Shown here: piece by piece, positions 1-64,000 of the stretch
How positions within the stretch are numbered: position 1 is the first letter of the stretch
Layout of the letters: every line of letters begins with the position of its first letter
DNA from: Verrucomicrobiota bacterium
GTDB taxonomy: Bacteria; Verrucomicrobiota; Verrucomicrobiia; Limisphaerales; JADLHS01
Direction of reading: 5' to 3'
Length of the DNA stretch: 64,000 bases
Assembly: GCA_013140495.1 (NCBI GenBank)
Contig: JABFSR010000080.1
Span: 1,055 to 65,054 of the forward strand
Notes under the pieces: model-generated
Databases searched by the model: none
Seen by the model: only the letters and a program-made list of their open reading frames with translations
Told to the model about the DNA's origin: nothing
Translations under genes and position numbers: made by a program

Positions 1-11
1 ACGATTGTGCC

Positions 12-857
12 GTGATCGAGTGTGGTAACGTCAGCCGGCAGTTGCTCTTCAAAACGGATGCTGTGGTGGAAGGAATCCATTTCAACACAGACACACCACC
101 GGAACAGATCGGACACAAGGCGCTCGCACGTTGTCTAAGCGACATTGCCGCGATGGCCGGAACTCCGACAGCGGCGCTCGTGACGATTGCTTTGCCGAAG
201 AACTTCGACTCAAAGGTTGTTGAGAGAATTTACGCAGGCATGAACGTGCTTGCGCAGCGGCACGGTGTTGCCATCGTCGGGGGCGAGACGACTACGAACC
301 CGGAGCGGCTGCTGATTTCGATTTCGCTTCTCGGCTCCGTACCGCGAGGGAAGGCGGTGTTGCGCTCCGGGGCGAAAGTTGGCGATGTCATCTTCGTCAC
401 CGGCGAACTTGGCGGCTCACTTGCAGGAAAGCATCTGGACTTTGAGCCGCGACTCGCGGAAGCGATCTGGTTGGCGGAGACATTTCCCGTTCACGCGATG
501 ATGGATGTGAGCGATGGGCTTGCGGGTGATCTGCGACACATTCTCAATGCGAGCGGCGTGGGCGCGGAGTTGCTCAAGTCCGCCGTGCCGATAAGTCGTG
601 CTGCAAAAGTAAATGCAAAGCGTGGTGATGCAGCCAAGCCAGCATTCGTGGCGGCGTTGACCGATGGCGAGGATTTTGAACTGCTGTTCACGGTCTCCAG
701 CAAGGATGCCGTTCCTTTGCTCGACGCTTGGAAGAAGCAATTCCTCAACATCAAACTCAGTTGCATCGGCAGGATTGTTTCGGGTGAAGGCATTCGACTG
801 CGCGATCAAACCGGGATCCGCCCGCTCCAAGCACATGGCTACGTTCATTTCTCATAG
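12..857 (+). CDS. thiL: thiamine-monophosphate kinase (5' end probably outside the window)
   Basis: Motifs TDAVVEGIHF, LSDIAAMAG, VGGET, MDVSDGL, GEDFELLF. Confidence 0.93.
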   Translation: MIECGNVSRQLLFKTDAVVEGIHFNTDTPPEQIGHKALARCLSDIAAMAGTPTAALVTIALPKNFDSKVVERIYAGMNVLAQRHGVAIVGGETTTNPERLLISISLLGSVPRGKAVLRSGAKVGDVIFVTGELGGSLAGKHLDFEPRLAEAIWLAETFPVHAMMDVSDGLAGDLRHILNASGVGAELLKSAVPISRAAKVNAKRGDAAKPAFVAALTDGEDFELLFTVSSKDAVPLLDAWKKQFLNIKLSCIGRIVSGEGIRLRDQTGIRPLQAHGYVHFS

Positions 858-1272
858 CCCTGCCGAAACTGAGTTGCTCGGCGAGCGTTGGGGACGCGAC
901 GCGACGCGCGGGCTTGTCATCGCATTGAGCGGCGATCTTGGCGCGGGCAAGACGCAACTCGTCAAAGGCGTTGCGCGCGGTCTTGGCGTGACGGTGCGCG
1001 TTCATTCGCCCACGTTCACGCTCGTCAATGAATATGGCGGCGGAAGGCTCAAGCTGTTCCACCTCGACCTCTACCGGCTCGAAACTGCGGCACAAATTCA
1101 TAGCGCTGGCATTGAGGAATTTCTCCAGCCGGACGGAGTGGCGGTGATTGAATGGGCCGAGCGGCTCGAAGATGGAGGATGGAAGATGGAAGATGGCAAA
1201 GTCAGAAAAGTGAGAATCAACATCATCAGCGAAACAGAGCGGCGGATAGATTATGAAGATTTTGGCGTTTGA
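835..1272 (+). CDS. tsaE: tRNA threonylcarbamoyladenosine biosynthesis ATPase TsaE
   Basis: GDLGAGKT Walker A, SPTFTLV, HLDLYRL, IEWAE; ATG at 835 overlaps the end of thiL. Confidence 0.93.
   Translation: MATFISHSPAETELLGERWGRDATRGLVIALSGDLGAGKTQLVKGVARGLGVTVRVHSPTFTLVNEYGGGRLKLFHLDLYRLETAAQIHSAGIEEFLQPDGVAVIEWAERLEDGGWKMEDGKVRKVRINIISETERRIDYEDFGV
1171..1198 (+). repeat. heptamer tandem repeat inside tsaE
   Basis: GATGGAG GATGGAA GATGGAA GATGGCA. Confidence 0.75.
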
Positions 1273-1912
1273 ATTTTCCTCATCGCAAAGAAGCGTCGCG
1301 GTGTTGAATGCGGATGAAAGCGGCGTCACCTCCACGGGCGAAGTTGTGGAATCATCACCAGGCAACTCCACGCAACCCCTGAGCATGGTGGAGAGGGCAT
1401 TGAATCAGGCTGGATTGGAACGCGGACAAATCGAGTGCATCGCAGTCGGCATCGGGCCGGGTTCCTACACAAGCATTCGCGTGGCGATCTCGCTCGCGCA
1501 AGGTTGGCAGCTTGCGACGAATGTGAAACTCACCGGCGTCAGCAGTGTGGAGTGCATCGCTGAACAGGCGGTCGCGGAAGGACTTAATCGCCCGCTCTCA
1601 GTGGTTGTTGATGCACAACGCGGGGAATTTTATCTGGCAGGATATGATTGCCCTGGCGGAAAACTGCGTGAAGTCGTTCCGTTACGAATCGTGTCGTCAG
1701 ACGAGGTTCGCGCACGGGAGCAAGCTGGAGACGTTTTGGTCGGGCCTGACGTGACGCGCTGGTTTCCGGGCGGACGGCAGGTTTTTCCGCGTGCCGAAGT
1801 CGTGGCAACACTGGCGCTGGCCTGGAGGAATTTTGTCAGCGGCAAAACAATCGAACCAATTTACCTGAGGGAAACGCAATTTGTGAAAGCCGCGCCGCCA
1901 CGGGTCATCTGA
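1253..1912 (+). CDS. tsaB: tRNA threonylcarbamoyltransferase complex subunit TsaB
   Basis: MKILAFEFS, AVGIGPGSYTSIR, DAQRGEFY, EPIYLR; adjacent to tsaE. Confidence 0.92.
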   Translation: MKILAFEFSSSQRSVAVLNADESGVTSTGEVVESSPGNSTQPLSMVERALNQAGLERGQIECIAVGIGPGSYTSIRVAISLAQGWQLATNVKLTGVSSVECIAEQAVAEGLNRPLSVVVDAQRGEFYLAGYDCPGGKLREVVPLRIVSSDEVRAREQAGDVLVGPDVTRWFPGGRQVFPRAEVVATLALAWRNFVSGKTIEPIYLRETQFVKAAPPRVI

Positions 1913-1959
1913 ATTCTATGCTTTCGTTTGTCGCCCGTTAACCCCATAACATTCCCGCA

Positions 1960-3006
1960 ATGAAGGCTGCTGTTCTTTACGGCAAGGAAGACGTCCGTGT
2001 GGAAGATGTGCCGTCCGCGAAACTCAAACGCGGCGAGGTGCGTGTCCACATTGAGGCAGCTCTAACCTGCGGCACCGATCTCAAGGTTTTCAAGCGTGGT
2101 TATCACGCGAAGATGATTGTTCCACCGGCGGTGTTCGGTCATGAATTGTCCGGCGTCGTCTCGGAAGTGTCCGGCGCAAAATGCACGGTCACGGGTGAAC
2201 TGTGGCACGTGGGAGATCGCGTGGTCGTTGCCAACTCCGCGCCGTGCGGCGAATGTTTTCATTGCCGCGCGAAACAGGAAAATCTTTGCGAGGACTTGAT
2301 CTTTCTCAACGGCGCTTACGCGGAATCCATCGTCGTGCCTGCGCGCATTGCCGCGAAGAACATGGTCCGGCTGAAGACGAAGACCGCGTTTCATGATGCG
2401 GCGCTCGTTGAACCGCTGGCTTGCGTGGTTCAGGGCGTTGAAGACTCGCGGTTGGTACGCGGACAAAAAATTCTCGTCATCGGTGCCGGACCAATCGGGC
2501 TCATGTTCGTCGCGCTCGCCAAACATCTCGGTTGCGACGTGACGGTGGCGGGTCGGCAGAAGGTTAGATTGCAGGCTGCGGAGAAACTGGGTGCGAGCAA
2601 GGTCGTGGACGTGGGCAACGGACGTGGCGTGGTGATGAACGTTCGCGAAGCCTCGAAGAAGCTGTTCGACGTGGTGATCGAAGCCGTCGGCAAGCCTGAG
2701 ACGTGGGAGGCCGCCGTGCAACTTGTCCGCAAAGGCGGCACGGTCAATTTCTTTGGAGGTTGCCCCTCTGGCACGACTGTAACGCTGGACACGACGCTGA
2801 TCCATTATTCCAACCTCACGATGCTGGCAAGCTTCCATCACACCCCGCGCACCATCCGTCGCGCATTGGAGTTCATCGAGGCCGGTGTGGTGCATCAGGC
2901 GGATTTTGTCAGCGGTCACTGGCCGTTGACCCGGTTGCCGGACCTCTTCAGGCAGATGACGCTCGGCAATCAGGCAGTGAAGACGCTCATTCACGTCCGG
3001 CAATAA
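1960..3006 (+). CDS. zinc-dependent alcohol dehydrogenase (MDR family)
   Basis: CGTD, GHE, CGECFHC...C structural zinc site, GAGPIG Rossmann motif. Confidence 0.9.
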   Translation: MKAAVLYGKEDVRVEDVPSAKLKRGEVRVHIEAALTCGTDLKVFKRGYHAKMIVPPAVFGHELSGVVSEVSGAKCTVTGELWHVGDRVVVANSAPCGECFHCRAKQENLCEDLIFLNGAYAESIVVPARIAAKNMVRLKTKTAFHDAALVEPLACVVQGVEDSRLVRGQKILVIGAGPIGLMFVALAKHLGCDVTVAGRQKVRLQAAEKLGASKVVDVGNGRGVVMNVREASKKLFDVVIEAVGKPETWEAAVQLVRKGGTVNFFGGCPSGTTVTLDTTLIHYSNLTMLASFHHTPRTIRRALEFIEAGVVHQADFVSGHWPLTRLPDLFRQMTLGNQAVKTLIHVRQ

Positions 3007-3029
3007 TCGCAAACCGCCGAGAGCGATTC

Positions 3030-3057
3030 TTGACTCAACTTTCTTCGCGCTTATCAT
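3030..3057 (+). promoter_or_regulatory. putative sigma70 promoter of eno
   Basis: TTGACT-N16-TATCAT. Confidence 0.5.
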
Positions 3058-3114
3058 ACACCTTCTGTGAATTTGGGAATCAGGTATTCACGAAACGACC
3101 TCCTGATTTCCTGA

Positions 3115-4428
<1,314 letters not shown>

Positions 4429-4449
4429 GCACTTCTGCCACGAATTCTG

Positions 4450-4491
4450 AACCCGGAAGTCAGGCAACTGGCTTCCGGGTTTCACGTTTTT
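4450..4491 (+). terminator. intrinsic terminator after eno
   Basis: AACCCGGAAGTCAG-GCAA-CTGGCTTCCGGGTT hairpin followed by TCACGTTTTT. Confidence 0.75.
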
Positions 4492-4630
4492 AGCATGTGC
4501 CTGGTAAAAGTCTTACGTGGCGTCAATTGCGATTTGATAGCCCTCTGGATTACCAGATGCTTGTTCCAAGGCGGAATGATGGGCTTGCGCCCCCGGAGGT
4601 CTTTTGCAATTGTCCAGTTCACACAATCTC

Positions 4631-7063
4631 ATGAACTACCACGTCAACAGGAACGGGCAGAGCCTGGGCGTTTTCAATCTCGACGAACTGGTGCGGCGTC
4701 GGCGAACCGGTGAATTGACCGGTGGCGAGATGGCCTGGTGCGAAGGAATGACCGGATGGGAATTGCTGGACGCGGTATTGCGGCGGGACGCCCCTCAAAG
4801 TTTTCAGATTGCACCACCGCCAATGCCGATGTCGCCGCGCGGCGAGAGAAGCAATTCAACGCGGATCGTGCTTTGGATTGCAGGTGTGATGGTCGCGGTG
4901 CTCGTGGCTTTTTGCGTGGTGGCGGCGATCTTTGTGGTGCGCTTTGCAAAGAAGGCGCGGGAGACTGTCCTCGCAGGCATGGAGGAATCCACCACGGGCG
5001 TCAGCGCTGCAAGCCAGCCTCTGCGTTCGACAACCAATTCCCTCACCGAAGCCGACGTCCGGAAACAACACGAGGCATTTCGCCGCCGTCAATGGATCGA
5101 AGGCTACAAGGAGTTCGGTCGTCACGACAAGCCGTGGGATGCAGATGCAACGCTGTTGATGACGGCCTGGGTGGAGGATGACAGCCGCGCACGTTCGAAC
5201 AAGGCAACTGCGCGAGAGCTGATTGAAAAAATTCTGGCTGCGAATTGTGATGATCCGCTCGTCCTGACCCTCGCCGGTTATCACGCCGTCAATCTGACGG
5301 AATCCATCCGGCAACTGGAACGCGCCACGGAGGAATACTCGAAATCAAAGTATCGGGCCTACCCCAAATTTTATGCGGCTGTTCTGCTTGGAAACAAAAC
5401 GCGAAACCAACCGGGGCGCTTCGAACAATCTGATTCCGCCGCATTGCTTTTGTGGTCGCAGGCGTTGGGCGACGGAAGTTTTCTGCCGCAGGACCAGGAG
5501 GAGCTGGCAAAGATTTTTGTCGGCGGCTGGGGCGAGCAATTTTTCAAACGAAACGGAACGAACATTTGCCAGTTGGTAAAGTCGGCCGGAAAAGATTTCG
5601 CCTGGCTTGCGTTTGTGCTCGACGGCGAACTGCATATCAACGAGGCGTGGAACGCGCGGGGCAGGGGCTACGCAAAAAGTGTGACTGCTCAGGGTTGGGA
5701 TGGATTCAGCCAGCATATTACGCTCGCGGAAAAGAGCCTGACAGCAGCGTGGGAGTTGCGGTCAGATCTGGCCACAGCGCCGCACCGCATGATGACGGTG
5801 ACGCTTGGCAACGGTGACGCGCAGCAGATGCGCACGTGGTTTGATCGCGCGACCGAGATTCAGGTGGATCATCCGGGCGCATGGTCTTCGATGCGGTGGG
5901 GTTTGCGTCCACGCTGGCATGGGAGTCACGCGGCAATGCGGGCGCTCGGGAAGATGGCGATCGAGACCGGGAGATTCGACACGGACGTGCCGTATGAATT
6001 TTTCAAGGTGGTGGGTGACATGGAGCAGGACAACGAGCTGCCAGTTGGGTTGCATCTGTATGATGGCGAAGACGTCTGGCCGCACTTGCAGGCCATGTAT
6101 GAAGGTTACATCGCCGAACCTTCGCGTGCATCTTCCAGGGACATCTGGCGAACCGCGTATGCGGTGACGGCGTTCATTGCAGAGCACCATGACGAGGCCC
6201 GGCGGCAATTGGAGGCGATGGACTGGAAGCCCGACGCCAGCCAGTTGCGGAACTGGGGCGTGGACTTGTCGGCGATGTCGTTGGAAGTGGCCGCGCGCAC
6301 GGGCAGTTCGGGGACTCTGGTGACCGATGCGGAAACCAGCCGGGACATTGAAGAATACGAGGACGCATTGAAGTCCTACGCGCAGGTGATCAGCAACAAT
6401 GCCGGGGATGAACGCACCGTGGCATTCGCAAAAGCGCAGAGCGAATTGATCCGCTTCGAGCAAAAGTTTGGCAAAGGTGAGTGGGTAGATTTCCTTCCTG
6501 CAAGCCAGTTGGACGCTAACTGGCCGGTTTCCTGGGGTGAACCCTTGCGTGCCGGGAAAGATTCGTTCGAGATCTCATCGCACCACAACGGGCATTTGTT
6601 GTATTCGCGCGCTCGGGTGGGACAAAACTTTGAGGTGCGTGGGGAATTTGAAGTGGTGAGCACGTCGAACGGGGAGTTTCAAGCGGGCCTCGTGATGGGC
6701 GTGCCGGATTCGGACACGGAGTTCAAATCGGGTGCGTGGCACGGCTTCCGGATGAGGCATAACAAGACCGATGGCGATGCGGTGGTTCTCTCGAAAGGTT
6801 GGGCGCAACCGCGCGTTACAAAAAAGGCGGCGCTTGATTCGGATCGAAACGCGTTCACGTTTCGTCTCGTGGACGGCAAGGTCAGCGCGACATTGAATGG
6901 AAAGTCTGTGATCTCGAATACAGTGTTGCCTTCGAAGCTGGAGTTCTATGGCAACAACTTTTACGTCGGCCTCGGCGCATTCAATGATACCAACGACACT
7001 GTGATCCGATACCGCAACGTACAGATACGGCGACTGGAATCGGTAATGGATTCCGAGAGGTAA
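4631..7063 (+). CDS. membrane-anchored protein: N-terminal GYF_2-like domain, TM helix, DUF4034-like helical region, C-terminal beta-sandwich
   Basis: YHVNRNGQSLG...AWCEGMTGW (GYF_2-like); AWNARGRGYA and PRWHGS (DUF4034-like). Confidence 0.65.
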   Translation: MNYHVNRNGQSLGVFNLDELVRRRRTGELTGGEMAWCEGMTGWELLDAVLRRDAPQSFQIAPPPMPMSPRGERSNSTRIVLWIAGVMVAVLVAFCVVAAIFVVRFAKKARETVLAGMEESTTGVSAASQPLRSTTNSLTEADVRKQHEAFRRRQWIEGYKEFGRHDKPWDADATLLMTAWVEDDSRARSNKATARELIEKILAANCDDPLVLTLAGYHAVNLTESIRQLERATEEYSKSKYRAYPKFYAAVLLGNKTRNQPGRFEQSDSAALLLWSQALGDGSFLPQDQEELAKIFVGGWGEQFFKRNGTNICQLVKSAGKDFAWLAFVLDGELHINEAWNARGRGYAKSVTAQGWDGFSQHITLAEKSLTAAWELRSDLATAPHRMMTVTLGNGDAQQMRTWFDRATEIQVDHPGAWSSMRWGLRPRWHGSHAAMRALGKMAIETGRFDTDVPYEFFKVVGDMEQDNELPVGLHLYDGEDVWPHLQAMYEGYIAEPSRASSRDIWRTAYAVTAFIAEHHDEARRQLEAMDWKPDASQLRNWGVDLSAMSLEVAARTGSSGTLVTDAETSRDIEEYEDALKSYAQVISNNAGDERTVAFAKAQSELIRFEQKFGKGEWVDFLPASQLDANWPVSWGEPLRAGKDSFEISSHHNGHLLYSRARVGQNFEVRGEFEVVSTSNGEFQAGLVMGVPDSDTEFKSGAWHGFRMRHNKTDGDAVVLSKGWAQPRVTKKAALDSDRNAFTFRLVDGKVSATLNGKSVISNTVLPSKLEFYGNNFYVGLGAFNDTNDTVIRYRNVQIRRLESVMDSER

Positions 7064-7089
7064 CGAGACGTTACACGTCTCGCAGGTTA

Positions 7090-7536
7090 TCAAACCTCGA
7101 TTCCATCTGGCTCGCAGATTGTCACTTCCAGTTTTCCAAAGCGTTTGGCATAGGCCGGACCTTCAACGGACGTGACGAGATGGTTTCGACCCTTGGGGTA
7201 ATACGAGCGGAAGACATTCAGGGCGGAGGCGTCGAACGCGGCGGGGTTCCATTTGCACTCGATCACGTCCACGGTGTCGCGGGTGCGCGGGATGATGAAA
7301 TCAATTTCATTGCCAGCCTTGTCCCGCCAGTAGCGGACGGGTGTGTCCGGCAGGTGGGCTTGCAGATGTTCCAGCGTCAGGTGTTCCCACAAACTGCCGC
7401 AGTCGTCGGGACGCAACGCATCCCAGCTGCGCGCAAAACTCACGAAGCCCGTGTCGAAGCCGTAAGCTTTGGGCTGCTTCACGAGTTCCTTCTGTCCGCC
7501 GCCGGAGAACGACCGCACCAGCGTGATGGCGCGCTA
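7090..7536 (-). pseudogene. C-terminal fragment of an AAA+/DUF4143 ATP-binding protein
   Basis: KQPKAYGFDTG, LWEH, YWRDKAGNEIDF, IECKW are present; the N-terminal ATPase part is missing. Confidence 0.65.
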
Positions 7537-7589
7537 TGCGTTTGGCCGGACTATTTGTAAAGTATGCTGGCGGTGAGGGTCGCCACAAA

Positions 7590-7761
7590 TGTAGCGTCGT
7601 GCATCCGTGCCTGACGTAGAGGGCGTGCATCCTTGCCGCCCGGAAGTGACGGAGGATTCTTTGAGGCTCAGGAAAGTTTCCAGCGCGTTGGGTTAACGTG
7701 GGCTCTTTCCGCCGGGCTGGGAAGCCCGGCTCTACGGCAGGCAGGGATGCCCGCCGCTACA
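7590..7761. repeat. REPIN/MITE-like element of inverted GTAG-REP doublets
   Basis: Arm 7590-7645 (TGTAGCGTCGTGCATCCGTGCCTGACGTAGAG...) is an imperfect inverted repeat of arm 7707-7761. Confidence 0.75.
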
Positions 7762-7860
7762 GTTCAAGCTGGACAAGTTTTTCGGCTCTGCTTGGCTTGC
7801 GGCGATGAAAATCCCGGAGTTCAAACCATCGAAGCGCTATCTTCGCGACATCAACCTTTC

Positions 7861-8130
7861 ATGTCTGGCTGCAACGGTCAAAAACTCGGAGTGGCCAAGT
7901 ATGAACGCAGTGGCCACGACCTCACAATCTTGATTTTGGCGCGGGGGATTCAAGGAAAGAACACGATTATAGAACGCCAACTCAAGTATGAGTTTTTGTA
8001 CGATGGCAAATTGCTGGCACAAACCCTGGATAAGCATGTCATTGTTTACACGCGTGCAGACGATTCCTATCGAAAAGGGGAACCGACACCGCCATTGAAA
8101 ACGATTGACTGGAAAAAGCTGGATGTATGA
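7861..8130 (+). CDS. hypothetical protein or gene remnant
   Basis: 89-codon AT-richer ORF, start uncertain. Confidence 0.3.
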   Translation: MSGCNGQKLGVAKYERSGHDLTILILARGIQGKNTIIERQLKYEFLYDGKLLAQTLDKHVIVYTRADDSYRKGEPTPPLKTIDWKKLDV

Positions 8131-8203
8131 GTTTCAGGTTGTTGAAAGCGAATGGCTGAAATCTTGCCATCGCAGGCGTTCTGTTGCTTAATGCGCGCCG
8201 CTC

Positions 8204-10315
8204 ATGTGTGCAGCCAAGCGTAAAAAAGAATCCGACCAGCCAGAATTGCCCATCGAAGGCGCGAAGCCCGCGCCGGCGAAGAAGCCTGCCGACAAGAACG
8301 GCAATGGTGGACAACACGTCGTAGCCGAAGCGGTTGAGGCCATTGCGCAGCGCCTATTTGATCCGAAGAAGCTCGAAGTGGGCTTGCACACGCGGGTGGA
8401 TCGCGGGTTTCTCGATTACGCGAGCTACGTCATCCGTGACCGCGCCATCCCGAATCTGGCGGACGGTTTGAAGCCAGTACAGCGGCGCATTCTCTGGGCG
8501 CTGCATGAAAAGGATGACGGGCGTTTCATCAAGGTCGCCAACGTCGTCGGTCACACGATGCAGTATCACCCGCACGGCGATGCTTCCATCGGCGATGCGC
8601 TCGTGGTACTGGCGAACAAGCGCTATCTCATCGAGGGGCAGGGAAACTTCGGCAACATTTTTACCGGCGACCCTGCCGCCGCACCGCGTTACATTGAATG
8701 CCGGCTCACGGAACTGGCGCGCACGGAAGTCTTCAACGACTCCATTACGGATTTCATCCCGAGCTATGACGGGCGCAACAAAGAGCCGGTGACGTTGCCG
8801 TGCAAGTTGCCGCTCACGCTCATGCTCGGCACGGAAGGCATCGCGGTCGGATTGAGTGCGCGCATTCTGCCGCACAATTTTCCCGAACTGATCGAAGCGC
8901 AGATCGCCATTCTCAAGAAGCAGTCGTTCAAGTGTCTGCCGGATTTCCCAACCGGCGGCCTGATGGATGCGCGCGACTACCAAGACGGTAAAGGCACGGT
9001 GAAGGTTCGCGCCAAGATCAAGACCAAGGACGAATCCACCGTCGTCATCAAAGAGATTCCGCCCACGACCACGACCGAGTCGCTCATCGCGTCCATCGAA
9101 GATGCGGTGCAGAAGGGCAAGTTGAAGGTGAAGTCCATCAACGATTTCACGTCGGAGAACGTCGAGATCGAAATCAAATGTCCGGCGGGCGTGGACGCGG
9201 AGAAGTTGGTGGACGCGCTGTACGCCTTCACCGCTTGCGAAGTCTCCATCGCCAGCCGCATCGTGGTCATCAAGGACAATCGTCCGGTGGAGTTGACGGT
9301 GTCGGAAATCCTGCGGGAGAACACCGATCAGCTCGTTGCCATCCTCAAGCGCGAACTGGAATTGCGTCAGCAGAAGCTGCAGGACGAACTGCATTACCGC
9401 ACGCTGGAACGCATCTTCATCGAGGAACGCATCTACAAGGCGATTGAGAAGTGCAAAACGAACGAGGCCGTGATGGCGGCGGTCTATGACGGGTTCAAGC
9501 CGTTCAAGAAGGAGTTGATCCGCGACATCGTGGACACGGATGTGGAGCGGTTGTTGCAGGTTCGCATCCGCCGCATTTCGCTCTTCGACATCAACAAGCA
9601 TCGCGAGGAGATGGAAAAGACGAAGGCGGAACTCGCCGAGACGTTGAAGAATCTCAAGAACCTGACGAAGTATGTCATCGGGCATCTGGAGGCGTTGCTG
9701 GAGAAATACGGCCCGATGTATCCGCGCCTGACCACCAAGTCCGCGCGCCACGAGGAAGTGGACGTGAAGGCGGTGGCGTTCAAGTCGTTCAAGGTCGCCT
9801 ATGATCGCGAGAGCGGTTACGTGGGCTACAAGGTGAGCGGCGAGGAATTCAAACTGGAGTGTACGAAGTTCGACAAGATTCTGCTCGTGTTCAAGGATGG
9901 CACTTACAAAGTCACCGAGTTGCCGGAAAAATTATTCGTCGGACCGGAGTTGTTCTATTGCGGCCTGCCGGATCGCGAGACGGTGTTCACTTGCGCCTAC
10001 ACGGATCGCAAGGCGAGCTACCTGAAGCGTTTCACGTTCGGCGGCACGATCATGAACAAGGCGTATCTCTGCATCCCGGACAAATCGCGCATCCTGTTTT
10101 TCGCGCCGGAAACGCCGAAGGTGCTCTACGTCCGCTACAAACCCGCGCCGCATCAGAAGATCAATCAACAGACGTGCGACCCGTCGAAGATTGAGATCAA
10201 ATCGCCGAAAACTCGTGGCCGGCAGATTTCCATCAAAGACATCTCCTCTGTCACGGCTGACCCGACACGTGGTTGGGATGAGAAGGCGGCGACGACGGAG
10301 ATTGTGTTCGTGTAG
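8204..10315 (+). CDS. parC: DNA topoisomerase IV subunit A (GyrA/ParC family, short C-terminus)
   Basis: DGLKPVQRRIL, YHPHGD, AAAPRYIE catalytic Tyr, PDFPTGG. Confidence 0.88.
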   Translation: MCAAKRKKESDQPELPIEGAKPAPAKKPADKNGNGGQHVVAEAVEAIAQRLFDPKKLEVGLHTRVDRGFLDYASYVIRDRAIPNLADGLKPVQRRILWALHEKDDGRFIKVANVVGHTMQYHPHGDASIGDALVVLANKRYLIEGQGNFGNIFTGDPAAAPRYIECRLTELARTEVFNDSITDFIPSYDGRNKEPVTLPCKLPLTLMLGTEGIAVGLSARILPHNFPELIEAQIAILKKQSFKCLPDFPTGGLMDARDYQDGKGTVKVRAKIKTKDESTVVIKEIPPTTTTESLIASIEDAVQKGKLKVKSINDFTSENVEIEIKCPAGVDAEKLVDALYAFTACEVSIASRIVVIKDNRPVELTVSEILRENTDQLVAILKRELELRQQKLQDELHYRTLERIFIEERIYKAIEKCKTNEAVMAAVYDGFKPFKKELIRDIVDTDVERLLQVRIRRISLFDINKHREEMEKTKAELAETLKNLKNLTKYVIGHLEALLEKYGPMYPRLTTKSARHEEVDVKAVAFKSFKVAYDRESGYVGYKVSGEEFKLECTKFDKILLVFKDGTYKVTELPEKLFVGPELFYCGLPDRETVFTCAYTDRKASYLKRFTFGGTIMNKAYLCIPDKSRILFFAPETPKVLYVRYKPAPHQKINQQTCDPSKIEIKSPKTRGRQISIKDISSVTADPTRGWDEKAATTEIVFV

Positions 10316-10383
10316 GGCGGAGGGCGCGAAAGAAAAACCTCGCAGTCTGGCGGAAAAAGGTGCAGAGGTATTGCCCAACGATC

Positions 10384-10578
10384 ATGTCGGAATTTACCCG
10401 TCATAACGATGAAACGACAACGCCAGCTTTGAAACTAGCCGAGGCGGTTTCCCCTTACAAAGCCGATGTGTGGCGACGGTTGACCCCGCGCGAGCGGTTG
10501 CGTCGCAGTTGGCAGATGCGGTCACGCCTTCCCGACCTGCAAGCAGTGCATGATCGCAAACTTTTTCCAAAACCTTAA
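10384..10578 (+). CDS. small protein, putative antitoxin-like partner of the downstream nucleotidyltransferase
   Basis: 64 aa, WRRLTPRERLRR; overlaps the next gene by 29 nt. Confidence 0.5.
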   Translation: MSEFTRHNDETTTPALKLAEAVSPYKADVWRRLTPRERLRRSWQMRSRLPDLQAVHDRKLFPKP

Positions 10579-11332
10579 CGCCAGCAAGATCGAGTATTTG
10601 CTGATCAGCGGTCAGGCGACCGTGCTTTATGGCGCGGCGACGTTTTCGGAAGACATTGATCTCTGGCTCAATCCGACGGCTGAAAACTGCGACCGTTTTC
10701 TCACGAGTCTGCGCGCTTGCGGGGCGCGTTACTACAAACTGACACCACCATTCACGCCCACCAACCTTCAGCGTGGTCACGGATTTCATTTTGTTTTGGG
10801 CGATGTTGGAGACGTTGCGTTCCTTGACGTGATGGGAAATCCGCCGCGCGCGGACTCTTTCTCCGCCGCCAGTGAAAAGGCATGCTGGATGCAAACCGAA
10901 TGGGGAGAGGTTCGCACCGTTGGCATCAAAGCGTTGGTTGAACTAAAGAAAACCCAGCGACTGGAAGACTATCCCATCATCAGCAAGCTCGCGCTCGCAT
11001 GGTTTGACCAGCCAGGCGCGAAAGTGCCTGATGATTTCATCTGGGCACTGGAAAATATTTTTACCCTGCCCGAGTTGACTGTTTTTTTCACCGAATATCC
11101 CGAGTCCGTCACTGCGGCCAGCCGGTTCAATCCAAAAGTTGCAGCCTTGGGCCGTCAGTTGCTGACCACTGCGGATGCGCCAGAATCCGCCGAACAGCCA
11201 GTGCGGGAACTATTCCAACAAAGAATCGCTGAACTGCAAATGGCAGATCGCCACTATTGGCGGGATATCATCGGCGAACTGAAAGCGCTGCGCGCGGCGG
11301 GAAAGTTGATGCTCGAAGGAAGCGAGATTTGA
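10550..11332 (+). CDS. nucleotidyltransferase-fold protein (DUF6036/AbiEii-like)
   Basis: YLLISGQATVLYGAATFSEDIDLW (G...DxD), LVELKK...RLED. Confidence 0.7.
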   Translation: MIANFFQNLNASKIEYLLISGQATVLYGAATFSEDIDLWLNPTAENCDRFLTSLRACGARYYKLTPPFTPTNLQRGHGFHFVLGDVGDVAFLDVMGNPPRADSFSAASEKACWMQTEWGEVRTVGIKALVELKKTQRLEDYPIISKLALAWFDQPGAKVPDDFIWALENIFTLPELTVFFTEYPESVTAASRFNPKVAALGRQLLTTADAPESAEQPVRELFQQRIAELQMADRHYWRDIIGELKALRAAGKLMLEGSEI

Positions 11333-11352
11333 TTTGGTGAAAGCGATCAAAG

Positions 11353-12144
11353 TCACGACCTTTTCCGAAACACAACAATGTGTTGCTGCGGCAGCGTGCC
11401 GATGGTTTCCGCCCAGTCGAGCGGGTGAACACTCATCTCTTTGCGCACCTGCGCCTCGGTCATTTTGTGAACCAGCTTGATCGGCACGTTCGGGTCTTCC
11501 CCGCGAAACTCCACGAACACGATGCGCCCGCCCGGCTTCAATGATTGGCACATCGCTTCCACCATCTCGAACGGATGATCAAACTCGTGATACACGTCCA
11601 CCATCAGAATCAAATCCACGGCCGCGCGCGGCAGTTTCGGATCGGTGATCGTGCCGAGCACGGGTTTGACGTTGAAAATCTTTTCCGCCGCGAGCTTGTT
11701 CGTGAGGAGGTCGAGCATCTCCTGCTGAATCTCCACGGCATAGACCACGCCATTCGTTCCGATGGCTTTTGCTAATCGCCGCGTGTAATAACCACTGCCA
11801 CAACCGATGTCCGCCACCGCATCGCCGGGTTTGAGCTTGAGCGCAGGCAAAAGTAAATCCGGGCGCTCCTCTTTTTCACGTTCCGGGCGTTCCAGCCAGT
11901 CTGCCGCCTCGTGGCCCATTACATGTGCGATCTCACGTCCCATGTAAAACTTACCGATGCCGTTCGGGTCGTGCGCTGCGCGGGTTTCGTAGCGTGAAAG
12001 AGATGAAGACGCGTTCGTTTCTACTGAACGAACAACACAGGTCGCGCTAGTCAGGGCCACAATCGCGATCCAGGTCGAAATAGTCGGGAGCTTGTTGGAC
12101 TTTGATAGAATGGGCGATTTGGTGCTCGTTTGTTTTGTGCGCAT
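11353..12144 (-). CDS. class I SAM-dependent methyltransferase, probably exported
   Basis: YMGREIAHVMGH, VADIGCGSG, VDVYHEF. Confidence 0.88.
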   Translation of the reverse strand: MRTKQTSTKSPILSKSNKLPTISTWIAIVALTSATCVVRSVETNASSSLSRYETRAAHDPNGIGKFYMGREIAHVMGHEAADWLERPEREKEERPDLLLPALKLKPGDAVADIGCGSGYYTRRLAKAIGTNGVVYAVEIQQEMLDLLTNKLAAEKIFNVKPVLGTITDPKLPRAAVDLILMVDVYHEFDHPFEMVEAMCQSLKPGGRIVFVEFRGEDPNVPIKLVHKMTEAQVRKEMSVHPLDWAETIGTLPQQHIVVFRKRS

Positions 12145-12210
12145 GTTCGTTGGAATATGGCTTTAGACTAACGTGTACTGCTGTAAAAGGCGAGCAGGCT
12201 GGTGTTCGAT

Positions 12211-13134
12211 TTACTGTTTTACCTTCATCAAGGCGATCACGCCAGCGACGGCGATGATGACGCCGATCACGGAGCGCCGGGTAATTCGTTCACCTTCGAA
12301 CACAACTGCCAGTGGCATGACCATAAGCGGCATCAGCGCGATGATGGTGAACACAATTCCTGCGGGCGTGGTATGCAACGCCCATTGCTGGCAGGTGCCG
12401 CCGAGTGCCGCGCCGGCCAATGCGGTGCCGAAGACCCACGGCAGGAGTTTGCGCCACTTTTTCGCCTCGGCATTCACCAATGGCAAATCCTGCGGGCGCG
12501 TCGAGTAACCGTGTTGTTTCCAACGCACGATCAAGAGCGCAATACCTGCCACCACGAGTCCGCCAACGACGCGTTGGAATGCAGCATTGGTGCCGGAGAT
12601 GGATTCGCCGGCGGCATCGGCGACCGAGTAGGCTTTGCGGCTGATAACCCCTCCAAGTGCTCCACCAATGGCTGCAAGCATACCGAACGTGCCACCGATC
12701 CACAAATCAGAGCGCGAGCGCCTTGAATCCTTCTCAGGAGCAACGGCGACTGCAACCCCGCACAGAATCACGGCCATTGCGCCGAGTTGTGCGGACGAAA
12801 GCCGGGTGTCCAGCCAGAGCCATTCGATCACCACGGCAATTGGCGCGGTCAGGCATTGCATGTAGATCGTGGTCAGGCGCGAACCAAGGCGCGGCAAGGC
12901 CTGGTACAGCGCCACGTCGCCGAATCCAAATCCAAGAATCCCGCTGAGAAAGAAGAACGGCATGGCGGGCCCGCCGAGTCCGATGCCGAAGATGTAAGAC
13001 CAGATGCCTAGAAAGACAGTGCCGAGGGTGAGCCGCCAGAAATTGGCCTCCGAGCCACCCACGAGTTTGGAGGCACGATGACCGCAGATGATCGAGAACG
13101 AAAACAAGATCGTGGCCAGCGCGGCGGCAAGCAT
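12211..13134 (-). CDS. DMT/EamA family transporter
   Basis: About 10 hydrophobic helices in two repeats; LSGILGFGFGD. Confidence 0.85.
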   Translation of the reverse strand: MLAAALATILFSFSIICGHRASKLVGGSEANFWRLTLGTVFLGIWSYIFGIGLGGPAMPFFFLSGILGFGFGDVALYQALPRLGSRLTTIYMQCLTAPIAVVIEWLWLDTRLSSAQLGAMAVILCGVAVAVAPEKDSRRSRSDLWIGGTFGMLAAIGGALGGVISRKAYSVADAAGESISGTNAAFQRVVGGLVVAGIALLIVRWKQHGYSTRPQDLPLVNAEAKKWRKLLPWVFGTALAGAALGGTCQQWALHTTPAGIVFTIIALMPLMVMPLAVVFEGERITRRSVIGVIIAVAGVIALMKVKQ

Positions 13135-13285
13135 GTGCGCAGGATAGAGGGCCTGGAGGCGTGAGTCGAGTGCGTGACGGACGCGAGGCAACAGGGCGTG
13201 GTCTCCATGATTTGATGGGCGGCTGGAAGCGGTGGTTGCCTCCGCTCGAATTCAGAAGTAATCCCGGAAACAAATCGCTTGAATC

Positions 13286-13311
13286 GGAACTAATCCGGGG
13301 TATAAACGTCT
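13286..13311 (+). promoter_or_regulatory. putative ECF-sigma promoter
   Basis: GGAAC-N16-CGTCT upstream of the LamG protein gene. Confidence 0.35.
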
Positions 13312-13365
13312 CAGTTGGTGGAATTCAGAATTCCCGAAGGCAAAACCCGTACAAACTTACATTTT

Positions 13366-16300
13366 ATGAAGAACAAGGCATCGCTCTGCTCCTGCGCTCA
13401 TTATTTATTCCTGCCCATAACGCTCTTGTTGGGCATCGTTGGCTTGATGAGCGTTCTCCCAATTCGCGCCGGGCTAACCGTGGACATCCATACTTACCGC
13501 TATCCTTATACTTTTGTAGCTTATGGATGGCTGAGTACGAACGCCACTCCACCCGCCGCACCGTTTGGGAGTTATCTCATCAGTTCGCCCAACGGCAGTT
13601 TTTTGCGATACGAGTATGACACCAACGGATTGAATTACATCACCGGCGGGGGCATAGGCACCACTGACTTCGACGCGTTCATGGGCACGTTGACCAATGG
13701 TCAATGGTCAATCCAAGTGACAAACTCATCTTCTACCAACACGTATTTCTTCAATGTCACGGCCACAGGATTGAACTCGAATCTTTTCAACGCTCCCACA
13801 ATCACCTTTCCCGCCAACAACGCCCAGAACGTCTCCGACAACCCCACGTTCACTTGGTCCGGTGGCCCGATTGGATGGTTGGGAACTGCCGAGGTGAATG
13901 TGCATGACTTGGACTACACCTACTACGAATACGCGTCGCTTCCTCCTTCAGCGACAAGTTGGAACACCCCCAACGCGCCATTGCCGCTCGGCACCAATCA
14001 GTTCAGCCTCGTTTATATCAGCAACGCGACTGCAACCATTGTCGCTTCAATTCCGCGCGACACGTCTCCTGGCTCCAATGCGATCTCCGGCTGGATTTCA
14101 ACTGCGAACCTCAATGTTGAGGCCGACTACATCGAATTCTCCGTTGGAGGATCAACCAACGCGTTCGATGCGTATCTCGTGGCGCGCTACGATTTTGAAA
14201 ACACCAGCTTTTCGGGGCACGACAGTTCCGGCAATGGCAACGATCCGGACTGTGGCAGCGGCAATGGCGGCACCAACATTGATACTTTTTCCACCGACGC
14301 CGCAGTCCACACTTACGCCCGAGAATATTTCGGCGATACCGCGATCTGCTTCACCAGCGGCGGCAGTGCTTTTCCCAACCTGTCCAACGCGCTTGCCGGT
14401 AATTTCACGGTGACAGCGTGGATCAAAACCACCGCCACCGCTGGCTTTGATAACGACAATGCGGAAAGCGGCCTGCCGATTCTCGCTGCGGATAATCAAA
14501 ACATAAATTCCACCACTCCGCTCAGCATCACCGGTGATAAAGCCGCCTTCACCGTGCGCGATGACAACGGCGACCCAATCACAATCCACTCCACTACCAC
14601 CGTCAATGACGGCAGCTATCACTTCCTCGCCGTGACCCGCAACCGTACCACGGGCTCGATGTATATTTACGTGGACGGCAGCCTTGAAGCCAGCGACACG
14701 GGCTCGACGGAATTTCTGGATGCTGGGACGGGTCTGTCATTGGCCGGTGGGAATGGCTTTTATGAAGGACTCGTGGATGACGTGCGGATTTACTCTACCG
14801 ACCTCACGGCTGGCGACGTCGCGGTTCTGGCAGGTATACAGCCTCCGATCACTGGCGGTGGTCACACCAACCTCGCGCATTACCGGTTTGATGATGGCGG
14901 CGATCTGGGCCATGACGATTCAGGCAACGACAACAACTTTAGCAGCGGAAGTTCGTGGGGACTACCTCTCCACGAATATGACCAAGTTGGAGCAGTGGGA
15001 TCGGGCGGGATCAGATTTTATGGCGTGAGCAGCATCGTACATGCACCACCGAACGAAACTTTCACCAACATCACGACCGCCACGGTTGACAGTTTTTCCC
15101 TCTCGCTGTGGGTCAAGACCACTGAAGTGATCGGTAACGACACCGACGATGCCTTGGACGGTGCCGTGGTGGTCTGGCAGTATGAATCGGGCATAGACGA
15201 CATCATCCCCGTGTCCATCACCGGCAACAAAGTGGCATTCCACACGGGCGATGAACTTGGCAACAGCCAGACGCTTCATTCCACCAGCGACGTGACGGAC
15301 GGTAACTACCATCACATCGTGGTCACGCGCGATCGTGTTACGGGAGTGAAGAAAATCTATGTGGACGGCGCTCTCGAAGCGACGGAGACCGCCACCACCC
15401 GTGTCCTCAATGCGAATGATCATTACTTTTCCATTGGCGGAGTTCTTGGGCACAGTTTTGACGGCACGGTGGACGATGCGCAGTTTTACTCCGGTGTCTT
15501 GTCCGCGAGCGAAATCGCCGTACTTTACGCTGCGCCGGGATCAGTGGCCCCGGACACGACCGGCAGCGGTGGCCCGACTAACATCACAGCCGATTTGATA
15601 ATCACGATTTTACGCATTCAGCCGGCGGGCGATCCTGATTTCTTCCTCTGTTGGCCCTTCAGCACGATCAGCCCGGCTCCACTCACCACGCACGAAATGC
15701 ATTCCCCAAATGGTTTATTCACATCCGTAAATGGCCAGCCTTATTCAAGCAGCGCGGCTTCTTTGGGGCAGCTGTTGACTGAAATGACCAACGGCGTGTG
15801 GACCATTTTTATCAACAAGAACCATCCGGACGAAAAGCAGTTCACCTTCAGTGTCTCGGCCGCCGGGGTCACCACAAATCTTCTCCAGAAAGTTACCATT
15901 CTTTCGCCTGCCAATGGCAGCACCGGTGTCCCCAGTGTTCCAACCTACTCTTGGAGCGGCCCTAGTGGATTGGATAATCTTCAGGCAGTTCTGTACCATA
16001 CAAATTCAATGATTGGATACACGAATCTGCCACCCATGGCCACCACTTGGACCAATCCTCCCGCCTTGGCCGCAGGCACGAACCAACTCGATGTCACCTA
16101 TTTCTCCATCGGCGTGACAAACTTCTCCTTCACCCTGCCGGTGGACGGCAACTCCGTTCCTTTGTCCGGCTGGACGACCCGGGCTGATTTTCAGAGTTCC
16201 GCCACCTCAATCTTCGTGGTTGGCTCCGGCACGACGCCCGTTCAACTGGCAAACCCAAACCGCACCGGCGGCAACTTCCAGTTCCAGTTCCTCTCGCAAT

Positions 16301-16452
16301 CCGGCAAGACCAACACGGTTCAGTCCCGAACAAATCTGTCGCTCGGTTTGTGGATTGATCGCACTAACATCCTCGGTGACGGAAATATCAAGACCATCAT
16401 ACTGCCAGTCAGCAACAAGCCGGAGGAATTCTTCCGTGTCTCGACGCAGTGA
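13366..16452 (+). CDS. large secreted protein with two LamG-like jellyroll domains
   Basis: Signal peptide; two LamG-type repeats (AWIKT/LWVKT, YHFLAVT/YHHIVVT, IYVDG, VDDVRIY/VDDAQFY); C-terminal EEFFRV. Confidence 0.85.
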   Translation: MKNKASLCSCAHYLFLPITLLLGIVGLMSVLPIRAGLTVDIHTYRYPYTFVAYGWLSTNATPPAAPFGSYLISSPNGSFLRYEYDTNGLNYITGGGIGTTDFDAFMGTLTNGQWSIQVTNSSSTNTYFFNVTATGLNSNLFNAPTITFPANNAQNVSDNPTFTWSGGPIGWLGTAEVNVHDLDYTYYEYASLPPSATSWNTPNAPLPLGTNQFSLVYISNATATIVASIPRDTSPGSNAISGWISTANLNVEADYIEFSVGGSTNAFDAYLVARYDFENTSFSGHDSSGNGNDPDCGSGNGGTNIDTFSTDAAVHTYAREYFGDTAICFTSGGSAFPNLSNALAGNFTVTAWIKTTATAGFDNDNAESGLPILAADNQNINSTTPLSITGDKAAFTVRDDNGDPITIHSTTTVNDGSYHFLAVTRNRTTGSMYIYVDGSLEASDTGSTEFLDAGTGLSLAGGNGFYEGLVDDVRIYSTDLTAGDVAVLAGIQPPITGGGHTNLAHYRFDDGGDLGHDDSGNDNNFSSGSSWGLPLHEYDQVGAVGSGGIRFYGVSSIVHAPPNETFTNITTATVDSFSLSLWVKTTEVIGNDTDDALDGAVVVWQYESGIDDIIPVSITGNKVAFHTGDELGNSQTLHSTSDVTDGNYHHIVVTRDRVTGVKKIYVDGALEATETATTRVLNANDHYFSIGGVLGHSFDGTVDDAQFYSGVLSASEIAVLYAAPGSVAPDTTGSGGPTNITADLIITILRIQPAGDPDFFLCWPFSTISPAPLTTHEMHSPNGLFTSVNGQPYSSSAASLGQLLTEMTNGVWTIFINKNHPDEKQFTFSVSAAGVTTNLLQKVTILSPANGSTGVPSVPTYSWSGPSGLDNLQAVLYHTNSMIGYTNLPPMATTWTNPPALAAGTNQLDVTYFSIGVTNFSFTLPVDGNSVPLSGWTTRADFQSSATSIFVVGSGTTPVQLANPNRTGGNFQFQFLSQSGKTNTVQSRTNLSLGLWIDRTNILGDGNIKTIILPVSNKPEEFFRVSTQ

Positions 16453-16707
16453 CAGCGGTTGGTGTTTCAACCCGGAGCAAGTGAAGTTCAACGACGACGC
16501 ATCGATGGCGGGATTGAGGTGAATCGTGGATTTTGAAACGTCGTGATTCGATACGCAACCAGTGATGCCGGCAACTGATCCGGCATTCCCGCCGGGTCAT
16601 TTTGCAACCACTCGATTTCGATTCCGCAGTTCAAATTCGAGCCGACTGTGCAAGGACGAGAAGGGGCGGTGGCTCAAGCTGTCTTGCCGATTGCCGATGG
16701 AAGAGAT

Positions 16708-17031
16708 GTGATCAGGAAATCAATCATCGTTCTCGCCCTTGCGTTGCTCGTGGGTTGCAGCCGGCAGAACGTCCGCATGGCACATCCCGAGGACCCGCAA
16801 GGGCGTTATCGGGAGCAAATCGCCGCGGCGCAGCGTTTGTTGGAACAAAAGGAAAAGTGGACTGATCGCGTCGAATGGGAGGTTCTGAAAACCGCAGACG
16901 GCTGGGATGTGATTGCGTGGAGGGTGGAGCATCCCGACCGCAAAGGCCCAGAGCGTTATCTGCCCTGGGGCTATTCGGTCATCAAGCTTGATAGTCGCAT
17001 GACGACCATCGGTTATCACCGAAAGGGATGA
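16708..17031 (+). CDS. hypothetical lipoprotein
   Basis: GTG start, IRKSIIVLALALLVGC lipobox. Confidence 0.65.
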   Translation: MIRKSIIVLALALLVGCSRQNVRMAHPEDPQGRYREQIAAAQRLLEQKEKWTDRVEWEVLKTADGWDVIAWRVEHPDRKGPERYLPWGYSVIKLDSRMTTIGYHRKG

Positions 17032-17086
17032 AGCGACTCCCTGAGTTTGCGACCTTTCACCGCAGTTTGCCCTTAATAGAGATTCT

Positions 17087-17380
17087 TCAATCCACGCTGG
17101 AAATTGGCTCGCATGCTTTGGGGCGATAGAGCACGACAACGTTTCCGACGCGCATGACAAGTTGGCTGCCGGTCTTCTCGGCGAGTTGCGGGGCTAGTTC
17201 CTTCTTTTGGTCCTTGAGATCGGCGAATTTCACCTTGAGCAATTCATTGTGCTTGAGTGCATCATCGAGCGCGGCCAGGAATGCTGCGGTGAGTCCCTCC
17301 TTTCCCACCTTGAGCGTGGGTTTGAGGAGTTGTCCCCGGGATTTGAGTTCTCGAATTTGGGCATTGGTCAACGGCAACAT
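17087..17380 (-). CDS. yhbY: YhbY/CRM-domain RNA-binding protein
   Basis: LKPTLKVGKEGLT, HNELLKVK, VGNVVVLYR. Confidence 0.9.
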   Translation of the reverse strand: MLPLTNAQIRELKSRGQLLKPTLKVGKEGLTAAFLAALDDALKHNELLKVKFADLKDQKKELAPQLAEKTGSQLVMRVGNVVVLYRPKACEPISSVD

Positions 17381-17465
17381 GCGACGAGTATGAGCGAACG
17401 GGCGAAGGATGTCTTTATCCGAAATTGTGCGTTTTGAAAGATGCCCGGGCGGAGCAATAGAGTTC

Positions 17466-18101
17466 TTACTTCCAATGTTTCAAATCGTTTTCCAATGCGC
17501 CAAATCCGGACGGAAATGCTTTTTCCAGCGGAGAGAGATTTGCCGCGAGCAGTTCAGAGGATTCCATCATCCGCCGTGTTTCCATCCCAAGCGACGGACG
17601 TTCTGTGCCGTAAAGCTTTTTCTTCAAATCGAGCTTCGTGTAAGGAAAAGAATTGTTGGTCTGTCCCGTTATCCACGCCGCCTCATTCACATGCGCGTCT
17701 GCTCCACACAGCAACCACGCCTCAATGGCTGGCACGGCAAGTCCGATGGCGGTTTTCAGCTTTGATTTGCCAGCGACGAGGCGCAGTTGGGAAACAACTT
17801 CATCCCGGATGCGTCGCAATTCGCAGAGCCGGCAGCCTGAGTGAAACTTGCCCGACAGTTCGTGGTCGGGTTGATGAACGATAGCCCCGTTGGAATCTAC
17901 CACGAAGATCAAACCTTCGGCGTCACTGTGATAATGCAGTTGCTTGAGAACGGTCGGGAAAACACTTCGCACGGAAGGCCAGCCGCGTTCGCGAAGTCCA
18001 ACGTGTGAGACGGGTGAGGTTTTGATGCCGAGAACTGCGTCAGCCAGGATGCGAATCGCCGCTTCATCCGCCGGAGATTCGGAGAGGATGGCAACTTTCA
18101 T
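17466..18101 (-). CDS. hypothetical TOPRIM/DUF4276-like protein
   Basis: ILSESPADE, FVVDSN, AIEAWLL; ATGA overlap with the upstream ATPase. Confidence 0.55.
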   Translation of the reverse strand: MKVAILSESPADEAAIRILADAVLGIKTSPVSHVGLRERGWPSVRSVFPTVLKQLHYHSDAEGLIFVVDSNGAIVHQPDHELSGKFHSGCRLCELRRIRDEVVSQLRLVAGKSKLKTAIGLAVPAIEAWLLCGADAHVNEAAWITGQTNNSFPYTKLDLKKKLYGTERPSLGMETRRMMESSELLAANLSPLEKAFPSGFGALENDLKHWK

Positions 18102-19096
18102 GTGCCCGCAGGTACACCGCCCAGCACGCCGCTGTACCAGACTTCTCCGAGGTTTGCATCGCCCAAAATCTCCGAGAGGTCGGTGCGATCCACGAGCCGG
18201 GAGAACGTGGCCTCCAAACCGTTCTTCTCGGCGATGACAATTTCCTCCGGGTGATCGCGGAACAAATCGAGGAAGTAAGGATTGTGCGTGGTGGCGATGA
18301 CCTGCACGGGATCACGCTTCTCGCCGAAGCTCTCTGGATACGCTAGGCGATAGATTGCATCCCGAACATCTCGTAGCAAACGCGGGTGAAGTCCGTGATC
18401 GGGTTCTTCAAAACAAACCAGCGGCGGCGGCTTCGGCAGATAGGCCAGCGTCAGAATCGCGAGAGCAATGAGCGTGCCTTCGGAAAGGTCAACGGCTTTG
18501 ATTTTGTGACCGCCAGAGCGGGTGCGGAGCAATAATGCGCGCGTGCCTGTGCTTGGAGTTTCAAAAAGAACTTGATCGAACTCTGGCAGCCACTTTCCAA
18601 GTTCTCTGTTTAGAGCATCGAATTGTTCCGGGTGCGAATCTCTCAGACGGTCGAGAACGCCGGCAAGGTCGTTACCTTGGCTGCCCAATTCTACCTCAGG
18701 GCGAAGGCTGACATGCGCGGCGATGGCATGAGGATTCAAGGCATATTGTCTTGAGGCATTGAGACACATTGCGAACTTGCGTCTTTGTTCCGATAGGCCC
18801 GGTCGTAATTCTTCAATTGAAACAGGAATTCGCGCGTCTTGTTGCCATGAACACTGAGCATAAATACACCGACCGGTATCCGAACAAACTGCCTTCAATG
18901 TCGAGTTGGAGCCGAATCTGCCCGCACTGATGATTGAGTTGTAGTTGGCGTTGTATCGTCCGGCCAATCCGTCAATCGCCCTAAACACCGTGCTTTTCCC
19001 GCTCCCATTCGGCCCAACGATCAACGTGAACTTGCCCAGCGGAAGCGTGGCGTTCCGCAGGACTTTGAAGTTCTTGAATTCGATGGACTCGATCAT
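18098..19096 (-). CDS. ABC-type/AAA_21 ATPase
   Basis: GPNGSGKST, LSEGT, VCFEEPD, TTHNP. Confidence 0.88.
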   Translation of the reverse strand: MIESIEFKNFKVLRNATLPLGKFTLIVGPNGSGKSTVFRAIDGLAGRYNANYNSIISAGRFGSNSTLKAVCSDTGRCIYAQCSWQQDARIPVSIEELRPGLSEQRRKFAMCLNASRQYALNPHAIAAHVSLRPEVELGSQGNDLAGVLDRLRDSHPEQFDALNRELGKWLPEFDQVLFETPSTGTRALLLRTRSGGHKIKAVDLSEGTLIALAILTLAYLPKPPPLVCFEEPDHGLHPRLLRDVRDAIYRLAYPESFGEKRDPVQVIATTHNPYFLDLFRDHPEEIVIAEKNGLEATFSRLVDRTDLSEILGDANLGEVWYSGVLGGVPAGT

Positions 19097-19167
19097 AGCG
19101 TCAGTTGGCTCAACGAAACTCTTACACGATCAGCCTGATTCAACCAAGTCTGATGTTTGTCGGGACA

Positions 19168-19191
19168 CCGCCTCCTTACGTCGGCGGCTAC
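19168..19191 (-). repeat. single GTAG-type REP
   Basis: Minus strand GTAG-CCGCC-GACGTAAGGA-GGCGG, just after the icd stop. Confidence 0.6.
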
Positions 19192-19197
19192 AACAGT

Positions 19198-20514
<1,317 letters not shown>

Positions 20515-20682
20515 GGTATGAATTCCTGTTTGATTCCAGCAAGAGCAAGGGAACTGGTGAACGCGGCGGAAATCAAGGAAAGAAAATGGCGTGATGATTC
20601 GTTCTCCGTATGTACGTATGCAGTTTTACTTGGGCACTATCGGCACTGGCATTTTGGACTCCATCGCGATTAACCTTCGGCC

Positions 20683-22077
20683 ATGTTCAGATATTTCCTT
20701 TTCGTCTTTTGCGCGCTGTTAACTCTCGCTCCGGGCGCGAATGCTGCGGAATCAGCCGCGCCCACCAATGCCACCAACGCAGGCCTGCGGCTTGCAGTTT
20801 TTGACGTGGATGCCACGCCTCCCATCGGTGACATGATGGCGTACGACCATGTCACGAATCGCTGGGATCTTGGATTGCGTGCCCGTGGGATCGTTTTGTT
20901 GGGTGCCGGTGAGCCGATTGTCTTGTGCGCAGTTGACTGGATCGGTATCGCCAATGAAGGGCACGATGCTTTCCGCGAATCGCTGGCACGCGCCGCTAGA
21001 ACGTCGGCACAACGCGTCACGGTTCACTCTCTGCATCAGCATGACGCGCCAGACTGCGACTTCTCCGCCGAGAAGATTCTTAAACAGGCGGGCTTCGATG
21101 CCGGGCCTTATGAAGGACGGTTTCAACGGCAGGTGATTTCCAGTTTGGAGACCGCCATTCGCGAAGCCTTGCCGTGCGCACAACCCATCACCCATCTGGG
21201 CCTGGGTGAAGCCAAGGTTGAAAAGGTCGCCTCGAACCGGCGCATCCTTGGTCCGGACGGAAAGGTCCGTGACACGCGGTGGACGGCCACTACCGATCCC
21301 AAAGTCCGAGCCGAGCCCGAGGGTGTTATTGATCCGGCATTATCGCTCGTGAGCTTTTGGAACGGAGAGAAGCCCGTGGCGGTGCTGAGTTATTACGCGA
21401 CGCATCCGCAGAGTTATTATCGCACTGGAATTCCGAACCCTGATTTTCCCGGCGTGGCTCGTTTCTTCAGGCAAATGACGTCACCACTTGCGTTGCATGT
21501 TCATTTCAACGGTGCAGGCGGGAATATCGGCGCCGGCAAGTACAATGACGGATCGCCGGAAAATCGTGTGGTGCTCGCAGAGCGACTCGCCGATGGCATG
21601 CGCCGCGCCTGGGAGAACACGCGTCGCCAACCCATCGCCGCAAGTAATGTGACATGGAACGTGGAATCGGTTTTCTTGCCTCCCGCCAAACATCTGTCGC
21701 TGAAGAAACTTGAATCGCAGCTTGCCGCGCGGGACAAGGAATTCATCGCACAAGGCAATGCTCCGCGTCTCGCATGGCTGAGACGTTGCCGCGACGGACA
21801 CAAGATTGATATCACTTGTCTTGGCCTGGGCACGGCGCGAATTCTCCATCTGCCGGGCGAAACCTTTGTGGAATATCAACTCGCGGCCAAGGCCGCCCGC
21901 AAGGACTTGTTCGTGGCAGTGGCGGGTTACGGCGATTATGCTCCGGCGTACGTCGGGACAGCCATCGCGTATGACCAGGGCGGTTACGAAACCAGCCCGT
22001 CCTCGTCCAATGTTGCCCCGGAGGTCGAGCAGGTGTTGATGAGCGCCATGCGGAAGCTGCTGCTCGCGCCGCAGTGA
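20683..22077 (+). CDS. secreted neutral-ceramidase-like hydrolase
   Basis: Signal peptide, HQHDAP, YATHP, HLPGE. Confidence 0.6.
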
Positions 22078-22118
22078 TTGCGTGATTCAAAAGTGTCGCA
22101 GCAAGGACAACTCGACAT

Positions 22119-23678
22119 TCAACCGCGTCGCATCCGTTCCAGAATGTTCCGCGTGATCTGCTGTGCCCGGGCGTCGGGACCTTTTGGCGAAGTATAGACC
22201 GAAGGCCGGACATAGCCCGGCGGTTCGGAGATGCCATCCGCCCACCAACAGGTTGATGCGTTGAAAACGAAATTGCCCTTCGGCCCGGGATAAATCGTCG
22301 CGGTGTAAATACCGCCGTTGAGTTTTCCTGGCGCGTCTTGTGTCGGGCCGGTGGCGAGGATTTGAAGCCCGGGAAGATTCGCCGGATCGCCGTGCCACTC
22401 CCAGCCAACGAGGCCGGGAATACCTTCGCCTTGTTTCATTCCTGTGCCGGCAAAAACCCAATGATCCGGCTGCGTGCAAATCCAGTCTGCGCCGCCGGTC
22501 ACTACTCCGGTGCTGTGTGCGCCGACCAGTTCGTTCGCGTAAGGCCGGTCATGCGGGAGTGTTTTCATTGCCACAAAATCGCGCGTGCCACCCGGCGGCC
22601 CGTACACGCCCTGTCGCCCGAAGATGCGGTTCGACACGCCGCGAGTGTCCGGGCGCGGATTGATGCGACCACAGCAGGTATTGCCGGAAAGAAATGCGAC
22701 ACTCCGACCCGCGGCGATGATTGCCTTGAGGTTGTTGAACATCTCGATCGAGTAATACTCGTCGTGGCCGACGGACAAAAATCCCTTGGCCCGCAGAAGT
22801 CCTTTGGGGTCGCTGTGCGTGTCGAGGTTTGAAATGTAAGTGACATCGCAGTCTTGCGACTCCATCCAGTAGGCGAGGGGAAACTCCCACAGAAACCATT
22901 CGCCCGAGCCTGTGGAAAGCGGGGCGTCGAAGATCTGACAGTATTTTCCGTAAGGCCGGTTGAAACTGACGTCCACTCCGCCGCCCCAATACCACTGGTC
23001 CTTGCCGTCGTCATAAAGTGAAAATTGATCCGGCCAGCGGTTGTAAGCCTGCCACGTCGTGTCGGAACATTGGAAAATAAAGTCGGCTCGGCGGTCGTCG
23101 CGCACGATGAAGATTACGTAGCTTTGCAACTGCTCACGTTCGGCGGTCAGTTTACCGATATAGACACCGCTCACCCAATCGTGCGGAATTGTGAGGGAAG
23201 CACAAGCTGACCACTTGCAATCGCGCACACGGTTTGATCCGATGATCGGATCCGGCTGAATCTGCCCGGCAAAAGGCCCAAGGCTCTTGACGTGTCGCCC
23301 GCCTGTTCCGCCGTAATAACCCATCCGGTAAATCTCCAGCTTGAATGACGAGGCTGGATTGGTGCTCACGTGAAAACTAATCGTCTCGCCCGCACGAACA
23401 CTCGTGCGAGAACAATAACCTTCGATCCATGGACAACGATACTTCGTTGCCGGATCAATGCGCGTGTTTTGGAGCATCCAATCGCGTGTGCCGTGCTTTT
23501 CATTTTCGCGTTGGATGGGATTGCCGTGGCTCTTTGCCGTCTTACCTTCGCCGAGATGTGAGCAGCCTGACAGAGCGACTATGGCGCCGAGCCCTGCCAC
23601 GCTCTTGAGGGCTTCGCGCCGGCTCACTCCGTCAGCAGGCGTAACTGGTGTTGGCCGCGGTTTTCTTGAAGATTTCAT
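22119..23678 (-). CDS. Tat-exported lipoprotein with N,N-dimethylformamidase beta-subunit-like (DUF6605) domain
   Basis: SRREALK Tat motif, LSGC lipobox, TWQAYN, SVGHDEY. Confidence 0.75.
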   Translation of the reverse strand: MKSSRKPRPTPVTPADGVSRREALKSVAGLGAIVALSGCSHLGEGKTAKSHGNPIQRENEKHGTRDWMLQNTRIDPATKYRCPWIEGYCSRTSVRAGETISFHVSTNPASSFKLEIYRMGYYGGTGGRHVKSLGPFAGQIQPDPIIGSNRVRDCKWSACASLTIPHDWVSGVYIGKLTAEREQLQSYVIFIVRDDRRADFIFQCSDTTWQAYNRWPDQFSLYDDGKDQWYWGGGVDVSFNRPYGKYCQIFDAPLSTGSGEWFLWEFPLAYWMESQDCDVTYISNLDTHSDPKGLLRAKGFLSVGHDEYYSIEMFNNLKAIIAAGRSVAFLSGNTCCGRINPRPDTRGVSNRIFGRQGVYGPPGGTRDFVAMKTLPHDRPYANELVGAHSTGVVTGGADWICTQPDHWVFAGTGMKQGEGIPGLVGWEWHGDPANLPGLQILATGPTQDAPGKLNGGIYTATIYPGPKGNFVFNASTCWWADGISEPPGYVRPSVYTSPKGPDARAQQITRNILERMRRG

Positions 23679-23745
23679 ATCGGTCGAATGATGTGTTGAT
23701 GTTTGTCCGGGATTGCCTGCCCCACTTTGCCAGAAGACATGCAAC

Positions 23746-24729
23746 CTACTCCATCGGATATTTCAATCCCCACTGGGCGCGGACGGCATCCATGGTTTTC
23801 ATGACGGCCAGCGTTTCATTTAGCGGCATCACATCGCTCTCCAGTTTTCCTGCGCGCAGGCAGTTCATTGCTTCGGCTGCTTCATACTCATAGCCGTTTC
23901 CTGCCGGTGGAAATTCCATGACCTCATCCGCAACTCCTTCGCGAGACAGCGTCATCACAGTAGGTCGCCACCAGGGGCTGTGAATCTTGATGCGTCCCTT
24001 CGTGCCGAGGATGATTGCCTCGTGCGGCGTCTCCAACCGGATCGCCGTCGAGAGCACGGCCATCTGGCCTTGTGCGTGTGACAGGAGGATCGCCCCTTCT
24101 TCGTCCACGCCTGTGCGGCCCAGGTGTGCAAGGCTGACGATCCGGGTAGGCGATCCAAAAATCATTGAAGCCAGCGAGATCGGATAAACACCAACATCCA
24201 GCAATGCTCCGCCCCCAAACTCCCGATTGAACAACCGCTCCTCCTCGTGATACTCCGCCCAAAATCCAAAGTCCGCCGTCAACATCCGTGTCTCGCCGAT
24301 CACTTTCGCCGCCAGCAACGCCCGCAGTTTTGCCATCAACGGGAAACACCGCGTCCACATGGCCTCCATGAGAAAGACTTTCTTCTCTCTCGCAAATGCG
24401 ATGACCTGCTCCGCCTCGCGTGCGTTGATGGTGAACGGTTTTTCGCACAGCACAGGTTTGCCTGCGGCCAGCGCCAGGAGTGTGTTCTCCTTGTGACAGG
24501 AATGCGGCGTGGCCACGTAGATCATCTCCACCTCCGGATCAGCAACGAGCGCTTCGTAGCTGGCGTGACAGTGCGGGACGCAGAACTCCGCGCCAAACCT
24601 CTCCGCGGCAGAGCCAGTGCGCGAGCCAATGGACATCAGCTTTGCATCCTGAAGAACCTTCAACCCATCCGCGAATTTGCGCGCGATCTTGCCCGTGCCT
24701 AGAATCCCCCAACGGATCGTGTCGCTCAC
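23746..24729 (-). CDS. Gfo/Idh/MocA oxidoreductase
   Basis: WGILGTGKIA, LCEKP, GGGALLDVGVY. Confidence 0.92.
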   Translation of the reverse strand: MSDTIRWGILGTGKIARKFADGLKVLQDAKLMSIGSRTGSAAERFGAEFCVPHCHASYEALVADPEVEMIYVATPHSCHKENTLLALAAGKPVLCEKPFTINAREAEQVIAFAREKKVFLMEAMWTRCFPLMAKLRALLAAKVIGETRMLTADFGFWAEYHEEERLFNREFGGGALLDVGVYPISLASMIFGSPTRIVSLAHLGRTGVDEEGAILLSHAQGQMAVLSTAIRLETPHEAIILGTKGRIKIHSPWWRPTVMTLSREGVADEVMEFPPAGNGYEYEAAEAMNCLRAGKLESDVMPLNETLAVMKTMDAVRAQWGLKYPME

Positions 24730-25133
24730 TTGGAATCTCCTTTGCACCCATCCGACTGCTCCGTCTCTGGAAAAAAGAGATCGTCCTCTGCGATATCTGG
24801 AATGCCGACTACCAGCACGCGCACGCGGCCCTTGGCGCTGTGCACCACGCCCGGCGGGATGTGGACGACTGAACCTTTGCGCACGGAATGCTCCGCACCG
24901 TCCAACGTCACCGTGCCTTCGCCTTCGAGCACGTAATAAAGCTCCGTGCTGTGTTTGTGGAAATGCGCGCGAGCCCCGTCAATGTCCACCGCGTGTGCCC
25001 ACGCCGCCACTCCCTGATCCTGGTCCTGGCGGCTGATCAGGAGATGTCGCCAGCCGCACGTGCTGCGCTCTTTGGGCGAATCCCCTTCGTGACGGACCAA
25101 CGCGGGAGCGTTCGAGGTTTTTGCTTTCATCAT
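24726..25133 (-). CDS. cupin domain protein
   Basis: HFHKHSTELYYVLEG, IPPGVVH. Confidence 0.88.
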   Translation of the reverse strand: MMKAKTSNAPALVRHEGDSPKERSTCGWRHLLISRQDQDQGVAAWAHAVDIDGARAHFHKHSTELYYVLEGEGTVTLDGAEHSVRKGSVVHIPPGVVHSAKGRVRVLVVGIPDIAEDDLFFPETEQSDGCKGDSK

Positions 25134-25234
25134 CAGGAAATCGGTTATTGCACGCCTGCGTGTTGCGGTTCTCGAATTTTGCAAGAACCATCAAGGCCCG
25201 ACCGGAAACTGCAAAGTCGGGCTTGCAAAAAACT

Positions 25235-26428
25235 CTATGCTACCGGCTCCGCCGGTAGTCCGATCGTGCCTCGGCGGTGTTTCAGGATGTGCAACACAGA
25301 TTTTACAGCCAGTTCGATGGGGAAGACCGGTTTGGCGATCAGATCGTTTCCGCCTGCGAGAATGCTCTTGGCGCGCGACTCAAAGTGGCTGTGAGAAGTG
25401 ACGTAGATGACGGGAATGGTTTCATAACCTGGAATTCCGCGCAGTTTGCGGCACAGGTCGAAGCCGGTCATCTGGGGCATTTCCACATCGAGCAGGATGA
25501 GATCGTACTGGGCGGTTGACATCATATCGAGCGCTTCCAGCGGTCGCTCTGTGGAGCGCGAGTTGAGCTTGGCGCGCCCCATGGCTACTTGCGCGATGCG
25601 CAATGCCAGCGGGTCATCGTCCACAATCAACACCTGTGCGGTGAGCGGTTCAGGATTTTGTGTTTGACGCGCATCTTCCATCAGCACCGCCAGCATATCC
25701 ACTGCGGACGCAATCGTGCGGATGGTGGACGGGTTGATGAACTGGGGCTTGTCGAGCAATTCATAGGTCATTGCCTCGAATGCGCCACCCAACAGTGAAA
25801 CCTGATGGCATTGCGCCAGCGCCGCGTTGGACGTGAGATGATGCACCTGCTTGTAGAGCTGGTGAAGATGATGCGCACGCCCCGCGGGCGTGTCGTCGCG
25901 AAAGAATTCCTGATGTGCCGCACGCAATGCTGAAAGCGTGGCCCGGGTGGATTCGAGGATATCTTCCGGAGACATGGGGAGGGCGGCTTCCGGAACAGTT
26001 GCTTCGTCCGCGATGGCTGGAGTTTCCGGTTCGGATTCAACGTCGCCCGGCGGAGAAGATTCCACGCCGAGTATCTGACAAATGATCTCCAGCATCAGGG
26101 CAGGAGTGCAGTCACCTTTGACGATGGCCCGCGCAACGCCGAGGGTATTGACCGCGCGCGCCTGATCACTCATGAAAGCATTCGTCATTACGATCACGGG
26201 GACTTTCGCGATCTTTGGATGCGAGCGGATGAACTTGAGCACGTCCACCCCGGAAAGTTTGGGCATCATCAGGTCAAGGATGACCAGATCGGGATTTCCT
26301 GTGCTGAGCGTTCTGACAGCCTCAAGTCCGTCGGCGGCAGTATGCACGTCGAAGCCTCCCGACGCCAACTTCTGTTTATAGACCCGCAGCAAGATGGGGT
26401 CGTCATCCACGAGGAAAATTTTCTTCAT
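25235..26428 (-). CDS. response regulator, REC-(Hpt-like)-REC
   Basis: Two REC domains (VDDD, LDLMMP / LDVEMP, KP); central VHHLTSNA helix. Confidence 0.85.
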   Translation of the reverse strand: MKKIFLVDDDPILLRVYKQKLASGGFDVHTAADGLEAVRTLSTGNPDLVILDLMMPKLSGVDVLKFIRSHPKIAKVPVIVMTNAFMSDQARAVNTLGVARAIVKGDCTPALMLEIICQILGVESSPPGDVESEPETPAIADEATVPEAALPMSPEDILESTRATLSALRAAHQEFFRDDTPAGRAHHLHQLYKQVHHLTSNAALAQCHQVSLLGGAFEAMTYELLDKPQFINPSTIRTIASAVDMLAVLMEDARQTQNPEPLTAQVLIVDDDPLALRIAQVAMGRAKLNSRSTERPLEALDMMSTAQYDLILLDVEMPQMTGFDLCRKLRGIPGYETIPVIYVTSHSHFESRAKSILAGGNDLIAKPVFPIELAVKSVLHILKHRRGTIGLPAEPVA

Positions 26429-26578
26429 AGCCGGATGATTATCTGATTTTCAAGGACTGCAATGAATCTAGCAGCCGGCCCGGGCCAGTGAAAGAAAAGA
26501 ATGCCGATTCGCGCAAAGATTTGTTTCGTGCGTCATCCTCTGCCAGTCTCCCCGCGTCAGTGTGATGAAGTGAACCAA

Positions 26579-28753
26579 ATGATTTCAATCGTTGAACATC
26601 AACCCGCCGGTGCCGACCTGGTGGCGCAGGTGGAGAACATTTTTTCCCCGTCGGGGATTCTTTCCAAGGCGAGCAACTTCGAGTTTCGTCCGCAGCAGCA
26701 GGAAATGGCCATGGCGGTGGCGCAGGCGTTGCAGAGCCGCGGCCATCTCGCAGTGGAGGCAGGTACGGGTGTCGGCAAATCGCTCGCGTATCTCATTCCG
26801 GCAATACTGTTTGCGGTTTCGCAAAGAAAAAAAGCTGTTGTCTCGACGCACACAATCAACTTGCAGGAGCAACTGACGGAAAAAGACCTGCCGTTGCTCG
26901 CGGGGGTGCTTGGTTCACTGCCCGAGCCGGTGAAGTTCGCTTTCACGATGCTCAAGGGCCGCGCGAATTATCTCTGCACGCGCCGGCTGCAAAAGGCAAT
27001 GCAGCAAAGCGGCAATCTGTTCACGTCGTCCGAGGCTGAGGAATTACAGCGCATCTACGAGTGGTCCAAGGAAACCAAGGACGGCAGCCTTTCGGACTTT
27101 GAGATCGAACCTGATCAGAAGGTTTGGGGACAGGTCTGTTCGGAACGAGGACTATGCTCGCCGAAAGTGTGCGGTTACCAGTCTGACTTCAGCAAAGACC
27201 ACGGCATCTGTTTTTTTCAGCGCGCACGCAATCGCATACTGTCATCAGACGTGCTGGTGTTGAACCACACGCTGTTCTTCACGTTGCTCGGCGGCGTGGA
27301 CGAAGATCAGGAGGGCGGCATCCTGTTCAAGAACGACTTCGTGATCTTCGACGAGGCGCACACGATGGAAAGCGTGGCGTCGAGGCACATCGGCTTGAGC
27401 GTGTCGAGCGGTCAGGTGCGTTATGCACTGAACCGCCTGTGGAATCCGCGCACGGAAAAGGGCCTGCTCGCCATCTTGCGCAGCGGAAACTCCGTGAAGC
27501 TGGTGGCGGACATCTTGAGTGAGTCGGACAAGTTTTTTGAGAGCGTTGAGGCCGCGTGTGAGGAAATGAACCAGCAGCATAGCGGGTCCGAAAACTACGG
27601 TGCTCGAGGTCGCACTGCTTCGCAAAAGAGGCGCGAGTGGAAGGAACTGCGCATTCGTCGCGCGGAACTCGTCAAGGACAACGTTACCCTGCCGATCCAG
27701 CGGTTGCGCGAAGCCGTAAGTGAGCTGGTCAAATTGAGCGACGACAAAGACATCGGGCAGGAGCTGGTGGAATGCAATCGGAGACTGGGTGAACTTAAAA
27801 CCGAGGTCGCGGAATTTCTGAGTCAGAGCGTACCTGAGCATGTCTATTGGGTGGAGCGCACGGGAAAAACCCAGCGTAACCTTTCGCTGAACGCCGCGCC
27901 TGTGGATGTGGCGGATTATCTTCGACGGCGGTTGTTCGAGAGCGATACGAGTATCGTGATGACGAGTGCGACGCTTTCGGTATCGGTGCCGGGTGGGAAG
28001 GCCAAGATTCAAAGTTCAGCCGAGAACGAGGAGGTTGCCAAACGCACAACGCGCAAGCCTCGAAAACCGAACGACCAGTCTGGCCTGAACTACTTCACCC
28101 GACGCGTTGGTGCTGAATCAGCCACGATGTTGCAGGTCGGCACACCGTTCGATTACGAGAAGCAGATGAAACTGTTCACGGTGAAGAAGATGCCGGACCC
28201 GCGTGATGCCGGTTACGCCGACGCTTTGGAAAAGTGGATCGAGCATTTTATCCGGCAAACTCACGGCAAGGCTTTCGTCCTCTTTACCAGCTACAAGCTC
28301 ATGCAGGAACTGGCTGGAAGAATGCAACGTTTCTTTGACGATCTCGGCCTCGCACTTTTCGTGCAAGGCACAGGCACGCCGCGTTCAACCATGCTGGAAA
28401 AGTTCAAGGACGACGTGGACTCGGTGCTCTTTGGCACGGACAGTTTCTGGCAGGGCGTGGATGTACCTGGCGAGGCTTTGAGCAACGTCATCATCACCAG
28501 GCTTCCGTTCGCCGTGCCTGACCATCCGCTTATTGAAGCGCGCATCGAGGCGATTGAAGCGCGTGGAGGAAATTCCTTCGGAGAATTCTCGTTGCCCGAG
28601 GCGATCTTGAAATTTCGCCAGGGTGTGGGGCGGTTGATTCGGACGAAGACGGATTCGGGCATAGTTGTAATCTTGGACAACCGCGTACTTGCTAAACAAT
28701 ACGGACAGGCATTCCTGGACGCTTTGCCAAAATGTCCTGTTGAAGTGTTATGA
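26579..28753 (+). CDS. DinG/YoaA family Fe-S DNA helicase
   Basis: EAGTGVGKS, Fe-S cysteines, DEAH, FWQGVD, QGVGRLIR. Confidence 0.92.
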   Translation: MISIVEHQPAGADLVAQVENIFSPSGILSKASNFEFRPQQQEMAMAVAQALQSRGHLAVEAGTGVGKSLAYLIPAILFAVSQRKKAVVSTHTINLQEQLTEKDLPLLAGVLGSLPEPVKFAFTMLKGRANYLCTRRLQKAMQQSGNLFTSSEAEELQRIYEWSKETKDGSLSDFEIEPDQKVWGQVCSERGLCSPKVCGYQSDFSKDHGICFFQRARNRILSSDVLVLNHTLFFTLLGGVDEDQEGGILFKNDFVIFDEAHTMESVASRHIGLSVSSGQVRYALNRLWNPRTEKGLLAILRSGNSVKLVADILSESDKFFESVEAACEEMNQQHSGSENYGARGRTASQKRREWKELRIRRAELVKDNVTLPIQRLREAVSELVKLSDDKDIGQELVECNRRLGELKTEVAEFLSQSVPEHVYWVERTGKTQRNLSLNAAPVDVADYLRRRLFESDTSIVMTSATLSVSVPGGKAKIQSSAENEEVAKRTTRKPRKPNDQSGLNYFTRRVGAESATMLQVGTPFDYEKQMKLFTVKKMPDPRDAGYADALEKWIEHFIRQTHGKAFVLFTSYKLMQELAGRMQRFFDDLGLALFVQGTGTPRSTMLEKFKDDVDSVLFGTDSFWQGVDVPGEALSNVIITRLPFAVPDHPLIEARIEAIEARGGNSFGEFSLPEAILKFRQGVGRLIRTKTDSGIVVILDNRVLAKQYGQAFLDALPKCPVEVL

Positions 28754-29039
28754 AATGATCGTCCGAATGATTGTGTGAGCAAAAACGTTTTGCCATACGC
28801 CATTCGCCGGGTACATTGTCCACGTCAGCCAAAAAAATCGCAGCGCTTAACGCGACGTGAGAATTCAGGCTGGTATTACCTTCCGTGCGGAAGGGGCGGG
28901 CATGGAGTTGAAAACGTGTGTCACTCCATGCCCGCTCGTTTTTTTGCCCCAGTGAGCTGTTTACGTCGTTTAGTTCAAGGCGAAGTGCGACAGTGGCGAG
29001 AGTTGCTCTGTTGAACTGACGGCGACGAACGAAACCGGC

Positions 29040-29068
29040 TTGCTAGCCTGCAACTCGATTGCTAACCT
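29040..29068 (+). promoter_or_regulatory. putative sigma70 promoter of the nuo operon
   Basis: TTGCTA-N17-TAACCT. Confidence 0.4.
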
Positions 29069-29099
29069 TCCGTTGCGTCGCAACCTGACGCCCGTTCCC

Positions 29100-29627
29100 A
29101 TGACTCAGACCACCGAATTCGGCTACGACCGGAACATTGAGGGCGATGTAATTCACACCAGAGTGGATGCTGCCCTGAACTGGTTTCGCAAAAACTCCAT
29201 CTGGCCGATGCCGATGGGTTTGGCGTGCTGCGCCATTGAATTGATGGCCACGGGCGCGAGCCGGTTTGATATTTCGCGATTCGGCATGGAAGTCATGCGT
29301 TTTTCGCCCCGGCAATCGGACTGCATGGTCGTTGCCGGCACGGTGACCTACAAAATGGCGCTGGCGGTGAAGCGCATTTACGACCAGATGGCCGAACCGA
29401 AATACGTCATCGCCATGGGCGCGTGCGCCTCGACGGGCGGCATGTATCGCAGCTATTCCGTGTTGCAGGGCGTGGATCAAATCATTCCGGTGGACGTTTA
29501 TGTGGCCGGTTGCCCGCCGCGACCTGAAGCCCTGCTTGACGCGCTGATGAAATTGCAAAACCAGATTTCACGCGAACCGACCGTCAGCAACTTGAAGAAA
29601 CTAACCCCGCTACCAGCCAAAGTTTAA
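29100..29627 (+). CDS. nuoB: NADH-quinone oxidoreductase subunit B
   Basis: [26 protein letters not shown]. Confidence 0.96.
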
Positions 29628-29636
29628 TTCCTCGAA

Positions 29637-30227
29637 GTGAACGCGACGGACTACGCCAACAAACTCCGGGAGAAATTCGGGGAACTCATCTCTGCGCCCG
29701 CAGAGTTTCGAGGCGAAATCACGCTGAACGTCGCGGATGCCGAGCGCATCGTCGAGGTTTGTGCTTTCGCCAAGAAAGAACTTGGCTTCGACTTTCTCGC
29801 GGATGTTTCCAGCATTGATAATTACGGGGAAGATCCTCGATGGACCATTGTTTACGAACTCTACGGTATCGGTAACGGAACTTACCTTCGCCTCAAAACA
29901 TCGGTTTCCGAGGAGAAATCAAAGCTCCCGACGGTCACGAGCGTCTGGCGGACGGCAGATTGGCACGAGCGCGAGATTTACGACATGATGGGCGTCCGCT
30001 TTCGCGGTCATCCTGATTTGCGCCGCATCATCATGTGGGAGGGCTATCCCTACTTTCCGTTGCGCAAAGATTTCCCGCTGGGTGGCAAACCGACCGATTT
30101 GCCGGACATCGCGTTTACCAAGACCGCGCCGATTGAAGGCGGGCCGTTCGTCACCGCACCGGGCGGCAAGGATGCAATTGAACGCGAGCCGCGCGTGCGA
30201 ATGGCGGAGGATAAATCAGGAAAATGA
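29637..30227 (+). CDS. nuoC: NADH-quinone oxidoreductase subunit C
   Basis: ADWHEREIYDMMG, HPDLRRI, PLRKDFP. Confidence 0.95.
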   Translation: MNATDYANKLREKFGELISAPAEFRGEITLNVADAERIVEVCAFAKKELGFDFLADVSSIDNYGEDPRWTIVYELYGIGNGTYLRLKTSVSEEKSKLPTVTSVWRTADWHEREIYDMMGVRFRGHPDLRRIIMWEGYPYFPLRKDFPLGGKPTDLPDIAFTKTAPIEGGPFVTAPGGKDAIEREPRVRMAEDKSGK

Positions 30228-30508
30228 AACTGCTTCTCCTCACCTTAATTGTGCTTGAAGTATGCTTGGTCATGATCGCTATTTCGCCAGTCTCACCCTT
30301 TGTTAGCCTTAAAAGCAGAGCACAAGCCTACGATGATTGGCAAAAACTTCCGACAACGGAGAATGAAGCCGCTTGGTTACGGGAAAAAGCGGCGTTCAAT
30401 CACAAGCAGCTTGTGGAGAACATCTGCGTTTACGGCTTGCTCGCGCTTAATGCTGTCGGGCTTATTTTTTTGTTCATGCGCGTGCAGAATCAAACGCCAA
30501 AAAGCTAA
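30224..30508 (+). CDS. hypothetical 2-TM membrane protein between nuoC and nuoD
   Basis: 94 aa, hydrophobic ends, ATGA and TAATG overlaps with both neighbours. Confidence 0.6.
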   Translation: MKLLLLTLIVLEVCLVMIAISPVSPFVSLKSRAQAYDDWQKLPTTENEAAWLREKAAFNHKQLVENICVYGLLALNAVGLIFLFMRVQNQTPKS

Positions 30509-31797
30509 TGCCCGAAGTACAAGAAATTGAGATTCGCGACTCTGCTGCCAAAGCGGCAGCGGTGGCGCGGTCTTTTCCGCCGGCTGAAGATTTGCAGGAC
30601 ATGCAGGGCGAAAAGATGGTCCTCAACATGGGGCCGTCGCATCCGTCCACGCATGGCGTGTTGCGCATCATTCTGGAACTGGATGGCGAGATCATCACCA
30701 AGGCGATTCCCGACATCGGCTATCTGCATCGCGGCGACGAAAAAATCGCCGAGAACATGACCTACACCCAGTTCATCCCTTACACGGATCGGCTGGATTA
30801 TCTCGCGCCGATGGCGAACAACGTCGCCTACGCGCTCGCGGTCGAAAAACTCCTCGGCATCCACGACAAACTTCCGCCGCGCTGCCAATACCTCCGCGTG
30901 ATTTGCGCTGAACTGGCGCGCATTTCGTCCCACCTGCTCGGCGTCGGCTGTTTCGCGATGGACGTGGGCGCGATGACGGTTTTCTTGCTCACGTTCACGG
31001 AGCGCGAAAAAATTTACAACCTCTGCGAATCCCTCACCGGCGCGCGGTTCACGACCAGTTACACACGCATCGGCGGCGTTTCGCGCGACACGCCGCCCGG
31101 TTGGTGCGACGCGGTGCGCAAGTTCCTCAACAAAGTCGTCGTCAACATCGCCGAGGTCGAGATGCTGCTCACCCGCAACCGCATCTGGGTGGATCGCACG
31201 CGCGACGTCGGCGTCATCTCGAAGGAGGAGGCCATTGATTTCGGCTTAAGCGGCCCGAACTTGCGCGGCAGCGGCGTGGATTACGATCTCCGCAAAGCGC
31301 AGCCGTATCTTTGCTACAAGGAACTGCAATTCGACGTGGTGCTCGGCTCGGTCGGCGATTGCTATGACCGCTACCTCGTGCGCATGGAGGAAATGCGCCA
31401 GAGCGTCCGCCTCGTTCATCAGTGCCTCGACAAAATTCCCGGCGGCTTCGAGAACAAATCGAAGGAGCCGGTCAACGTGGCCGATGGCAAAATTGTTTTG
31501 CCGCCGAAGAACAAGGTGATGTCGAGCATGGAGGAGTTGATTCATCAATTCATGCTCGTGACACAGGGCATGAACTGTCCGCCCGGCGAAATTTATTTCG
31601 GGCACGAAAATCCGAAGGGCGAACTCGGTTTTTACATCAACAGTCGGGGCGGCGGCACGCCGTATCGGATGAAGATTCGCAGCCCCTCGTTCGTGAACCT
31701 GAGCATTCTGTCGCATCTGTTGCCTGGCCACATGATGAGCGACACGGTTTCGATCCTGGGTTCGTTTGACTTTGTGATGGGAGAATGTGACCGATGA
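30508..31797 (+). CDS. nuoD: NADH-quinone oxidoreductase subunit D
   Basis: GPSHPSTHGVLR, GYLHRG, DRLDY, GECDR. Confidence 0.97.
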   Translation: MPEVQEIEIRDSAAKAAAVARSFPPAEDLQDMQGEKMVLNMGPSHPSTHGVLRIILELDGEIITKAIPDIGYLHRGDEKIAENMTYTQFIPYTDRLDYLAPMANNVAYALAVEKLLGIHDKLPPRCQYLRVICAELARISSHLLGVGCFAMDVGAMTVFLLTFTEREKIYNLCESLTGARFTTSYTRIGGVSRDTPPGWCDAVRKFLNKVVVNIAEVEMLLTRNRIWVDRTRDVGVISKEEAIDFGLSGPNLRGSGVDYDLRKAQPYLCYKELQFDVVLGSVGDCYDRYLVRMEEMRQSVRLVHQCLDKIPGGFENKSKEPVNVADGKIVLPPKNKVMSSMEELIHQFMLVTQGMNCPPGEIYFGHENPKGELGFYINSRGGGTPYRMKIRSPSFVNLSILSHLLPGHMMSDTVSILGSFDFVMGECDR

Positions 31798-32279
31798 GTT
31801 TCACCGTTCCAGCCAACTTAGAAGCCGAGATTGACGAGCTGATCACGCATTACCCTGTGAAGCGCAGTGCGTCGCTCATGTTGCTGCACGCGTTGCAGGA
31901 ACACTTCGGCCACATCTCACCGGAAGCCACGCAATGGGTCGCCAAGAAACTCGGCTTGCAACCGATCAACGTCCACGAACTCGTGACGTTTTATCCGATG
32001 TTCCGGCAAACCGCGCCGGGCAAACATCAGATCAAAGTTTGCCGCACGCTGAGTTGCGCGCTGGGCGGCTCGCACAAATTGCACGAACACTTTTGCACCA
32101 AGCTCGGCCTCGACCCGCACGCGCACGGTTTGCAAACGACAAAGGACGGAAAGTTCTCGGTTGAATTCGTCGAGTGTCTCGCTGGCTGCGGCATGGCGCC
32201 GGTCATGATGTGCAATGAAGATTTCCACGAAGGCGTGAGCAATGCGAAAGCCGACGAAATCATCGGAGGCTGCCGATGA
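31794..32279 (+). CDS. nuoE: NADH-quinone oxidoreductase subunit E
   Basis: CRTLSC and ECLAGC 2Fe-2S motifs. Confidence 0.95.
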   Translation: MSFTVPANLEAEIDELITHYPVKRSASLMLLHALQEHFGHISPEATQWVAKKLGLQPINVHELVTFYPMFRQTAPGKHQIKVCRTLSCALGGSHKLHEHFCTKLGLDPHAHGLQTTKDGKFSVEFVECLAGCGMAPVMMCNEDFHEGVSNAKADEIIGGCR

Positions 32280-32311
32280 AAGTCGTAAATCGTAAATCCG
32301 AAATCGCAAAT
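32280..32311 (+). repeat. heptamer tandem repeat
   Basis: AAGTCGT AAATCGT AAATCCG AAATCGC AAAT. Confidence 0.7.
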
Positions 32312-32317
32312 GGAGAG

Positions 32318-32391
32318 TGGTTGCCCGACATGGATTTGAACCATGACAAACAGATTCAGAGTCTGCTGTGCTACCGTTACACCATCGGGCA
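32318..32391 (-). tRNA. tRNA-Gln (anticodon CTG)
   Basis: Minus strand TGCCCGA acceptor stem, D-arm, GCAGA-CT-CTG-AA-TCTGT anticodon arm, GTTCAAAT T-loop, encoded CCA. Confidence 0.95.
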
Positions 32392-32407
32392 AACCGACGT
32401 GTGGCAT

Positions 32408-32435
32408 AGCCTAGATATTTCCCTTTCGGAGTCAA
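32408..32435 (-). promoter_or_regulatory. putative sigma70 promoter of tRNA-Gln
   Basis: Minus strand TTGACT-N16-TAGGCT, 16 nt upstream of the tRNA. Confidence 0.55.
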
Positions 32436-32444
32436 GAAACTGAT

Positions 32445-33869
32445 ATGCCGCAAGAGTTCAAACTCATCCTCAAGCATCTCGATAACCCGGGTTACACGCC
32501 CGACATCGAATGCTATTTGCGGCACGGCGGCTACGACGCGCTCAAGAAAGCGCTCGCCATCCAGCCCAAGGATTTGCCGGACGGCAAGAAAGCCTCGCCG
32601 CAGGAACAGATTCGCGATGACGTGAAACTCTCTGGTTTGCGCGGTCGCGGCGGTGCTGGTTTTTCGTGCGGACTCAAGTGGAGCTTCGTTGACCGTCGTA
32701 GCGGCAAGCCGATTTATCTCATCTGCAACGCCGACGAATCCGAGCCCGGCACGTTCAAGGATCGCCAGATCATCCACAAAGACCCGCATCAGCTCATCGA
32801 GGGCATGATCATCTCGTGCTTCGCGAACGACGTGAAGCTCGCCTACATTTACATTCGTGGCGAAATGCCCAAGGGCGCAAAACTCCTGAACGCGGCGTTG
32901 AAGGAAGCGCGCGCGAAAAATTTCCTCGGCAAAAATATTCTTGGCAGCGGTTACGATCTGGAGATTCACGTTCATCGCGGTGCGGGTGCTTACATCTGCG
33001 GGGAGGAAACCGGCCTCATCGAATCGCTCGAAGGCAAGCGGCCTTATCCGCGCATCAAGCCGCCGTATTTCCCAGCCGTGCTCGGGCTCTACATGTGCCC
33101 GACCATCGTCAACAACGTCGAGACGCTCTGCAACGTGAAGCACATCGTCACGATGGGCGGCGCGGAGTTCGCGAAGCTCGGCACACCGAACAACACCGGC
33201 ACGCGCATCGTGAGCTTGAGCGGCCAGGTGAAACGCCCCGGCTATTACGAAATTGAAGTCGGCAAAGCCACCATCGGTCAACTCATCAACGATCCCGCAT
33301 TCGGCGGCGGTTTGCTGGATGGACGAAAACTTAAAGCCGTCATCCCCGGTGGTTCGTCCTCGAAGGTTTTGAAGGCGGGCGAGAAGTTCAAACTCAAGCG
33401 TAAGGTCGAAGGCAAAGACGTCGAGGTGGAAACCGACATGCTCGATCTGCCGTATGATTTCGATTCGCTCCAGCAAGCCGGCACGATGAGCGGTTCGAGC
33501 GCGATCATCGTGATTGATGACAGCGTGGACATCGTCGGCGCGCTGGCGAATCTCTCCGAGTTTTACGCCCACGAAAGCTGCGGCCAATGCACGCCCTGCC
33601 GCGAAGGTTCGCTCTGGATGAGCAAGACGCTCCATCGCCTCACGCACGGCGAAGGCCGCAAGCAGGATGCGGAATATCTCGTGAAGATCGCCGACAACAT
33701 TCCCGGCGGTAAGACGATTTGCGCGTTCGGTGAAGCCTGCTCGTGGCCCGTGCAAAGTTTCGTCGCGAAGTTCAAAGATGAATTCGTCGCCAAAGGCGCA
33801 GCGGATGAAGAACGTCGCGCGAAGGAAGCCACGACTGGCAAAAAAGAATTGGCCGCTGCACCACACTGA
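32445..33869 (+). CDS. nuoF: NADH-quinone oxidoreductase subunit F
   Basis: GRGGAGF, NADESEPG, YICGEET, ESCGQCTPCREG. Confidence 0.97.
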   Translation: MPQEFKLILKHLDNPGYTPDIECYLRHGGYDALKKALAIQPKDLPDGKKASPQEQIRDDVKLSGLRGRGGAGFSCGLKWSFVDRRSGKPIYLICNADESEPGTFKDRQIIHKDPHQLIEGMIISCFANDVKLAYIYIRGEMPKGAKLLNAALKEARAKNFLGKNILGSGYDLEIHVHRGAGAYICGEETGLIESLEGKRPYPRIKPPYFPAVLGLYMCPTIVNNVETLCNVKHIVTMGGAEFAKLGTPNNTGTRIVSLSGQVKRPGYYEIEVGKATIGQLINDPAFGGGLLDGRKLKAVIPGGSSSKVLKAGEKFKLKRKVEGKDVEVETDMLDLPYDFDSLQQAGTMSGSSAIIVIDDSVDIVGALANLSEFYAHESCGQCTPCREGSLWMSKTLHRLTHGEGRKQDAEYLVKIADNIPGGKTICAFGEACSWPVQSFVAKFKDEFVAKGAADEERRAKEATTGKKELAAAPH

Positions 33870-33874
33870 TTTCG

Positions 33875-35560
33875 ATGTCCGCCGCACCTACAACTGAAGT
33901 TAAGCCCGCGCCGCCTGCGATCGAAAAGATCAAGGTCAAGGTGGACGGGCGCGAAGTCGAAGTGCCAAAGCTCACGCCGGATTGGCAGGGCAAGTTCGCG
34001 CCCACCACGATGCTGCAGGCGTGCGACATCGCGAAGAAGGACGTCCCGCATTATTGCTATCATCCGAAGCTGCCAGTCGCTGGTAATTGCCGCATGTGCC
34101 TCGTCGAGTTCGGCACGCCCGCACTCGGCCCGGATCGCAAGCCGGTGATGAATCCCGACGGCACGCCGAAGATCGCGAAATCGCCGCGTCCCGCCATCGG
34201 TTGCGCGACGCCGATTTCGCCGGGCATGGAAATTTACACGAGCACACCCGGCGTGAAGCAGATGCGCGAAGGCGTGCTCGAATCACTGCTCATCAATCAC
34301 CCGCTCGATTGTCCGATCTGCGACCAGGCCGGCGAATGCAAGCTCCAGGAATATTCCGTGGACTACGGCCAGAGCGCGAGTCGGTTCGTCGAGGCGAAGG
34401 TTCATAAGCCAAAGGCCGTTGATCTCGGACCGCGCATCATGCTGGACGCCGAGCGTTGCATTCTTTGCACGCGCTGCATCCGGTTCACCAAGGATGTCGC
34501 CGGCGACGACGCGCTCGGCATCGTGAATCGCGGCAGTTACAACACGATTGCCACGTTCCCCGGCCTCCCGTTCGACAACAACTACACGCTCAATACCGTG
34601 GACATCTGTCCCGTCGGTGCGTTGACGTCGAAGGATTTTCGTTTTCAGATGCGCGTGTGGTTTCTTAAGGAAACCAAGAGCGTCTGCACGAGTTGCGCGA
34701 CGGGCTGCAACGTCCTCATCAGCTCGCGCGAGGAAAAGATTTACCGCTACACGCCCCGCGACAACGACGCCGTCAACGGCCCATGGATGTGCGACGCCGG
34801 TCGCTTGAACTTCAAGTGGATTCATCGCGCGGACCGACTCAAGGATGTTTTGGTGCGCGGACAAAAATCCTCTTGGACCGCAGCGCTCTCGGAGATTGCT
34901 GACAAACTCAAGCAAGCTCCGGCAGGTTCGGTCGCCATTGTCGCCTCAGCTCGCCAGACAAACGAAGAGCTTTGGTTGATCAGCAAGCTCAAGACGAAGC
35001 TTGGCGCGCTTAGCGATTCCGTCGAACGCACTGGCGATGCCGACAAACTCCTCGTTAGTGCGGACAAGAATCCAAACACGAACGGCGCGCGGCTCACCGG
35101 CATTTGCTTCAGCGAGATGGGAATCAATTTGCCCAAGATCGCCGCCGGCATTGCGAAGGGCGCGATCAAGACTCTCATCGTCTTCGGGGAGGACGTCACG
35201 AAGCACGGCATCAGCACGGAATTGCTCGGCAAGCTGGACACGCTCATCGTCAGCGACATTTTGCCAAACGCCACGACCTCGGCGGCGCACTACGTTTTGC
35301 CCGGCTGCGCGCACGCGGAGAAGCGCGGTTCGTTTACGAACACGAAAGGCCGCGTGCAAAAGTTCCTGCAAGCCGTCCAGCCGCAGGGCGAGGCCCGCGC
35401 CGAATGGGATTTCCTGCACGACCTGGTTTACAACGTCACCGGCAAGAACGGTTTCCTGACCATCGAAGGATTGTTCAACGAGATGGCAAAGGATGTTCCC
35501 GCGTTCAACGGCCTCACGTGGGCTGGCCTTGGGGATACGGGCGTGACGGTGAAGATTTGA
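33875..35560 (+). CDS. nuoG: NADH-quinone oxidoreductase subunit G (short form)
   Basis: CYH..GNCRMC, HPLDCPICDQAGEC, CILCTRC, CTSCATGC. Confidence 0.93.
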   Translation: MSAAPTTEVKPAPPAIEKIKVKVDGREVEVPKLTPDWQGKFAPTTMLQACDIAKKDVPHYCYHPKLPVAGNCRMCLVEFGTPALGPDRKPVMNPDGTPKIAKSPRPAIGCATPISPGMEIYTSTPGVKQMREGVLESLLINHPLDCPICDQAGECKLQEYSVDYGQSASRFVEAKVHKPKAVDLGPRIMLDAERCILCTRCIRFTKDVAGDDALGIVNRGSYNTIATFPGLPFDNNYTLNTVDICPVGALTSKDFRFQMRVWFLKETKSVCTSCATGCNVLISSREEKIYRYTPRDNDAVNGPWMCDAGRLNFKWIHRADRLKDVLVRGQKSSWTAALSEIADKLKQAPAGSVAIVASARQTNEELWLISKLKTKLGALSDSVERTGDADKLLVSADKNPNTNGARLTGICFSEMGINLPKIAAGIAKGAIKTLIVFGEDVTKHGISTELLGKLDTLIVSDILPNATTSAAHYVLPGCAHAEKRGSFTNTKGRVQKFLQAVQPQGEARAEWDFLHDLVYNVTGKNGFLTIEGLFNEMAKDVPAFNGLTWAGLGDTGVTVKI

Positions 35561-35567
35561 TTTATTG

Positions 35568-35628
35568 GTAGCAGCCGACGTGAGTCGGCTCTGACTTGAA
35601 GAATGAGCGGACCGACGTCCGCTGCTAC
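35568..35628. repeat. REPIN-like inverted GTAG-REP doublet
   Basis: GTAGC-AGCCGAC-GTGA-GTCGGCT ... AGCGGAC-CGAC-GTCCGCT-GCTAC; flanked by direct repeat AAGATTTGA. Confidence 0.8.
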
Positions 35629-35645
35629 GAGATTAAAGATTTGAA

Positions 35646-36734
35646 ATGATCGAAAGCGTCAATAACTGGCTCGAAGGTTTGAGCCCTACGCAAAGCCTGC
35701 TGCTCTTCACGAGCATCAAGGCGGTCGCGTGCTTCGCCATCATGATGACCATGGTGGCTTACACGGTCGTGCTCGAACGTCGGCTGTGCGCGTGGATTCA
35801 AGACCGCATCGGACCGAACCGCGTCGGACCATTCGGTTTGTTGCAACCAGCTGCGGACGGCATCAAAGCCTTCTTCAAGGAAGAAATGACGCCCGCGCAT
35901 GTGCGCAAAGTTTTGTTCACACTGGCGCCGATGATCGCGCTCATCCCGGCGATTTTGAACCTTGCGGTCATTCCGTTCGGCTCAAATCTCGGCGGGCAGA
36001 AGATGGTGCTCGCCGATCTCAACGTCGGCATCCTCTACACGTTCGGCATCGTGTCGCTGGGCGTTTACAGCATCGTCCTGGCGGGCTACGCGAGTAATTC
36101 CAAGTTTCCCTTCCTCGGCGGCATCCGTTCGACCGCGCAGATGATTTCCTACGAAATCGCGATGGGCATGAGCGTCATCCCGATCTTCCTCTACGTCGGC
36201 AGCCTGAACCTGAGCGATGTCATCACCGCGCAGACCGGCACGCAACTCGGCTTCCTGCCGAATTGGTTCGTGTTCCAAACGCCGATGACGTTCCTCGCGT
36301 TCTGTATCTTCCTCGTCGCGTCGTTCGCGGAAACGAATCGCACACCGTTCGATTTGCCGGAAGCCGAGCAGGAACTCGCGGGCGGTTACAACATCGAATA
36401 CAGCTCCATCAAGTTCGCGATGTTCTTCATGGGCGAATACGCGGCCATGATTCTGGTGTCGGCCATCATGGTGACGCTGTTCTTCGGCGGTTGGACGTTG
36501 CCGTGGTTCGGCCTGGATCAAGCGGCGACCACGCTGCTCGGCGGCTTGCTGCACATTGGCATTTTCCTCGGGAAGGTTTTCCTATTCCTCGTGTTGTTCG
36601 TGTGGATTCGCTGGATGTGGCCTCGTTTCCGTTACGATCAACTCATGGACTTGGGCTGGCGGCGGTTCATTCCCGTCGCGCTGGCAAACATTTTGATCAC
36701 CGCCATCTGGCTCTGGTGGCAAAGCGGCAAATAA
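35646..36734 (+). CDS. nuoH: NADH-quinone oxidoreductase subunit H
   Basis: QDRIGPNRVG, ETNRTPFDLPEAE, PRFRYDQLM. Confidence 0.97.
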   Translation: MIESVNNWLEGLSPTQSLLLFTSIKAVACFAIMMTMVAYTVVLERRLCAWIQDRIGPNRVGPFGLLQPAADGIKAFFKEEMTPAHVRKVLFTLAPMIALIPAILNLAVIPFGSNLGGQKMVLADLNVGILYTFGIVSLGVYSIVLAGYASNSKFPFLGGIRSTAQMISYEIAMGMSVIPIFLYVGSLNLSDVITAQTGTQLGFLPNWFVFQTPMTFLAFCIFLVASFAETNRTPFDLPEAEQELAGGYNIEYSSIKFAMFFMGEYAAMILVSAIMVTLFFGGWTLPWFGLDQAATTLLGGLLHIGIFLGKVFLFLVLFVWIRWMWPRFRYDQLMDLGWRRFIPVALANILITAIWLWWQSGK

Positions 36735-36735
36735 C

Positions 36736-37278
36736 ATGATCGTCAAACGCAAACCATTGAATCTGTTCGAGCGGCTTTACCTGCCGGCCATCATCGGCGG
36801 GTTCAAAGTCACGCTGCGCCACCTCTTCAAGAAGAAGGTGACGATGCAGTATCCCGAAGAGAAATGGGTCGTACCCGAGGGTTATCGTGGCGCGCCGTAT
36901 CTCGTGAAGGATCAGGAAGGTAGCACCAAATGCGTCAGTTGTCAGCTTTGCGAATTCGTCTGTCCACCAAAAGCCATCAAGATCACACCGCCCGGTCCGG
37001 CGGGACAACTCGCGGATCGTGCGAACGCGGAGAAGATGCCAAAGGAATTCGAGATCAACATGCTTCGCTGCATCTTCTGCGGCTTTTGCCAGGAAGTCTG
37101 CCCCGAGGAAGCGATCTTCCTGCAAAAGGATTACTCGCTCACCGGCACGAGCCGCGCGGAAATGGTTTACAACAAGGAAAAACTCCTTGCGCTCGGCGGC
37201 ACGCACGCTGGCGTCCAGAAATGGAAGCACAAAGCGGAAGAGGCGAAGGCGCAGGAAAATTTCCCGGTGAAGGTGTGA
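36736..37278 (+). CDS. nuoI: NADH-quinone oxidoreductase subunit I
   Basis: Two CxxCxxCxxxCP motifs. Confidence 0.96.
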   Translation: MIVKRKPLNLFERLYLPAIIGGFKVTLRHLFKKKVTMQYPEEKWVVPEGYRGAPYLVKDQEGSTKCVSCQLCEFVCPPKAIKITPPGPAGQLADRANAEKMPKEFEINMLRCIFCGFCQEVCPEEAIFLQKDYSLTGTSRAEMVYNKEKLLALGGTHAGVQKWKHKAEEAKAQENFPVKV

Positions 37279-37283
37279 TGATG

Positions 37284-37411
37284 AAGCTCCAAGCACCAAC
37301 ATCCAACATCCAGAGAAGCACTAAACCTCAAGCTCCAATCGGAGTTCGCGGCGGCTTTGATGTTTGGTCATTGGATGTTCTCTGGAGCTTGGAGCTTGGA
37401 GCTTGGAATTT
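37284..37411. repeat. gene-less palindrome of heptamer units
   Basis: Left arm AAGCTCC AAGCACC AACATCC AACATCC AGAGAA...; right arm ...TTCTCT GGAGCTT GGAGCTT GGAGCTT GGAATTT. Confidence 0.85.
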
Positions 37412-37417
37412 TTAGAG

Positions 37418-37924
37418 ATGGCAACCGATATTCTATTTTACGTCTTGGCGGCGCTGACGCTGATCTTCGGCGCGCTCGTCGTCGCGAATCCTTTCAGCCG
37501 TAACCCGGTCACGAGCGCGATGTTCCTCGTGCTGACAATCATCTCGATGGCGGGGTTGTTTGTGTTGCTGCATGCGTTCTTCCTCGCGGCGGTGCAGGTG
37601 CTGGTTTACGCGGGCGCGGTCATGGTGCTGTTTTTATTCGTCATCATGCTGCTCGACTTGAAGGAAGAAGAACGGCGCAAGATCAAGCTGATGGGGTTGG
37701 TGGCGGGTTTGATTTCCGTCGGCGCAATCGTCGCCATCTTCGTCCGCTCGCTACTGGCGACAAATCCCGGCAAAGACTTGGCTGAGCCCAAAGCCGTCGG
37801 CGACACCGCCACGCTCGGCAAGATGCTCTTCACGAATTACCTGTTGCCGTTTGAAATCGTTTCCATCCTGCTCCTCGTGGCGATGGTGGGAGTGATTTTA
37901 TTGAGCAAGAAAGACCTGAAGTAG
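37418..37924 (+). CDS. nuoJ: NADH-quinone oxidoreductase subunit J
   Basis: QVLVYAGAVMVLFLFVIMLL, PFEIVS. Confidence 0.95.
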   Translation: MATDILFYVLAALTLIFGALVVANPFSRNPVTSAMFLVLTIISMAGLFVLLHAFFLAAVQVLVYAGAVMVLFLFVIMLLDLKEEERRKIKLMGLVAGLISVGAIVAIFVRSLLATNPGKDLAEPKAVGDTATLGKMLFTNYLLPFEIVSILLLVAMVGVILLSKKDLK

Positions 37925-38427
37925 CCGCAAAAGAACGCAAAGAACACATAGAAAGGAGAATCAAAAATGCAAACCAAGACCATCAACGACTTGTGCGACA
38001 TCGTAAGGCAGACGGCTTATGACATTCACGTTTATCACGCGAATGGACACTTGGAGAAAGTCTATGAGAATGCCTTGGCGAATCGGCTTCGAAAAGCTGG
38101 ATTCGACGTGAAGCAACAGCATCCACTCAAGGTGCAAGACGAAGATGGAACGATCATTGGCGAATACTTCGCTGATCTGTTGATTGATGGTCGCCTTATT
38201 GTTGAGTTGAAAGCCGCCAAGTCAGTCGCCGATGAACACGTCGCGCAAACGCTCGGCTATTTGAAAGCGTCTCGGATTGAGCACGGCTTGCTCATCAATT
38301 TCGGCTCGTATCGGTTTGAGATTCGCAAGTTTGTATTGAGCCAAGGCAAGGCGAGTGAGGAAGGATTGGGCCGTTTGGCTTGCCTCATGCCTTTTCTCTT
38401 TGCGATCTATGCGTTCTTTCGCGGCTA
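37922..38427. mobile_element. putative element: GxxExxY gene between inverted repeats of 9-bp units
   Basis: 37922-37948 matches the reverse complement of 38401-38427 at 23 of 27 positions. Confidence 0.65.
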
Positions 38428-38428
38428 A
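37967..38428 (+). CDS. GxxExxY protein (PD-(D/E)XK nuclease fold)
   Basis: GHLEKVY, ADLLID...VELKA, LLINFG; SD AAAGGAG. Confidence 0.9.
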   Translation: MQTKTINDLCDIVRQTAYDIHVYHANGHLEKVYENALANRLRKAGFDVKQQHPLKVQDEDGTIIGEYFADLLIDGRLIVELKAAKSVADEHVAQTLGYLKASRIEHGLLINFGSYRFEIRKFVLSQGKASEEGLGRLACLMPFLFAIYAFFRG

Positions 38429-38434
38429 AAAGTA

Positions 38435-38740
38435 ATGAATGTAGGACTCGAACATTATCTGATCGTCAGCGCGTTGTTATTCGCGCTCGGTTTGCTGGGC
38501 GTTATCACGCGGCGCAACCTCATCGTGATCTACATGTCGCTGGAGTTGATGCTCAACTCGGCGAACCTCGCGCTCGTTTCCTTTTCGCGGTTCAACGACA
38601 ATCTCAACGGCCAGGTGATGGTGTTTTTCATCATCACCGTGGCGGCGGCGGAAGTCGCCGTCGGCCTCGCGCTCATCGTGGCGCTCTATCGCAAGCGCCA
38701 GTCCGCGCATGTGGAGGACCTGACCTCGATGAAATACTGA
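38435..38740 (+). CDS. nuoK: NADH-quinone oxidoreductase subunit K
   Basis: SLELMLNSANL, VAAAEVAVGLA. Confidence 0.96.
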   Translation: MNVGLEHYLIVSALLFALGLLGVITRRNLIVIYMSLELMLNSANLALVSFSRFNDNLNGQVMVFFIITVAAAEVAVGLALIVALYRKRQSAHVEDLTSMKY

Positions 38741-38743
38741 CGG

Positions 38744-40609
<1,866 letters not shown>

Positions 40610-40620
40610 CATGAGAATTC

Positions 40621-41260
40621 AACGCAAAGGCGCAAAGACGCAAAGACGCAAAGAGGGAAGGATTTTCCTTCCCGTTGCGTGTTGGCGTGTTGGCGTGCTG
40701 GCGTTTAAGAAAGGTGGTCTGGCATGACCGAAAACGAGATTGCCAAGATTATCGTGGACGCCGCGATTGAAGTGCATCGCGAACTCGGTGGGCCGGGCTT
40801 GCTTGAGGATGTTTATGAAGAAGCCTTGGCGGAAGAATTGCGACTACGCGGCTTGAAAGTGGAGCGCCAGCTTCCAGTGCGGATTACCTATAAAGGTCGC
40901 GTGTTGAGCAAACCACTCCGTCTGGACATGAAGGTCGAGGGCTTGGTCTTGGTGGACAACAAAGCTGTGACCGAGTGGAATCCGATTTTTGAGGCACAGA
41001 TGCAAACTTACTTGCGTCTCACCGGTCTCAAGTTGGGTTTGGTAATCAATTTCGGCGAAAGACTCGTGAAGCACGGGATTCATCGGGTAGTGAATGGTCT
41101 GCCGGAAGACTTGGATTTTAAGCCGCAGCCGAAGCGCAAAGACAAGACGGACAACAATTGAAATTCGTGGCAATGAATAAACGCAATGACACAAAGGCGC
41201 AAAGAGGCGGAGAAAGGAAATGTTTTCCTTTGCGTCTTTGCGTCTTTGCGCCTTTGCGTT
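40621..41260. mobile_element. putative element: GxxExxY gene between two hairpins of 8-bp units, with a perfect 33-bp terminal inverted repeat
   Basis: 40621-40653 AACGCAAAGGCGCAAAGACGCAAAGACGCAAAG is the exact reverse complement of 41228-41260. Confidence 0.7.
40724..41161 (+). CDS. GxxExxY protein (PD-(D/E)XK nuclease fold)
   Basis: GPGLLEDVY, RLDMKV...VDNKA, GLVINFG. Confidence 0.9.
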   Translation: MTENEIAKIIVDAAIEVHRELGGPGLLEDVYEEALAEELRLRGLKVERQLPVRITYKGRVLSKPLRLDMKVEGLVLVDNKAVTEWNPIFEAQMQTYLRLTGLKLGLVINFGERLVKHGIHRVVNGLPEDLDFKPQPKRKDKTDNN

Positions 41261-41267
41261 AAAAAAG

Positions 41268-42815
41268 ATGACGACCCTGACCTACATTTTCCTGTTGCCA
41301 TTGCTCGCCGCAATCGCGCTGGCGTTTGTGCCGCGTAACTTTGCCGTCATCATGCGCGCCGTGGCGGTGGGCGTGACTTTCGTCACCATGCTGCTCGGCA
41401 TCCTGATGTTCTGGCAGTTCAACGGCGCAACGGCCGACGCTAATGGCTACAAGTTCGTCAGCACAATTCCGTGGCTGGGCGCGGAATCGCTCGGCATCGC
41501 CTGCAAGTTCGGCGTGGATGGCCTGAACGTCGGGCTGGTCTTGATGGGCGCAATTGTCGCGTTTGCGGCGGCGTGCTGCTCGTTCGAGATCAAGACGCGC
41601 GAGAAGGAGTTTTATATCCTGCTGCTCGTAATGACCGGCGGTATTCTCGGCGCGTTCATGTCCACGGACCTGTTCTTCTTCTACTTCTTCCATGAACTCG
41701 CGCTCGTACCGACGTTCATCATGATCGGCGTGTGGGGTCGCGGCGAGCGGAAGAACTTTGCGACGTTCCAGATCACGATCTACCTGAGCATCGGCGCATT
41801 GCTGGCGCTCATCGGCCTCATCGCGCTTTATCTGCAACTGCCCACCGATGTCCGCACGTTCGACATCCCAACGCTGACGAAGTATTTCGCCGAACACACG
41901 ATGGCCGCGAGCGCGCAGAACTTCATCTTCCCGCTGCTGCTGTTCGGATTCGGAATTCTCGTGTCGCTCTGGCCGTTCCATTCGTGGGCGGCATTGGGCT
42001 ACGGTTCTGCGCCGAGCGCGACGGCGATGTTGCACGCGGGCGTGCTGAAGAAGTTCGGGCTTTACGGTCTGATCCGCGTGGCGCTGCCGTTCATGCCGCA
42101 GGCGGCGCAAAGTTGGATGCAAATCCTCGCGTGGCTCTGCCTCGGCAACGTGCTTTACGTCGGCTGGGTGGCAATGCGGCAGAAGAATCTCAATCTGCTC
42201 ATCGGCAACTCCAGCGTGGCGCACATGGGCATGATCTTCCTTGGCATCGCGAGCTTGAACCTCATCGGCGTGACCGGCGCGGTGGTCATCATGATCGCGC
42301 ACGGCTTCCTCGCGGCGCTGACGTTTGGCTTGAGCGGCTACATCTACAATCAGACCGGCACGCTGGAAATGAGCGAACTTGGCGGGCTTGCGAAGAAGCT
42401 GCGGTTCATCGGCGTGGCGTTCGTGATGGCCGCGATGGCGGGCTGCGGCCTGCCGGGCTTCCTGAATTTCGTCGGCGAGGTCACCGTGTTTTTTGGGGCG
42501 TGGCAAGTACCTGCTTTGCGTTTGGTGACGGTGCTGGCGGTCTGGGGGGCGTTGATCATCGGGGCGGTTTACATGCTGCGCGCAGTGCGGGCAGTGATGC
42601 ATGGGCCGGCGCAGGAGGATAAGACTTATGCGACGAATGTGACGGATGCGAATCTGTGGCGAAAGCTGCCTTACGCGATCTTGATCGCGAGCTTGCTGGT
42701 GTTTGGGTTTTTCCCGCGCTTCTTGACCGACAAGATCAAGCCGGTGACGGAACAGATTGTGAATATGGCGACGACCGGAGTTGCGAAAACCATCGTGGCG
42801 CAATCGAAGCCGTGA
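41268..42815 (+). CDS. nuoM: NADH-quinone oxidoreductase subunit M
   Basis: FHELALVP, PFHSW, LKKFGLYG, SSVAHMG, GLPG. Confidence 0.95.
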   Translation: MTTLTYIFLLPLLAAIALAFVPRNFAVIMRAVAVGVTFVTMLLGILMFWQFNGATADANGYKFVSTIPWLGAESLGIACKFGVDGLNVGLVLMGAIVAFAAACCSFEIKTREKEFYILLLVMTGGILGAFMSTDLFFFYFFHELALVPTFIMIGVWGRGERKNFATFQITIYLSIGALLALIGLIALYLQLPTDVRTFDIPTLTKYFAEHTMAASAQNFIFPLLLFGFGILVSLWPFHSWAALGYGSAPSATAMLHAGVLKKFGLYGLIRVALPFMPQAAQSWMQILAWLCLGNVLYVGWVAMRQKNLNLLIGNSSVAHMGMIFLGIASLNLIGVTGAVVIMIAHGFLAALTFGLSGYIYNQTGTLEMSELGGLAKKLRFIGVAFVMAAMAGCGLPGFLNFVGEVTVFFGAWQVPALRLVTVLAVWGALIIGAVYMLRAVRAVMHGPAQEDKTYATNVTDANLWRKLPYAILIASLLVFGFFPRFLTDKIKPVTEQIVNMATTGVAKTIVAQSKP

Positions 42816-42879
42816 ACCGGGCAGCTTTGATGTTGTGACTGCTCTTGCTGTCGTCCCGGCCTTCCTGAACTCGCGATCC

Positions 42880-44238
42880 TCAACTCGGAGACAAAGACTC
42901 CGCCACGTTGATGCCTGAGACGATTGAATCGCTCAGCGAGATTCCATTGCGAAAATGGCCTGCCAGATGGAATCCCGGCGCTTTCGATTCAATGTCATTC
43001 ATCAAATTCTTGAAGCGTCCAAAGCCGACGTTGTACTGCGGAATGGCACGGGGATAAAACACGCAATGCTGAAAAGTCGGTTTTCCGCGAACTCCCAGGA
43101 GCAAGCGCAAATCTTCGCAGGTCAGTTCGAACAATTTGTCATGCGGCAGAGATGCCAGTTCGGGATAACGCTCACCGCCAACATAACTTGTGAGTGTGAT
43201 ATGTCCGACGGGCGCGCGGTTGGGAAATAATGACGACGAGAAAATGCAGCCAAGAATTTTGAAACCCTCGATTTTCGGGATCAACATGCCGAATCCTGAA
43301 CACGGATGTGCCACGTCTTCGCGTTTGAAGCCAAGGACCACGCTGGCCACTGGGGGATGACGGATTTCGGAGAGTGGCGAGAGGTCGAGGGTTTGAGAGC
43401 CTGTCTCGATTTTCAATTCCGCGAGCTTGTGGGCGGTGCCGCAATAGATCACCGCATCGTGGTCCGACTCTCCTGAGGAGGTTGTGATCCGCCATCCGTT
43501 TGTTGTCCGCGAGAGTTTTGTAACCGTCGTGTTCAATTTCATCGCTTCGCCGAGTCGTTCGCGCAGTGTGTCCGGCAACACCTGCAAGCCTTCGTCGAAC
43601 GAGAGCTTGGGCGCGCGGTCTTTTGCCACTTCCCCACGCTTCTTGCGTTCGCGTCCGCCAAATATCTGGCCTTTGATCATTGAACCGTAATTGTCCTCGA
43701 GCGCCTTGAGTTTGGGGAATGCGTGTGCGACGGAAATTTTTTGCGGGTCGCCCGCGTAAATGCCCGCGACCAGCGCATCAATTGCATGATCAAGGAATTC
43801 CTGATTGAACCGCCGTGTCACGAACTGCCCGATGCTTTCCTCGACACCATCCCGACGTGGTTTTACAAACGGTTCGCGCAATACGGCGCACTTGGCCTTC
43901 CATGAAAACAGATCGGTTGTCAGAAACCCCAGCGGCGAGCCGGGCATTTCTATGGGGCGCTTGTAACGAACCACGTAGCGAGCTTCAGATTTTGGGTCAG
44001 GATCCATCCGGCGCGATTCGAGTCCGGCATCGCGGATGAGTTGTGCAATTTTCGGCGAGGTTTCGAGAATGGTGTTTGGCCCGAACTCGGCGAGATATCC
44101 ATCGCGCCGCAAAGATTGAATGACACCACCTACGCGCCCGCTTGCTTCATAAACCGTCACCGCGAATCCACGGCGTTTCAAATAAAACGCAGCGGTCAGA
44201 CCCGTGATACCAGCACCGATGATTGCAACGGATTTCAT
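42880..44238 (-). CDS. hemG: protoporphyrinogen/coproporphyrinogen oxidase (HemY type)
   Basis: GAGITGL FAD motif, EFGPN, GIYAGD, AIPQY. Confidence 0.9.
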   Translation of the reverse strand: MKSVAIIGAGITGLTAAFYLKRRGFAVTVYEASGRVGGVIQSLRRDGYLAEFGPNTILETSPKIAQLIRDAGLESRRMDPDPKSEARYVVRYKRPIEMPGSPLGFLTTDLFSWKAKCAVLREPFVKPRRDGVEESIGQFVTRRFNQEFLDHAIDALVAGIYAGDPQKISVAHAFPKLKALEDNYGSMIKGQIFGGRERKKRGEVAKDRAPKLSFDEGLQVLPDTLRERLGEAMKLNTTVTKLSRTTNGWRITTSSGESDHDAVIYCGTAHKLAELKIETGSQTLDLSPLSEIRHPPVASVVLGFKREDVAHPCSGFGMLIPKIEGFKILGCIFSSSLFPNRAPVGHITLTSYVGGERYPELASLPHDKLFELTCEDLRLLLGVRGKPTFQHCVFYPRAIPQYNVGFGRFKNLMNDIESKAPGFHLAGHFRNGISLSDSIVSGINVAESLSPS

Positions 44239-44376
44239 CACGCCCAAATTGAGTTACCCGCATGACAGCCGCAAGCATTTCCGGATTGCGATGTGCCAAA
44301 TGCTGTTTGTTTTGGAATAATTCCTTGGCTCGACGTGTTATTGCGTGTAGGAAGAGCGCGGCCTTTCCAATCACAA

Positions 44377-45747
44377 ATGAACAACGCATCACACGCACAC
44401 GCCTCCGGCGCTTGGTGGCGCAACTTGACGCCGTACCACTGGTTCGTCTTCGGCATGGCCACGCTGGCGTGGCTTTTTGACTGTCTGGATCAACAACTGT
44501 TCCTGCTCGGGCGCGGCGGGGCCATGAAGGCGTTGTTGCCGGCAGGGGCAGACTTGAAACTTTATGGCGGCTACGCGACGGCCATTTTCGTGGCCGGCTG
44601 GGCCACAGGCGGATTAATTTTCGGTGCCGTGGGCGACCGCATCGGACGTGCTCGAACCCTGACGATTACGGTGTTGCTTTACTCCGTCTGCACCGGACTG
44701 TCGGCCTTTTCCAAAGGCTGGATTGATTTTGCCATCTATCGTTTCATCACCGGCCTCGGCGTCGGCGGCGTTTTTGGGCTGGCAGTCGCACTGGTCGCCG
44801 ATGCGTTGCCGGAAAAATCCCGCACCGGTGCGCTGGGTACGCTTCAGGCATTGTCCGCCGTCGGCAACATCACCGCCGCCACCATTGCCATTCTGCTCGG
44901 CAGGATGGAGGGCCATTCAATTCCGGCAGGCATGGCGTGGAAATACATGTTTGTCATCGGTGCGCTGCCTGCTTTTCTGTGTGTGTTTCTTCAGATGCGA
45001 TTGAAGGAGCCGGAAAAATGGGTGCAGGCGCGTGCGGCGGGAAAACTCACCGGGGCAAAGTTCGGCTCCTACGCCTCACTGTTCGGCGAGGCGCGATGGC
45101 GCAAGTCCGCCCTGCTCGGCATGATGTTGTGCGTAGCGGGCGTGGTAGGTCTCTGGGGCATCGGTTTTTTCAGTCCGGAACTGGTTGGCGATGTCATGGA
45201 TCGCGCACTGCGACAGGAAGGCGTGCCCCCGGAAAAATTTGCTTCCGAAAAAACAGTGTGGATCGGTGTGAACATGATGGTGCAAAACGTTGGGGCGTTC
45301 TTCGGGATGCTGTTGTTCACCAAAATGGCCCAGCGTTACGGACGCAAGCCGGCGTTTGCAGTTGCCTACCTTTGCGCGTTCGTTGCCACCGTCGGCTATT
45401 TTCAATTCTTCAACAGCCGTTCGGACATCTGGATGAGCGCGGTGATGGGAGCGTGCCAGCTTGGATTGTTCGCGGGGTTCGCGATCTATCTGCCGGAACT
45501 CTTTCCCATCCGCCTGAGGAGCACGGGGACGAGCTTTTGCTACAATGTCGGACGGTTCATTGCTGCGAGCGGGCCGTTCACTTTGGGTCACTTGCAGGCG
45601 TCGCTTGCCGAAGGAGCGACAACACCCGACGCCAAGCTTGCCGCCTTTCGCACTGCCGCCTCCTACATGAGCGCAATTTTTCTCGTAGGTGTGGCGGTGG
45701 TTTTCTTTCTGCCGGAGACCAAAGGTAAGCCGTTGCCAGAAGATTAA
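44377..45747 (+). CDS. MFS transporter
   Basis: GDRIGRA motif A, PELFPIRLRSTG, LPETKG. Confidence 0.92.
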   Translation: MNNASHAHASGAWWRNLTPYHWFVFGMATLAWLFDCLDQQLFLLGRGGAMKALLPAGADLKLYGGYATAIFVAGWATGGLIFGAVGDRIGRARTLTITVLLYSVCTGLSAFSKGWIDFAIYRFITGLGVGGVFGLAVALVADALPEKSRTGALGTLQALSAVGNITAATIAILLGRMEGHSIPAGMAWKYMFVIGALPAFLCVFLQMRLKEPEKWVQARAAGKLTGAKFGSYASLFGEARWRKSALLGMMLCVAGVVGLWGIGFFSPELVGDVMDRALRQEGVPPEKFASEKTVWIGVNMMVQNVGAFFGMLLFTKMAQRYGRKPAFAVAYLCAFVATVGYFQFFNSRSDIWMSAVMGACQLGLFAGFAIYLPELFPIRLRSTGTSFCYNVGRFIAASGPFTLGHLQASLAEGATTPDAKLAAFRTAASYMSAIFLVGVAVVFFLPETKGKPLPED

Positions 45748-47045
45748 ATTCGCAGAAATACTTTTCGATTGTAAAGCAGGCGCACCAGCCAGAACGCCAT
45801 CAATAGTCCGACCACTGAAATTGTCAGGTCGCCAAAGCCGGTGGCAATATGGGTGTCGAGCCACGTCTTGATGTCGCCGCCGACGAGACGCGCAGAAAGT
45901 TTGCTGAAAGTTCCGCCGAGCATATTCTTCACGAGGTAGATCGTGATCGAGTTCATGCCCATCCATACAAACGGCTGACACCACGTCTGCCACTTGAGCA
46001 CGTCCACCACGTAATAGAACAATCCCAGCAACAGCGCGCTGTAGCCTCCAGCCACCAGAACATAAGACGAAGTCCAAATCTTTTTGATGACAGGGAATTG
46101 CAAACCCCACAGCCAGCCCAGCGCCACGCATGCAACGCCTGCGCCGAACAACCACGCGAGTTTGCGGTCGTTGGACAAGCGGGTGCTCTGGAGCAACAAT
46201 CCCGCGAACACGCCGAGCAGGCACGTTCCCACTGCCGGTATCGTGCTGAGTATCCCCTCTGGATCCCAGGACAGGTCGTATTTGCGCGCAGGCAGATGTT
46301 CGAAATCAAAATGACATGCGAGGTTGTAGCCCATGTCGAACTTGCCGCTGACGCGGTTTGTCGTGGCATCGTACATTTTGTGCATGGCTGCCCAGACCGG
46401 GCTGTCTTTGATGGCGGAAGGATTGATAGCCGATGCGTTGCCCGAGTCGTGGAATTGTTGAGCGAGTTTTGCATCGCCGGCTTTCTCGGCAAGCAATGCC
46501 AGGTTTTCCTTTTCGAGCTGGATGTCATGAATGGGAATGAAGGTCATCATGGCCCAATAACCGACAAGGAGTCCGGCGCAAATGCCGGCGAGTGCGCGGG
46601 GTTTGAAGAAACAATAGAGCAATCCCGCCGCAGTGTACGCGAGCGCGATGCGATTGAGCACGCCCATGAGCCGCATGTCGGGCCACGGATTCGTGAATCC
46701 ACCCGAATAAAAAAGCGCGATGAGAAATAGAACAATGCCGCGTCGTATCACGCGTTTGACAGCGCCCGCACGCCCGGACTCAGCAATGATTTTGTTCAGC
46801 GAAAAAACAATGGACGCGCCGACCATGAAGACGAACAACGGAAAGATAAGGTCGTAGAAACGGAAGCCCTGCCACGCGACGTGTTCGAGTTGCGTGGCAA
46901 GAAACTTTGTCGCCGAATTCTGGCCCATCCGATTGAGTGCATAGACAAGCGAGTCCGCGCCGATGATCCAGAACATGTCGAAGCCGCGCAATGCGTCGAG
47001 CGACATCAAGCGATTGGATGGCTGGGATGAAGTTGTTGTGCTCAT
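45744..47045 (-). CDS. HGSNAT-like/DUF5009 membrane acyltransferase
   Basis: RLMSLDALRGFDM, DLIFPLF, DPEGILST, KKIWTSSY. Confidence 0.87.
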   Translation of the reverse strand: MSTTTSSQPSNRLMSLDALRGFDMFWIIGADSLVYALNRMGQNSATKFLATQLEHVAWQGFRFYDLIFPLFVFMVGASIVFSLNKIIAESGRAGAVKRVIRRGIVLFLIALFYSGGFTNPWPDMRLMGVLNRIALAYTAAGLLYCFFKPRALAGICAGLLVGYWAMMTFIPIHDIQLEKENLALLAEKAGDAKLAQQFHDSGNASAINPSAIKDSPVWAAMHKMYDATTNRVSGKFDMGYNLACHFDFEHLPARKYDLSWDPEGILSTIPAVGTCLLGVFAGLLLQSTRLSNDRKLAWLFGAGVACVALGWLWGLQFPVIKKIWTSSYVLVAGGYSALLLGLFYYVVDVLKWQTWCQPFVWMGMNSITIYLVKNMLGGTFSKLSARLVGGDIKTWLDTHIATGFGDLTISVVGLLMAFWLVRLLYNRKVFLRI

Positions 47046-47317
47046 AGTATCCAGGTCAAGAGAATCGCCGTCAGCAGCAGGATTGCCAGCACCCACCAGA
47101 ACCAATGCAATCCCTGCGGCTTGGGTGACGCCGGACCGAACTCGCGCTTCACGAATTTGTCGTAATCAAAATCTTCATCTGGCAAACCGAGATCAGCAGT
47201 GGTGGCCTGTTGTGCGTCCTCAGCCCAGCCTGTACTCTCGTCCGCACCACAGCCGGGGCAGGCCCGCGCATTGCGTGGCACATCCTCACCGCAGTTGGGA
47301 CAAATCTCAGGAGTCAT
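47042..47317 (-). CDS. zinc-ribbon protein with C-terminal TM helix
   Basis: CPNCG...CPGCG. Confidence 0.8.
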   Translation of the reverse strand: MTPEICPNCGEDVPRNARACPGCGADESTGWAEDAQQATTADLGLPDEDFDYDKFVKREFGPASPKPQGLHWFWWVLAILLLTAILLTWIL

Positions 47318-47319
47318 GC

Positions 47320-47361
47320 GAACACGGAACTTTGAACTCGGAACGCTGAACGCGGAACTGC
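47320..47361. repeat. heptamer tandem repeat GAACnnn x6
   Basis: GAACACG GAACTTT GAACTCG GAACGCT GAACGCG GAACTGC. Confidence 0.75.
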
Positions 47362-47365
47362 GTCC

Positions 47366-47950
47366 TCACCCGCCGGCGCTCGTGTATTCCTCGTCCGTCT
47401 TGAGTTCGAGGCCCATCAACACGTAATCGTGCGAGATGGCCTGCATGTCTTTGACGTAGTTTTCGAGCTGTAACAATTGACTGAAGCCAAGCATTGCGAA
47501 CATGTGGATGGCTGTTGCCTGTTCGCCGATAAATTCCGCCTCAACTTTTTCGAGGCCGGTATTGCGGGAGATTTCAACGATCTCATGCACGAGCGATCGG
47601 GCGATGCCGCGTCCGCGCGAAGAAGGCTGCACCAGCACGCTCACGCGACCAATGTGGCGTTTCCAGCCGCCGAGCTGCTGATGGAGCGTGGCGACGCCGA
47701 CGATCTTGCTTCCGTCCACGGCGAGCAAAGGCAGATTGCGCCCGAGATCAATGTTCTCGCACCAGTCGTGAATGACGGAAAGCTCCGTGACGCGATGCTT
47801 GATGAACATGCGTTCGCCTTCGGGAATGGTGAGGAACAGCGCGTGAAAATCTTTTTCGTCGGTGCGCTTGAGCTGCCGCAGTTTGATCTTCGAGCCGTCC
47901 TTGAGTTTGATTTCCTTCGGGAATTTTTGGAGTTCGAGTTCGATTGACAT
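47366..47950 (-). CDS. GNAT family N-acetyltransferase
   Basis: VLVQPSSRGRGIA acetyl-CoA motif. Confidence 0.85.
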   Translation of the reverse strand: MSIELELQKFPKEIKLKDGSKIKLRQLKRTDEKDFHALFLTIPEGERMFIKHRVTELSVIHDWCENIDLGRNLPLLAVDGSKIVGVATLHQQLGGWKRHIGRVSVLVQPSSRGRGIARSLVHEIVEISRNTGLEKVEAEFIGEQATAIHMFAMLGFSQLLQLENYVKDMQAISHDYVLMGLELKTDEEYTSAGG

Positions 47951-48217
47951 AGTTCGTGTTTGGGTTGAACGCCTGTGGCAGTCTGGCACGAGGACGGCGT
48001 TTGATTCAAGTGGCAATCCTGCAAATCAGCGGCCACAGTAATTCGCCGCATGGAATCAAAAGGCTTGAGATATTGCAGGTGTCGAGTGACATGAAGTCGC
48101 GCGATTTGTTACAAAGCCCGTCAATCAAGTGGATCACGTGTCAAATCTGCTTCGGCGGCGGCGGAAAAGAAAAGCTCGCATCACATGCGGGCTTCCGTTA
48201 CGAACTCGCCGCAATTC

Positions 48218-49981
48218 ATGAGTTCTTCAGTCAACGAAACGGCGAACAGCCGATGGCCGTCGCAGGTCAAATACATCGTAGGCAACGAGGCGTGCGAGAG
48301 GTTCAGCTACTACGGGATGCGCAGCATCCTGGCGGGCTACATCACCGGCACGGTGTTGCAAGGCGGGCTCGGTCAGACGGCAGACCGTTCGACGGAAATC
48401 ATTCACACATTCGTATCGGTGAATTATTTCACGCCGCTGCTCGGCGCCTGGCTCTCGGATAAACTTTTCGGGCGTTACCAAACCATTCTCTGGGTATCGC
48501 TGCTTTATTGCGCGGGCCACGGGGTGCTGGCGTGCAGCGATTTCGTCGGGGGCGTGGACGGCAAGATGTGGTGTCTTTTCGCCGGGCTCACGCTCATCGC
48601 ATTCGGTGCGGGCGGCATCAAGCCGTGCGTGTCGGCGTTCATGGGAGACCAGTTCAAGCCGGAACAATCGCATCTGCTGCAAAAGGCCTACGGCGCATTT
48701 TACTGGAGCATCAACCTTGGCTCGTTCTTTTCGTTCCTTGTCGTGCCGTGGGTGAAGAATCATCATGGCTATAGTTGGGCCTTTGGTGTTCCGGGAATCC
48801 TGATGGCCATCGCAACGGTGATTTTCTGGATGGGTACGAAACATTATGACCATGTGCCACCGAGCCGCGAGACCAAGAGCGCAGGGTTTTTCAAAGTGCT
48901 TTGGCATGGCTTGAAGGAACCCAAAGAGGGCAAATCCTTCTGGGAAGCTGCGCGCAGCCGGTTCAGTGACCGTGAAGTGGACGCGGCAAAATCGGTGCTG
49001 CCAATTCTCGGCGTGTTCGCGTTGGTCCCGCCGTTCTGGTCACTGTTCGACCAGACGAATTCCACATGGGTGTTGCAAGGCAAGACCATGATTCCTGCAG
49101 TGCTTGGCGGGACAGTCCTGTTTGGGCTTATACTTGCCTTAGCCTTGGTCCTGCTTGTTTTGACAATCTTAGGAAAAGGCACTTTGGTCCGTTGGTTGTT
49201 TGTGGCCATCAATGGGCTTGTGGTGTTGATCACAGGTCTGAGGTTGATTCTGTTTCTGCGTGGAGCTTTTTCTCCGGAAGGACACAATTTGGTAGAGTTC
49301 GTTGCGTACGCTTTCAGTTTTGGAGTAGCAGCTGCCTTTTTGATTGTAGGGGTCCGAGGCCCATTGGGGTTGATCCGAGTTTTGGTTGGAGGGCAGTTAT
49401 TTCTGGCTGTGACAAGGATTCTGCTCATTCGAGAACAAATTCTGGAACTTAGTTTCAAAATCGGCCCGGAAGAAATGCAGTCGGCAAATCCGCTGCTTGT
49501 GATGATTCTTGTTCCGATGCTGACGCTGCTGGTTTATCCGCGCCTCGGCAAATGGGCGTCGCCGTTGCGTCGGATGAGTTATGGAATGTTCCTCGCAGCG
49601 TTTTCCTATGTCATCGTCGCAGGTTTGCAGCAAAGGCTCGAAGCCGGCGCGCAATTGTCCATCGCGTGGCAGTTGCTGCCTTACGTTGTATTGACCGCAG
49701 CAGAGGTTCTGGTCTCGACGACGGGATTGGAGTTTGCTTTCCGCGAAGCGGCGCCGGAGATGAAGAGCCTCATCACGAGTTTCTGGTGGCTGACGGTGAC
49801 TGCGGGCAACATGCTTGTGGCGTTTATCACAAAGTTCTTTTCCGAAAGCAGCGGGAATACGTCAGTAACTTCAGGACGGTTCATGATGTACGCGGGGTTG
49901 TCGTTCGTAGTCGCAATCTTGTTTGGCTGCGCGACCACCTTTTACCGCTACCGCGACAAAACGGCGGCTTTGGGGAGGTAA
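48218..49981 (+). CDS. POT/PTR proton-dependent oligopeptide transporter with internal insertion
   Basis: NEACERFSYYG (ExxER), GGIKPCVS, FYWSINLG, EAAPEMKS. Confidence 0.9.
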   Translation: MSSSVNETANSRWPSQVKYIVGNEACERFSYYGMRSILAGYITGTVLQGGLGQTADRSTEIIHTFVSVNYFTPLLGAWLSDKLFGRYQTILWVSLLYCAGHGVLACSDFVGGVDGKMWCLFAGLTLIAFGAGGIKPCVSAFMGDQFKPEQSHLLQKAYGAFYWSINLGSFFSFLVVPWVKNHHGYSWAFGVPGILMAIATVIFWMGTKHYDHVPPSRETKSAGFFKVLWHGLKEPKEGKSFWEAARSRFSDREVDAAKSVLPILGVFALVPPFWSLFDQTNSTWVLQGKTMIPAVLGGTVLFGLILALALVLLVLTILGKGTLVRWLFVAINGLVVLITGLRLILFLRGAFSPEGHNLVEFVAYAFSFGVAAAFLIVGVRGPLGLIRVLVGGQLFLAVTRILLIREQILELSFKIGPEEMQSANPLLVMILVPMLTLLVYPRLGKWASPLRRMSYGMFLAAFSYVIVAGLQQRLEAGAQLSIAWQLLPYVVLTAAEVLVSTTGLEFAFREAAPEMKSLITSFWWLTVTAGNMLVAFITKFFSESSGNTSVTSGRFMMYAGLSFVVAILFGCATTFYRYRDKTAALGR

Positions 49982-50000
49982 ATTCAGCAAACGGTCAATG

Positions 50001-50888
50001 TCAGTGTGCAGCGTGAAGGTCGGCAGTTTTTTCAACGAGAGCTTTTGGCGGGGCAGCAACTGCGTTTGCCGGAGCGTGGGCATCGGCGGGATTTATTTTC
50101 GCCTGAACGAGAGCGTGCGCATCGGGTTTCTGTCCGGCATCGTGAGGACCTTCAGCACTCGGGGCCGACGCGAGGATGGTTTTCTGATCCGGATGTTCGC
50201 CAAGCCATTCCACCTTGCCCGTGTCGAGATCGTAAACGCCGCCGACAACGCTCACGTTGCCATTGGCCAGTTCGCCACGAATGATTTCGCTGTGGCGCAG
50301 GATGTCGCTGATTGATTGCCAGACGTTTTCCTTGATGGCGGTGGGGATCAATTCCTTCTCGTCTTTGGTCGCAGTTTTCGCGCGATCCGCAGCGGGCTTG
50401 ATGTTGTCCACTAGTTCGGGCAGCGAACCGTGAAGTTCCGCACCCTTGACCACCGCCGTCACCGCACCGCAGCGTGTGTGACCGAGAACTACAAGCAACG
50501 GCGTATGCAGATGGCCGACACCATATTCGATGGTGGCGATCTCGTCAGTGTCCGCCACATTGCCCGCAACGCGTACGGTGAACACCTCACCGACACCGCG
50601 ATCAAAAATCAGTTCAACCGGCGCACGCGAGTCGGAGCAGGAAAGCACGGTGACGAAAGGTTCCTGTCCTTCCGCAGCCGTTGCGGCGCGGCGTGCAGAA
50701 CCAGCGTTCGGGTGGCGCGGTGTGTCCGCGGCAAATCGTGTGTTGCCTTCCTTGAGTAGCGCGAGCGAGGCTTCGTTCAACAAACCTTGGAACTTCTGTT
50801 TCGCCGCCGGCTCAGAACCATTCACGCGTGGAATTCCCGTGAAAAATGTGAGTCCGATGAGAGCCAATGTGAGGAGAGAGCGTGTCAT
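50001..50888 (-). CDS. beta-class carbonic anhydrase with signal peptide
   Basis: CSDSR, RVAGN, GHTRCGA. Confidence 0.92.
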   Translation of the reverse strand: MTRSLLTLALIGLTFFTGIPRVNGSEPAAKQKFQGLLNEASLALLKEGNTRFAADTPRHPNAGSARRAATAAEGQEPFVTVLSCSDSRAPVELIFDRGVGEVFTVRVAGNVADTDEIATIEYGVGHLHTPLLVVLGHTRCGAVTAVVKGAELHGSLPELVDNIKPAADRAKTATKDEKELIPTAIKENVWQSISDILRHSEIIRGELANGNVSVVGGVYDLDTGKVEWLGEHPDQKTILASAPSAEGPHDAGQKPDAHALVQAKINPADAHAPANAVAAPPKALVEKTADLHAAH

Positions 50889-51058
50889 AATGTTTGATCG
50901 CGTTGAATAGCGCTGCAGACTTGGCCTGCAAGGCGTCAACAAGATCATCGGAAAAGCGCGCTGAAACTTTAGCCGGGACTCCGAATTCACGTTGGTGAGT
51001 GTTGGAGGTTATTCACGCGCCCGCCTTCCATCCTGCGCTTACGAACGAAGTTCACAAA

Positions 51059-51778
51059 CTATGGATTGATTCCAACCAGTGCAGTAGCACAGCCGAAGAA
51101 GTGGTGATGCACTTCAACCTTCAAGCCGGCACGTTCAAAAATTGGAGACACCCGCTCACACGATCCAAAGGACTGCGTGTACACCCCCAGCATCCGATAA
51201 CATTCAATGTCTCCAAGGAATATCCTTCCGATTTGAGGAATGAAGGAGGCGACATACCAACGATATAACGCCCCAAAAAACCAGCGATCAGCGTTGGAGA
51301 TTTCAAACAATGAAAATCGACCGCCAGTCTTGAGAACTCTGCGGATCTCCTGTGCAAAGGCCGAAAGGGATTCATCCGACAGCGTTTTTAGTCCAAACGC
51401 CCCAACAACACAATCGACGGAATGAGAAGGCAGAGACATCTTCGTCGCATTCTCCTTCCGGATATCAATCAGTAGATCGACTCTCTTGCTCCGAAGCTGT
51501 TGTCGTCTGACCATGACAGGTGAAAAGTCCACGGCAATGATTTTTGAGACTTTTCGATATCGGAGATAAGGCCAGCATTCGCCACTACCGGCCATCAGAT
51601 CACAAACCACTGCACCCGGTTGAATCTGCGCATGGCGGACACATTGGTAGCGCCACAATTCGCAGAAGCCAAAAGACGACACCCGATTGACGAGATCGTA
51701 GGTCGGACCCATACGATCAAACATCTTGGCCACGTAATCATCGCCATATTGAGGCGCGTCTATTTCTTTCAAAGCCAA
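51059..51778 (-). CDS. class I SAM methyltransferase (UbiE/MenG-like)
   Basis: YDLVNRVSSFG, DLMAGSG, AFGLK; lower GC than neighbours. Confidence 0.75.
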   Translation of the reverse strand: MALKEIDAPQYGDDYVAKMFDRMGPTYDLVNRVSSFGFCELWRYQCVRHAQIQPGAVVCDLMAGSGECWPYLRYRKVSKIIAVDFSPVMVRRQQLRSKRVDLLIDIRKENATKMSLPSHSVDCVVGAFGLKTLSDESLSAFAQEIRRVLKTGGRFSLFEISNADRWFFGALYRWYVASFIPQIGRIFLGDIECYRMLGVYTQSFGSCERVSPIFERAGLKVEVHHHFFGCATALVGINP

Positions 51779-51781
51779 CTT

Positions 51782-52852
51782 TCAAATCTTCACCTTGAAC
51801 TGCTCACCCTTTTTCACGGAGAGCACAAAGGCCGCGAGCAGTTGCGGAATTTGTTCCAGGTCCTTCAAGCTGACGACTTCCACGGGTGAGTGCATGTAGC
51901 GGTTCGGCAGGCTGATCAATGCGCTTGCAATGCCGCCGCGCGTCCAGAAAATCACGTCCGTATCCGTGCCACTCGTGGACGACATTGCTTCGTGCTGGAG
52001 CGGAATCTTCTTCGCCTTGGCAACCTGTTCAATGCGTTTCACAACTTCGGGATGGTTGCAGCCGCCGTGGGTGATGGCCGGACCGCTGCCGATTTTTACA
52101 TCGCCGTGTTGTGTCTTGCTCACGGTGGGATAATCCGTGGCGTGAGTCACATCAACCACCAGGGCAATGTCCGGCTTGAGCGAATAGGCAATCTGCCGCG
52201 CGCCGAGCAGGCCGACCTCCTCCTGCACATTCGACACTGCACAAACCTCCGGCGCGAATTTCGATTTCGATTCCACCAACAACCGCAGCGCCTCGGCCAC
52301 GGACCACGTGCCGATGCGATTGTCGAACGCGCGGGAAATGGCGAGGCCGTTTCGCAGCAACTCGAACTCGTCCACAAGCGTGATGGGATCACCGACACGC
52401 ACCAGTTTCTCCGCGTCCTTGCGTGAACTGACGCCGATATCAATGAACAGGTCGTGAATCTTTGGCGGTTTGGGGTCGCCTTCCTGCTTGGTGAGATGCG
52501 GCGCCACGTTACCGACGACGCCCCGCACAGGCCCGCCGCGTGTATGGATCGTCACGCGTTGCGCCTTGGTGATGGCCGCGTCAACGCCACCCATCTTGCG
52601 GACGTAAATGAAACCCTCGGCGTCAATGTAGTTCACGGACATGGCGATCTCGTCCGCGTGACCGGCAAGCATGATGCGCGGCGAACCGCCCTTGTTGAGC
52701 ACGGCGACGCAATTGCCGTATGCGTCAGAGAAAGTTTCGTCGGCGAACTTCTTCGCGTAGTCGAGCCAGACACGCTGGCCGCGTGTTTCGTGACCGACGG
52801 GACTGGGAGTGTTTACGAGGGTCTTAAGAAAACTCAGTGATTGTTCGCGCAT
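51782..52852 (-). CDS. M42 family metalloaminopeptidase
   Basis: GHADEI, AFDNRIG, QEEVG, RYMHSP. Confidence 0.92.
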   Translation of the reverse strand: MREQSLSFLKTLVNTPSPVGHETRGQRVWLDYAKKFADETFSDAYGNCVAVLNKGGSPRIMLAGHADEIAMSVNYIDAEGFIYVRKMGGVDAAITKAQRVTIHTRGGPVRGVVGNVAPHLTKQEGDPKPPKIHDLFIDIGVSSRKDAEKLVRVGDPITLVDEFELLRNGLAISRAFDNRIGTWSVAEALRLLVESKSKFAPEVCAVSNVQEEVGLLGARQIAYSLKPDIALVVDVTHATDYPTVSKTQHGDVKIGSGPAITHGGCNHPEVVKRIEQVAKAKKIPLQHEAMSSTSGTDTDVIFWTRGGIASALISLPNRYMHSPVEVVSLKDLEQIPQLLAAFVLSVKKGEQFKVKI

Positions 52853-52963
52853 GGGGGAAAGTTAGGAATTTGACAGCACGGAGTCGAGACGTCTCTCCTT
52901 TTGGAATTCTTGCAGTCTGCTGGAGTCTCGACGGGCGGCTCGTCGGTCGTTATCGTCCGAGCC

Positions 52964-54322
52964 ATGCAACCGAGCGCAACCCCGGCCGAATCATTGCGGA
53001 CTAAAACACCGTTTCTCTGGCGGCTTGGAATCGGAGCAACCGTCGCCGCGATTGGCCTTGCCGCATTTTCACTCCAACACGTCATTGGTCTTCGCGGTCA
53101 GGCAGTGGCGGGAGTGGTCTGCTTCTTTGGTCTCGTGGCGATGTTTTCGACGAATCTGCGCTCAGTCAACTGGCGCACCATCGGTTGGGGATTTGCGTTA
53201 CAGATCACTCTTGCGCTGCTGGTGTTGAAAGTTCCTTTCGTCAAGGCCGGTTTCGAGCATGCAAAGATTGTCGTGGTCAGTTTCATAAATTTCTCGGACA
53301 AAGGCGCGGAGTTCGTCTTCGGCAATCTAGCGCGGCCTGGTGATCTTGCGCTGAATCCTGGAAAGGAATTCCTGTTCATCTTTGCTTTCAAGGCACTGCC
53401 GCCAATCTTGTTCGTTTCTGCGTTCTTCACCGTGCTCTATCACTACGGTATTTTGCAACGCATCGTCCGACTCATGGCGCGCGTGATGGTTCATCTCATG
53501 GGTACAAGCGGCGCGGAAACGCTCTCCGTCTCTGCGAATGTTTTCATGGGCCAGACCGAGGCGCCGCTCATCGTGAAACCCTACGTGCCGCGCATGACGC
53601 GCTCGGAATTGTTCGCACTTATGGCGAGCGGCATGGCTCACATCTCCGGCGGGATGATGGTGGTCTATATCAACTACGGCGCAGACCCCGTGGCAGTGCT
53701 CACCACCTGTATCATGGCTTGTCCGTGCAGCCTGTATCTTTCCAAACTTTTCATGCCCGAACTCGGTAAACCGGAAACAGCCGGGTCGGTCCAGACACCA
53801 CGGGAAAAGTCGCCTTACGTGAACGGGATTGATGCCGCAGCTTCCGGCACAACAGACGGATTGAAACTCGCACTGAATGTCGCGGCGATGTTGATCGTAT
53901 TCATCGCTTTCGTGGCAATGTTCGATGCGATCATCGGCATGGTGAGCAAGGACCTCTCGCTGCAAAAAATCTTCGGCTGGTTATTTTCGCCCGTGGCATT
54001 CCTCATGGGCATTGAGCAGGCGGATGTTTCCAAGGTCGGTAGCCTGCTTGGTGCAAAACTCGCCATCAACGAACACTACGCCTATCTCGTGATGAAAGGA
54101 TGGAAGGCTACACCGGACTTCATGACGGACCGTTCCTACCTGCTTACAGCTTTCGCTCTCACTGGCTTTGCGAATTTCGCATCCGTGGGCATCCAGCTTG
54201 GCGGTATCGGCGCAATTGCCCCGGAACGGCGGCACGATCTGGCTCAACTCGGCCTGCGCGCTTTGTTCGTCGGGTTCGTGGCGACGCTGCTGAACGCGGC
54301 GGTAGCGGGGATTCTGCTCTGA
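52964..54322 (+). CDS. CNT/NupC family nucleoside transporter
   Basis: FMGQTEAPL, KLAINE, LTGFANF. Confidence 0.92.
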   Translation: MQPSATPAESLRTKTPFLWRLGIGATVAAIGLAAFSLQHVIGLRGQAVAGVVCFFGLVAMFSTNLRSVNWRTIGWGFALQITLALLVLKVPFVKAGFEHAKIVVVSFINFSDKGAEFVFGNLARPGDLALNPGKEFLFIFAFKALPPILFVSAFFTVLYHYGILQRIVRLMARVMVHLMGTSGAETLSVSANVFMGQTEAPLIVKPYVPRMTRSELFALMASGMAHISGGMMVVYINYGADPVAVLTTCIMACPCSLYLSKLFMPELGKPETAGSVQTPREKSPYVNGIDAAASGTTDGLKLALNVAAMLIVFIAFVAMFDAIIGMVSKDLSLQKIFGWLFSPVAFLMGIEQADVSKVGSLLGAKLAINEHYAYLVMKGWKATPDFMTDRSYLLTAFALTGFANFASVGIQLGGIGAIAPERRHDLAQLGLRALFVGFVATLLNAAVAGILL

Positions 54323-54340
54323 CCTCAGACGGAGTTGCAT

Positions 54341-55033
54341 CTACCTGCATCGTTCCGGGTAATCGCTGAACACACCGTCCACGCCAAGCGCTCGCATCCG
54401 GGCGATGTCTGCCGGCTCGTTCACCGTAAAAGCGAATACCTTCAGCCCGCGCCGGTGCGCATCAGCAACGAGTTTGGCGGTCACCCGCTCCTTTGGTGGA
54501 TTTACCGAACTCGCGCCAAGCTTGACTGCAAATGCGGCCAGACTGCGCGGCACACGCTCCATCAACGCGCCCGTCGGAATCTCCGGTCGCAACCGTTTTG
54601 CCTCGACGATTTGTTTATGATCGAAGGCCGAGAGTAAAAAGTCATCGTAGCGCCAGCCTCGTTGCGCCACGTAATCATCAATCAACTTCACCACGGGCGC
54701 AGCCGTGCGTGGACCTTTGAGTTCCACATTGATGATCGCACGACGGTTCACGGTGTCGAACACCTCGGCCAGCGTGGGAATCTTTTCGCCCTTGCCGGCA
54801 TCCAGTGAGCGCAAATACGCAAACGACTTATTGGATACAAAGCCACTGCCATTTGTGGTGCGGCCCAGGGTGCGGTCGTGAATCACGATCAATTCACCGT
54901 CCACGAAATACACGTCCACCTCGATGCCGTCCGCGCCGAGTTCCAATCCTTTGCGGACGGAGCGGAGAGTGTTCTCCGGTTCATGCCCGCGCGCACCGCG
55001 ATGGCCGAAGCAAAAGAGTTTCTGAGCTTTCAT
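54341..55033 (-). CDS. glycerophosphodiester phosphodiesterase
   Basis: GHRG, PENTL, IEVDV, HD, ELK, SDYP. Confidence 0.92.
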   Translation of the reverse strand: MKAQKLFCFGHRGARGHEPENTLRSVRKGLELGADGIEVDVYFVDGELIVIHDRTLGRTTNGSGFVSNKSFAYLRSLDAGKGEKIPTLAEVFDTVNRRAIINVELKGPRTAAPVVKLIDDYVAQRGWRYDDFLLSAFDHKQIVEAKRLRPEIPTGALMERVPRSLAAFAVKLGASSVNPPKERVTAKLVADAHRRGLKVFAFTVNEPADIARMRALGVDGVFSDYPERCR

Positions 55034-55061
55034 TTTTCAACAATCCGCAGACGGCTTTCCC

Positions 55062-55090
55062 GGGAGCTCTGGCATCCTGCCGGCTCTCCC
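55062..55090 (+). repeat. possible degenerate GGAG-type REP
   Basis: GGGAG-CTCTGGCATCCTGCCGGCT-CTCCC palindrome; GCATCC core shared with the 7590 element. Confidence 0.3.
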
Positions 55091-55236
55091 AAGGCTGAAC
55101 GCCGTGGCCCGTCGCATCCCGCAAGTCGCGCCAACGCCAACAGTCACGGAATTGATTCGGACTGTAGCAGCCGATGTGAGGAGGCTCTAACTTTTTCTCG
55201 GCTTGCCCGGCGTGGACGGAGGGGTAATGTTTGGAC

Positions 55237-55920
55237 ATGAACCCAAAGCGAACACTTCCGCTCAGGAAAGGGTTTACGCTGGTGGAGCTGCTCGTGGTGG
55301 TTGCGATCATTGCGATTGTTTGGGCGATGATACTACCCATGAGAAACAGAGGAGACAGGCTGCCTGCCGGACAGGGGCGTTGCATGAACAACCTCAAACA
55401 AATTGGCCTCGGCCTGATCATGTATTCGGAGGACAACAATAATCATTTTCCGTGGGAGGTTTCGACCAACGCGGGTGGAAATGCAGAACTTAACGAAGCG
55501 TTTACGCCAGTAAATATTTTCTTGGGCCTTACCAACAACCTCCGTCAGCCCCATCTGTTTGCGTGTCCAACTGACAAGGCTCGGGCAGCGGCTACAAACT
55601 TCGACAACTTCAGCAACACAAACCTCAGCTACTTCGTTTCACTCAGCGCGGTCGCGACAGGAGACTTGAACACCTCCCGGATGATCCTCGCTGGCGACCG
55701 ACACCTGTCAGTGAGCAATCAGCCTGTGAAGCCCGGCTTGTGCCTTGTGGATTCAAACTCCACGCCCGGCTGGACACGGGAACTGCACGAATCCAAAAAT
55801 CTGCTTCAGCGAGGTAACCTGCTGTTTGCGGATGGTCACGTGGTGTTCATTCGCTCAAGCGATCTCCCGGCGTCCTTCAGAAACCAATCAATTACTGCCA
55901 GCCGCCTCGTGATTCCATAG
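55237..55920 (+). CDS. prepilin-type N-terminal cleavage/methylation protein with H-X9-DG-like C-terminus
   Basis: GFTLVELLVV, CMNNLKQIG, H...GNLLFADGHV. Confidence 0.9.
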   Translation: MNPKRTLPLRKGFTLVELLVVVAIIAIVWAMILPMRNRGDRLPAGQGRCMNNLKQIGLGLIMYSEDNNNHFPWEVSTNAGGNAELNEAFTPVNIFLGLTNNLRQPHLFACPTDKARAAATNFDNFSNTNLSYFVSLSAVATGDLNTSRMILAGDRHLSVSNQPVKPGLCLVDSNSTPGWTRELHESKNLLQRGNLLFADGHVVFIRSSDLPASFRNQSITASRLVIP

Positions 55921-55938
55921 CTGTCAACGCCTGACGAC

Positions 55939-57000
55939 TTAGAACAACCCAAGCTGCCGGCCACCCGGACGACGAAAGGCTGCCGTGGAAAGCTGGAGGT
56001 GATTGGCTGCAATGCCCGCACGACGGCAGGCGACGTTGAACATCTGTTCGATCTGCTCCGCAAAGATGCCTTCGCCAGTCATACGTTTTCCGAATTGCGC
56101 GTTGTAAAGTTTCCCGCCGCGCATGGAACGGAGGCGGTTGAGAAACTTCTCCTTCTTGTCGGGAAAGTGCGTGGCGAGCCATTGTTCGAACAGCGGGGCT
56201 ACGGCGTAGGGCAGTCGCAAAACCACATGGCCGGCGAACCGAGCTCCCACCTCGACTGCCGCCGCGAGGATGTTGGGTATCTCATGATCTGTCAGGCCCG
56301 GAATCACCGGCGCGACCATCACACCGACCGGCACGCCTGCCTCGGCAAGTTTGCGAATTGTTGCCAGCCTTGCGCTCGGTGGCGATGTGCGCGGCTCCAT
56401 GACTTTGCGCAAGTCGGCGTCGAGCGTGGTCAAAGAAACAAACACGACGACCGCGTTGTGGCGCGCCAGTTCACTGAGCAAATCCAGGTCGCGGGTGATG
56501 AGTTGATTCTTGGTGACGATGCCGATTGGGTTGCGAAATTCTGCGAGCACTTCCAAGCAGCCGCGCGTGAGTTTCAATCGTCGCTCGACGGGTTGATAGC
56601 AATCGGTCACCCCGCTCATCGCAATGGTTTGCGGTTGCCACTTCGGCGATGAAAGTGCTTCGCGCAGGAGTTGCGGAGCTTCCATCTTGACCATGATGCG
56701 CGTTTCGAAATCCAACCCGGCGGAGAAGCCGAGATATTCGTGTGTGGGCCGCGCGTAACAGTAGATGCAGCCGTGCTCGCAGCCGCGATACGGATTGAGG
56801 CTGAACTCAAAGCCAATGTCGGGACTGTCGTTCCGATTCAAAATTGTGCGGCTGTGATCGCGGAGGAACTGTGTGGTTGGTAACGGTTCTTCTTCCGGAT
56901 TCCAATCTGCATCACGCTCAAGGTGGATTTGCTCAAAACGGTTCGCGGGATTGCTGGCCGCGCCGCGTGCGGGAATGGATGTTGTAATGGCAACAGGCAC
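55939..57000 (-). CDS. PA0069 family radical SAM protein (SplB-like)
   Basis: NPYRGCEHGCIYCYAR, TDCYQPVE, MEPRT; GTG start inferred. Confidence 0.88.
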   Translation of the reverse strand: MPVAITTSIPARGAASNPANRFEQIHLERDADWNPEEEPLPTTQFLRDHSRTILNRNDSPDIGFEFSLNPYRGCEHGCIYCYARPTHEYLGFSAGLDFETRIMVKMEAPQLLREALSSPKWQPQTIAMSGVTDCYQPVERRLKLTRGCLEVLAEFRNPIGIVTKNQLITRDLDLLSELARHNAVVVFVSLTTLDADLRKVMEPRTSPPSARLATIRKLAEAGVPVGVMVAPVIPGLTDHEIPNILAAAVEVGARFAGHVVLRLPYAVAPLFEQWLATHFPDKKEKFLNRLRSMRGGKLYNAQFGKRMTGEGIFAEQIEQMFNVACRRAGIAANHLQLSTAAFRRPGGRQLGLF

Positions 57001-57004
57001 GGGT

Positions 57005-58354
57005 TCAATGCTGGTGTTGGTGTTGTTTGCTGACCTTTGCCAGCCGCTTTTCCCATTCACCTTTGTGCGCAAGCGGATCGGCATCCGTGCCCCAAAGTTT
57101 TTTGACCATCTCACGCTGCGGCACGAACGGACACTTGGCCTTTGGATTTTTGTGAACGCCATCGAGATGTTGCAACGCGAGTTGCGCGCCGGTCATCAAA
57201 GGAGTTTTCTTCAGTTGCTCCTGCAGCTTGTGCGCGGCGTCATCGAGCGCGCCCCAGCGTTCGGCGTACGTGCGCCCCCAAAGTGTGGGCTGGGTATCGA
57301 GCCGCGCGAGATTCCACATCGCAATGCGGATTTGCCGCACCGGACGAAACTGCCCGCCCATGCTGTCGCGGAAAATGCCTTCGAGCGCGGTGTTGATGAG
57401 GGAATTCTGAAATTGAGGATGTTGAAAGCGATGACTGCCGCCAGTTTCGGAAAAGTCGTTGAACCGGATGGTCAGTGAAATCTCTCTTGTCTGCAATTGC
57501 TCGCGGCGCAACTGACCTGCGAGCCGCGTTGCTTCGCTCAAAGTAAACGTGAGCGCGGCTTCGTAGTCCGGCTCGTCGTAAGGCAGCGTGGTGTTGCTCG
57601 AAATCGTGGTGCGATCTTTTACTTCGAGCAGCAGCGGCTCGCTCCAGCGTCCATTGGCAAAGAGCCACAGTTGTTGTCCCCAGATGCCGAATTTTTTCCG
57701 GAGCAGATGCGACGGCAGGTTCGCCACGTGACCGAAGGTCATCGCGCCGAGCGCGGCCAGTGCGCGTTGCCGGTTTTTGCCGAGACCGGAAAGCTCGCGC
57801 ACAGAACGGTCCTTGAGGAATTCCTTTTCCTCACCAATGGAGATTTCAATGAAGCCGGGTTTGGCGGCATCGGTGGCGAGCTTGGCGAGTCGCGATGAAC
57901 TGGCCAGGCCGGCAGAGACAGGAATTCCGACCTCGTTCTTGATGCGCTGACAAATCTGCTTCACGTAATCGGCGGACGTGGTGTTGCGCCAGACGGTTTG
58001 ATCCATCGTGGAAAAATCGAGGAAGCCTTCGTCAATCGAGACGGGCACGAGTGTCGGGGAATATTGCTCCAGCACCCGGAACATTTTCTGGGAGATGTCG
58101 CGGTATTCAGTGTAATGCGGCCGGCACAACACCCCGCGCGGACAGATGCGAGCCGCTTCAAAACACGCCATGCCCGTCGTCACGCCGAATTTTTTCGCCG
58201 TTCGATTCGCGGCGATCACAATGCCGTCACCCCGCCGTCCGCCGCCGACCCAGACGGGCCGCCCTTCGAGATTTCGATTGAGCGCGATCTCGCAACTGGC
58301 GAAGAAGCTGTCGCCATCCACATGCAGAATTCGGTTCGGTGCCCGGGTGCTCAC
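57005..58354 (-). CDS. dinB: Y-family DNA polymerase IV
   Basis: HVDGDSFFASCE, SIDEGFLD, AKLATDAAKP. Confidence 0.88.
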   Translation of the reverse strand: MSTRAPNRILHVDGDSFFASCEIALNRNLEGRPVWVGGGRRGDGIVIAANRTAKKFGVTTGMACFEAARICPRGVLCRPHYTEYRDISQKMFRVLEQYSPTLVPVSIDEGFLDFSTMDQTVWRNTTSADYVKQICQRIKNEVGIPVSAGLASSSRLAKLATDAAKPGFIEISIGEEKEFLKDRSVRELSGLGKNRQRALAALGAMTFGHVANLPSHLLRKKFGIWGQQLWLFANGRWSEPLLLEVKDRTTISSNTTLPYDEPDYEAALTFTLSEATRLAGQLRREQLQTREISLTIRFNDFSETGGSHRFQHPQFQNSLINTALEGIFRDSMGGQFRPVRQIRIAMWNLARLDTQPTLWGRTYAERWGALDDAAHKLQEQLKKTPLMTGAQLALQHLDGVHKNPKAKCPFVPQREMVKKLWGTDADPLAHKGEWEKRLAKVSKQHQHQH

Positions 58355-58516
58355 AAAAGCAGATCAAACTAGATCGCTGTGCGTCTTCACGCCACGATGA
58401 GTTGTTCACAGCGCGGGCATCCTTGCACAGCCTCACGGTCAAAAGCTGTCCAACCCCGGAATGAGTGGTTGGAAATATTGCAGGGATGCGGGCGACGATT
58501 TTGATGCACGCCGCCA

Positions 58517-58679
58517 GGATGTCAGCGCTCCCCCGGCGTTCCTGAACGAGGATGACGCGCTGCGGCGAAGACGTCCGACGAAGCGCCATCACCCGTCGTT
58601 CAGAAATCAGCGGTGTGTGTCGCAGGAAAACGACACGAGGAGCCGGGGGCGATGGTCTGGTGCATGACACCGGACATCC
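58517..58679. ncRNA. candidate multi-stem structured RNA
   Basis: Nested complementary segments (see findings); no family recognised. Confidence 0.3.
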
Positions 58680-58727
58680 GCCCTCGACTCCCCGTGCGCT
58701 TCATCCCCGTTGTGTTGCTCCTGGCGC

Positions 58728-59066
58728 TCATGCGGCAAGAAGTTCGGCGCTGCGTTCGCGGATCCACGCCTGGTGCCGCGCGGTGCGTACGGCAGCGAGG
58801 GCTTTTTCCTCAAACAACGCGGGGAACACGAGCAGCGGAAACTGCGTGGCCCACGCGAGCGCGGCAGCGTCATTGGCAGCGCGGCGCAATCGTGCGTTCA
58901 CTTCCGGCTCGGTCACGGCGGTGAGCCGGGCGCGGAGCAACCTCTCCTTGAGGAGTTCCAACTCCGTGTCTTCCGTGGCTCGAAACGGTGCGGTCGGAAC
59001 GGTCGGCACTTTGAACCGCGTTTCCGGCGCGAACCTCGCGGCCACCTTCTGTCTGTCTTTGTTCAT
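58728..59066 (-). CDS. hypothetical protein
   Basis: 112 aa, SD AAAGG, genome-like codon use. Confidence 0.7.
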   Translation of the reverse strand: MNKDRQKVAARFAPETRFKVPTVPTAPFRATEDTELELLKERLLRARLTAVTEPEVNARLRRAANDAAALAWATQFPLLVFPALFEEKALAAVRTARHQAWIRERSAELLAA

Positions 59067-59104
59067 ATTTTGACCTTTCTTTTGCTGTCCGGCGTTTGCC
59101 GGGT

Positions 59105-59149
59105 ATTAAAACGAAAAACCCGCGATTGACTGGCAATCGCGGGTTTTTC
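59105..59149 (-). terminator. terminator hairpin of a putative attenuator
   Basis: 16-bp perfect stem 59113-59128/59134-59149; U-rich tail on the minus strand. Confidence 0.75.
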
Positions 59150-59167
59150 AGAAATCTTGGTGTTTGC

Positions 59168-59275
59168 CTAAGCTCCTTCTCCCGCGTTGCCAACGAAGAC
59201 GGAATGACGCGTCCAAATGGATCCGAGTCCAGTGGCGCGTAATGTCGTCTGCATCATATTGGTTGCGATCTTCAT
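59168..59275 (-). CDS. putative leader peptide MKIATNMMQTTLRATGLGSIWTRHSVFVGNAGEGA
   Basis: 35-codon ORF ending 18 nt before the terminator; contains a sequence complementary to the terminator 5' arm. Confidence 0.5.
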   Translation of the reverse strand: MKIATNMMQTTLRATGLGSIWTRHSVFVGNAGEGA

Positions 59276-59395
59276 TTTCCGTCGCGGGAAGGAAACCAGA
59301 ATCATGGACGGATGTCAAAGTGTTTTTGCGGGCGGGATTTTTGACAACTGCTTCGGGAATTGCCACGCGGTGGTTAAACAGTTAGAAATGCTGGA

Positions 59396-59899
59396 ATGCC
59401 GACGGTTGCCGAACAACTCCGCGCGGGGCGCGAAGCCCGCAAGCTCTCGATCAATGAGGTCGCCGAGACCACAAAGATCCGCACCGACCACATTCGCGCG
59501 CTTGAGGAGGGCGACTACAATGTCTTCGTCGCGCCGGTGTACATTCGTGGCTTCGTGCGTTGTTACTCGATGCTGCTTCGGCTCGATGTGCCGGCAGTGA
59601 TGAGTACCCTTGATGAGGAACTCGGTCGCACGGAAAAATTCCGCGAACCTCCACCGCTCTCAAACGAAAAGAAAACGCCGCTCGATTTCGTGACTTTGCA
59701 ACTTTCAAAGGTGAACTGGCAAAAGGGAGGCGTGCTTCTTGCGGGGCTGGCAATGGTGGCAATCCTTGTCCTGATCATCTGGTGGTGGAATTCCCGTCGC
59801 GTCGCGACACCAACCGCACCCAGTCCAATTCCTGCCGCAAGATATTCCCGCCCGACCACGGACACATTACCCCTGACGAATCGTCCGCCTCGGAAGTGA
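59396..59899 (+). CDS. RodZ-like HTH membrane protein (short)
   Basis: LRAGREARKLS..VAETTKI..IRALEEGDY..VYIRGFVRCY, then a TM helix. Confidence 0.85.
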   Translation: MPTVAEQLRAGREARKLSINEVAETTKIRTDHIRALEEGDYNVFVAPVYIRGFVRCYSMLLRLDVPAVMSTLDEELGRTEKFREPPPLSNEKKTPLDFVTLQLSKVNWQKGGVLLAGLAMVAILVLIIWWWNSRRVATPTAPSPIPAARYSRPTTDTLPLTNRPPRK

Positions 59900-59924
59900 G
59901 TTGGGTTTGGGCGGAAGGCGCGGC

Positions 59925-60563
59925 TTAGGCGTCTTTGAGATAAAGCGCGCGGTTGCGCCAGAGATAAAGCCCACCGGAAGTCGTCGTCAAAATCACCGTC
60001 AGCCAAAGTGCCAGCACGGCAAACACGGGCACCCACGGCTTCAACACTCCCTGCAACCACGGCCACCACTCCACGTAGGCATCCATCATCAGCAACGCGA
60101 TGATCGCCACCATCTGCGAAATGGTTTTGTGTTTGCCGTATCTTTCCGCCGCAAGCACCACGTTGCGCGAGGCGGCGAGCAATCGAAGCCCGGTGATGGC
60201 AAGTTCGCGCGCCACGATGATGACCACCATCCACGCCTCAACCTTTGCGTAGATGGAAATGCTGCCGACGTGAAACGCCGGTTGCATGTCGCCGCGCAGG
60301 AGTGAACTCATGTGGCGTTCCACAAGCGCGATGAAGGCAGAGCAGGTCATGATCTTGTCCGCCAGCGGATCCATGAGCACGCCGAAGTTGGTGATGAGAT
60401 TGCGGCTGCGGGCGATTTTGCCGTCGAGATAATCCGTAATGGCCGCGAGGCAGAAAAATATGAGCGCGAGCGTGTCGTTGACGGGCGAGCGCGAGAACAT
60501 CACCCAAAGAAACACGCCCGTCAGCGCGAAGCGCGACGTCGTTAATTTGTTGGGCAGGTTCAT
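59925..60563 (-). CDS. pgsA: CDP-diacylglycerol--glycerol-3-phosphate 3-phosphatidyltransferase
   Basis: MNLPNKLT, TDYLDGKIAR, FGVLMDPLADK. Confidence 0.92.
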   Translation of the reverse strand: MNLPNKLTTSRFALTGVFLWVMFSRSPVNDTLALIFFCLAAITDYLDGKIARSRNLITNFGVLMDPLADKIMTCSAFIALVERHMSSLLRGDMQPAFHVGSISIYAKVEAWMVVIIVARELAITGLRLLAASRNVVLAAERYGKHKTISQMVAIIALLMMDAYVEWWPWLQGVLKPWVPVFAVLALWLTVILTTTSGGLYLWRNRALYLKDA

Positions 60564-60586
60564 GCGATGACAGCAGTGCGCGGGCT

Positions 60587-61762
60587 CTATTTCTTTGACG
60601 CCAGGTTCTGAACGTGGCGCTCCATGCGCGTCGTCGCCTCAACAAGCTGTTCGTAGCTCGTAGCAAAGCACGCGCGGCAGAAACCTTTGCCGTTTTCGCC
60701 GAAAGCCGAGCCGGGCACGATGGCTACTTTCTCCGTTTGCAACAAGCCGATGGCGAAGTCCTTTTCGTTCATGCCGGTCTTGCTGATGTCCGGGAACGCG
60801 TAGAACGAGCCGCGCGGCAGATGGCATTTCAACCCGATTTCATTGAATCGCCTCACGACGTAATCGCGGCGGCGATGATACTGGTCGCGCATCTTCTTCA
60901 TCGCGTCCTCGCCGCGCACGAGCGCTTCGATGGCGGCTTCCTGCGCGATGATGGACGCGCAGAGCATCGAATATTGATGCACCTTCATCATCGCTTCGAT
61001 GAGCATCGCCGGGCCGCAGGCGTAACCGATGCGCCAGCCGGTCATGGAGAACGCCTTGGAAAATCCGTGCAGAAAAATCGTGCGCTCCTTCATGCCGGGC
61101 AGACTCGCGATGCTCGTGTGAACGCCCTCGAACGTCAGCTCGGAATAAATCTCGTCGCTCAACACGATCAGATCTTTTTCCACGGCGAACTTCGCGATGG
61201 CCTCGATCTGCGCGCGGTCGCACGTGCCGCCGGTGGGATTGCACGGCAGGTTGAGCATGAGAATTTTGCAGCCCGGCTGCCACGCGGCGCGCAGCGCGTC
61301 CACAGTGAGCGCGAAGCCGTCCTTCGCGAACGTCGGCACGGGCACGGGAATGCCGTGCGCGAGCGTGATGCTCGGCGAATAGCTGACGTAACACGGCTGG
61401 TGATACATCACCTTGTCGTCGGGATTGATGAGCGCGCGGCAGGCGAGGTCGAGACCCTCGCTGACGCCGACGGTGATGATGACCTCGTTTTCCGGCGCGT
61501 AGCTGACGGAATAATTTTTCTCGACGTATTTGTTGATGGCGCGGCGCAGTTCGATGAGGCCGAGGTTGGACGTGTAATGCGTTTTGCCCTTTTCGAGCGC
61601 ATAGATGCCGGCCTCGCGGATGTGCCAGGGCGTGTCGAAATCCGGTTCGCCGACGCCGAGCGAGATGGCGTCCTTCATCTTGGCGACGATGTCAAAAAAG
61701 TCGCGGATGCCTGACTTGGGCAGGTTGACGACGTGCTTGGCGATGAAGCGTGATTGGTCCAT
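60587..61762 (-). CDS. class I/II PLP-dependent aminotransferase
   Basis: GEPDF, NPTG, DEIY, GFSKAFSMTGWRIG. Confidence 0.94.
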   Translation of the reverse strand: MDQSRFIAKHVVNLPKSGIRDFFDIVAKMKDAISLGVGEPDFDTPWHIREAGIYALEKGKTHYTSNLGLIELRRAINKYVEKNYSVSYAPENEVIITVGVSEGLDLACRALINPDDKVMYHQPCYVSYSPSITLAHGIPVPVPTFAKDGFALTVDALRAAWQPGCKILMLNLPCNPTGGTCDRAQIEAIAKFAVEKDLIVLSDEIYSELTFEGVHTSIASLPGMKERTIFLHGFSKAFSMTGWRIGYACGPAMLIEAMMKVHQYSMLCASIIAQEAAIEALVRGEDAMKKMRDQYHRRRDYVVRRFNEIGLKCHLPRGSFYAFPDISKTGMNEKDFAIGLLQTEKVAIVPGSAFGENGKGFCRACFATSYEQLVEATTRMERHVQNLASKK

Positions 61763-61818
61763 AGAAAATTATTTGAAAAGTGGCAGCCGACTTTGGCTTG
61801 TGTGAATTTTGGGCTGCA

Positions 61819-62118
61819 TCATTTCTTCAAAAGTCTTTCGCAGTGGTTTACAACTTTCTGCAAAATTTCATCAGGGCAATTCGGGTCATCTACAAAAAAC
61901 CAATAATCGCCAAACTGGTCATTGATGTTGAATGAGTGGCCACGATATTTGAAATCAATCCAAGCCTCCGTGATGCCATCGGTCATGAAATTGGTGATAA
62001 CCACTCCATTCAAACTGGCAACATGGTCATGTAACTCTTGCCACAACGTCGTCTGCGGCAACAACGCGAATTGTCGCGTGCCGTCGTTCATGATTTGACT
62101 GGAGAGTTGAGTTGGCAT
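61819..62118 (-). CDS. hypothetical protein (low GC)
   Basis: About 99 aa ORF, AT-rich, start uncertain. Confidence 0.6.
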   Translation of the reverse strand: MPTQLSSQIMNDGTRQFALLPQTTLWQELHDHVASLNGVVITNFMTDGITEAWIDFKYRGHSFNINDQFGDYWFFVDDPNCPDEILQKVVNHCERLLKK

Positions 62119-62189
62119 CGGTATCCAACATGTAGTTGCTAATTGATTAAGCGTGACCATTCATCGGTCCTCGACCGTTCCCAATTATT

Positions 62190-62311
62190 TCACGGCGCGA
62201 CCTTGAGGCGTTCCGTTTCCTCGACTTTGCCGCCGAGCAGAAAGCCGTGTTCCTTGTAGGAGCGCAGCATGAAATGCGTGGCCGTGGAGAGCACGCCCTC
62301 GATGGTGGAGA
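62190..62311 (-). repeat. duplicated 3' end of the lrp-family gene
   Basis: 119 of 122 nt identical to 62851-62972. Confidence 0.95.
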
Positions 62312-62329
62312 ATTTGAAAAACATAAACC

Positions 62330-62554
62330 TCAAGCCAGTTCCGCGACGTTATCGTCCTCGTATTTTTCGATGAGCACACCGAGAACTTCCATCAGCGAAG
62401 CCAGCGGATGGTTTTCATCCTCGCCCACTTCATCCACGAGCCGGTCGAGCAGTTTCACGAGTTGGCGGTATTCGCGCTCGTTGTGCGGCACGCGCAACGT
62501 CGGCTCGACCTGCGGCCAGGCCTGAAATGCTTTTTCAATCTGTGCAGTGGACAT
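62330..62554 (-). CDS. HigA-like antitoxin, N-terminal domain only (no HTH)
   Basis: HNEREY..LLDRLVDEVG..HPLASLMEVLGVLIEKYE. Confidence 0.7.
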   Translation of the reverse strand: MSTAQIEKAFQAWPQVEPTLRVPHNEREYRQLVKLLDRLVDEVGEDENHPLASLMEVLGVLIEKYEDDNVAELA

Positions 62555-62556
62555 AA

Positions 62557-62847
62557 CTATCTCTCTTTCCATTTGCCGGTGTCATACTCGGCGTGCGTCA
62601 GCACGGCCCGAATATACACTTTCCGGCGATTATAGTGAATAGCCGCGACGAGGCGAGCCTTGTTGCCGCCGATGTTGAAGACGGTCAATCCACCGACCTG
62701 ATCTGCGTGCGGCAGCAAGCTCCGAAGTTCGGCGAAGTTTGCTGGATTGTTCCGTTTCAGAATCCGATACCAATGTGTCAGTCCGCTCGTCGTCACCGGA
62801 TGTTTCTCAGCAAATTCATTCAGCCGTTTGCGCGTGATGATATGCAT
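62557..62847 (-). CDS. higB: HigB family mRNA interferase toxin
   Basis: MHIITRKRL, VFNIGGNKARL, VLTHAEYD. Confidence 0.9.
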   Translation of the reverse strand: MHIITRKRLNEFAEKHPVTTSGLTHWYRILKRNNPANFAELRSLLPHADQVGGLTVFNIGGNKARLVAAIHYNRRKVYIRAVLTHAEYDTGKWKER

Positions 62848-62850
62848 GAC

Positions 62851-63333
62851 TCACGGCGCGACCTTGAGGCGTTCCGTTTCCTCAACTTTGCCGCCGAGCA
62901 GGAAGCCGTGTTCCTTGTAGGAGCGCAGCATGAAATGCGTGGCCGTGGAGAGCACACCCTCGATGGTGGAGAGTTTTTCCGAGACGAACGCCGCCACCTT
63001 TTGCAGGCTCGCGCCGTTGACGAACACCAGCAGGTCGTAGCCGCCGGACATGAGGTAGCAGGATTCCACCTCGTCGAACTTGCTGATGCGCTCGGCCAGG
63101 CGGTTGAAGCCGCCGCCGCGCTCGGGCGTGATGCGCACTTCGATGACGGCGCGGACCACGCCGGTGTCCTCGTGCGAGAGGTTCAGCACGGGCCGGAAGC
63201 CCAGCAGCACGCCCTCGGCCTTGAGCGCGGCGAGTTGCTGATTCACGTCGGCTTCGGAGAGGTTGAGCAACTGCGCCATCTGTGCGGTGGTGAGGCTGCC
63301 GCCTTCGAGCAAAAGTTTGAGGACTGAATTCAT
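62851..63333 (-). CDS. Lrp/AsnC family transcriptional regulator
   Basis: N-terminal HTH, SCYLMSGGYDL, STATHF. Confidence 0.92.
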   Translation of the reverse strand: MNSVLKLLLEGGSLTTAQMAQLLNLSEADVNQQLAALKAEGVLLGFRPVLNLSHEDTGVVRAVIEVRITPERGGGFNRLAERISKFDEVESCYLMSGGYDLLVFVNGASLQKVAAFVSEKLSTIEGVLSTATHFMLRSYKEHGFLLGGKVEETERLKVAP

Positions 63334-63462
63334 GCGATGCGGAGTTTCCCAAAATTCTCCGGAGAATCCATCACAAATCTCACCAACTGCGGCAGACTCA
63401 ACACGCATGGGAGCAAACAGTGAAGAACTGCGCGGACACAGGCATCCGACGGCTGCTCATTT

Positions 63463-63506
63463 GAAAACACCAAAGGGGCGACCCGAGCTCTGGAGTCGCC
63501 CCTTGG
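63463..63506 (-). terminator. possible intrinsic terminator
   Basis: AAGGGGCGAC/GTCGCCCCTT stem, then TGGTGTTTTC on the minus strand. Confidence 0.4.
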
Positions 63507-63644
63507 ACAACGATTCCCTGCCTGTGAAAAAGGATCAGGAACCAACGGAAAACTGGGAAAATCCCATGATGATTTCAACAGTAAAAGTAGGAAAGTTGTT
63601 CACCAAAACCATGCATGGCCCAATTGTGATAAACCATTAACGGA

Positions 63645-63998
63645 TCATGCTTTGTTCAGTTCACGACAAGCCATCAGCCCACGTACGAGACGGAAAACCA
63701 CATACGCATGAAATGCCACCCCAAACCAATCCTGTGCCATGAGCATGATCAGGCCATCCAGCGCGTAAAGCACCAACCCCACAGCGAACGCCCATGTATG
63801 ACGCTTGTTCGCAAACACGCCGAACAACACCAGTACCGCGGCTGCCATCAAGCAAATGAACAACGCGACGAATTTTCCACCGCCTCCGATGCCTTGCCCC
63901 ACGGCATCAGCGATCTGAGTAATTCCCAATCCAAAGATGAAGCGGATGTTTGCACCGAACACGGAGAGAAGCGTGTTGACGACGGACAAGCCGGCCAC
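63645..63998 (-). CDS. hypothetical membrane protein (5' part outside the window)
   Basis: Hydrophobic ORF open to the window end. Confidence 0.7.
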   Translation of the reverse strand: MAGLSVVNTLLSVFGANIRFIFGLGITQIADAVGQGIGGGGKFVALFICLMAAAVLVLFGVFANKRHTWAFAVGLVLYALDGLIMLMAQDWFGVAFHAYVVFRLVRGLMACRELNKA

Positions 63999-64000
63999 AG

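Follow-up and report, generated by a model that had tools for sequence, protein, structure and literature searches.

Free-standing homing endonuclease genes of T4-like phages lie between conserved co-transcribed genes, present in some close relatives and absent from others, and leave no target duplication. Complex I operons can likewise be interrupted: in Paracoccus and Rhodobacter, the nqo/nuo structural genes have extra URFs between them, few in number and stable. As the relevant passages of PMC10969869 have it, prokaryotic MITEs (Chunjie, Correia, ERIC and the Rickettsia palindromic elements) are short, ORF-bearing palindromic repeats in transcribed DNA, which lie inside an operon or are fused in frame without destroying the operon or gene. 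For REP sequences, a conserved GTAG head serves as a criterion (PMC3733652), and PMC3424549, in its passage on GxxExxY (PF13366) proteins, gives their function as unknown.

Here we analysed a window (the whole stretch of 64,000 nucleotides) from a Verrucomicrobiota bacterium, in which nuoB to nuoM form one cluster (Table 1) and nuoA and nuoN do not adjoin it (nuoA is at G000:C246). Junctions B/C, D/E, F/G, H/I and K/L are tight, and six others have gaps of 280 nt (C/D), 165 nt (E/F), 85 nt (G/H), 139 nt (I/J), 510 nt (J/K) and 658 nt (L/M). The initial annotation had described palindromic inserts at these six; all its coordinates were confirmed, but the contents proved heterogeneous. G/H and I/J hold palindromes, C/D holds an ORF, J/K and L/M hold protein genes with inverted-repeat arms, and E/F holds a tRNA-Gln gene.

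Table 1. Features of the nuo cluster, in positions of the window
Feature	Position	Strand	Basis or detail
nuoB-C-D-E-F-G-H-I-J-K-L-M cluster	29100-42815	+	Pfam match per gene; ORF list
nuoB	29100-29627	+	Pfam
nuoC	29637-30227	+	Pfam
C/D hydrophobic ORF, 94 aa	30224-30508	+	no family assigned by profile searches
nuoD	30508-31797	+	Pfam
nuoE	31794-32279	+	Pfam
E/F relay ORF, 55 codons	32276-32443	+	start ATGA on nuoE stop; end TGA-t-ATG at nuoF
tRNA-Gln(CTG) gene, antisense, between nuoE and nuoF	32318-32391	-	ARAGORN; Rfam tRNA 66 bits (threshold 29)
nuoF	32445-33869	+	Pfam
nuoG	33875-35560	+	Pfam
9-bp direct repeat AAGATTTGA, left copy	35552-35560	+	final nuoG codons and stop
G/H palindrome, REPIN-like	35568-35628		two inverted GTAG-headed REP units (GTAGCAGCCGAC...GCTGCTAC); RNA fold -36.3 kcal/mol, z -5.5
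9-bp direct repeat AAGATTTGA, right copy	35636-35644	+	followed by A-ATG of nuoH; closes 13-codon mini-ORF 35603-35644
nuoH	35646-36734	+	Pfam
nuoI	36736-37278	+	Pfam
I/J relay ORF, 45-46 codons, through palindrome (arms 37288-37407)	37278-37415	+	start TGATG on nuoI stop; end TAG-ag-ATG at nuoJ
nuoJ	37418-37924	+	Pfam
J/K cassette	37925-38434	+	GxxExxY/PDDEXK_3 gene 37967-38428; PF13366 E 8.9e-30; TIGR04256
J/K imperfect inverted arms	~37925-37955 and 38396-38425		sequence
nuoK	38435-38740	+	Pfam
nuoL	38744-40609	+	Pfam
L/M cassette	40610-41267	+	relay ORF, GxxExxY gene, relay ORF; PF13366 E 1.5e-35; folds -47.2 and -48.2 kcal/mol
L/M left relay ORF, through left hairpin	40611-40727	+	TGA-c-ATG at start; ATGA into nuclease gene
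L/M outer arms, perfect 33-bp inverted repeat	40621-40653 and 41228-41260		sequence
L/M GxxExxY gene	40724-41161	+	PF13366
L/M right relay ORF, through right hairpin	41158-41262	+	TAA-aaaag-ATG at nuoM
nuoM	41268-42815	+	Pfam

All 14 relatives with E/F covered, three other families included, have the tRNA gene in this position; it is an old, order-wide gene rather than an insert, and it shows annotators that an antisense tRNA gene can reside stably within nuo. It alone passes Rfam, three sub-threshold miRNA-like hairpin matches being put down to chance. An additional run of TCGTAAA-like heptamers (32280-32316) is absent from the relatives' short E/F forms.

Nuclease cassettes at J/K and L/M

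Both window nucleases matched PF13366 (103.9 and 122.5 bits, cut-off 22) and TIGR04256 (112.3 and 128.3 bits, cut-off 35) well above threshold, and residues G25, E28, Y31, D68 and K80 are invariant among 25 sequences, with E28, D68 and K80 being of catalytic type. The structure is predicted to be a compact PD-(D/E)XK fold (pLDDT 87.7), for which Foldseek returned generic PD-(D/E)XK folds only (best Cas4 SSO0001, E 8e-4, TM 0.49); no solved structure was found related to the nuclease by sequence, and PADLOC yielded nothing useful. Inverted arrays of 8-mers resembling CGCAAAGN flank each gene on both sides, and such arrays, for instance CGCAAAGA and its complement, read as stop-free in all frames. 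The J/K gene has AAAGGAGAA before its ATG and ends with a TAA 6 nt ahead of the nuoK ATG; orthologues of its cassette occur in G011, G004 and G020, and the same junction in G010, G005 and G012 holds 79-bp hairpins. Contig joints at L/M were considered as signs of excision and rejected, their sides being just 23-25 nt long with other letters between; these joints represent other hairpin copies.

In the genus, 11 of the 76 PF13366 matches fall within the ~15-kb nuo operon, and the F/G insert of G023 is an internal-deletion derivative of the F/G cassette of G016 that has kept both arms and an open frame. PF13366 genes with GCAAAG-type inverted arms were also found in other phyla, and this type of protein recurs at one and the same junction in different phyla (DUF58|BatA, five loci; purC|purE, two loci). 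Passages on the family, that of PMC3424549 included, mention neither inverted 8-mer arms nor a habit of lying between operon genes, and the four arm strings had no match in the literature searched. It is possible, and we put it forward tentatively, that GxxExxY/PDDEXK_3 genes with GCAAAG-type inverted 8-mer arrays constitute a class of selfish cassettes that spans phyla and has so far gone undescribed. Such cassettes would have gene-less hairpin derivatives and would lodge in conserved operons, among them nuo, DUF58-BatA, purC-purE and opp, at the boundaries of co-transcribed genes. In this genus, the same tentative proposal goes on, these cassettes and unrelated palindromes would be 'translationally transparent' via relay ORFs, so that an essential, tightly coupled operon tolerates and retains them.

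A rather unlikely alternative is that the GxxExxY/PDDEXK_3 proteins are free-standing homing-type endonucleases that would cut empty junctions in conserved operons, be copied in by repair and spread from one related genome to another via the conserved nuo flanks, the hairpins and mini-ORFs being secondary features. The invariant E28, D68 and K80 and the modelled fold are consistent with this, as are the presence or absence of the gene at identical junctions without target duplication, the enrichment in the operon and the recurrence across phyla; moreover, some non-nuclease inserts at I/J are closer to each other than their flanks are (G002 and G011, 98.3% identical, flanks ~90%; G020 and G013, 99.1%, downstream flank 86.5%). 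However, most nuclease cassettes diverge as their flanks do (78-88% identity), which looks like vertical descent, and paralogues inside one operon are just 28-43% identical. The protein is also more strongly conserved than is usual among homing genes, and its cleavage activity is a predicted one.

Variable junction contents across the genus

The repeated opening of conserved nuo junctions, first noticed in the window, was borne out in 18 same-genus genomes, in which 105 of 146 junctions are at least 60 nt long; in G014 and G037 nearly all are tight. The same junction in sister genomes may hold nucleases, RAYT-like Y1 transposases, toxin-antitoxin genes, methylases or plain hairpins. At C/D, the window's ORF overlaps the nuoC stop with its ATG (ATGA) and the nuoD ATG with its TAA (TAATG), and the content of this junction in other genomes is unrelated: SMR in G005, HigB with DMP19 in G007 and NYN in G020. 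A sequence-data contig (X1) has 17 other letters between 30209 and 30514, which points to a relative that lacks this ORF. At G/H, five different states occur in one tight clade (G000, G010, G009, G002 and G011, with G015 joined by NuoH identity), and no polymorphism was seen there in the sequence-data contigs covering the window. These contigs came from DNA; two RNA-labelled runs contained 0.05-0.06 of the sampled words.

We scanned 136 insert ORFs and obtained Pfam matches for 38 of 115 in sense orientation (one being a NuoG fragment) and for none of 21 in antisense, the families including PDDEXK_3, Y1_Tnp, N6_N4_Mtase, HigB, ParE, DUF4258/DUF2283, NYN, YhcG and AbiEii; the recognisable insert genes are co-oriented with nuo. 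At H/I, relatives carry a Y1_Tnp/IS200-like gene between inverted REP-like hairpins, which passed the IS200 model (62.3 bits, cut-off 55) and failed the RAYT model (24.4 bits, cut-off 80); G000 has six Y1_Tnp matches.

Inserts of this kind might also have been domesticated for operon expression, the hairpins fixing the stoichiometry of Nuo subunits through RNA processing or stability and the nuclease having a host function, a reading that we consider improbable. Several observations agree with it: the insert hairpins are very stable (z -3.6 to -6.9; the I/J palindrome folds at -54.8 kcal/mol, z -3.6) and co-transcribed by position, and the I/J element also occurs, likewise bridged by an ORF, in G028 of a different family, at 89.6% identity versus 69% for nuoI third codon positions. 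The inserts and the nuo genes diverge at similarly slow rates, and copies of the L/M nuclease from different genomes share 92-96% identity (more than 100 metagenome clusters at ≥86% identity); a useful domesticated role fits these rates as well as a selfish one does. Against it, each junction is also empty in healthy-looking relatives, G014 being almost entirely tight; one junction holds unrelated contents in sister genomes, toxin-antitoxin and methylase genes among them; and the same repeat families are dispersed over all intergenic contexts of the genome.

Flank repeats and empty alleles

The initial annotation had proposed that palindromic elements insert, or survive only, at translational-coupling junctions and leave target duplications. 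Taken as a model of transposable elements that choose stop/start junctions and duplicate the target at every insertion, this predicts that removal of an insert with one repeat copy restores a tight junction. Its four repeats are present where it placed them (AAGATTTGA at G/H; GATG, 37277-80 and 37417-20, at I/J; AAGTA, 37919-23 and 38430-34, at J/K; ATGAC, 40606-10 and 41268-72, at L/M), and at G/H the fit is exact. The empty G/H alleles of G015 and G014 read AAGATT-TGA-A-ATG, identical to the reconstruction; in most occupied alleles a degenerate right-hand copy of the 9-mer can be made out by eye, and AAGATTTGA is the single longest flank repeat among the 335 palindromes of the genome (one at 9 nt, 0.2 expected). 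The G/H repeat is a real duplication, and the sole one of the four proposed. The empty alleles of the other three junctions contradict the reconstructions, being TAG-gacagca-ATG at I/J instead of TGATG (a sequence-data contig, X2, concurs), an ATGA overlap at J/K instead of TAATG, and TGA-tttag-ATG at L/M instead of ATGA.

With G/H excepted, the flank-repeat lengths of the 335 palindromes match a permuted null, in which repeats of at least 4 nt are common to 69% of the 22-nt flank pairs and repeats of at least 5 nt to 25%. As the annotation had itself cautioned, some bases are forced: the 4-5-mer 'duplications' appear because a stop codon meets a start codon at either edge of an insert, and annotators should expect short duplications at such junctions to be mostly forced. 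Genome-wide, palindromes were not enriched between co-directional genes (0.34/kb, versus 0.35/kb between convergent and 0.25/kb between divergent ones).

The G/H element is an inverted doublet that forms one long hairpin, has a GTAG head and is one of a dispersed family, as in REPINs; allowing 5 mismatches to the 23-nt unit, the genome has 30 such units, most of them with the GTAG head and many arranged as doublets. The remaining copies of this family lack flank repeats; the fixed-length direct repeat that would flank every copy of a MITE with target-site duplication was found at the G/H copy alone. In sister genomes the two 9-mers enclose different palindrome families, as expected of a single old duplication rather than of identical insertions time after time, and so the duplication is probably old and the DNA between its copies has probably turned over since. 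Target duplication as the general mode is, on this evidence, very unlikely.

Relay frames and comparison with known systems

An insert was counted as bridged when a chain of ORFs spans it, beginning at the upstream stop and ending at the downstream start. This held for 80 of 117 inserts, compared with 14.7 expected from composition-matched shuffles and 19 with the insert reverse-complemented, so that stop/start coupling, already pointed to by the initial annotation, is kept beyond chance. The excess was also found for inserts of 60-200 nt (35 of 54, 12.0 expected) and under sequence-cluster weighting, which addresses the dependence among orthologous inserts (49.1 of 76, 9.0 expected). For the shortest inserts the expectation rises to 0.4-0.56, and the G/H chain is not significant by itself (null 0.56). 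Starts lie repeatedly on the upstream stop, as ATGA, TGATG or TGA-n-ATG. The 37 unbridged inserts include the window's J/K cassette, which has a AAAGGAGAA of its own as well as a gap of 42 nt. They also include at least five artefacts, arising where starts were called automatically in loci that are broken (G017 B/C and C/D, G019 J/K and K/L, G012 F/G), all of which were counted as unbridged.

No excess was found in co-directional gaps genome-wide, whether with palindromes (29 of 101 bridged, 26.8 expected) or without (316 of 1059, 298.8 expected), nor around PF13366 genes at 79 loci of other phyla, for which start calls were rough (upstream 3 of 43, 7.8 expected; downstream 9 of 37, 9.9 expected). 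That the inserts are neutral spacer with frames left open by G+C-rich, stop-poor repeats is scarcely credible, for while the stop-free 8-mer arrays and the high expectation for the shortest inserts agree with it, the excess over both nulls, its lack in palindrome-bearing co-directional gaps elsewhere in the genome and the repeated starts on upstream stops do not.

The reading we favour, with a probability of roughly 0.65, is that nuo junctions are parking places for unrelated, presumably selfish DNA of fast turnover, filtered for kept translational coupling. Junction contents, however they insert, would be gained, lost and replaced quickly within the genus, and a putative selection for coupling would let persist those inserts that are co-oriented with nuo and, as a rule, crossed by a single ORF or a short chain of them. 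Relay ORFs starting on or beside the upstream stop and ending beside the downstream start would, if translated, hand ribosomes across the insert, melting hairpins en route. Such translation would provide a simple rule by which an essential operon that depends on translational coupling can harbour repeats and selfish genes and still work, and would account for the 'opened' conserved operons of some lineages. In addition, PF13366, a widespread nuclease family, gains a concrete genomic context of inverted 8-mer arms, operon junctions and deletion derivatives.

The locus resembles REP/REPIN and RAYT systems (PMC3116915, PMC3337134, PMC3733652) in the dispersed, intergenic, inverted GTAG doublet at G/H and in the Y1_Tnp gene between inverted REP-like hairpins at the relatives' H/I. 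It differs from them in the 9-bp duplication at the G/H copy and in the mini-ORFs that thread this element; 'translational coupling' was absent among the matches listed from the REPIN/RAYT literature. The palindromic nuo inserts are, like prokaryotic MITEs, transcribed by position and ORF-bearing, whereas their relay frames are separate and run from stop to start, being neither in-frame fusions nor mere passengers. Across the 11 junctions of this single operon, the property is common to several families that are unrelated to one another and to entire genes. Integron gene cassettes came into consideration on account of the small promoterless genes with palindromes; here the arms consist of arrayed 8-mers, and the genes are located within an operon. 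As in T4-like phages, small nuclease genes stand between conserved genes, present or absent without target duplication, but here on a bacterial chromosome, from the PF13366 family, with inverted 8-mer-array arms and with a putative cleavage activity. Finally, the complex I operon is interrupted by additional ORFs as in Paracoccus and Rhodobacter, with the difference that the nuo content described here varies from species to species within one genus and is for the most part made up of palindromes and of genes of recognisable selfish types.

Contents of the opened nuo junctions

The nuo cluster comprises nuoB to nuoM only, and its junctions, each named by the letters of the two adjacent genes, are either tight (B/C 9, D/E -4, F/G 5, H/I 1 and K/L 3 nt) or opened by inserts (C/D 280, E/F 165, G/H 85, I/J 139, J/K 510 and L/M 658 nt). 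nuoA and nuoN do not adjoin it (window 28775-29100 and 42816-44293); a single nuoA-like gene, the sole Oxidored_q4 match of the window's genome (G000, where the window spans C39:1055-65054), lies on another contig (G000:C246:12527-12835), and nuoM is followed by an amine oxidase gene in convergent orientation and by an MFS gene (42816-44293). A second, distant nuo operon, with a 43% identical NuoH, is located on contig C259.

The inserts are five different kinds of thing, as listed in the table together with the short relay ORFs that lead from an upstream stop to a downstream start.

Features of the nuo cluster, its inserts and a related dispersed repeat (window coordinates unless a contig is named)
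Feature	Junction	Position	Strand	Description
nuoB to nuoM		29100-42815	+	clear Pfam match for each gene
94-aa hydrophobic ORF	C/D			no family; ATGA with nuoC stop, TAATG with nuoD start
tRNA-Gln(CTG) gene	E/F	32318-32391	-	ARAGORN; Rfam 66 bits
Conserved stretch, tRNA to nuoF	E/F	32392-32444	-	TTGACT...TAGGCT
Relay ORF, 55 codons	E/F	32276-32443		ATGA with nuoE stop; across antisense tRNA; TGA-t-ATG at nuoF
656-aa ORF	nuoE/nuoF	31917-33887	-	longer than nuoF
Doublet of inverted GTAG-headed units	G/H			fold -36.3 kcal/mol, z -5.5
Mini-ORF, 13 codons	G/H			closed by right 9-mer, frame AAG-ATT-TGA
Second long palindrome	I/J			fold -54.8 kcal/mol, z -3.6
Relay ORF	I/J	37278-37415		TGATG on nuoI stop; through whole palindrome; TAG-ag-ATG at nuoJ
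GxxExxY PD-(D/E)XK gene (PF13366/TIGR04256)	J/K			between imperfect inverted arms
GxxExxY PD-(D/E)XK gene (PF13366/TIGR04256)	L/M			between two hairpins
Outer hairpin arms	L/M	40621-40653, 41228-41260		perfect 33-bp inverted repeat
Chain, left	L/M			nuoL, TGA-c-ATG, 38-codon ORF through left hairpin, ATGA, nuclease gene
Chain, right	L/M			nuclease gene, overlapping 34-codon ORF through right hairpin, TAA-aaaag-ATG, nuoM
~190-bp repeat		G000:C47:2916-3104; C157, C26, C229, C76, C249, C7, C191		at least 8 copies

The G/H palindrome is REPIN-like, and its unit family counts 30 units (at most 5 mismatches) across the G000 genome, many of them doublets. The tRNA gene at E/F is not a recent insertion. 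It is conserved throughout the order and occupies the same position in all 14 relatives for which the fetched locus spans nuoE to nuoF, among them members of three further families. The conserved stretch beside it looks like the promoter of this antisense gene; a second tRNA-Gln(CTG) gene of G000 lies on contig C76. In several relatives, an ORF of ~194-199 aa with no Pfam family begins 10 nt past the nuoE stop, upstream of the tRNA, and is conserved in G007, G021, G019 and G028 (loci L037, L044, L047 and L050). The 656-aa antisense ORF looks spurious because a codon-usage gene caller omits it; length-based ORF calling would take it.

Insert edges and empty alleles

The initial annotation had reported four short repeats, at G/H, I/J, J/K and L/M, as target duplications, with a tight stop/start junction restored once the insert and one of the two copies are taken out. 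Its observation was accurate, every string being found where it was reported, and we compared the reconstructions to the orthologous operons of 20 relatives, 17 from the same genus and 3 from other families, with genes placed by tblastn. At G/H the reconstruction was exact, the empty alleles of G015 (97% NuoH identity) and G014 reading AAGATT-TGA-A-ATG. At the other three junctions the empty alleles differed from it: instead of TGATG, I/J reads TAG-gacagaa/gacagca/aacagca-ATG (G017, G009, G014), and a contig of a near relative from sequencing run X2 joins 37274 to 37418 with CTAGCACAGCA in between; instead of TAATG, at J/K the two genes overlap as ATGA and NuoK has another N-terminus (G017, G014, G037); and instead of ATGA, L/M reads TGA-tttag/tttcg/tttg-ATG or TAA-cttag-ATG (G017, G014, G005, G012).

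For the G000 palindromes that have 18 or more paired bases, 335 in all, comparison to permuted flanks gave no excess of flank repeats, a repeat of at least 4 nt being common to 69% of permuted flank pairs by chance and one of at least 5 nt to 25%. The G/H 9-mer is the longest flank repeat among the 335 (1 observed, 0.2 expected), and the other G000 copies of its REP family have no evident flank repeats. Given this null, the REP copies and the empty alleles, the duplication is real in one case of four and is not a general footprint of these elements. The short strings recur because every insert edge is itself a stop/start junction.

As most occupied G/H alleles retain, by eye, a degenerate AAGATTTGAA just before the ATG (agagatttgaa in G012, gaagatttgta in G009, gaaaatttgaa in G002), we favour a single old duplication at G/H, the DNA between its two copies having probably been replaced since.

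Bridging and turnover of the inserts

The other part of the initial proposal, that nuo junctions are repeatedly opened while coupling is kept, held across relatives. Of the 146 junctions that could be scored in 18 genomes of the genus, 105 measure at least 60 nt, and every junction is tight in some genome save E/F, where the tRNA is always present. We scored an insert as bridged when a chain of ORFs, each starting -4 to +12 nt from the preceding stop, extended to the next nuo start codon. In 21 genomes, 80 of 117 inserts of at least 60 nt were bridged, compared to 14.7 for mononucleotide shuffles and 19 for reverse complements (35 of 54 vs 12.0 and 12 for inserts of 60-200 nt); at least 5 of the 117 are start-call artefacts of broken loci (G017 B/C and C/D, G019 J/K and K/L, G012 F/G), all scored unbridged. 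Weighting by cluster, which lessens the counting of orthologues, gave 49.1 of 76 vs 9.0 expected, and 22.5 of 36 vs 7.6 for short clusters.

Controls were without excess. By crude gene calls, the co-directional gaps of 40-400 nt elsewhere in G000 were bridged in 29 of the 101 that contain a palindrome (26.8 expected) and in 316 of the 1059 that do not (298.8 expected). For PF13366 genes of other phyla, the bridged gaps numbered 3 of 43 upstream (7.8 expected) and 9 of 37 downstream (9.9 expected). Bridging therefore belongs to the nuo operon of this lineage rather than to the elements or the genome, which fits a survival filter.

In a NuoG+H+I tree, G000, G002, G010, G009 and G011 form one tight clade, within which G/H holds a GTAGCAGC palindrome (G000, G010), a GGTAGGG-type palindrome (G009), a 909-bp ORF (G002) or a 403-bp insert (G011); in G015, the closest relative by NuoH, it is empty. 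Pfam matches were obtained for 38 of the 115 sense insert ORFs (among them one fragment of NuoG) and for none of the 21 antisense ones, all in nuo orientation, the families being PDDEXK_3, Y1_Tnp, DNA methylases, HigB, NYN, YhcG, AbiEii and SMR, and the pairs ParE with Unstab_antitox, DUF4258 with DUF2283 and DUF4160 with DUF2442. The 150-aa Y1_Tnp gene at H/I, present in G016, G007, G020, G012 and G004 (L036-L038, L043, L045), is flanked by inverted REP-like hairpins (GCACCCGGCTTCAGCCGGGTG, AAACCGTTTCAACGGTTT). Its cassette ends in GAGATTTGAA followed by ATGATC, nearly the native G/H junction, and the hairpin translations LSLAPGFSQV, EKPFQRF, KPLKRF and TRLKPGANE also occur within other junction inserts.

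Inserts shared between genomes have mostly diverged about as far as their flanks (73-93% identity). In a few cases, all at I/J, the inserts clearly resemble each other more than the flanking DNA does, which points to some exchange via conserved flanks: G002 and G011 are 98.3% identical (flanks ~90%), G020 and G013 99.1% (downstream flank 86.5%), and G000 and G028, from different families, 89.6%.

Most likely, the inserts are several kinds of selfish DNA that turn over fast and, because the operon is tightly coupled, are filtered for translational transparency: such DNA would enter nuo junctions, and inserts keeping the stop/start coupling of nuo genes would persist. We infer that the relay ORFs are translated and the GxxExxY proteins are nucleases, and likewise infer the mode of insertion at nuo junctions.

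GxxExxY cassettes and known systems

G000 has only 4 PF13366 matches, 2 of them in the nuo operon, and this operon holds 11 of the 76 matches from 24 genomes of the genus, match counts not being copy numbers. The operon holds three GxxExxY types with 28-43% mutual identity. The L/M-type protein is 96% (G007) and 92% (G013) identical, with insert DNA at ~81%; the confidently predicted structure (pLDDT 87.7) has a generic PD-(D/E)XK fold, with Cas4 SSO0001 as top match (E 8e-4), and more than 100 metagenome clusters at ≥86% identity are all named just 'GxxExxY protein'. The F/G-type ORF includes the arms, as MKRRDAETQS...SASPRLCG, and at F/G G023 carries an internal-deletion derivative of this cassette in which both arms survive and a frame of 75 codons stays open. 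The dispersed ~190-bp repeat of G000, at unrelated loci, has CGCGGAGACGCAGAG-type inverted arms like the cassettes and a loop (ATCACCGAACAGTGTGTTG) similar to the F/G-type GxxExxY gene at its 5' end, as would be expected of a gene-less derivative. Another short repeat of 55-90 nt has more than 50 BLAST matches in G000 (e.g. G000:C47:2826-2916, window ~7672-7760).

In 79 loci of other phyla, a cross inverted repeat scoring at least 14 surrounds the gene in 42, vs 2 in the best of 20 shuffles, and GCAAAG-type 8-mer arrays lie to the left in 47, the complementary arrays to the right in 35, and both in 29 (0, 2 and 0 at control places). The neighbours in the first 50 loci scanned are ordinary operon genes, including the pairs DUF58-BatA (5 times), purC-purE (twice), two ABC ATPases, and GDP-mannose dehydratase-epimerase. 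DUF58-BatA is a junction that recurs across phyla: one of its loci (L051, L070, L072, L075, L081) comes from a Verrucomicrobiota MAG and the other four from Chloroflexota-type MAGs, and the proteins share 55-82% identity with the L/M gene of the window. In an independent case, a PF13366 gene lies between nuoM and nuoN of a gammaproteobacterial Acidiferrobacteraceae MAG (L095 1-4740). PF13366 matches also adjoin a second-type nuoH (G015:C56:3009-3353) and lie ~2.3 kb downstream of nuoH in G039, of a different family (G039:C82:17651-17986).

In the literature searched for GxxExxY, PDDEXK_3, PF13366 and the four arm strings, nothing deals with this genomic context, and PF13366 is entered as 'Unknown' in a PD-(D/E)XK survey (PMC3424549). 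The known frame is that of the REPIN/RAYT papers and a MITE review (PMC10969869).

Follow-up and report, generated by a model that had tools for sequence, protein, structure and literature searches.

A GxxExxY gene within periodic inverted arms between nuoJ and nuoK of a Verrucomicrobiota bacterium: a member of a widespread class of hairpin cassettes

Results

The locus

The window analysed here is a stretch of 64,000 nucleotides from contig JABFSR010000080.1 of a Verrucomicrobiota genome (assembly GCA_013140495.1). Within it, nuoJ (PF00499) and the downstream nuoK (PF00420, ATG at 38435) are separated by 513 nt, while in 8 of 30 related loci the same spacer measures 0-2 nt. The insert consists of the following parts, with positions counted from the start of the window:

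37922..38434, + strand: the whole cassette, 513 nt, which fills the nuoJ-nuoK spacer
37922..37952, + strand: left arm, about three 9-nt units (TAGCCGCAA / AAGAACGCA / AAGAACACA ...), from a repeat search and the sequence
37953..37958, + strand: Shine-Dalgarno-like AAGGAG directly after the left arm, 8 nt before the ATG, read from the sequence
37967..38428, + strand: GxxExxY / PD-(D/E)XK nuclease-fold gene, 153 aa, ATG start
38397..38427, + strand: right arm, the reverse complement of the left arm, inside the 3' end of the ORF, from a repeat search and the sequence

The first three bases of the left arm are the stop codon of nuoJ (TAG, 37922-37924), and the right arm codes for the end of the cassette's own protein (...LFAIYAFFRG), followed by the TAA stop. 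Both arms are 31 nt long, they are 84% complementary (26/31), and 444 nt lie between them. This inverted repeat scores 16. Not one of 500 flank shuffles reached that score; their mean was 8.3 and their maximum 12. Within the window, a 16-nt word of two units is found at 3 places when up to 2 mismatches are allowed, where 0.06 would be expected. Genome-wide, further copies of this cassette's unit were not found.

A sequence-only reading of this DNA had described a gene between nuoJ and nuoK, set within inverted repeats of roughly 9-nt units, the right one of which codes for the protein's own tail and stop. The shuffles bear out the repeats, and the coding right arm can be seen directly in the sequence. 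That reading paired the arms at 23/27; the inverted repeat stands, but the arms are somewhat longer than this.

The insert also appears in assembled Logan contigs, which stem from DNA runs. One of these (X1) equals the window over 37300-38709. A second (X2) comes from a relative with a likeness of about 94%, and its end is a junction of the empty type. A third (X3, depth 2, side 27) joins 37960 to 38397, which amounts to the arms without the gene; its source may be another locus or another organism.

The GxxExxY protein

The protein matches the TIGR04256 GxxExxY profile (E 1.6e-32, 112.3 bits, cut-off 35) and Pfam family PF13366, PDDEXK_3 (E 8.9e-30, 103.9 bits, cut-off 22). All motif residues are present: G27-x-x-E30-x-x-Y33, D70, E80-L-K82 and Q94...Y98. 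In an alignment of 76 sequences, residues G27, E30, Y33, K82, Q94, L99 and N111 are invariant, and D70, E80 and Y98 are conserved in at least 90%. The D..ELK motif, which had been called intact from the letters, is therefore both complete here and conserved across the family sample.

An AF2 model made with the alignment has a pLDDT of 87.3, with values above 90 for core residues 1-123 and around 50 in the tail. Without the alignment the model is poor (pLDDT 51). The top Foldseek matches for the model are Cas4 SSO0001, the AdnAB nuclease domain, the Holliday-junction resolvase Hjc and lambda exonuclease, with E 1.8e-4 and a TMq of 0.48-0.50 against Cas4 SSO0001 (4ic1). As modelled, the protein is restriction-endonuclease-like, with a predicted Cas4/Hjc-like fold. 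Sequence search did not detect a relative of solved structure.

From about residue 130 onwards, the tail of the protein is coded by the right arm. Among the best 80 relatives, the ORF stops before the arm in 31 and reads into it in 45. With 31 that stop short, and a tail modelled at a pLDDT of about 50, a functional domain at the C-terminus was rejected; the tail looks like conserved DNA of the arm that is being read through.

Searches for a defence or phage connection gave little. The PADLOC defence models yielded one weak partial match for this protein (PDC-S02, E 0.0049, 14.2 bits, residues 76-122); the second GxxExxY paralogue had no match. The PHROGs phage families gave no match. A phage as the vehicle was rejected, given that viral contigs hold only 2 distant relatives, at 31-40% identity.

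Similar elements in the window and the genome

The insert is not the only one of its kind in this operon. Two further nuo spacers hold elements of the same class:

37286..37407, + strand: gene-less hairpin in the nuoI-nuoJ spacer, with 7-nt units (CCAAGCA / CCAACAT ... TGGAGCT); same class, different unit
40613..41262, + strand: second cassette, between nuoL and nuoM, a GxxExxY gene between two complete hairpins
40619-40707: first hairpin of the second cassette, with 8-nt CGCAAAGA units
40724-41161: GxxExxY gene of the second cassette, 145 aa
41178-41262: second hairpin of the second cassette

The outer arms of the second cassette (40621-40653 and 41228-41260) are complementary at 33/33 positions.

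All 4 GxxExxY genes of the genome adjoin periodic-unit hairpins, with a different unit at each. The genome also holds a family of four-helix-bundle proteins, the 23S_rRNA_IVP family, with 10 matches by TIGR02436 and, by PF05635, 9 above the cut-off. Under one scoring rule (an inverted-repeat score of at least 16), arms bracket 3 of the 4 GxxExxY genes and 7 of the 10 four-helix-bundle genes. An eighth four-helix-bundle gene, C96, is bracketed more weakly. Of the two that are not bracketed, one gene lies at the end of a contig and the other is a marginal match.

A census of the genome for hairpins with an arm period of 6-10 nt found 65 inverted pairs with periodic arms, and 0 in an order-1 shuffled genome. 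Hairpins with loops of about 470-540 nt contain either a GxxExxY gene or a four-helix-bundle / 23S_rRNA_IVP gene. Within the genome, gene-carrying and gene-less hairpins have unit types in common. Members of the class consist of two inverted arms, each a short run of 7-10-nt units, around a loop that either has no gene or carries a single small one.

Some families come without any cargo. The AACCACGAAA-type gene-less family has 8 copies and no cargo-bearing member in its cluster, in an assembly that is 95.6% complete. The same goes for the gene-less GCGTGGT type (7) and CCAAGCT type (about 5), whose units were assigned by reading them within coarse clusters. Since arms of this kind also flank a four-helix-bundle gene that is unrelated to the nuclease, or stand without any gene, the nuclease is unlikely to be the element's transposase.

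Relatives in other phyla

Scanning one genome per species turned up 315 relatives of the target protein. The best 80 are 58-92% identical to it and come from Verrucomicrobiota, Planctomycetota, Chloroflexota, Acidobacteriota, Nitrospirota, Cyanobacteria, Acidimicrobiia, Trichlorobacter, Saccharimonadales and others. Only 7 of these best 80 lie between nuoJ and nuoK. Both neighbours are co-oriented with the gene in 35/75 cross-phylum loci, which is a moderate bias under a rough ORF call.

The arms go with the gene. Flanking inverted repeats at a score of at least 14 were found for 52/76 close relatives, these 76 being the ones with a clean ORF, and in 0/133 control windows shifted by 1.3 kb. 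A survey of GxxExxY flanks had been suggested along with the sequence-only reading, and the flanks do turn out to be enriched for inverted repeats. The arms of these 52 belong to a single unit family, TTA(A/G)CCGCAAAGAACGCARAGA... Relatives of the second paralogue, 48-67% identical and present in 121/301 genomes of the phylum (E <= 1e-20), have arms of 8-nt CGCAAAGN units with the ends TTCAACGC...GCGTTGAA.

Within a locus the two arms resemble each other more than arms from different loci do. Over 39 loci, the agreement was 22.97 within loci versus 16.44 between loci (sd 0.93), and 0/2000 permutations reached it, a count that overstates the significance because the loci are mutually related. 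The agreement takes in a one-base length state of the first unit, which is common to both arms.

The insertion site and the age of the copy

From 41 related genomes, 30 nuoJ|nuoK loci were obtained. They hold 6 GxxExxY cassettes, 13 gene-less hairpins, 1 footprint, 8 empty sites and 2 other arrangements. The gene-less hairpins measure 82-192 nt and belong to several unit families. Three of 82 nt (L010, L011 and L016) share their unit family with the target cassette and look like internal-deletion derivatives. The footprint, in L022, consists of 14 nt that match the left arm's outer end, its first 14 nt, without a difference. In the empty loci, with spacers of 0-2 nt, stop and start overlap as AAATGA. 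The nuoK|nuoL junction shows an equal variety of states.

In a tree of NuoJ+NuoK+NuoL (first 225 aa), these states are interspersed. An empty locus is the sister of the one studied here (SH-aLRT 94), followed by an 82-nt hairpin.

The flanks of some inserts carry short duplications. In L009, L010 and L011 the insert has (G)AAATGA at either side, and L016 and L021 show the same pattern with one change. ATGAAA, the start of nuoL, is duplicated to the left of at least 6 nuoK|nuoL inserts from at least 2 unit families. In this genome, 7 copies of an 8-copy family are 86-97% alike over 290 alignment columns, and the flanks of this family, TTAG or TAAG, are the same on left and right in 6/6 readable copies. 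These repeats suggest that, on insertion, a few bases are duplicated in a target rich in A/T. The stop/start duplication at nuo junctions is partly a product of selection. Terminal direct repeats of at least 5 nt occur in 5/48 target-clade loci versus 2.5 expected, with a maximum of 8, which is no excess.

The copy at this site is old. Across 36 pairs from 9 occupied loci, the GxxExxY gene has a dN of 0.03-0.16 and a dS from 0.7 to saturation, with dN/dS at about 0.05. In 36/36 pairs its dS equals or exceeds that of nuoJ, nuoK and nuoL, and so there has been no recent movement at nuoJ|nuoK. The cassette is an old resident of an order-level clade from which it has repeatedly been lost, and its protein is under strong purifying selection. 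Such selection and such a long vertical history fit a host-useful gene equally well as a selfish one.

The sequence-only reading had proposed a minimal mobile cassette, and had suggested a look for empty-site alleles. The latter exist: with 8/30 related loci empty, the site is polymorphic. The cassette is indeed discrete, has no recognised transposase, and its arms travel with the gene. The data speak against recent movement at this site. The copy is vertically conserved across the clade, as the 36 pairs attest, and just such conservation had been named beforehand as speaking against mobility.

RNA level and expression

In the minimum-free-energy RNA fold of 37915-38440 the arms pair as the closing stem (z = -2.65). 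The arm mismatches of 40 loci, 115 in all and 96 of them transitions, show no sign of selection for a stem in the sense RNA: 36 transitions make G.U on the sense strand versus 60 on the antisense strand. Part of this imbalance is explained by a conserved asymmetry of the arms, in which the third unit reads CAC in the left arm and CGC in the right one.

A promoter and terminator scan found no excess of such sites. From this, from the co-orientation and from the cassette's own Shine-Dalgarno sequence, it would seem that the cassette is expressed from the nuo operon. Rfam found no rRNA in 36500-42000, and on the neighbouring hairpins it found only sub-threshold miRNA-precursor look-alikes.

Discussion

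Comparison with known systems

The closest known relative of the cassette is the intervening sequence (IVS) of 23S rRNA. As described for Coxiella, this is an insert of 428-444 nt closed by a 28-bp terminal stem, with a loop that contains an S23p ORF and a 5' arm that has three tandem heptamers (GACAGAT x3); RNase III cuts it midway along the stem (PMC4990558). The authors of that work call it a selfish element, gained horizontally and then kept vertically, and they place IVSs with an S23p / four-helix-bundle ORF in Coxiella, Leptospira, Brucella and Xanthomonas (PMC4990558).

Going by that description, the likeness extends to most of the architecture. Both are about 430-510 nt long and have terminal inverted repeats forming a stem of some 28-31 bp, tandem short units in the arm and a single small ORF in the loop. 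Both are sporadic, with horizontal transfer followed by vertical retention, and neither comes with a transposase in these accounts. In the genome studied here, the IVS-type protein family (PF05635) itself sits in such arms, outside rRNA. The differences lie in the site, which is the spacer of a protein-coding operon and not a 23S rRNA helix, and in the cargo, which is a PF13366 PD-(D/E)XK nuclease and not S23p (PF05635). The ORF is also strongly constrained in the cassette, while that of the Coxiella IVS is reported to be decaying (PMC4990558).

REP/REPIN-RAYT systems share some of these traits. They too are short intergenic hairpin repeats, often within operons, with gene-carrying and gene-less forms and with no classical transposase in the repeats. 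The cassettes differ in having arms that are tandem arrays of 7-10-nt units, spread over many low-copy unit families, and in carrying a PD-(D/E)XK or four-helix-bundle protein. Membership of REP/RAYT was rejected: in the census, the 6 Y1_Tnp genes found in the genome have non-periodic palindromes, not periodic hairpins, at their flanks.

MITEs and mobile insertion cassettes are small, have terminal inverted repeats and possible target duplications, and may carry passenger genes or exist as internal-deletion derivatives. The terminal inverted repeats are common to them and the cassette; target duplication is seen at some sites only. Unlike MITEs, the cassettes combine extremely diverse arm sequences with a single architecture, and among the Y1_Tnp genes searched there was no cognate transposase. 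An integron attC cassette was dropped as a candidate, the window having neither an array nor an integrase context.

Homing endonuclease genes resemble the cassette: they too are small nuclease genes lodged among conserved ones, and relatives are polymorphic for their presence. Periodic inverted arms are not a known feature of theirs, and a free-standing homing endonuclease gene fails the age test given by the dS of the 36 pairs. TnpB-type nucleases, which are not transposases, are described as keeping their element in place by cutting vacated sites (PMC10690162). Retention of the kind set out there would also fit the cassette, for which no guide RNA is known.

What the cassette may be

The feature is a real, well-bounded and cargo-carrying member of a widespread class of hairpin cassettes. 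It is probably best understood as an old, vertically inherited periodic-arm cassette, built like a 23S rRNA IVS. The element would have entered the stop-start overlap of nuoJ and nuoK (AAATGA) by an insertion that duplicated its target, as relatives at the same site did. It would be carried on the nuo transcript, and its own Shine-Dalgarno sequence would serve for translation. In the transcript the arms could pair into a stem of about 31 bp. By analogy with the IVS, RNase III could then cut this stem, and such cutting would leave the insert of little harm to the operon.

The nuclease, predicted from its residues to be active, is strongly selected, and maintenance or spread of the cassette, or else an unrelated benefit, would be likelier roles for it than transposition. 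Maintenance or spread might mean that it acts on the arms of its cassette or at sites that have been vacated. Over long times, gene and arms move jointly between phyla. Within the clade, repeated loss of the cassette leaves arm-only hairpins, a footprint or an empty site.

There are other ways to read these data. The nuclease could be the engine of an autonomous element, binding its own arm units, cutting, and moving or homing the cassette, with the gene-less hairpins as non-autonomous derivatives. The protein clade matches the arm unit in two independent clades, units are common to gene-carrying and gene-less members in the genome, and nuoJ|nuoK is polymorphic for presence and absence. The nuclease residues are intact at a dN/dS of about 0.05, and the modelled Hjc/Cas4-like fold is that of structure- or end-specific nucleases. 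Even so, this is doubtful. Linkage alone accounts for the pairing of protein and unit, and a non-enzymatic four-helix-bundle protein occupies the same chassis in 7-8/10 cases. Three large gene-less families of the genome show no cargo-bearing member in their clusters, and the 9 nuoJ|nuoK copies give no dS sign of re-invasion. A bolder form of this idea takes in the whole class, with the 23S rRNA IVS as its sole described instance, as mobile DNA that crosses phyla without a canonical transposase. The cargo protein, be it GxxExxY or an Avd-like four-helix bundle, would read its own arm units, one clade with one 'code', and would drive insertion, retention or copying. This is a speculative and rather unlikely proposal. 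If true, it would be a new kind of protein-programmed DNA movement, and would give a function to the GxxExxY and S23p families.

It is less probable still that a conventional transposase, for example of the DDE type, acts in trans on a MITE or mobile insertion cassette. The nuclease would be a passenger, and the periodicity would reflect sub-terminal binding sites. The duplication-like repeats at two nuo junctions and in the 8-copy family agree with this, as do the conserved CAC/CGC asymmetry of the arms and the lack of any strand-specific RNA signal. Dozens of unrelated units under one architecture would, however, each need a transposase of their own, and none with such arms was seen among the Y1_Tnp genes searched; the 6 in this genome carry other, non-periodic palindromes. 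The likeness of the arms is also maintained within loci. Very improbable is a role as operon punctuation that serves the host, with hairpins as signals for RNA processing, stability or decoupling, and GxxExxY as a domesticated housekeeping or defence nuclease. Long vertical retention under strong purifying selection would suit such a role, as would elements in three nuo spacers of the window and arms that close the cassette in the RNA fold. But 8/30 sister loci thrive with an empty 0-2-nt junction, the units vary between sites and between genomes, gene and arms occur at unrelated sites across many phyla, and no defence model matched convincingly.

Significance

GxxExxY (PF13366) and the S23p four-helix bundle are large families with no assigned function, and here they turn out to have a common hairpin chassis. 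That chassis is also that of the classical rRNA intervening sequence, which joins three unexplained things in one testable class of element. The nuoJ|nuoK junction is a useful test bed, as empty, arm-only, footprint and gene-carrying states are found among close relatives at one orthologous site in an essential operon. With a small and intact protein under strong constraint, it is straightforward to assay binding and cleavage of the arm DNA or RNA, and to map RNase III cuts.

A full-text literature search on GxxExxY, PF13366/PDDEXK_3/TIGR04256 and IVS/mobile elements found no description of such cassettes. The form found in rRNA aside, the class seems not to have been published. The family itself has been noticed before: PF13366 is listed as 'Unknown', with 'multiple transfers', in PMC3424549, and the myRT paper mentions in passing a GxxExxY domain that adjoins a reverse transcriptase.

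Further hairpins in the nuo operon

The nuo operon of the window also has a GxxExxY gene between nuoL and nuoM, and a hairpin that carries no gene further upstream.

37286-37407: gene-less hairpin of 7-nt units, occupying the nuoI-nuoJ spacer
40613-41262: second GxxExxY cassette, in the nuoL-nuoM spacer

The protein of the second cassette (145 aa) is about 32% identical to the one encoded between nuoJ and nuoK, and its gene has on both flanks complete hairpins, built of 8-nt CGCAAAGA units. The start of nuoM, ATGA, recurs on the left side of this insert. Because the TTG at 37364 that begins the longest nuoJ ORF falls within the gene-less hairpin, the true start of nuoJ is probably the ATG near 37418.

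Related genomes have inserts between nuoK and nuoL as well. At locus L013 this spacer (460 nt) holds a further GxxExxY gene, with arms of CGCAGAGA, whose product is 47% identical to the second paralogue. At L019 an insert of 458 nt lies in this spacer; it has arms of CGCAAAGA and a cargo that matches neither GxxExxY query.

Some gene-less hairpins have an extra GC-rich palindrome in their loops (nuoJ-nuoK spacers of L006, L008 and L019; nuoK-nuoL spacers of L017 and L018). Such palindromes, for example GGGACGAGCTGCCGCTCGTCCC and GTAGCAGCCGACG...CGTCGGCTGCTAC, are found again across genomes, and may be nested elements. At locus L026 of genome G019, the nuoJ match is broken into two, and in the match to nuoK an in-frame TAG is present and the first 9 residues are missing; this may be a damaged operon or an assembly problem.

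Dispersed elements in the source genome

An element of about 230 nt with a 108-nt loop occurs eight times in the source genome.

C122:20792-20955: copy 1
C154:7004-7252: copy 2
C195:240-403: copy 3
C245:1870-2033: copy 4
C53:4561-4699: copy 5
C73:3296-3459: copy 6
C83:9405-9568: copy 7
C85:13608-13771: copy 8

Seven of the eight are 86-97% similar. The outer ends resemble TTAGCCGG...CCGGCTAA, and the inner arms are periodic (AACCACGAAATACACGAA...). In all six readable copies the left and right flanks match, as TTAG or TAAG, which looks like a target duplication. No cargo-carrying version was found in this assembly.

The same genome has six Y1 (IS200/RAYT-like) transposase genes, three of them weaker matches than those listed here.

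C122:45697-46035: Y1 transposase gene
C31:3227-3568: Y1 transposase gene
C81:12491-12835: Y1 transposase gene

All six are flanked by conserved, non-periodic palindromes such as CCCAGGGTAGCTCGTTCCTCGCAACCCTGGG; here, genes and palindromes form a REP-like system separate from the periodic hairpins. One Y1 gene lies 600 nt away from the GxxExxY gene of contig C31.

What the first reader, a model, noticed from the sequence alone, without database searches (positions are those of the whole stretch)
40606..41272. Second GxxExxY cassette: twin 8-bp-unit hairpins with a perfect 33-bp outer inverted repeat (best candidate novel system)
Seen: each flank is a hairpin (40621-40706 capped by GGGAAGGA/TCCTTCCC; 41179-41260 capped by AAAGGAAA/TTTCCTTT). 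The inner arms are degenerate, while the outer arms match exactly across 640 bp. The protein is divergent from the first one (DNK instead of ELK) and has a different repeat period (8 vs 9), although both share a CGCAAAG core. Inference: each paralogue has a cognate repeat, as in REP-RAYT but with a PD-(D/E)XK enzyme. Alternative folds (two local hairpins versus one long stem looping out the gene) could allow excision, inversion or mRNA processing that spares nuoM expression.
Basis: partly seen in the sequence, partly recalled or inferred. Interest (0 to 1): 0.85.

Follow-up and report, generated by a model that had tools for sequence, protein, structure and literature searches.

The report
Nuclease gene cassette inside repeat hairpin
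A small nuclease-like gene wedged between two respiratory-chain genes sits inside a long hairpin built from 8-base repeats; related genes in many bacterial phyla are framed by the same kind of repeat, which looks like an undescribed compact gene cassette that keeps or moves itself together with its repeats.

Summary
A 145-aa GxxExxY / PF13366 PD-(D/E)XK protein (40724-41161) lies between nuoL and nuoM. It is framed by a 33/33 perfect inverted repeat of 8-nt CGCAAAG units, and each outer arm also has a degenerate inner partner.

It is not a one-off. Inverted repeats of tandem units frame 3 of 4 GxxExxY genes in this genome, 26 of 30 in relatives and 53 of 74 in other phyla. The same test scores 1 of 400 random intervals.

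The repeat type follows the protein clade, not the host. The exact CGCA[AG]AG core lies on both sides in 20 of 76 clade-A loci, 0 of 26 clade-B loci and 0 of 28 four-helix-bundle loci.

The nuoL-nuoM site is empty, holds a solo hairpin of the same units, or holds other nuclease genes in relatives. The gene is as old as its flanks and under strong purifying selection.

Best reading: a REPIN-RAYT-like cassette with a different enzyme and an IVS-like stem. Four-helix-bundle genes share the architecture, so the nuclease need not be the mover. No activity has been tested.

The parts
38744..40609 (+). nuoL (621 aa), upstream host gene; its stop TGA is at 40607-40609
   Evidence: ORF list. Its C-terminal 149 aa served as the query that found the same junction in 30 of 40 relatives. 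The name nuoL is my reading of the protein; no family scan was run.
40618..40653 (+). Left outer arm: four 8-nt units (A/G)CGCAAAG. It pairs perfectly (33/33, 40621-40653) with the right outer arm.
   Evidence: pair I1; TRF period 8, 4.1 copies.
40655..40673 (+). Cap of the left local hairpin (GGGAAGGA ttt TCCTTCCC)
   Evidence: 8-bp helix 40655-40662 / 40666-40673.
40674..40706 (+). Left inner arm: degenerate units GTTGGCGT. It pairs imperfectly with the left outer arm in a local hairpin.
   Evidence: family D2; period 8, 3.5 copies; z -5.2.
40724..41161 (+). GxxExxY / PDDEXK_3 gene, 145 aa. Motif G25-E28-Y31; predicted catalytic D68, D78, K80.
   Evidence: AlphaFold model has pLDDT 90. Weak fold matches to Cas4, splicing endonuclease and lambda exonuclease. 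pN/pS is 0.03-0.10.
41180..41215 (+). Right inner arm (degenerate CGCAAAG-type units)
   Evidence: pair I2: 36 nt, 78% complementary to 41225-41260; z -7.1.
41212..41227 (+). Cap of the right local hairpin (AAAGGAAA tgt TTTCCTTT region)
41228..41263 (+). Right outer arm: four units CTTTGCG(T/C), the exact reverse complement of 40621-40653
41268..42815 (+). nuoM, downstream host gene; its start ATG lies 8 nt after the right arm
   Evidence: The translation MTTLTYIF... aligns from residue 1 with the nuoM start in relatives.
37922..38428 (+). Sister cassette between nuoJ and nuoK. Arm 37922-37952; GxxExxY ORF 37967-38428; arm 38397-38427 overlaps the 3' end of the ORF. It has a single inverted repeat with 9-nt units and no local hairpin.
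   Evidence: 26/31 complementary, score 18.5; the left arm alone does not fold (z +1.1).

Best explanation
The region is a compact cassette made of a small PD-(D/E)XK-fold gene (GxxExxY family) set between inverted arms. The arms are short tandem arrays of a clade-specific 8-nt unit. Gene and arms are inherited, and over long times spread, as one unit. Arm pairs without a gene (solo hairpins) are its non-autonomous derivatives or remnants.

The logic is that of REPIN-RAYT systems: one conserved, selected gene framed by its own repeats, plus a dispersed population of those repeats. The enzyme fold is different and the arms are tandem-unit arrays.

Most likely mechanism, which is inferred:
- The protein, probably as a dimer, recognises the repeated units of its own arms when they are folded or single-stranded, and cuts or holds them. 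This maintains, copies or moves the arms and whatever lies in their loop.
- On the nuo transcript the arms form either two local hairpins or one long duplex with the gene looped out. That duplex is the kind of stem RNase III cuts in 23S rRNA intervening sequences. Cutting it would let a promoterless insert sit inside an essential operon.

Shown here: the anatomy, its recurrence, the link between clade and unit, the site polymorphism, the age and the selection.

Inferred: binding or cleavage of the repeats by the protein, any movement mechanism, and RNase III processing.
For: 1. Anatomy. There is a 33/33 perfect outer inverted repeat and two local hairpins with z -5.2 and -7.1.

2. Recurrence of the bracket (score >=14):
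- 3 of 4 GxxExxY genes in this genome;
- 26 of 30 loci from relatives, the window's own included;
- 53 of 74 full-flank loci from more than 15 phylum labels;
- 23 of 27 clade-B loci;
- controls: 1 of 400 random intervals and 2 of 379 long ORFs.

3. The unit follows the protein clade.
- The tree has two clades with 99% support. One has 33 A-type arms among 43 rows, the other 22 B-type arms among 27 rows.
- The a-priori core CGCA[AG]AG lies at least twice on each side in 20 of 76 clade-A loci. Ten of these carry non-Verrucomicrobiota labels (Chloroflexota 3; Chlamydiota, Cyanobacteriota, Desulfobacterota, Betaproteobacteria and Bacteroidota 1 each; unlabelled 2).
- It does so in 0 of 26 clade-B loci and 0 of 28 four-helix-bundle loci. 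The backwards control scores 1 of 76.
- Within this one genome, different paralogues carry different units.

4. The arms are constrained. The left outer arms of G000, G007 and G013 differ at 4-5 of 33 positions (counted by eye). Synonymous sites of the gene differ at 53-55%.

5. The gene is functional. pN/pS is 0.03-0.10, against 0.16-0.40 for the adjoining nuoL and nuoM segments.

6. The site is polymorphic.
- Empty (7-8 nt between the genes) in four same-genus genomes (G014, G012, G005, G017); several more distant relatives also have only short gaps.
- A solo hairpin of the same units and the same outer flanks in G035 and G027, and of CGCAGAG units in G020.
- The cassette in G000, G007 and G013.
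- An 82%-identical gene with twin CGCAGAG hairpins sits in another neighbourhood in G039.

7. Solo CGCA[AG]AG hairpins lie at 16 other places in this genome.

8. Fused two-domain family members of 250-295 aa hint at a dimer.

9. Orientation. Where both neighbours lie on one strand, the gene is co-oriented in 35 of 43 loci, judged by crude ORF calls. No sigma-70-like promoter or T-tract terminator lies in 40606-41272.
Against: - Non-nuclease four-helix-bundle genes have the same architecture (8 of 10 here, 21 of 29 in relatives). The framed gene therefore need not be the enzyme that makes or moves the arms.
- CGCA[AG]AG arrays are plentiful in genomes where no clade-A-like gene was found: G006 23, G009 15, G012 16, G015 36, G024 15, G035 22. 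Enrichment over the backwards control is seen in 15 of 19 genomes with such a gene and in about 11 of 22 without. These genomes are incomplete MAGs, and the E-value cut-off was chosen after the fact.
- No target-site duplication or fixed target sequence was seen at 46 element ends.
- The cassette is not a recent arrival. Its pS (0.53-0.55) is as high as that of nuoL and nuoM (0.42-0.51), so no movement is caught in the act among the three orthologues.
- The exact core is found on both sides in only 10 of 58 non-Verrucomicrobiota loci; elsewhere the unit has drifted (CACGGAG, CACAAAG, CGCGAAG).
- The A/B arm classes were defined after seeing the data, and that tree is the quick version.
- The fold search gives only weak matches (best E 1.2e-3, TM 0.43-0.51), and no solved relative was found by sequence.
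Confidence: 0.5

Rival explanations
1. RNA-level insulator with a passenger gene. The arms are selected only as transcript structures: RNase III sites, 3'-end protectors or translational couplers. These let any small foreign gene sit inside an operon. The GxxExxY protein would have an unrelated cellular role, for example defence or repair, and would not touch its arms.
For: - The long-range stem dominates the predicted fold in three orthologues.
- The same architecture holds unrelated four-helix-bundle genes. That family includes the ORF of 23S rRNA intervening sequences, whose stem RNase III cuts (PMC4990558; abstract and passages read).
- The gene tends to be co-oriented with its neighbours, 35 against 8.
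- No own promoter was seen.
Against: A pure structural role does not explain why the unit sequence, and not just the pairing, is kept with the protein clade across phyla (20 of 76 against 0 of 26 and 0 of 28). It also does not explain why paralogues in one cell use different units, or why gene-less hairpins of the same units are dispersed in the genome.
Confidence: 0.2
2. Self-regulating or addictive module without mobility. The protein binds its own flanking repeats, as DNA operator arrays or as RNA. It thereby controls its own synthesis, or acts as a toxin held in check by repeat RNA, in the manner of type III toxin-antitoxin pairs.
For: - The units are clade-specific.
- The arms abut the start and stop codons in the minimal 424-480-bp forms.
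- Many A-type units contain AAGG, GAGG or GGAG, which resemble Shine-Dalgarno sequences. The 3' arm is their complement (read by eye).
- The gene is under strong purifying selection and is old.
Against: The units are 8-10 nt, not the roughly 36-nt structured repeats of ToxI-type antitoxins (recalled). The repeats lie on both sides in inverted order. Solo hairpins without a gene are common. B-type units are not Shine-Dalgarno-like.
Confidence: 0.15
3. The arms are mobilised or generated in trans by something else: a Y1/RAYT transposase, a recombinase, or plain homologous recombination between dispersed hairpins. Small genes are merely trapped between two copies.
For: - Six Y1_Tnp genes are in the genome.
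- The genome holds about 530 mini-arrays in 141 unit families, many paired as hairpins.
- The twin hairpins are direct repeats of each other, so recombination between them could delete the gene and leave a solo hairpin. Solo hairpins do occur at the same site.
- Arrays occur without a gene.
Against: The Y1_Tnp genes are framed by their own, different palindromes (GAATCCCAACGGGATTC type), not by tandem-unit arms. No integron integrase scored over the cut-off. Random trapping would not tie the unit family to the protein clade. It also would not give 53 of 74 framed loci across phyla.
Confidence: 0.1

Closest known systems
REP/REPIN-RAYT systems (repetitive extragenic palindromes with their Y1 transposase)
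   Same: A single conserved gene is framed by inverted copies of its own repeat. Gene-less hairpin copies are dispersed in the genome. Repeat families are specific to gene clades. The gene is old, apparently vertically inherited at this site and under purifying selection. The properties of REPIN-RAYT are recalled, plus the search listing of PMC3116915.
   Different: The enzyme is a 125-145-aa PD-(D/E)XK-fold protein, not an HUH/Y1 transposase. The genome's own Y1_Tnp genes carry other palindromes. The arms are tandem arrays of 8-10-nt units rather than one short palindrome with a conserved head. The gene often sits inside operons.
23S rRNA intervening sequences (IVS) that carry an ORF (S23p / four-helix-bundle protein)
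   Same: A small ORF lies in the loop of a stem made by terminal inverted repeats. In Coxiella the stem is 28 bp and RNase III cuts it in the middle. The element has a sporadic distribution and was long suspected of being mobile (PMC4990558). Four-helix-bundle genes in this genome have the same tandem-unit brackets.
   Different: This cassette lies in an mRNA operon, not in 23S rRNA. None of about 170 fetched loci has 23S rRNA beside it. The ORF family is different. The arms are made of tandem units. Processing has not been tested.
Intergenic short tandem heptamer repeats (cyanobacterial STRR; TAACTGA repeats of Beggiatoaceae, Cyanobacteria and Bacteroidetes)
   Same: Arrays of 2-6 copies of a 7-nt unit lie in intergenic DNA, often just before start codons, and are shared between distant phyla (PMC4679880, passages read). 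This genome has about 530 such arrays of period 7-10.
   Different: In the passages I read, those reports describe direct repeats. They mention neither paired inverted arrays that frame a specific small gene nor a link between gene clade and unit.
MITEs and their parent insertion sequences
   Same: Terminal inverted repeats; gene-less short derivatives; presence/absence polymorphism at a site.
   Different: No target-site duplication was seen and there is no known transposase family. The full element is only 424-750 bp.

Membership tests
GxxExxY protein (TIGR04256) / PDDEXK_3 (PF13366) | Profile score over the curated cut-off | tested here: met
   128.3 bits against a cut-off of 35; 122.5 bits against a cut-off of 22.
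GxxExxY protein (TIGR04256) / PDDEXK_3 (PF13366) | GxxExxY motif and PD-(D/E)XK acidic/lysine residues | tested here: met
   G25, E28 and Y31 are present. D68 is invariant and K80 at least 90% conserved in 55 sequences. The middle residue is D78 here and E in most others.
GxxExxY protein (TIGR04256) / PDDEXK_3 (PF13366) | Restriction-endonuclease-like fold | tested here: inconclusive
   The model is confident (pLDDT 90) with element order alpha-alpha-beta-beta-beta-alpha-beta. Foldseek gives only weak matches to Cas4 SSO0001, splicing endonuclease and lambda exonuclease (best E 1.2e-3, TM 0.43-0.51).
REPIN-RAYT system | Gene framed by inverted copies of its repeat, with dispersed gene-less copies | tested here: met
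REPIN-RAYT system | The enzyme is a Y1 (HUH) transposase, PF01797 | tested here: not met
   The ORF matches only PF13366. The genome's six PF01797 genes have other palindromes beside them.
REPIN-RAYT system | Repeat family specific to the enzyme clade | tested here: met
   with the caveats on post-hoc classes and shared ancestry.
REPIN-RAYT system | The enzyme acts on the repeats | not testable with these tools
   No biochemical or protein-DNA modelling tool was on hand.
23S rRNA intervening sequence | ORF in the loop of a stem formed by terminal inverted repeats | tested here: met
   33-bp perfect stem; the MFE of the whole cassette uses it.
23S rRNA intervening sequence | Inserted in a 23S rRNA helix | tested here: not met
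   The cassette lies between nuoL and nuoM. blastn of the genome's own 23S rRNA against all loci fetched by then gave no hit.
23S rRNA intervening sequence | Excised by RNase III | not testable with these tools
   Only contigs of public runs were available, and these cannot show RNA ends.
Insertion sequence / MITE | Target-site duplication and a transposase of a known family | tested here: not met
   No duplication was seen at 46 pairs of ends. The only ORF is PF13366.
Integron gene cassette (attC) | Integron integrase in the genome; cassette arrays | tested here: not met
   TIGR02249 best match is 83 bits against a cut-off of 265. The cassettes are single and lie inside operons.
Type III toxin-antitoxin (ToxIN-like) | Tandem ~36-nt structured RNA repeats upstream of the nuclease gene, separated from it by a terminator | tested here: not met
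   Units are 8 nt, lie on both sides in inverted order, and no terminator-like site is present. The defining features are recalled.

The most novel reading that the evidence does not exclude
GxxExxY cassettes, and in parallel the four-helix-bundle ('IVS protein') cassettes, are a widespread and so far undescribed class of ultra-compact self-propagating elements of about 450 bp. In each, a protein of about 125 aa recognises clade-specific tandem 7-10-nt units that form its own terminal inverted repeats.

On this reading, the short tandem intergenic repeats known from cyanobacteria, Bacteroidota, Verrucomicrobiota and others are their gene-less progeny. The long stem doubles as an RNase III site, which makes insertion inside essential operons and rRNA harmless.
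Probability: 0.3. Interest if true: 0.9.

Novelty: new variant of a known kind. Interest (0 to 1): 0.78.

Why it matters
The GxxExxY / PF13366 family is large: 15,043 clusters at 50% identity match at E <= 0.001. Neither name search found a paper that reports a function: 'GxxExxY' is held by 3 papers (2 listed) and 'PDDEXK_3' by 1.

Three points give the family a testable function:
- these genes come as a unit with clade-specific tandem-unit inverted repeats;
- a second unrelated small-protein family uses the same frame;
- gene-less hairpins of the same units litter the genomes.

The work also offers an origin for the puzzling short tandem intergenic repeats of several phyla. It links 23S rRNA intervening sequences to a broader class of cassettes that live in operons. 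If the protein proves to read 8-nt units arranged in tandem, it would also be a very small sequence-specific nucleic-acid recognition module.

Tried and rejected
- **Recent horizontal transfer of the cassette into nuoL-nuoM.** I first inferred this from 92% protein identity against 76% for the NuoL C-terminus in G013. I rejected it because synonymous divergence of the gene (pS 0.53-0.55) is as high as in the flanks. The high protein identity reflects purifying selection.
- **The cassette as a 23S rRNA IVS.** No 23S rRNA lies next to any fetched locus.
- **Integron cassette.** No integron integrase.
- **Arms as RAYT-type REPs.** The Y1_Tnp genes have other palindromes.
- **Arms as intrinsic terminators, or a cassette-borne sigma-70 promoter.** Neither was found in 40606-41272. 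The scan is a simple consensus and may not suit this phylum.
- **Solved relatives by sequence.** None at E <= 1.
- **The search for related loci with the 15-sequence alignment A1.** It failed for lack of a conserved stretch. A narrower alignment, A2, worked.
- **Public runs.** Only contigs were available, so there is no information on RNA ends or expression.
  - Depth peaks on the arms: X20 gives 624 and 428, against 0-84 in the neighbouring bins.
  - Many joints skip about 575 nt. Most of those in table 5c carry 12-40 other letters between the arms (one other joint there, 41097->41244, has 11). They show that arm pairs with other loops and flanks are common in those metagenomes.
  - They may come from other organisms, since likeness was set at 85 and most sides are under 35.
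  - One X20 contig joins 40610 to 41302 with 37 other letters. It looks like an empty nuoL-nuoM junction of a relative (side 29), which is weak evidence.
  - Parts without cover are not interpreted.
- **Gene presence against array count in 41 relatives.** The association is weak: 15 of 19 against about 11 of 22.
- **The careful tree** did not finish in 288 s, so the quick tree is reported.
- **Supplementary files** of the papers were not consulted. Those of PMC4679880 list repeat positions that might show paired inverted arrays.
Full report
**1. The observation**

The window is contig C39:1055-65054 of an unnamed 5.57-Mb draft genome, G000. Between the stop of nuoL (40607-40609) and the start of nuoM (41268) lie 658 bases. 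They hold one 145-aa ORF, 40724-41161.

The repeat finder gives arms 40618-40653 and 41228-41263: 36 nt, 97% complementary, 574 nt apart. The core 40621-40653 / 41228-41260 is 33/33 perfect. The arms are tandem 8-nt units (ACGCAAAG x4.1 and CTTTGCGT x4.0).

Each outer arm has a degenerate partner close by. The two local hairpins fold at -44.7 and -44.6 kcal/mol, with z -5.2 and -7.1. None of 200 shuffles folded as well. A bracket score of 33.5 compares with a maximum of 14.5 in 400 random intervals of the same genome.

**2. The gene**

The ORF is a GxxExxY protein (TIGR04256, 128 bits; PF13366 PDDEXK_3, 122 bits). In a 55-sequence alignment G25, D68 and N109 are invariant. G23, E28, Y31, Y56, K80, Q92, Y96, L97, G105 and F110 are at least 90% conserved. 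The middle acidic residue is D78 here (V-D-N-K) and E in most others.

The AlphaFold model is confident (pLDDT 90, pTM 0.82). It resembles solved structures only weakly: Cas4 SSO0001 (E 1.2e-3, TM 0.43-0.51), archaeal splicing endonuclease and lambda exonuclease. No solved structure matches by sequence.

The family is large, with 15,043 representative clusters at E <= 0.001. It includes 250-295-aa proteins with two matched stretches, which hints at a dimer.

**3. The site is polymorphic**

I fetched the nuoL-nuoM junction from 30 relatives.

- **Empty.** The gap between the genes is 7-8 nt in four same-genus genomes (G014, the closest by NuoL; G012; G005; G017). Several more distant relatives also have only short gaps.
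- **Solo hairpin.** G035 and G027, which belong to other families, hold a single hairpin of the same CGCAAAG units. In G035 the outer flanks match those of G000 (TGACATGAGAATTCAACGCAAAGG... and ...GCGCCTTTGCGTTAAAAGAAATG). G020 holds a solo hairpin of CGCAGAG units.
- **Cassette.** G000, G007 and G013 hold the GxxExxY cassette with twin hairpins.
- **Other cargo.** A YhcG/DUF1016 PD-(D/E)XK nuclease gene sits there in G009 (Pfam). G010 and G015 hold a visibly similar insert. G016 has a NYN-domain gene, G028 an unnamed pair of small ORFs, and others have other repeat elements.

So the outer arms of the window's cassette are the arms of a hairpin that exists on its own at this very site elsewhere. 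An 82%-identical gene with twin hairpins of CGCAGAG units sits in a different neighbourhood in G039.

**4. The genome is full of such arrays, and a second gene family uses them**

TRF finds 586 arrays of period 7-10 with at least 2.8 copies. That leaves 530 after filtering and merging, in 141 unit families. Many are paired as hairpins.

The genome has only four GxxExxY genes. Three are framed by inverted tandem-unit arms. The fourth, on C31, has a hairpin on its 3' side only.

CGCA[AG]AG double units lie at 16 other places without such a gene. Most are hairpins with loops from under 10 to about 220 nt, and some have other repeats nested in the loop.

8 of the 10 four-helix-bundle genes (TIGR02436, the family of the 23S rRNA IVS ORF) are framed in the same way. 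Their units are 7-nt in most cases (two have 8- and 11-nt units). Several of those unit families are among the most abundant arrays in the genome: TGGACTC 56, CAACCTG 20, AAACACC 19. In relatives, 21 of 29 full-flank four-helix-bundle loci are framed. Controls scored 1 of 400 random intervals and 2 of 379 long ORFs.

**5. Recurrence and specificity across genomes**

- Of 30 GxxExxY loci from 29 related genomes, 26 are framed.
- A scan of one genome per species returned 80 loci labelled as Verrucomicrobiota, Chloroflexota, Planctomycetota, Acidobacteriota, Chlamydiota, Desulfobacterota, Proteobacteria, Cyanobacteriota, Bacteroidota, archaea and others. Of the 74 with full flanks, 53 are framed.
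- Their arms are again 8-nt units of the type C[GA]C[ACG][AG]AG. The ends read TTAACGC... or CTCACGC..., and whole elements span 424-750 bp.
- Homologues of the paralogue on C278, 35-48% identical and spread across the phylum, are framed in 23 of 27 loci. Their units are different: 9-10 nt, of the type C[GA]CGAA[ATG]nn.

On a quick maximum-likelihood tree of 70 proteins the two groups are separated by 99% support. One clade has 33 A-type arms among 43 rows and the other 22 B-type among 27. The classes were defined after seeing the arms.

I therefore also tested a motif fixed in advance from the finding itself, CGCA[AG]AG at least twice upstream with its complement at least twice downstream:

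| Group | Loci with the motif |
|---|---|
| Verrucomicrobiota clade A | 10 of 18 |
| Other-phylum clade A | 10 of 58 (25 of 58 with at least one on each side) |
| Clade B | 0 of 26 |
| Four-helix-bundle | 0 of 28 |
| Backwards control | 1 of 76 |

Paralogues in one cell carry different units, while one clade carries the same unit in different phyla. That is what a cognate relation predicts.

**6. Age and selection**

Between G000, G007 and G013 the gene has pS 0.53-0.55 and pN/pS 0.03-0.10. The last 600 nt of nuoL has pS 0.44-0.51 and pN/pS 0.26-0.40. The first 900 nt of nuoM has pS 0.42-0.46 and pN/pS 0.16-0.18.

The cassette is therefore at least as old as the split of these genomes, and the protein is under strong purifying selection. 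This overturns my first idea of recent transfer. It also implies that the empty sites within the genus are losses, or that the region has been exchanged.

The outer arms differ at only 4-5 of 33 positions between the orthologues (counted by eye), far less than synonymous sites. Within G000 the two outer arms are still perfectly complementary. The arms are thus constrained and evolve in concert.

**7. Transcript context**

- No sigma-70-like promoter or T-tract terminator lies in the cassette (this is a simple consensus scan).
- Where both neighbours lie on one strand, the gene is co-oriented in 35 of 43 loci, judged by crude ORF calls.
- The predicted MFE of the whole cassette uses long-range pairing between the two flanks: 40, 89 and 63 pairs in G000, G007 and G013.
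- A perfect 33-bp duplex is the kind of substrate RNase III cuts in ORF-bearing 23S rRNA intervening sequences. In Coxiella that stem is 28 bp and is cut in the middle (PMC4990558; abstract and passages).
- Public runs gave only contigs, which cannot show RNA ends.

**8. Rivals tested**

- Y1/RAYT transposases are present (six), but they have their own different palindromes beside them.
- No integron integrase.
- No 23S rRNA beside any locus.
- No target-site duplication at 46 pairs of ends.
- CGCA[AG]AG arrays occur in genomes where no clade-A-like gene was found: G006 23, G009 15, G012 16, G015 36, G024 15, G035 22. Either the arrays outlive the gene, or they do not need it, or the gene was missed in incomplete MAGs.

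**9. Most likely working**

Shown:
- a conserved, selected small PD-(D/E)XK-fold gene inherited together with clade-specific tandem-unit inverted arms;
- gene-less arm pairs dispersed in genomes;
- a site that is empty, solo or filled in relatives.

Inferred:
- The protein, perhaps as a dimer, reads the repeated units of its own arms when these are folded or single-stranded. It cuts or holds them, and so maintains, copies or moves the arms and what lies in their loop.
- On RNA the stem is processed, so that the insert does not harm the operon.

The system works like REPIN-RAYT, and its stem looks like that of an IVS. It is a member of neither: the enzyme is not a Y1 transposase and the site is not 23S rRNA. 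Non-nuclease four-helix-bundle genes sit in the same frame, so the framed gene may be a beneficiary rather than the motor. I give the cognate-nuclease reading about 0.5.

**10. Literature**

- A full-text search for 'GxxExxY' found 3 papers (2 listed). I read the passage in one, an incidental mention; the other I saw only as a listing.
- 'PDDEXK_3' found 1 paper, whose table lists the function as unknown.
- Searches on STRR and heptamer repeats, on the IVS protein names and on small dispersed repeats found reports of tandem heptamer direct repeats shared between phyla (PMC4679880, passages read).
- None of the listings or passages I read describes inverted tandem-unit arms that frame GxxExxY or four-helix-bundle genes.
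- Subscription journals and supplementary files were not searched.

**11. Caveats**

- Most genomes are MAGs, and phylum labels are those of the records.
- Related genomes are not independent samples.
- The score threshold of 14 and the A/B arm classes were set after seeing the data.
- The tree is the quick version.
- ORF-based orientation calls are crude.
- The names nuoJ/K/L/M rest on my reading of the proteins.

Noticed in passing
window 37922-38428: The first GxxExxY cassette, between nuoJ and nuoK, has a single imperfect inverted repeat (26/31) of 9-nt units and no local hairpins. Its right arm overlaps the last codons of the ORF. On the tree this protein is a long branch in clade B.
   Followed up: partly
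G000 C207:3250-3781, C157:39755-40310, C148:41494-42084, C232:9735-10293, C240:45084-45664, C212:32638-33105, C107:39942-40452, C96:4543-4951; relatives L182-L211: Four-helix-bundle genes (TIGR02436, the family of the 23S rRNA IVS ORF and of DGR Avd) are framed by inverted tandem arrays, mostly of 7-nt units. This holds for 8 of 10 in this genome and 21 of 29 in relatives. Several of their unit families are among the most abundant arrays in the genome.
   Followed up: partly
L034, L035, L036, L039, L045 (nuoL-nuoM junction of G015, G009, G010, G028, G016): The same junction holds other small genes in relatives. One is a YhcG/DUF1016 PD-(D/E)XK nuclease, followed by a CGCAGAG array in G009 and G010. 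Another is a NYN-domain gene that comes with a duplicated copy of the first ~100 nt of nuoM. A third insert is two unnamed small ORFs. The site is a hot spot for nuclease-type inserts.
   Followed up: partly
whole genome G000: About 530 tandem mini-arrays of period 7-10 fall into 141 unit families. The largest are TGGACTC 56, CCACGCA 35, TGGAGCT 31 and CACGAAACA 20. For some large families (CCACGCA, TGGAGCT, CACGAAACA) none of the GxxExxY or four-helix-bundle genes checked in this genome carried those units.
   Followed up: partly
G000 C134:47660-47911 and C223:28826-29074: Two copies of a nested element: outer CGCAAAG arms enclose an inner hairpin of GACGCGAATT units, the two unit types of the genome's GxxExxY genes. 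There is no gene inside. The copy on C223 lies about 600 nt from a Y1_Tnp match (27966-28205).
   Followed up: no
G000 C250:3130-3300, C263:18890-19060, C170:11100-11275: A different long palindromic repeat (GACTGCGGCGGGAAGCGAAG...CCACCGCAGTCC type) sits in or beside the loops of CGCAAAG/CGCAGAG hairpins. This suggests that the loops collect other elements.
   Followed up: no
G000 C81:12147-13057, C31:3033-3714, C122:45590-46221: Y1_Tnp (RAYT/IS200-like) genes are framed by their own palindromes of the GAATCCCAACGGGATTC type. This is a classical REP-like system that coexists with the tandem-unit hairpins.
   Followed up: partly
proteins P0003, P0006, P0009, P0010, P0012 and others: Some family members are 250-295 aa with two matched GxxExxY stretches. 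As fused tandem domains they hint that the single-domain proteins act as dimers.
   Followed up: no
window 1168-1196, 32283-32311, 37383-37407, 47320-47359: The window holds further tandem 7-nt arrays (GAAGATG, TCGTAAA, TGGAGCT, GAACTCG, contig coordinates minus 1054). They were not examined.
   Followed up: no
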